Origin: a virus
Taxonomy: Duplodnaviria; Heunggongvirae; Uroviricota; Caudoviricetes
IMG/VR virus record: IMGVR_UViG_2728369393_000012
Reading direction: 5' to 3' (one strand)
Length of the DNA: 21,819 nucleotides
Part shown: positions 1 through 21,819 of the stretch, one piece after another
Numbering within the stretch: the stretch's first letter is position 1
How the letters are laid out: every line of letters starts with the position of its first letter
The notes under the pieces: model-generated
What the model was told of the DNA's origin: nothing
Database searches by the model: none
Seen by the model: the letters and a program-made list of their open reading frames with translations, nothing else
Made by a program: the position numbers and the translations under genes

Positions 1-9000: not shown

Positions 9001-9186
9001 AGAACTCACAAGGAAAATGATAGAAGGAAATAACATTAGTGATGTACGCATGGCGCCTCCCGCTAAGTTCTGCAATGATCAAACAGAACTCGCTACGTGC
9101 CCTTAAAACTCGATCATTTAGCCCCTCCAAGGAGGATTCACCATGCGGTTGGTTTTTTAATAAACAGTAAACAAAAAAGTCAAGAA

Positions 9187-9297
9187 TTATTCATTCTGTT
9201 CTTTCATCATCGGCCACAGCAATACCACAATGCCGCAGACCAGAGCGCCATCAGTCAGTACCAACATTATCCTGCTGGTGAAATCCATCATCACCAT
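9187..9297 (-). CDS. Possible small hydrophobic peptide (36 aa, one TM segment)
   Basis: Unlisted short ORF MVMMDFTSRIMLVLTDGALVCGIVVLLWPMMKEQNE; no convincing SD. Confidence 0.2.
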   Translation of the reverse strand: MVMMDFTSRIMLVLTDGALVCGIVVLLWPMMKEQNE

Positions 9298-9430
9298 CAC
9301 TAAAAGCAGGATCACAACAGCAAGCAGACACAGTTTATAAAACAATGTTCAGAAAACGCATTCAGCATGCCTAAGGTTCTATTCCTACGAATAGCCAACT
9401 TGCAACTTAAAATATTATTTATGCAGCCAA

Positions 9431-10147
9431 TTAAATTCTGGTCCTTACAATATCAACCTGAAGATTCTTATCTTGTGCTGATTGATAAATCACAAACCTT
9501 TTACTACCTGCATTGAAAGAAGTAGACAAAACCAGACAATTATCATAACGAGCAAGAACATAATACCAACCATCATTATAATTAATCATTTCATATTCTT
9601 TCTTAAACTGCGGTTTGTAATATCCTGTCAGAAATGAAAAAAGCCAGAAATATGCCACAAAAGCAATCATCACAATCTCAAAAAAATGTTTTTTTATAAA
9701 TGGCTTATCATAGAAGCATGATACCGATAAAAATCGCCCATAAGATCTTATCGAAATTGTAACCGCCAGCGCAATCGCTGCTGACAGTAGCAAAAGAGGT
9801 ACCTGAATCTTCTGTCTCAATATAGAAAACTCAATAATTGCCGGCACAAACAATAATTCCACAGCAAAATAAAGGCGAAATACATTTAGCTCTTGCATAG
9901 AATGTTTTCTTTTCACTGCGAAAAAGAATACAACACCAATACCCCAACCGATAAGAAATATAGCAATGACGATAACTGCAAAAAATAAACTTCTGGCAAC
10001 ATCATCAACACCTGCACCTACAATCCACCATGGGAAGCCGTAGTAAAAAGAAGTACCCCATCCATAGAAATAAGCACTCCCCCATCCAAGGCATCCCATG
10101 TAGGCAATAAAAAGTGAAGAACTCCTGAGCAGCGCACCATCCTTCAT
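9431..10147 (-). CDS. Multi-pass inner-membrane protein of unknown function (238 aa from the Met with a GGGGTGG SD; ORF open to 10189), AT-rich cargo between late promoter and lysis genes
   Basis: Long ORF with several hydrophobic helices and W/Y/F-rich loops; low GC; sits where Stx phages carry stx. Confidence 0.6.
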   Translation of the reverse strand: MKDGALLRSSSLFIAYMGCLGWGSAYFYGWGTSFYYGFPWWIVGAGVDDVARSLFFAVIVIAIFLIGWGIGVVFFFAVKRKHSMQELNVFRLYFAVELLFVPAIIEFSILRQKIQVPLLLLSAAIALAVTISIRSYGRFLSVSCFYDKPFIKKHFFEIVMIAFVAYFWLFSFLTGYYKPQFKKEYEMINYNDGWYYVLARYDNCLVLSTSFNAGSKRFVIYQSAQDKNLQVDIVRTRI

Positions 10148-10355
10148 AACCACCCCAATACAAGATGATAACATTGGCTTACAACTCATAACAAAAGCAA
10201 TTCAATGCCGTCAAGAGGTTACAGGCTAAAAAAACTCTATTACATTGCAGTCAGCATGTTTACTACACAAATACAATTCAGAGCATAAAAACTACTCGGC
10301 GGCAGGTTATTGAGACTCATCAATGACATGTAAAAAACGCCCATTATTGGTGTCA

Positions 10356-10384
10356 AGTTTCCCCAAAGTTATTCAAAAAGTCAA
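10356..10384 (-). promoter_or_regulatory. pR'-like late promoter (-35 TTGACT, 17-bp spacer, -10 GAAACT) with presumed qut region
   Basis: Immediately downstream of Q; resembles lambda pR' (TTGACT-TATTGAATAAAATTGGG-TAAATT) as recalled; the -10 is weak. Confidence 0.4.
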
Positions 10385-10426
10385 TATTATGCCGTTAATA
10401 TGTTGCCATCCGTGGCAATCATGGCG

Positions 10427-11050
10427 CTAACGTGTGATCGCATTCAAAATGTTGTCTGCGATTGACTCTTCCTTGTGGCATTGCACAACCAGAGCGTCAT
10501 ACAGCGGCTTAACAGTGCGTGACCAGGTGGGTTGGGTAAGGTTTGGGATTAGCATCGTCACAGCGCGATATGCGGCGCTTGCTGGCATTCTTGAATAACC
10601 GACGCCTTTACATCTTCCGCACTCTTTCTCAGCAACTATCCCCCACTGCTCTGTTTTGGCTATATCAACCGCACGGCCTGTACCGTGGCAATCTCTGCAT
10701 CTTGCGCCCGGCGTAGCGGCACTACGGCAATAATCCGCATAAGCGAATGTTGCGAGCACTTGCAGTACCTTTGCCTTAGTATTTCCTTCAAGCTTTGCCA
10801 CGCCACGGTATTTCCCCGATACCTTGTGTGCAAATTGCATCAGATAGTTGATAGCCTTTTGTTTGTCGTTCTGGCTGAGTTCGTGCTTACCACAGAATAC
10901 AGCCATTCCGAATCCGGCTTGTGATTGCGCCATCCCCATAGCAGCCATCACATCAGTACCGGAAAGAGAGTCAGAAGCCGTGGCCCGTGGTGAGTCGCTC
11001 ATCATCGGGCTTTTTGGCGAATGAAATTTAGCTACGCTTTCGAGTCTCAT
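10427..11050 (-). CDS. Late-gene antiterminator Q (phage 82/21-type, zinc-binding CRDCHGTG...CGRCKG motifs)
   Basis: 207-aa ORF between ninI and pR'; Cys4 motif typical of Q82-family antiterminators; start overlaps the ninI stop. Confidence 0.75.
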
Positions 11051-11712
11051 GCGCCTTCTCCCTGTACCTGAATCAATGTGAGGTTTCCGCAGAACACTGC
11101 GCCAGTATCGATATACATCTGGTTGGCAAATTTGAGTGGTTTCACTGCTGGCGTATGACCAAAGATGAACGTGTCCGCGCCTTTGATTTCTTTCACGATC
11201 CCGTCTTGTGAGTTGCTGATTCGTTCGCGGTTCCAGATTACCTGCTGATGATCAACTGGCTTTCCAAACTCGTATTTATCACAAGGATAATCGGCGTGGC
11301 AGATGACATATTTTTTTCCTTTACTCACCAGTTCGATGATTAACGGAAGTTCATCTGCTTTATGGGCAAGAGCTTTAGCCAGAATTTCTTTGTCGTAATC
11401 GAGATTAAAGAACCAGCCACCGCCATTAAGCAGCCAGTGATTGACGTTTCCACGCTCTGATAAGCCATCAATCATCATTTGCTCATGGTTTCCACGTACA
11501 GCTCTGAACCAGGGGAATGTGATTAATTCCAGGCATTCTACGTTCTCTGTACCGCGATCAACCAAATCGCCCACCGAGATAAGCAGGTCTTTTTTGGTGT
11601 CGAATCCTATCGTCTCCAGTTTTTTCATCAGGTTCGTGTAGCATCCGTGCAGATCGCCAGCTACCCAAATATTTCGGTATTTGCTGCCATCAATTCTTTC
11701 GTAGATATTCAT
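11047..11712 (-). CDS. ninI: Ser/Thr protein phosphatase NinI (lambda PPase, ORF221)
   Basis: GDLHG, GDLVDRG and GNHE metallophosphatase motifs; near-identical to lambda Nin221 as recalled. Confidence 0.9.
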
Positions 11713-11849
11713 GCAACCTCACTTCTGCTATTTCGCAGGTCTTTGAGTTTCTGTTGGTACTCTGCCTTGATCGCCTTGCACTCTTCGACAGTCCAGCGAT
11801 AGCGGTTATGGTTTGATTCGATTTCGTCTACTGCTTCCTGCCCGATTCG
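11709..11849 (-). pseudogene. ninG: ninG (rap) 3' fragment, last about 45 codons only, no start codon
   Basis: Reads ...[46 protein letters not shown], matching the lambda NinG C-terminus; the upstream frame is closed by a stop and unrelated sequence. Confidence 0.75.
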
Positions 11850-11855
11850 GTTAAC

Positions 11856-12047
11856 GATGAAACCATGCAGGAGATTAACACTCTGCTGATTGCCCTGGAT
11901 AAAACATGGGATGACGACTTATTGCCGCTCTGTTCCCAAATATTTCGCCGCGACATTCGCGCATCGTCAGAACTGACACAGGCCGAAGCAGTGAAAGCTC
12001 TTGGATTACTGAAACAGAAAGCCACTGAGCAGAAGGTGGCAGCATGA
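11856..12047 (+). pseudogene. bet: bet (Red-beta) 3' fragment, last about 63 codons, diverging from the ninG fragment at a deletion junction
   Basis: ...[64 protein letters not shown] matches the lambda Bet C-terminus; the stop overlaps the exo ATG. Confidence 0.8.
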
Positions 12048-12724
12048 CACCGGACATTATCCTGCAGCGTACCGGGATCGACGTGAGAGCTGTCGAACAG
12101 GGGGATGATGCATGGCACAAATTACGGCTCGGCGTCATCACCGCTTCAGAAGTTCACAACGTGATAGCAAAGCCCCGCTCAGGAAAGAAGTGGCCTGACA
12201 TGAAAATGTCCTACTTCCACACCCTGCTGGCTGAGGTTTGCACCGGTGTGGCTCCGGAAGTTAATGCTAAGGCGCTGGCCTGGGGAAAACAGTACGAGAA
12301 CGACGCCAGAACCCTGTTTGAATTCACTTCCGGCGTGAATGTTACTAAATCCCCGATCATCTATCGCGACGAAAGTATGCGCACCGCCTGCTCTCCCGAT
12401 GGTTTATGCAGTGACGGCAACGGCCTTGAACTGAAATGCCCGTTTACCTCCCGGGATTTCATGAAGTTCCGGCTCGGTGGTTTCGAGGCCATAAAATCGG
12501 CTTACATGGCCCAGGTGCAGTACAGCATGTGGGTGACGCGAAAAGATGCCTGGTACTTTGCCAACTATGACCCGCGTATGAAGCGTGAAGGCCTGCATTA
12601 TGTCGTGATTGAGCGGAATGAAAAGTACATGGCGAATTTTGACGAGATGGTGCCGGAGTTCATCGAAAAAATGGACGTGGCACTGGCTGAAATTGGTTTT
12701 GTATTTGGGGAGCAATGGCGATGA
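12044..12724 (+). CDS. exo: Lambda exonuclease (Red-alpha), 226 aa, intact
   Basis: Near-identical to lambda Exo as recalled. Confidence 0.9.
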
Positions 12725-12882
12725 AGCATCCTCACGATAATATCCGGGTAGGCGCGATCACTTTCATCTACTCCGTTACAAAGCGAGGCTGGGTATTTCC
12801 CGGCCTTTCTGTTATCAGAAATCCACTGAAAGCACAGCGGCTGGCTGAGGCGATAAATAATAAACGGGGGCTGTATGACTGA
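12721..12882 (+). CDS. Small phage protein (53 aa), probably lambda orf60a-like
   Basis: Unlisted [27 protein letters not shown]...; ATGA overlap with exo; its stop overlaps the next ATG. Confidence 0.5.
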
Positions 12883-13432
12883 TTTCACCGGAAGCAATAC
12901 TCCTGCCGAACATCGCGACAGCTGGCGCACACCACCAGAGATTTTTGCTGCGCTTAATGCAGAGTTCGTTTTTCAACTTGATGCTGCCGCCAGCGAAAAA
13001 AACCGACTATGTCGGCTTTTTATCTCACAGGAGCAGAACACATTAACCACTTCATGGCCTGAAGCAATGGGATATGCCTCTGGTTATGTCTGGTTGAATC
13101 CACCATACAGCAATATTTCCCCTTTTGTGAAAAAGGCAGCCACTGAAAACAAATTCAGTAGTGTGGGATGTGTAATGTTATTGCCTGCTGACACATCTGT
13201 CGGATGGTTTCATGAAGCGATACAAACCGCCAGTGAGGTCAGATTCATCACAGCAGGACGACTGGCATTTATTAACCCACTCACTGAGAAACCCGTCAGT
13301 GGAAATAATAAAGGCTCGATGCTCATTATCTGGCACCCATACCCCCGTACACACTGCCACTTTACGACCGTTGATCGTGGAGAGTTGATGGCGTTCGGCT
13401 CAAGGATTCTTGCCCGTCGGGAGGCTGCATGA
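12875..13432 (+). CDS. Phage orphan DNA N6-adenine methyltransferase (Dam-like, NPPY motif), 185 aa
   Basis: Catalytic LNPPYS motif; translationally coupled within the exo operon; no restriction-enzyme partner nearby. Confidence 0.7.
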   Translation: MTDFTGSNTPAEHRDSWRTPPEIFAALNAEFVFQLDAAASEKNRLCRLFISQEQNTLTTSWPEAMGYASGYVWLNPPYSNISPFVKKAATENKFSSVGCVMLLPADTSVGWFHEAIQTASEVRFITAGRLAFINPLTEKPVSGNNKGSMLIIWHPYPRTHCHFTTVDRGELMAFGSRILARREAA

Positions 13433-13512
13433 CAACCACGGAATGCATTTTTCTGGCAGCGGGCTTCATATTCTGTGTGCTTATGCTTGCCGACATGGGA
13501 CTTGTTCAATGA
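13429..13512 (+). CDS. Small hydrophobic peptide (27 aa, MTTTECIFLAAGFIFCVLMLADMGLVQ)
   Basis: ATGA overlaps at both ends tie it into the operon; single predicted TM helix. Confidence 0.35.
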   Translation: MTTTECIFLAAGFIFCVLMLADMGLVQ

Positions 13513-13724
13513 CACCTCAGCAGGAAAACGCCCTTCGCAGCATTGCCCGTCAGGCTAATTCTGAAATCAAAAAAGCCAGACAGCAGTTTCCGGATAAAAA
13601 CGTCGATGACATTTGCCGTAGCGTACTGAAGAAGCACCGCGAAACGGTAACGCTGATGGGATTCACACCGACTCACTTAAGTCTGGCAATCGGTATGTTA
13701 AACGGCGTCTTTAAGGAACGGTGA
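13509..13724 (+). CDS. Hypothetical small phage protein (71 aa from MTPQQENALR...)
   Basis: The listed ORF 13410..13724 overlaps the methyltransferase; the coupled ATG at 13509 is the likelier start. Confidence 0.5.
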   Translation: MTPQQENALRSIARQANSEIKKARQQFPDKNVDDICRSVLKKHRETVTLMGFTPTHLSLAIGMLNGVFKER

Positions 13725-13746
13725 ACATGAAAAGCAAAATCATCAG

Positions 13747-13768
13747 GGAGCCACAGGCTCCTTTTTTA
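13747..13768 (+). terminator. Hairpin terminator (GGAGCC-ACAG-GGCTCC-TTTTTT)
   Basis: Perfect 6-bp GC-rich stem plus T6 immediately after the preceding ORF. Confidence 0.6.
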
Positions 13769-13822
13769 TTATTCGCATTCACCCTCAAGCGTATTAACCA
13801 ACAATTCAGGGATTAATGAAAG

Positions 13823-14044
13823 ATGGCGGACATCATTGATTCAGCATCAGAAATTGAAGAATTACAGCGCAATACAGCAATAAAAATGCGTCGTCTGAAC
13901 TACCAGACTATATCCGCCACTCATTGTTGTGAGTGTGGCGATCCCATAGATGAACGAAGACGCCTGGTCGTTCAGGGTTGTCGGACTTGTGCAAGTTGCC
14001 AGGAAGATCTGGAGCTTATCAGTAAACAGAGAGGTTCGAAGTGA
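13823..14044 (+). CDS. TraR/DksA-family C4 zinc-finger protein (lambda orf73-like), 73 aa
   Basis: CxxC...CxxC motif and acidic N-terminal helix typical of TraR; position equivalent to lambda orf73. Confidence 0.7.
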   Translation: MADIIDSASEIEELQRNTAIKMRRLNYQTISATHCCECGDPIDERRRLVVQGCRTCASCQEDLELISKQRGSK

Positions 14045-14742
14045 GCGAAATTAACTATCAGGCACTACGTGAGATAGCAAAACAGGCAACACAGGGCGAA
14101 TGGGTCGCGTTTATTTCGACGGGTACAGGTACGTATGCTGTGCATACGCCCGGTGATAAACGATGTGAAGATGTTATCAAATGGACCGGCTTTGATGGAC
14201 TGAAAAACGCAGAGAACAACGCTCGTTATGTTGCCGCATTCAACCCAAAGGTTGCACTGGAGCTACTGGGTGAAATTAAGCGCCTGGAGGACACAAATAT
14301 TGATGCTATGTGCCGAATAGCACCGCTTGAGACTAAGCTCGCGGCTCTGGTGGCAGAGAACGCCGGGCTGAAACACGCAATGGCTGTAACTCTTGATCAT
14401 GTGTCGGTCACGGATGCAGGGCAGGCCGGAGTTGCTGCAATGATTATCAACGATGCCCTACACCACAGCGAAACTCCAGCTACCGATGCTTTTCTGGCTG
14501 AAATTCGTGCGGAAGCACGCAACGAGGGGATTAACTATACCGCCAGCCGTCTTGCTGCTGCGTTCAATCACGGATTTATCAATAAGTCTTTGCGTGAAGT
14601 TTTCGACGTTACGCGCATGATTCTGTCAGCGAAAGAAGAGTTGGCTAATGAACCGTACCCGATTGATGGCCTGTCCGGTGAATATGCGGAGAAATCCCTT
14701 GAAGAATGGGCGGAACAGATTCGCAAAGGAGTTCAGTCATGA
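14041..14742 (+). CDS. Hypothetical phage protein (233 aa), possibly Ead/Ea22-like
   Basis: Position equivalent to the lambda ea22 region; GTG start overlapping the upstream stop; family call from memory only. Confidence 0.5.
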   Translation: MSEINYQALREIAKQATQGEWVAFISTGTGTYAVHTPGDKRCEDVIKWTGFDGLKNAENNARYVAAFNPKVALELLGEIKRLEDTNIDAMCRIAPLETKLAALVAENAGLKHAMAVTLDHVSVTDAGQAGVAAMIINDALHHSETPATDAFLAEIRAEARNEGINYTASRLAAAFNHGFINKSLREVFDVTRMILSAKEELANEPYPIDGLSGEYAEKSLEEWAEQIRKGVQS

Positions 14743-14900
14743 GCATCCGAACTGAACATGGATTTGGTCCTTCAACAGTCGAAGTCGACTGGCTTGATGA
14801 TTGCCCTAAGTGCCAGCACGGCAAAGCCAAGGTAACAGGATGGTCAGTAACCAAAGATTCTTTGTGGGCGGGTGATGAGGTCGTCTGTTCCAAATGCGGT
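14739..14900 (+). pseudogene. Small zinc-ribbon protein gene (CPKC...CSKCG), 3' end disrupted by IS911
   Basis: ATGA-coupled ORF that runs into the IS911 terminus at 14901. Confidence 0.5.
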
Positions 14901-14908
14901 TGTAGTGG

Positions 14909-16076
<1,168 letters not shown>

Positions 16077-16206
16077 TGGAGCACCTGTGTTGTTCTGAGG
16101 TGAGCATATCACCTCTGTTCAGGTGGCCAAATTCAGTGCGCCACTACAGTTACCTGATGAAGAGCACGAAGGCGAAACATTCAATGAATGTCCACTTAGC
16201 TGGGGA

Positions 16207-16413
16207 ATGAGCGTCGAACAGTACGTTTCCGAGTTTCGCAAATGCCTGGCTGAAGTACGGGCACAGGGGGTAGAGATGTACGCAGATAACCTCGACAACG
16301 GAGCAGACGACGCAGAACGAGGTGATTTTGATGATGCCGTTAAGTTTCTACGCAGTGAAGCGTCTGGTGTACGTTTGTTCGCCGACCAGCTTCGCAAAGG
16401 AGGCAACCAGTGA
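16207..16413 (+). CDS. Small acidic hypothetical protein (68 aa from MSVEQYVSEF...); may instead be the C-terminal part of the IS911-interrupted gene
   Basis: The open frame starts at the IS boundary (16150) and has a GGGGA SD before the ATG at 16207; the exact pre-insertion junction is ambiguous. Confidence 0.35.
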   Translation: MSVEQYVSEFRKCLAEVRAQGVEMYADNLDNGADDAERGDFDDAVKFLRSEASGVRLFADQLRKGGNQ

Positions 16414-16493
16414 CTGGACATGCAGCAATCCTCGACATGTGCTGTGGCAGTCGCATGTTCTGGTTAGATAAGAATGACGAACGGGCGAGATAA
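16410..16493 (+). pseudogene. Possible N-terminal remnant (27 codons) of a methyltransferase-like gene, motif ILDMCCGS
   Basis: GTG-initiated short ORF with a SAM-binding motif-I-like sequence, ending where the AT-rich cargo begins. Confidence 0.2.
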
Positions 16494-16543
16494 GCGATCG
16501 GTTAAGTGCTATAGTATTGCGCTTTTGTATTTATGGAGTGAAT

Positions 16544-17242
16544 ATGAAAAATATCCTACTGGCATCATTGTTAGTGGCATCGCCGGGTGCATTTGCAGCC
16601 AGCTTTGACTGCCAAAAGGCTTCGACAGCAATCGAACATAAAATCTGCGATAACGAACGTCTGTCAAAATTAGACGAACAGCTTAGCTCTGCCTATTCTA
16701 GTGCCCTCAAAGGAAACCCAGAGAACGCAGACACCCTAAAAATGGTTCAACGTCAGTGGGTAAATATGCGTGGAAAACTCACTGATAATAAGGCTCTGGA
16801 GCTGGCTTATCTTATCCAAATTAATGGCCTCAAAGGTTTGGGGAGTTCAGTCAGCGTAACAGCGGCCAATGACATACCCACGTCGGCGCAGAAACATTCT
16901 GAAGAGCAGGAAGAAACAAGTAAGGCAGAAGCTAAGTCGGTCAAGAACGGCAATGAGCTAACCTTAGAGTCATTCCGAGCTAAATATGTAGAAGTAGATG
17001 GTGAGTATTACAGCACGACATCCATTCCTAGAGGCAGTTCGTTCTTGTTCACTTGCGCCAGTCGTATTGCTGATGACCAAGTGAATATTTGGAAGAAACA
17101 GGCAGCCAAAGAGGGCAAAATCGACCTATTCTTTGAGGTTGAGAATCACTTACACACGGCCATGTTGAACGCCAATTTTCAGAAGTTGAATTCAGCCCCT
17201 GCCAAAAGAGGTATTTGTAATCTGATTAACGCAGTGCCGTAA
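16544..17242 (+). CDS. Secreted DUF1311 (LprI-like) domain protein, 232 aa with cleavable signal peptide (MKNILLASLLVASPGAFA)
   Basis: GGAG SD 5 nt before the ATG; DUF1311-like pattern FDCQKASTAIEHKICDNERLSKLDEQL...VQRQW; AT-rich; terminator follows. Confidence 0.65.
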   Translation: MKNILLASLLVASPGAFAASFDCQKASTAIEHKICDNERLSKLDEQLSSAYSSALKGNPENADTLKMVQRQWVNMRGKLTDNKALELAYLIQINGLKGLGSSVSVTAANDIPTSAQKHSEEQEETSKAEAKSVKNGNELTLESFRAKYVEVDGEYYSTTSIPRGSSFLFTCASRIADDQVNIWKKQAAKEGKIDLFFEVENHLHTAMLNANFQKLNSAPAKRGICNLINAVP

Positions 17243-17251
17243 GTAAATTTA

Positions 17252-17282
17252 GGGCCACAGTTGTGGCCTTAAATATTTTTTT
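17252..17282 (+). terminator. Hairpin terminator (GGGCCACAG-TTGTGGCC then T-run)
   Basis: 8-bp stem followed by TTAAATATTTTTTT. Confidence 0.5.
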
Positions 17283-17440
17283 CAGCCTTTTCTTATTTGT
17301 AATAAGCAGTACTTGGTAGTGCTTATAAAACAGAATAAAAAACATATGACTTTGGCGATTACCCAGTAAAGATATTTGAAATAAATGTAAATATCGACAA
17401 TGAATAACTATCCTCGCACTCGCGGGATTTCTTTTATCTG

Positions 17441-17465
17441 AACTCGCTACGGCGAGTTTTGTTTT
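17441..17465 (+). promoter_or_regulatory. Hairpin plus T-run (AACTCGC-TACG-GCGAGTT-TTGTTTT) directly upstream of the next RBS; possible attenuator
   Basis: Inverted repeat ending 3 nt before the GGAG SD of the following gene. Confidence 0.3.
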
Positions 17466-17477
17466 ATGGAGATGATT

Positions 17478-17777
17478 ATGGCCTGTTCAACATTCAACCC
17501 TCTAACGTTACAGAAATACCAGCCAGACCCTGAAGATTTATGCTCACTGTGTGGCGGAAATCATGGCAAAGCCGCCATGATCGAATGTAAAGACAAAATC
17601 CACATTTGCCTTAATTGCGTTGATGTCCTCGTTGATATCAAAAATGAGAGAGAAGATAAAAAGCGTAGCGAGGCTGTTCGCGCCTTAGATTCATGGATGC
17701 GAGATGGGTATAGTGCCGCGCAAATTTATGACTTAGCAATATCAAAAGGCGAAATACCAGGAGTGCGCATCGAATAA
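17478..17777 (+). CDS. Small zinc-ribbon protein (99 aa; CxxC-x17-CxxC), function unknown
   Basis: GGAG SD 6 nt upstream of the third in-frame ATG (ORF open from 17466); bracketed by hairpins. Confidence 0.55.
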   Translation: MACSTFNPLTLQKYQPDPEDLCSLCGGNHGKAAMIECKDKIHICLNCVDVLVDIKNEREDKKRSEAVRALDSWMRDGYSAAQIYDLAISKGEIPGVRIE

Positions 17778-17818
17778 GACGTAACCAATATTCGAATTGA
17801 AGAACTGAAAGAACACCA

Positions 17819-17841
17819 AGCCGCCTGATGGCGGTTTTTTC
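17819..17841 (+). terminator. Hairpin terminator (GCCGCC-TGAT-GGCGG-TTTTTT) upstream of the xis RBS
   Basis: GC stem plus T-run. Confidence 0.6.
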
Positions 17842-17915
17842 TTGCGTGTAATTGCGGAGACTTTGCGATGTATGAGGTGTACTGGCAATAGCGGACACTA
17901 CCATTTGTTCTTTTT

Positions 17916-21819: not shown

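What the first reader, a model, noticed from the sequence alone, without database searches (positions are those of the whole stretch)
11709..12047. Back-to-back bet and ninG fragments mark a single deletion that removed the immunity and replication region
A 3' fragment of bet on the plus strand and a 3' fragment of ninG on the minus strand diverge from one junction at about 11847..11855. In lambda order this corresponds to loss of everything from mid-bet through gam, kil, cIII, N, rex, cI, cro, cII, O, P and ninA–F to mid-ninG. The prophage therefore has no repressor or replication genes, yet exo, Q, ninI and the pinholin remain intact with their promoters pL and pR deleted.
Basis: partly seen in the sequence, partly recalled or inferred. 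Interest (0 to 1): 0.5.

Follow-up and report, generated by a model that had tools for sequence, protein, structure and literature searches.

The report
Deletion scar in a cryptic lambda-like prophage
This is the scar of a roughly 10-11 kb deletion that removed the immunity and replication genes from a lambda-like prophage in E. coli, which is ordinary prophage decay; the one unusual point is that the break in the bet gene falls at exactly the same few bases in several unrelated prophage remnants.

Summary
Window 11709-11854 (minus strand) is the last 146 nt of ninG. Window 11848-12047 (plus strand) is the last 200 nt of bet, followed by intact exo. Both pieces are colinear on one lambda strand, so the joint is a simple deletion of lambda-equivalent 32225-42897 (10.7 kb). 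The two pieces overlap by CGGTTAA (11848-11854). An intact relative (E. coli D1, 99.2% identical over 3.7 kb) carries exactly this heptamer in ninG, so one microhomology-mediated deletion explains the joint.

The element is a 19.9-kb remnant at the lambda attachment site (ybhB/ybhC). It has no lambda-type repressor, N, O or P. Its exo, ninI, Q and S21-type pinholin genes are full length. RefSeq already annotates the two fragments as partial genes. The joint occurs in 6 of 5,426 complete E. coli genomes.

There is one extra result. The bet end of the joint, within CCGG|TTAA|CG, is reused in at least seven different junction types. Five keep the exo side and two keep the gam side. They occur at two chromosomal sites. 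A control GTTAAC site in gene P shows no junctions. This recurrent breakpoint is unexplained.

The finding itself is routine. The hotspot is a modest new lead.

The parts
11709..11854 (-). 3' fragment of ninG (lambda NinG codons ~157-204 plus stop codon 11709-11711). It has no start codon, and its stop overlaps the ninI start.
   Evidence: It is 99.2% identical to intact ninG of E. coli D1 up to 11854.
11848..11854 (.). Deletion joint: the heptamer CGGTTAA, shared by the parental ninG allele and bet (microhomology).
   Evidence: The two lambda alignments overlap here. D1 ninG reads GATTCGGTTAATCAG and lambda bet reads ACTCCGGTTAACGATG.
11848..12047 (+). 3' fragment of bet (Bet residues ~196/197-261). 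It encodes only the C-terminal Exo/SSB-binding three-helix bundle. The in-frame ATG at 11865 gives a 60-aa ORF whose stop overlaps the exo start.
   Evidence: The ORF matches PDB 6M9K and 8TFU (Red-beta C-terminal domain) at E about 1e-32. Domain roles are from PMC9512822 and PMC6393309.
12044..12724 (+). Intact exo (226 aa, lambda exonuclease, YqaJ family).
   Evidence: 97.3% amino-acid identity to lambda Exo over 226/226 residues. Pfam PF09588.
11047..11712 (-). Intact ninI (221-aa Ser/Thr phosphatase), directly abutting the ninG fragment with no ninH between them.
10427..11050 (-). Intact lambda-type Q antiterminator (207 aa). Lambda homology continues to window 10352 (lambda 44584), the pR' region.
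   Evidence: The protein is identical to that of D1 (WP_001235472.1).
8350..8565 (-). Intact S21-type class II holin (pinholin), 71 aa.
   Evidence: Pfam PF04971, E = 1.4e-32. RefSeq annotates it as 'class II holin'.
8150..8151 (.). A second, separate deletion joint inside the endolysin gene. Homology to the intact D1 prophage stops here, and a tail-fibre gene follows.
568..582 (-). Lambda att core (bio-side prophage end).
   Evidence: Exact match to GCTTTTTTATACTAA; 0 matches expected by chance.
20475..20489 (-). Lambda att core (ybhC/gal-side prophage end), next to lambda-type xis and int (about 19138-20398).

Best explanation
The region is the scar of an illegitimate, microhomology-mediated deletion inside a lambdoid prophage integrated at the lambda attachment site.

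The parent had a lambda-like left arm (int, xis, exo, bet) and a right arm like that of the E. coli D1 prophage (O, P, ren, ninB-G, ninI, Q, pinholin). Recombination between the direct 7-nt repeat CGGTTAA in bet (codon 196/197) and in ninG (codon 157) removed about 10-11 kb. The lost segment held the Bet annealing domain, gam, the whole immunity region with pL and pR, the replication genes and most of the nin region.

What remains is two divergent promoterless blocks. One is bet'-exo toward int. The other is ninG'-ninI-Q toward the pR'-pinholin module. The remnant can neither repress, replicate nor (after a second deletion at 8150/8151) lyse or build particles.

Shown: the identity of the fragments, colinearity, the microhomology in the parental alleles, the absence of lambda-type immunity and replication genes, and the intact ORFs. 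Inferred: that it was one step, and that exo and Q are now silent or driven only by fortuitous transcription.

The bet end coincides with a recurrent breakpoint, so the event probably began with a DNA end at G|TTAA|C in bet.
For: The two fragments are colinear on the lambda minus strand, 43043-42898 and then 32224-31194.

The right arm 8151-11854 is 99.2% identical to an intact prophage in E. coli D1. That homology ends exactly at CGGTTAA, where D1 continues TCAGTTCG (ninG) and the window continues CGATGAAACC (bet).

Lambda proteins gam through ninF give no tblastn hit in the window. RefSeq annotation of the near-identical strain lists no repressor or replication gene between ybhB and ybhC.

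Att cores flank the element. The same joint is present in 6 complete genomes from several laboratories.

All 190 deposited phages that carry this bet region are intact across the site, so truncation is a feature of chromosomal remnants.
Against: A sister lineage (FORC 064 and 5 other genomes) has the same bet end joined to ninG 318 nt further in. If that lineage carried the D1 ninG allele, a 4-nt TTAA microhomology would convert it into the window's joint, so a two-step history is not excluded.

Thousands of 7-nt repeat pairs exist in 10 kb, so microhomology alone does not explain why this pair was used.

No expression data exist. The promoter scan found nothing above the shuffle expectation (2 sites against 3.5 expected), so the transcriptional state of exo and Q is inferred only.
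Confidence: 0.75

Rival explanations
1. Two-step (nested) deletion. A first deletion joined bet (from TTAACG) to ninG at lambda 42580, as in FORC 064. A second 318-320 bp deletion between TTAA in ninG (CGGTTAATC) and TTAA at the old joint then produced the present junction.
For: The FORC064-type joint exists at the same chromosomal site with the same bet end. With the D1 ninG allele, the TTAA-mediated product would be exactly the window sequence.
Against: The window and FORC 064 differ at 26 of 870 positions in bet'+exo, whereas the window differs at only 5 from an intact phage allele (L014). They also differ in ninG'/ninI (96.6% identity), which argues for separate origins. The direct route has a longer microhomology (7 nt against 4 nt). 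FORC 064's ninG carries GCGGCTAA, not CGGTTAA.
Confidence: 0.12
2. The deletion was made by a mobile element or site-specific recombinase: an IS-mediated adjacent deletion, Int acting at a secondary site, or an invertase/resolvase pseudo-site.
For: The remnant is riddled with IS600 and IS3-family copies. The bet end is reused with nucleotide precision, as expected for a fixed element end.
Against: No IS sequence or terminal repeat lies at or near the joint. The sequence passes directly from ninG to bet. Neither end is at att. Partner sites share only 2-7 nt with the bet site and have no common longer motif.
Confidence: 0.05
3. The apparent junction is an assembly or scaffolding error, or a natural gene order in some lambdoid phage, not a deletion.
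For: None from the tools.
Against: Identical joints occur in six complete genomes. The ninG fragment has no start codon and the bet fragment lacks the whole annealing domain. None of 190 deposited phages has bet truncated here.
Confidence: 0.02

Closest known systems
Cryptic (defective) lambdoid prophages of E. coli, such as DLP12 at argU and the CP-933K/Sp3-type remnants at ybhC-ybhB in EHEC (the latter from my own knowledge)
   Same: It is a lambda-family prophage fixed in the chromosome by internal deletions and IS insertions. It retains int/xis, fragments of the recombination and nin regions and a Q gene, and carries type III effector genes (EspJ, NleG) as cargo.
   Different: This particular bet'/ninG' joint is rare, found in 6 of 5,426 complete genomes. 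I did not find it described in the literature searched.
Classical cryptic lambda prophages and lambda deletion mutants that lack immunity (laboratory genetics of the 1960s-70s, from my own knowledge)
   Same: The immunity region is lost from an integrated prophage while both prophage ends are retained.
   Different: Those were laboratory isolates, some linked to an IS2 insertion. Here the event is natural, has no IS at the joint, and shows a 7-nt microhomology.
Short-homology-dependent illegitimate recombination / microhomology-mediated deletion in E. coli
   Same: Direct repeats of a few nucleotides lie at both parental sites and one copy is kept at the joint.
   Different: One partner site (bet GTTAAC) is reused in at least seven different joints in both directions. 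That is not expected from random microhomology pairing.
Red-beta C-terminal domain (PDB 6M9K, 8TFU)
   Same: The 60-aa ORF at 11865-12047 equals Bet residues 202-261 with 2 substitutions. This is the three-helix bundle that binds lambda Exo and SSB (PMC6393309).
   Different: It lacks the first ~7 ordered residues of the domain (order begins at about residue 195). It has no recognisable ribosome-binding site and no known promoter. There is no evidence that it is made.

Membership tests
Lambdoid prophage integrated at att-lambda | Two copies of the 15-bp att core flank the element between the host genes ybhB (bio side) and ybhC (gal side). | tested here: met
   Exact cores at 568-582 and 20475-20489, with 0 expected by chance. 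Host flanks are seen in the annotation of the near-identical strain.
Lambdoid prophage integrated at att-lambda | Lambda-type int and xis lie next to one att core. | tested here: met
   Int 356/356 aa at 99.2% identity and Xis at 98.6% identity to lambda.
Functional (inducible) lambdoid prophage | Repressor/cro, N, replication genes O/P and ori are present. | tested here: not met
   No tblastn hit for lambda cI, cro, cII, cIII, N, O, P or ren. None is annotated in the near-identical RefSeq record. Non-lambda immunity types were checked only through that annotation.
NinG/Rap (PF05766) | A full-length protein of about 200 aa with its N-terminal Cys-rich part. | tested here: not met
   Only profile positions 151-192 of 193 are present and there is no start codon. 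It is a pseudogene fragment.
Bet/Red-beta single-strand annealing protein | The N-terminal annealing domain (residues 1-177) is present. | tested here: not met
   Only residues 196-261 are encoded. NTD residues 1-177 carry DNA binding and annealing (PMC9512822).
Bet/Red-beta single-strand annealing protein | The C-terminal Exo-binding three-helix bundle is present. | tested here: met
   The 60-aa ORF aligns end to end with PDB 6M9K chain D and 8TFU chain A.
Microhomology-mediated deletion | The two flanks are colinear in the parental order, and the same short sequence is present at both parental sites with one copy at the joint. | tested here: met
   Colinearity. CGGTTAA is present in D1 ninG and in bet.
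IS-mediated adjacent deletion | An IS end lies at the joint. | tested here: not met
   The sequence passes directly from ninG to bet. The nearest IS copies are at 4650-5921 and about 14909-16077.
Restriction-type cleavage at every GTTAAC | Other conserved GTTAAC sites in lambdoid genes also act as junction hotspots. | tested here: not met
   At the control site in gene P (lambda 39606), 97 + 38 pattern hits in IMG/VR were all SNP variants and none was a junction. At the bet site 6 of 7 hits were junctions. Only one control site was tested.

The most novel reading that the evidence does not exclude
The palindrome GTTAAC at Bet codons 197-198 is a site-specific DNA-break hotspot. The break has a 4-nt stagger across TTAA, and the 3' ends are preserved and primed at terminal microhomology. 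It repeatedly starts deletions that disarm lambdoid prophages.

At least seven different joints use it. Five keep the exo side: ninG at two positions, ylcG, and gam at two positions. Two keep the gam/Bet-NTD side and join to intD at two positions. They occur in prophages at att-lambda and at argU.

In exo-side joints the microhomology always starts at the first T (TT, TT, TTA, TTAA). In gam-side joints it ends within TTAA (TAA, TA). The cause would be an unidentified nuclease (homing-type, defence-related or restriction-like), a topoisomerase, or a replication-stall site. The break also coincides with the linker/C-terminal-domain boundary of Red-beta.
Probability: 0.4. Interest if true: 0.6.

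Novelty: new member of a known kind. Interest (0 to 1): 0.33.

Why it matters
The scar itself only documents how one EHEC/EPEC-type cryptic prophage, carrying the effector genes EspJ and NleG, was locked into the chromosome. That is useful for annotation and for typing this lineage.

It leaves an intact lambda-type Q gene and exo in the chromosome. These could matter if they are transcribed: Q acting in trans on late promoters of co-resident (for example Stx) prophages, or Exo supplying recombination functions to other phages. This is not shown here.

The recurrent bet breakpoint would matter more if confirmed. It would mean that prophage inactivation is partly directed by a specific fragile or cleaved site, not by random deletion, and it would give an entry point for finding the responsible activity.

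Tried and rejected
(1) Promoters for exo or Q. The consensus scan of 10200-13000 gave 2 sigma-70-like sites against 3.5 expected from shuffles, so nothing usable.

(2) Hairpin-stall idea. A 5-bp stem, CCGGA-N12-TCCGG, abuts the break, but folding is not better than shuffles (z = -1.3 and -0.8). I keep this only as a speculation.

(3) Gyrase idea. A 4-nt stagger fits a type II topoisomerase. However, the published E. coli data say quinolone-stabilised cleavage favours scission before G (PMC6379681), and here scission would be before T. There is no specific support.

(4) Generic GTTAAC restriction. One control site in gene P showed no junctions.

(5) Reciprocal junctions (Bet NTD side kept). None was found in IMG/VR, which at first suggested strict polarity. 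Two such types were then found in complete E. coli genomes, so the polarity idea was dropped.

(6) Metagenome scan for more partners. It gave only one contig, a one-T variant of the gam joint.

(7) Literature searches for a known bet hotspot or truncated bet in prophages returned nothing relevant.

(8) Common descent of all truncated forms. This was rejected because their bet'+exo alleles are as far from each other as from intact phages, and because each joint is a different novel adjacency.

(9) Selection for a stand-alone Bet C-terminal domain as the reason for the fixed end. This was rejected as sufficient, because selection cannot give single-nucleotide precision when the partners lie in both orientations.

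Full report
**What is at the coordinates**

The sequence from 11709 to 12047 holds two gene fragments that point away from each other.

- On the minus strand, 11709-11854 aligns to lambda 43043-42898 at 95.9% identity. This is the last 146 nt of ninG, including its stop codon.
- The translation [46 protein letters not shown] has no start codon upstream. It matches only positions 151-192 of the 193-position NinG Pfam profile.
- On the plus strand, 11848-12877 aligns to lambda 32224-31194 at 97.1% identity. This is the last 200 nt of bet, all of exo, and orf60a.
- tblastn finds Bet residues 196-261 only.

It is the 7-nt overlap CGGTTAA at 11848-11854.

**Is it real?**

The window equals the chromosome of E. 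coli CFSAN004176 apart from one 415-bp IS600-associated indel at window 4422-4836. A 171-nt probe across the joint is 100% identical in six complete genomes from human and cattle isolates. RefSeq annotates the two pieces there as NinG and Bet genes 'missing N-terminus'. An assembly artefact is excluded.

**Context**

- Exact lambda att cores lie at 568-582 and 20475-20489. ybhB is on one side and ybhC on the other. The element is therefore a 19.9-kb remnant at the classical lambda attachment site.
- From the ybhC side it carries lambda-type int and xis, IS600, an IS3-family element, Ea22-like, TraR-like and Dam genes, a DUF1317 gene, exo and bet'.
- After the joint come ninG', ninI, Q, three small genes, an S21-type holin, a truncated endolysin fused to tail-fibre remnants, two IS600 copies, and the effector genes NleG and EspJ.
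- Lambda Gam, Kil, CIII, Ea10, Ral, SieB, N, RexA/B, CI, Cro, CII, O, P, Ren, NinB-F and NinH give no tblastn hit anywhere in the window.
- Exo (226/226 aa, 97.3%), NinI (221/221, 94.6%) and Q (207/207, 97.6%) are full length. The 71-aa holin matches the P21 holin family.

**How the joint arose**

Both flanks are colinear on the lambda minus strand, so a single internal deletion of lambda-equivalent 32225-42897 (10,673 bp in lambda coordinates) is enough.

The best model for the right arm of the parent is an intact prophage in E. coli strain D1. Window 8151-11854 is 99.2% identical to it over 3,704 nt, and the Q protein is identical.

D1 ninG reads ...CCCGATTCGGTTAATCAGTTCG. The window reads ...CCCGATTCGGTTAACGATGAAACC. 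Lambda bet reads ...CACTCCGGTTAACGATGAAACC. The parental sites therefore share a perfect 7-nt direct repeat, CGGTTAA, and one copy remains. This is the signature of short-homology illegitimate recombination. It also explains the T at 11847, which matches neither lambda ninG nor bet and is simply the D1-type allele.

No IS end or att site is at the joint. In D1 the arm continues ninF, ninE, ninD, a methyltransferase, ninB, ren, P, O, cII, cro-like and an S24 repressor. This shows what was lost on that side.

**Consequences (inferred)**

pL, pR and the whole immunity and replication region are gone, so the remnant cannot repress, replicate or be induced on its own.

- bet'-exo and ninG'-ninI-Q are now two divergent blocks without their native promoters.
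- A consensus scan found no promoter-like site above chance.
- Lambda homology downstream of Q runs to lambda 44584. From my memory of the lambda map, this includes the pR' promoter region. If so, the pinholin kept its own promoter but lost the pR-driven supply of Q.
- A second, unrelated deletion joint at 8150/8151 cuts the endolysin gene.

**The bet fragment**

The in-frame ATG at 11865 opens a 60-aa ORF that ends in ATGA overlapping the exo start. It equals Red-beta residues 202-261 (2 substitutions) and aligns end to end with the crystallised C-terminal domain, PDB 6M9K and 8TFU.

Published work assigns DNA binding and annealing to residues 1-177 and the Exo and SSB contacts to the C-terminal three-helix bundle. 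Residues 183-194 form a disordered linker (PMC9512822; PMC6393309). The fragment therefore cannot anneal DNA. Whether the small domain is made is unknown, and there is no obvious ribosome-binding site.

**Single step or not?**

Six other complete genomes (FORC 064 type) have, at the same chromosomal site, the same bet end joined to a 462-nt ninG remnant (lambda 43043-42580). A TTAA-mediated second deletion could in principle convert such a joint into the window's.

Three observations argue against that route:

- The two lineages differ at 26 of 870 positions in bet'+exo, while the window differs at only 5 from an intact phage allele.
- FORC 064 carries the CGGCTAA ninG allele.
- The direct route has the longer microhomology.

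I rate one step at about 0.75 and two steps at about 0.12.

**An unexpected pattern: the bet end is reused**

Searching IMG/VR for TTAACGATGAAACC... preceded by any base but G gave 7 hits, and 6 of them are junctions. Together with complete E. coli genomes, I found these joints at CCGG|TTAA|CGATG (lambda 32222-32217).

| Side kept | Partner | Strains / loci | Genomes | Shared bases at the joint |
|---|---|---|---|---|
| exo side | ninG at lambda 42898 | the window type | 6 | CGGTTAA |
| exo side | ninG at lambda 42580 | FORC 064 type | 6 | TT |
| exo side | ylcG | strain P377 | 1 | TAA, one T lost |
| exo side | gam at lambda 32926 | P13-6, UMNF18 and others | 7 | TTA |
| exo side | gam at lambda 33180 | APEC O78 and others | 21 | TT |
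| gam / Bet-NTD side | intD | strain 11PC and 3 others | 4 | TAA (...CCGGTTAA\|GCGAG) |
| gam / Bet-NTD side | intD, 72 nt further upstream | CFSAN061772 | 1 | TA (...CCGGTTA\|CCGCC) |

- The P13-6/UMNF18 type sits in a DLP12-type prophage at argU that still has its immunity and replication genes.
- The gam-33180 joint also has a one-T variant in a gut metagenome contig.
- Both gam-side joints are in DLP12-type prophages at argU.

In two samples of 80 IMG/VR loci chosen by Exo or Bet C-terminal similarity, the only other bet truncations were at lambda 32307 and 32473, one junction type each. A further one at lambda 32164 was seen in E. coli. All 190 deposited phage genomes are intact across the site. 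A control GTTAAC site in gene P gave 135 pattern hits, all of them point variants and none a junction.

Each joint is a different novel adjacency, so each needs its own illegitimate event, whatever the genealogy.

The microhomology always starts at the first T in exo-side joints and ends within TTAA in gam-side joints. This is what one expects if a 3' end terminating ...GTTAA on either strand of the palindrome is preserved and pairs by its last 2-4 bases. In other words, it fits a break staggered by 4 nt across TTAA.

What makes the break is not known. A weak hairpin next to the site is not significant. The published preference of quinolone-trapped gyrase for cutting before G does not fit. A restriction activity cutting every GTTAAC is not supported by the one control.

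[quoted passage not shown] Selection cannot by itself explain nucleotide precision with partners in both orientations.

**Verdict**

This is an ordinary deletion scar in a cryptic lambdoid prophage. It is already visible in public annotation as two partial genes and is rare as an allele (6 of 5,426 genomes).

Its interest is low on its own. It is raised somewhat by the recurrent, bidirectional breakpoint in bet, which I could document but not explain.

Noticed in passing
window 11850-11855 (GTTAAC); also L002 13871-13876, L005 1503-1510, L095 ~12104, L096 ~12108, L178 6098-6104, L179 ~380-384: The same few bases of bet (CCGG|TTAA|CG, lambda 32222-32217) are the endpoint of at least seven different deletion joints, in prophages at att-lambda and at argU and in both directions. 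A control GTTAAC site in gene P shows none.
   Followed up: partly
window 11865-12047 (+): The leftover bet ORF (60 aa) is almost exactly the crystallised Red-beta C-terminal domain that binds lambda Exo and SSB. It is still stop/start-overlapped (ATGA) with an intact exo. It is unknown whether it is expressed.
   Followed up: partly
window 8150/8151: A second deletion joint: homology to the intact D1 prophage stops inside the endolysin gene. This leaves an ORF (8350 down to 6812, minus strand) that starts as endolysin and is annotated as a tail-fibre N-terminal-domain protein. The pinholin has therefore lost its endolysin partner.
   Followed up: partly
window 3157-4422, 4650-5921, 17873-19137 (IS600 copies); about 14909-16077 (IS3-family element): There are three IS600 copies and one other IS3-family element in a 20-kb remnant. 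The window differs from the closest complete genome (CFSAN004176) only by a 415-bp segment between two IS600 copies (4422-4836), so the IS600 cluster is still rearranging within this lineage.
   Followed up: partly
window 981-1634 (+) and 2533-3114 (-): The type III secretion effector genes EspJ and NleG sit at the bio-side end of the remnant, just inside the att core. The decayed prophage is in effect an effector island.
   Followed up: no
window 11709-11712: The ninG stop overlaps the ninI start directly. The ninH gene that separates them in lambda is absent here and in the intact D1 prophage. This is a natural mosaic difference, not part of the deletion.
   Followed up: yes
window 12875-13432 (+): A phage Dam-type N6-adenine methyltransferase (PF05869) occupies the place of lambda orf63/orf61 downstream of exo.
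   Followed up: no
L004 1571-1581 (D1 ninG), L002 11139-11149 (ylcG), L096 ~14596-14606 (intD): Three of the partner sites used with the bet hotspot resemble it beyond the minimal overlap: CGGTTAAT, CGGTAATC and CGGCTAAG against CGGTTAAC in bet. Another bet truncation, at lambda 32473, also lies at ACCGTAATC. This may only reflect microhomology choice, or it may hint at a preferred sequence.
   Followed up: no
L096 (E. coli P13-6, NZ_CP080223.1 3565707-3589917): A DLP12-type prophage at argU that is much less decayed than the K-12 copy. It keeps exo, repressor, cro-like, O and P genes, yet it already carries the gam'/bet' joint at the hotspot.
   Followed up: no

Follow-up and report, generated by a model that had tools for sequence, protein, structure and literature searches.

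The window, a stretch of 21,819 nucleotides analysed here in full, holds a lambda-like prophage that has decayed; it is inserted at the lambda attachment site, and the segment of interest is its exo-xis block. In our preferred reading, which we give a probability of roughly 0.6, an ordinary phage methyltransferase has been swapped for orf63 in this block, and the 27-codon open reading frame that follows it (pep27) is translated into a membrane peptide while relaying ribosomes to the next gene, orf61. The methyltransferase adds nothing new: its family is already well populated among phages, and this further allele sits in a prophage remnant that has lost its promoter. The interest, which is modest, lies in pep27, which is kept in lambda and Shiga-toxin (Stx) phages and evolves like a real gene in its own frame.

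The exo-xis block and its decay

All open reading frames that an earlier note on this DNA had named are present in the sequence and the ORF list at the positions given for them. The features of the locus are as follows:

11865..12047, plus strand: 3' remnant of bet, a recombination protein gene (ORF list; Bet partial pseudogene according to PGAP in the near-identical strain 2014C-3011)
12044..12724, plus strand: exo, lambda exonuclease, 226 aa (Pfam YqaJ, E 6.9e-30; exonuclease annotation in relatives)
12721..12882, plus strand: orf60a homologue, DUF1317 (Pfam E 5e-32; the PGAP start is the one in the ATGA overlap with exo)
12875..13432, plus strand: predicted orphan phage N6-adenine DNA methyltransferase, 185 aa (PF05869, TIGR01712, phrog_111)
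13429..13512, plus strand: pep27, 27-codon ORF (MTTTECIFLAAGFIFCVLMLADMGLVQ) with ATGA overlaps at both ends (conservation, selection and SD strength, see below)
13509..13724, plus strand: orf61 homologue in its 71-aa form (phrog_303; the 71-aa form is the PGAP call)
13721..13816, plus strand: 31-codon ORF with a GTG start here and an ATG start in lambda (ORF list)
13745..13773, plus strand: intrinsic-terminator-like hairpin, AGGGAGCC-ACA-GGCTCCTT, followed by a T-run (terminator scan)
13823..14044, plus strand: orf73 homologue, TraR/DksA zinc-finger protein, 73 aa (Pfam zf-dskA_traR, E 8e-9)
14041..14742, plus strand: ea22-like gene, 233-aa ORF (Pfam Ead_Ea22, E 1e-25; ORF list)

Beyond the ea22-like gene, the minus strand carries sequence of an IS3-family transposase. 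The earlier note had described a chain from exo through orf60a, the methyltransferase and the 27-codon ORF to the 71-aa ORF in which every joint is an ATGA or TGATG overlap. The chaining itself holds, with ATGA joints between exo and orf60a (12721-12724, with an alternative ATG at 12715), between the methyltransferase and pep27 (13429-13432, where the hydrophobic peptide has the sequence quoted in that note) and between pep27 and orf61 (13509-13512), but orf60a and the methyltransferase share an 8-nt overlap (ATGACTGA, 12875-12882) that is of neither type. The chain is also longer than was listed there, with GTGA joints between orf61 and the 31-aa ORF (13721-13724) and between orf73 and ea22 (14041-14044), and the bet remnant is joined to exo by an ATGA at the exo start codon (ATG at 12044). 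By size and position, the 31-codon ORF is probably the “orf2313” of lambda, and in other prophages a 30-aa homologue of it lies behind DUF1382. The terminator-like hairpin lies inside this ORF, between orf61 and orf73, and is kept in lambda and 933W. Lambda Orf73 has been reported to inhibit rRNA promoters and to bind RNA polymerase (PMC9239242).

In lambda and Stx phages, the conserved exo-xis block runs orf60a-orf63-orf61-orf73-ea22 and has been a subject of the Wegrzyn and Donaldson laboratories. The window has the same gene order and shares more than 95% DNA identity with this block across orf60a, pep27-orf61, the 31-aa ORF and orf73, but differs from it in carrying the methyltransferase for orf63 and in having lost the promoter pL. 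All members except orf63 are thus present and nearly identical, which makes the segment a variant allele of the block. Its upstream border is formed by partial NinG and Bet pseudogenes that meet around window position 11850 (as annotated by PGAP in strain 2014C-3011), and here the bet remnant faces, head-to-head, what remains of ninG on the minus strand. At this joint, a ninG-to-bet deletion took out pL, N, the cI/immunity region and the replication genes. In an intact phage, the methyltransferase would be expressed early under pL and would methylate the phage DNA as it replicates, presumably as protection from host restriction. With pL deleted, however, the gene is probably silent in the window, and a standing epigenetic role in the present host, as the earlier note had considered, is unlikely for an exo operon that has neither pL nor N nor repressor.

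An ordinary methyltransferase in place of orf63

Judged by its sequence, the methyltransferase is an ordinary member of an already named family of phage N6-adenine DNA methyltransferases. It matches PF05869 with 190.5 bits (cut-off 28.1; residues 6-177 on profile positions 1-168 of 169) and the TIGR01712 equivalog with 165.6 bits (cut-off 97.05), and it is assigned to phrog_111 of the PHROGs library. The NPPY motif noticed earlier spans residues 75-78 of the protein (185 aa). Its four residues (N75-P76-P77-Y78), like D36-A38-A39, show no variation among 24 homologues with 66-84% identity. A confident AF2 model (pLDDT 85.5, pTM 0.83) has strands alternating with helices and in the PDB best matches the N6-adenosine methyltransferase domains of PCIF1/CAPAM (E 1e-4, query TM-score 0.50-0.56), so that the model points to a Rossmann-type SAM-dependent methyltransferase fold. 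A sequence search for solved structures found no close relative.

Family matches far above the curated cut-offs and no nuclease nearby agree with the previous description of an orphan enzyme of the phage “Dam” family. As that description had stated, no cognate restriction gene is found among its neighbours exo, DUF1317, pep27, orf61, the TraR-like orf73 and ea22, and the same is true in phage PhiR30_1. In common with the phage enzymes of PF05869/TIGR01712, it has the NPPY motif, a length of about 185 aa and a place in an early phage operon, and it has neither a large target-recognition domain nor a nuclease partner. Phage T1 encodes an enzyme that methylates GATC, but the identity of the present enzyme to those of T1-like phages is only 42-45%, so that this target is not transferable to it. 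Identity to the methyltransferases of Stx and lambdoid phages is 46.6%, but these are encoded in the nin region, whereas the present gene sits where the exo-xis block otherwise has orf63. Non-specific prophage methyltransferases of the M.EcoGII type were ruled out as nearest kin since they are 349-aa beta-class enzymes.

The boundaries of the exchange are sharp. When aligned to orf63-type phages, the window is homologous up to the start ATG of the methyltransferase, and homology resumes from the ATGA of pep27; likewise, backbone matches in E. coli genomes start exactly at the pep27 ATG. By these alignments, lambda orf63 (DUF1382) has been exchanged cleanly for the methyltransferase as an allele, start codon through stop codon, and the 3' end of orf60a was changed by the swap. 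Of 5426 complete E. coli genomes, 244 carry the methyltransferase allele and 3134 the backbone; the allele also occurs in PhiR30_1, a deposited complete phage genome. Relatives of the enzyme are found in this exo-to-int segment in many enterobacterial prophages (Enterobacter, Klebsiella, E. coli), and the gene behind such relatives encodes an HNH nuclease or an unrelated protein of 72-73 aa. A specific pairing of methyltransferase and peptide was ruled out, since pep27 follows orf63 in most loci and other genes follow the methyltransferase relatives. The coupling that the earlier note had treated as a property of the methyltransferase is therefore not one: the same ATGA overlap joins pep27 to orf63 in lambda and in most of the Stx phages and E. 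coli prophage loci examined.

Conservation and selection of pep27

A 27-codon open frame is unremarkable taken alone, because by our own estimate about one-quarter of such stretches are open by chance, but the behaviour of pep27 in relatives exceeds chance. It is 100% identical in lambda (30925-31008, minus strand), 933W and VT2-Sakai, and 138 of the 176 phage records with a match have it unchanged. The frame is intact in 267 of 269 loci, and the possibility raised earlier that it might be broken by internal stops in close relatives can be set aside. Whichever of two unrelated genes precedes it, the ATGA overlap is preserved. The 19 variant alleles comprise 12 with synonymous changes, all at codon position 3, and 7 with non-synonymous ones (dN/dS about 0.18, binomial P = 2.6e-4), and all frequent variants are synonymous save T3A and F8L, both conservative. 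Among the frames tested, that of pep27 scores best and the rest look neutral; in the orf61-extension frame, these sites give 3 synonymous and 13 non-synonymous changes. The third-position periodicity was not put down to an antisense gene, since the same sites read in the antisense frame with common third positions give 6 synonymous and 7 non-synonymous changes and the antisense ORF enters allele-specific sequence. An A-to-G variant at 13509 is synonymous in pep27 and turns the orf61 ATG into GTG, so that a start codon is kept. All copies share at least about 90% DNA identity and are confined to Escherichia, and owing to this low divergence the selection test rests on just 19 variant alleles. 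Within that range, pep27 appears to evolve like a real small membrane-protein gene under frame-specific purifying selection.

Enterobacter-type prophages jointly lack pep27 and orf61, and DUF1382 there directly abuts the 30-aa ORF. pep27 is the first gene of a two-gene pep27-orf61 cassette that belongs to the conserved lambda backbone and that about 58% of complete E. coli genomes carry. A protein search for distant orf61 homologues, meant to extend the pep27 test to greater divergence, returned Escherichia sequences only; apparent hits of 51-52% (P0069, P0075) were discarded as frameshift-ridden assemblies, and P0036 as an IS-disrupted copy. A scan of one genome per species yielded mostly lambda DNA in unrelated assemblies, which we read as contamination, besides Escherichia sp. 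and E. albertii, and thus no usable divergence.

The peptide has a single predicted hydrophobic helix (GRAVY 1.62, mean of a 19-residue window 2.33) without flanking K or R, and there are no basic residues in the peptide at all. For small membrane proteins, the absence of K or R beside the helix is unusual. No family match was found in the Pfam, NCBIfam and PHROGs libraries. Described as unannotated in the earlier note, pep27 is indeed passed over in PGAP-annotated E. coli genomes, in lambda (NC_001416/J02459) and in several phage records that we inspected, but its exact sequence is in NCBI nr and UniProt as a “hypothetical/uncharacterized protein” (A0A0A2SGE8_ECOLX), on 981 contigs. The sequence string occurs in none of the papers searched, and a review of the exo-xis region that we searched mentions neither pep27 nor the methyltransferase allele (PMC8614690).

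According to that review, ribosome profiling of lambda (Liu et al. 2013, cited in PMC8614690) added two small ORFs to the block, orf2311 (7 aa) and orf2313 (31 aa), and pep27 is not among them. The annotated orf61 overlaps pep27, so ribosome footprints on pep27 would be credited to orf61. Like these two ORFs, pep27 is very short, lies in the same block and was missed by standard annotation, and a 4-nt overlap links the 31-aa ORF, as it does pep27, to orf61; pep27 differs in being hidden beneath the annotated N-terminus of orf61. Purifying selection is clearer in pep27 (12 synonymous to 7 non-synonymous) than in the 31-aa ORF (6 to 13 among E. coli copies).

A proposed ribosome relay and membrane peptide, and the start of orf61

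In the methyltransferase allele, pep27 is preceded by the SD GGGAGG at -10.3 kcal/mol, compared to a background median of -2.2 over all 398 ATGs of the window, and its SD in orf63 alleles and lambda is moderate to weak (-5.6 to -3.1). The candidate starts of orf61 have values of -3.9 (ATG 13509) and -2.6 (ATG 13443). The 71-aa orf61 thus overlaps the pep27 stop with its start and has no ribosome-binding site of its own, the arrangement by which we define a relay. Ribosomes leaving the upstream gene, be it orf63 or the methyltransferase, would restart at the overlapping pep27 ATG, and the strong SD of the methyltransferase allele may also load them there directly. The 27-residue product with its one hydrophobic helix would insert into the inner membrane, and ribosomes terminating at the second ATGA would reinitiate on the SD-less orf61.

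It is conceivable, if rather unlikely, that pep27 is translated solely as such a relay and that the peptide is degraded and has no function. This account draws on the ATGA overlaps at both ends of pep27, the two SD-less orf61 starts, the invariable pairing of pep27 with orf61 and a peptide without charged anchors or recognised family. Yet for a relay an open frame alone would suffice, and the amino acids are conserved beyond that, as is evident from the excess of synonymous alleles. A step further would be that pep27 is a mere chance open frame and that the real gene is a 93-aa orf61 starting at ATG 13443 and overlapping it in the other frame. Several phage records annotate this longer form, including 933W, Stx2-86 and some RefSeq records, PHROG 303 spans its residues 1-93, and 27-codon open frames are common by chance. 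However, in the stretch that overlaps pep27, the extension frame has only 2-3 synonymous against 8-13 non-synonymous changes and looks non-coding by this pattern, the SD of ATG 13443 is at background level, PGAP prefers the 71-aa start, and the PHROG match probably mirrors nothing more than near relatives being annotated in the same way. In a published modelling study, the first 23 residues of the 93-aa Orf61 also fall outside the fold (PMC8614690). We consider the chance-frame account improbable.

The earlier note had also thought of a small membrane toxin. Type I toxins have their own promoter, a long structured 5' UTR, an overlapping antisense RNA and positive charges. As a toxin of this kind (like Hok, Ldr, Ibs, ShoB, DinQ or ZorO), curbed by an antisense RNA or by Orf61, pep27 would have the typical length, single hydrophobic helix and hydrophobicity, and the opposite strand carries a weak promoter-like site (13435 to 13406). 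But pep27 is operon-internal with predicted coupling, and the 4-nt overlaps on both sides leave no space for a promoter or structured 5' UTR of its own. The antisense site scores only 9/12 and lies in the allele-specific 3' end of the methyltransferase gene, so that it is absent from most pep27 copies. Together with the lack of basic residues and of any family match in the scanned libraries, this makes a type I-like toxin very improbable. The best reading of pep27 remains that of a membrane-inserted small protein that would also feed ribosomes to orf61.

For orf61, PGAP picks the 71-aa form; the lambda form has 61 aa, and lambda carries an extra A in an A-run; the 93-aa and 61-aa forms are probably mis-started or frameshifted versions of the gene. 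The name “cell division protein ZapA” that NCBI gives to orf61 was rejected, as it goes back to a sub-threshold Pfam hit (16.1 against 23.8 bits). We tentatively propose, with rather less confidence than in our main reading, that lambda and its relatives contain an overlooked gene for a 27-residue membrane protein between orf63 and orf61, that the annotated orf61 N-terminus is wrong in lambda (61 aa) and Stx phages (93 aa) alike, and that published Δorf61 phenotypes in the lysis-lysogeny decision and prophage induction arise partly or wholly from loss of the peptide. If so, the best-studied phage would have an additional gene, the orf61 start would be corrected in lambda and Stx-phage annotations, and the Δorf61 data on Shiga-toxin phages would be read differently. 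As an example, pep27 illustrates how such short reading frames can escape standard annotation. The lambda Δorf61 deletion removes pep27 from codon 13 onward, and orf61 of lambda PaPa is itself frameshifted.

Gene chain and prophage setting

The methyltransferase and the 27-codon ORF that follows it (pep27, encoding a strongly hydrophobic 27-aa peptide) belong to a tightly packed gene chain running from a remnant of bet to an ea22-like gene:

11865-12047, plus strand, bet 3' remnant
12044-12724, plus strand, exo
12721-12882, plus strand, orf60a/DUF1317 homologue
12875-13432, plus strand, methyltransferase, 185 aa
13429-13512, plus strand, 27-codon ORF (pep27)
13509-13724, plus strand, 71-aa ORF (orf61)
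13721-13816, plus strand, 31-codon ORF with a terminator-like hairpin at 13745-13773 (from a terminator scan)
13823-14044, plus strand, TraR/DksA-type zinc-finger gene, the lambda orf73 homologue
14041-14742, plus strand, ea22-like gene

ATGA overlaps connect the bet remnant to exo, exo to orf60a, the methyltransferase to pep27 and pep27 to the 71-aa ORF; orf60a and the methyltransferase overlap by 8 nt, and two further junctions are GTGA. These coordinates and junctions bear out the overlap-linked chain around the methyltransferase and the 27-aa and 71-aa ORFs described in the earlier note. The 31-codon ORF is joined to orf61 by GTGA (ATGA in lambda), and its hairpin ends in a T-run.

The lambda-like prophage carrying these genes occupies the lambda attachment site, with ybhB/bio on one side and ybhC on the other, and the region locally matches E. 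coli strain 2014C-3011 at 100% identity. Immediately left of the bet remnant, the opposite strand carries what is left of ninG along with genes for a Ser/Thr phosphatase and a Q-type antiterminator. The ninG (minus) and bet (plus) remnants meet at ~11850 (remnants together 11709-12047), and the PGAP annotation of 2014C-3011 has NinG and Bet as abutting partial genes, the arrangement expected from one ninG-to-bet deletion. Such a deletion would account for the loss of the entire region for immunity, replication and early regulation, with nin, P, O, cro, cI, N, pL, pR, cIII, kil and gam. The prophage is thus, judging from its gene content, a remnant whose exo operon has lost its native promoter and antiterminator. 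With these lost and only one weak match (9/12) found upstream by a promoter scan, the epigenetic role suggested previously is doubtful as a lasting one in this host, and the methyltransferase is probably silent in this prophage.

In a 512-aa ORF (6812-8350, minus), N- and C-terminal domains of a prophage tail fibre and collagen repeats occur together with a short N-terminal match to phage lysozyme (residues 34-67); the ORF looks like an in-frame joint from a second large deletion that took out morphogenesis genes. The same IS3-family element occurs three times on the minus strand (3222-4378, 4721-5877 and 17916-19072, two of them almost in tandem), each copy with a 100-aa HTH ORF and a 272-aa rve ORF, and more transposase fragments lie at 14909-15586; this IS content differs from that of the otherwise identical strain 2014C-3011. 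At the prophage end, a 217-aa ORF (981-1634) is the counterpart of an EspJ-family type III effector ADP-ribosyltransferase annotated in 2014C-3011, and its sole Pfam match is a weak one to AvrPphF-ORF-2.

The methyltransferase as an allele of orf63

The methyltransferase matches Pfam PF05869 "Dam" over its full length (190.5 bits; cut-off 28.1), the NCBIfam equivalog TIGR01712 "phage N-6-adenine-methyltransferase" (165.6; cut-off 97.05) and PHROG 111, and an identical protein already carries the phage N-6-adenine-methyltransferase name in public databases. The NPPY motif noted earlier is indeed present at residues 75-78 and, together with D36, A38 and A39, invariant in 24/24 homologues of 66-84% identity. 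A confident AlphaFold model built from the alignment of these homologues (pLDDT 85.5, pTM 0.83) finds its best solved structural matches in PCIF1/CAPAM N6-adenosine methyltransferase domains (E ~1e-4; query-normalised TM-score 0.50-0.56); a search by sequence found no close solved relative. There are homologues in 2,063 phage records, at 42-45% identity in T1-like phages and 46.6% for the nin-region "Dam" of Stx/lambdoid phages, identities too low to infer the target sequence. The segment from the recombination genes to TraR/xis/int is also where relatives sharing 74-80% identity are located in prophages of Enterobacter, Klebsiella and E. coli. Where the next gene directly adjoins them, its start overlaps the methyltransferase stop, and this gene varies (HNH nucleases or unrelated 72-73-aa proteins). 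No restriction gene adjoins the methyltransferase in the window or at these relatives' loci, in agreement with the earlier reading. Given this absence, the known family and the usual segment, the enzyme is an ordinary orphan phage methyltransferase of predicted N6-adenine type, already known and in the usual kind of place.

Alignment with E. coli 55989, Stx2 phage 1717 and phage PhiR30_1 delimits the swap: near-identity extends up to the exchanged gene's start codon at "...GCTGTATG" and picks up again at "CATGACAAC", where the stop of that gene overlaps the pep27 ATG. Between these boundaries most phages carry orf63 (DUF1382, 63 aa), and the window and PhiR30_1 carry the methyltransferase, which on this alignment is an allele of orf63. 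Among 5,426 complete E. coli genomes, 244 have the full methyltransferase allele and 3,134 the downstream backbone, with alignments to the window starting exactly at the pep27 ATG.

The ATGA overlap of pep27 is therefore kept with two unrelated upstream genes. A translated search found pep27 in 176 phage records; in 138 the match is perfect (100% identity), lambda (J02459 30925-31008 with the stop codon, minus strand), 933W and VT2-Sakai among them. By this distribution pep27 is part of the lambda backbone, a conserved small ORF of the exo-xis block (orf60a-orf63-orf61-orf73-ea22) and not a methyltransferase feature; a coupling specific to the methyltransferase is not supported, as methyltransferase relatives precede other genes. 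The earlier note thus stands as a description of the sequence and only in part as an interpretation, the peptide being lambda backbone and the methyltransferase known and probably silent. In Enterobacter-type prophages DUF1382 runs through an ATGA straight into a 30-aa homologue of the lambda 31-aa ORF, so that pep27 and orf61 are jointly missing and behave as a single cassette. This 30-aa homologue (…PFLLLAFT.NRINRQFRE; e.g., prophage loci L232, 4742-4834, and L234) differs from the 31-codon ORF by codon changes of which, by eye, about half are synonymous.

pep27 lacks annotation in lambda RefSeq/GenBank, 933W, Stx2-86 and the inspected PGAP-annotated genomes. The peptide had been called unannotated, which is right for these records; its exact sequence exists in nr/UniProt as an uncharacterised protein, on 981 contigs. 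Two 428-aa proteins (P0097 and P0098, from Logan and ENA assemblies) that cluster with pep27 at 90% identity may be gene-calling fusions.

Selection and translation signals at pep27

The orf61 family is restricted to Escherichia and nearly invariant. Apparent homologues at 51-52% proved to be frameshifted assemblies, and hits attributed to other "species" resemble lambda contamination: lambda-type copies (loci L094-L107; a 214-nt match that fits the A7 frameshift of lambda orf61) come from assemblies whose labels include Shewanella, Pseudomonas, Bradyrhizobium, Paenibacillus and Kitasatospora, in several cases on contigs of ~48.4-48.5 kb. With no true divergence in the family, a selection test rests on population-level variation. 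We drew together 269 loci from IMG/VR, metagenomes and annotated records, each picked via an anchor inside orf61, so that sampling was blind to pep27. The ORF is intact in 267/269, the exceptions being one indel and one Q27-to-stop change that shortens the peptide by one residue; conservation without internal stops, proposed as a check, is thus what relatives show. Its 19 variant alleles comprise 12 synonymous ones, all at codon position 3, and 7 non-synonymous ones (T3A, E5K, I7T, F8L, C16Y, V26I and Q27*), a bias at 23.5% synonymous sites (binomial P = 2.6e-4; dN/dS ~0.18) that credibly indicates protein-level selection. Only T3A and F8L are non-synonymous among the frequent variants. An A-to-G variant at 13509 is synonymous for pep27 (Q27) and turns the orf61 ATG into GTG, still a start codon. 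Synonymous/non-synonymous counts are 13/17 for orf61, 43/46 for orf73 and 6/13 for the 31-codon ORF, whose evolution among E. coli copies looks neutral.

We put the probability that pep27 is a translated small gene at roughly 80%. In the methyltransferase allele, GGGAGG precedes its ATG (anti-Shine-Dalgarno pairing -10.3 kcal/mol, top 1.5% of 398 window ATG triplets); pairing is moderate in orf63 alleles (-5.1 to -5.6) and weak in lambda (-3.1). The competing view, that pep27 is a chance frame beneath a 93-aa form of orf61 starting at ATG 13443, is improbable. The two candidate orf61 starts pair at background level (-2.6 and -3.9 vs a median of -2.2), leaving a Shine-Dalgarno sequence missing, and the substitution pattern is frame-specific: among the 16 variant alleles identified ahead of the metagenome scan, the orf61-extension frame shows 3 synonymous vs 13 non-synonymous changes and the antisense frame with the same third positions as pep27 shows 6 vs 7, and within the 93-aa overlap alone the counts are 7 vs 3 for the pep27 frame and 2 vs 8 for the extension frame.

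As a translated gene, pep27 would yield a single-helix membrane peptide (GRAVY 1.62, best 19-residue window mean 2.33, E5 and D22, no basic residue), and ribosomes terminating at the second ATGA would be passed on to orf61. That this handover is its sole purpose, with a peptide devoid of function, is rather unlikely because the amino-acid sequence is conserved, and we lean, with less assurance than for translation, towards a functional peptide. A type I-like toxin, as a small hydrophobic peptide might suggest, is very improbable given the operon-internal position, the lack of a UTR or antisense locus at pep27 and the absence of basic residues. pep27 is thus likely an extra small gene of lambda-like phages, largely unannotated and of modest significance, alongside a probable mis-annotation of orf61.

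orf61 annotation and lambda genetics

Lambda "orf61" (30839-31024) starts within orf63 and crosses pep27 in another frame. Inside the gene, an A-run that is A6 in the window (13560-13575) and in 933W is A7 in lambda J02459, and this extra A shifts the frame, so that the 61-aa lambda product is the 71-aa protein with a wrong start and a truncated C terminus. The 93-aa form is called in 933W, Stx2-86 and some RefSeq records, and PGAP calls the 71-aa form from the ATGA; according to an independent modelling study, residues 1-23 of the 93-aa Orf61 lie outside its predicted three-helix fold (PMC8614690). orf61 is therefore probably mis-annotated in lambda-like phages. Many copies bear the NCBI label "cell division protein ZapA", for which the sole support found is a sub-threshold Pfam ZapA match (16.1 bits vs 23.8, residues 3-35), and the name is probably unreliable.

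As additions from ribosome profiling, a review of this region names only a 7-aa and a 31-aa ORF (PMC8614690). Their sizes and positions fit 13817-13840 (our reading of the sequence) and 13721-13816 and not pep27, the 31-aa one probably being "orf2313" of lambda ribosome profiling.

The lambda Δorf61 mutant of the exo-xis studies has homology arms that end after pep27 codon 12 and at the orf61 3' end (primers in Table 2, PMC4699033), so that pep27 codons 13-27 are deleted as well. Lysogenisation and survival are mildly affected in lambda Δorf61 (PMC6213356), even though lambda orf61 carries a frameshift and has been considered probably non-functional (PMC8614690). Loss of pep27 is thus a candidate contributor to these phenotypes.
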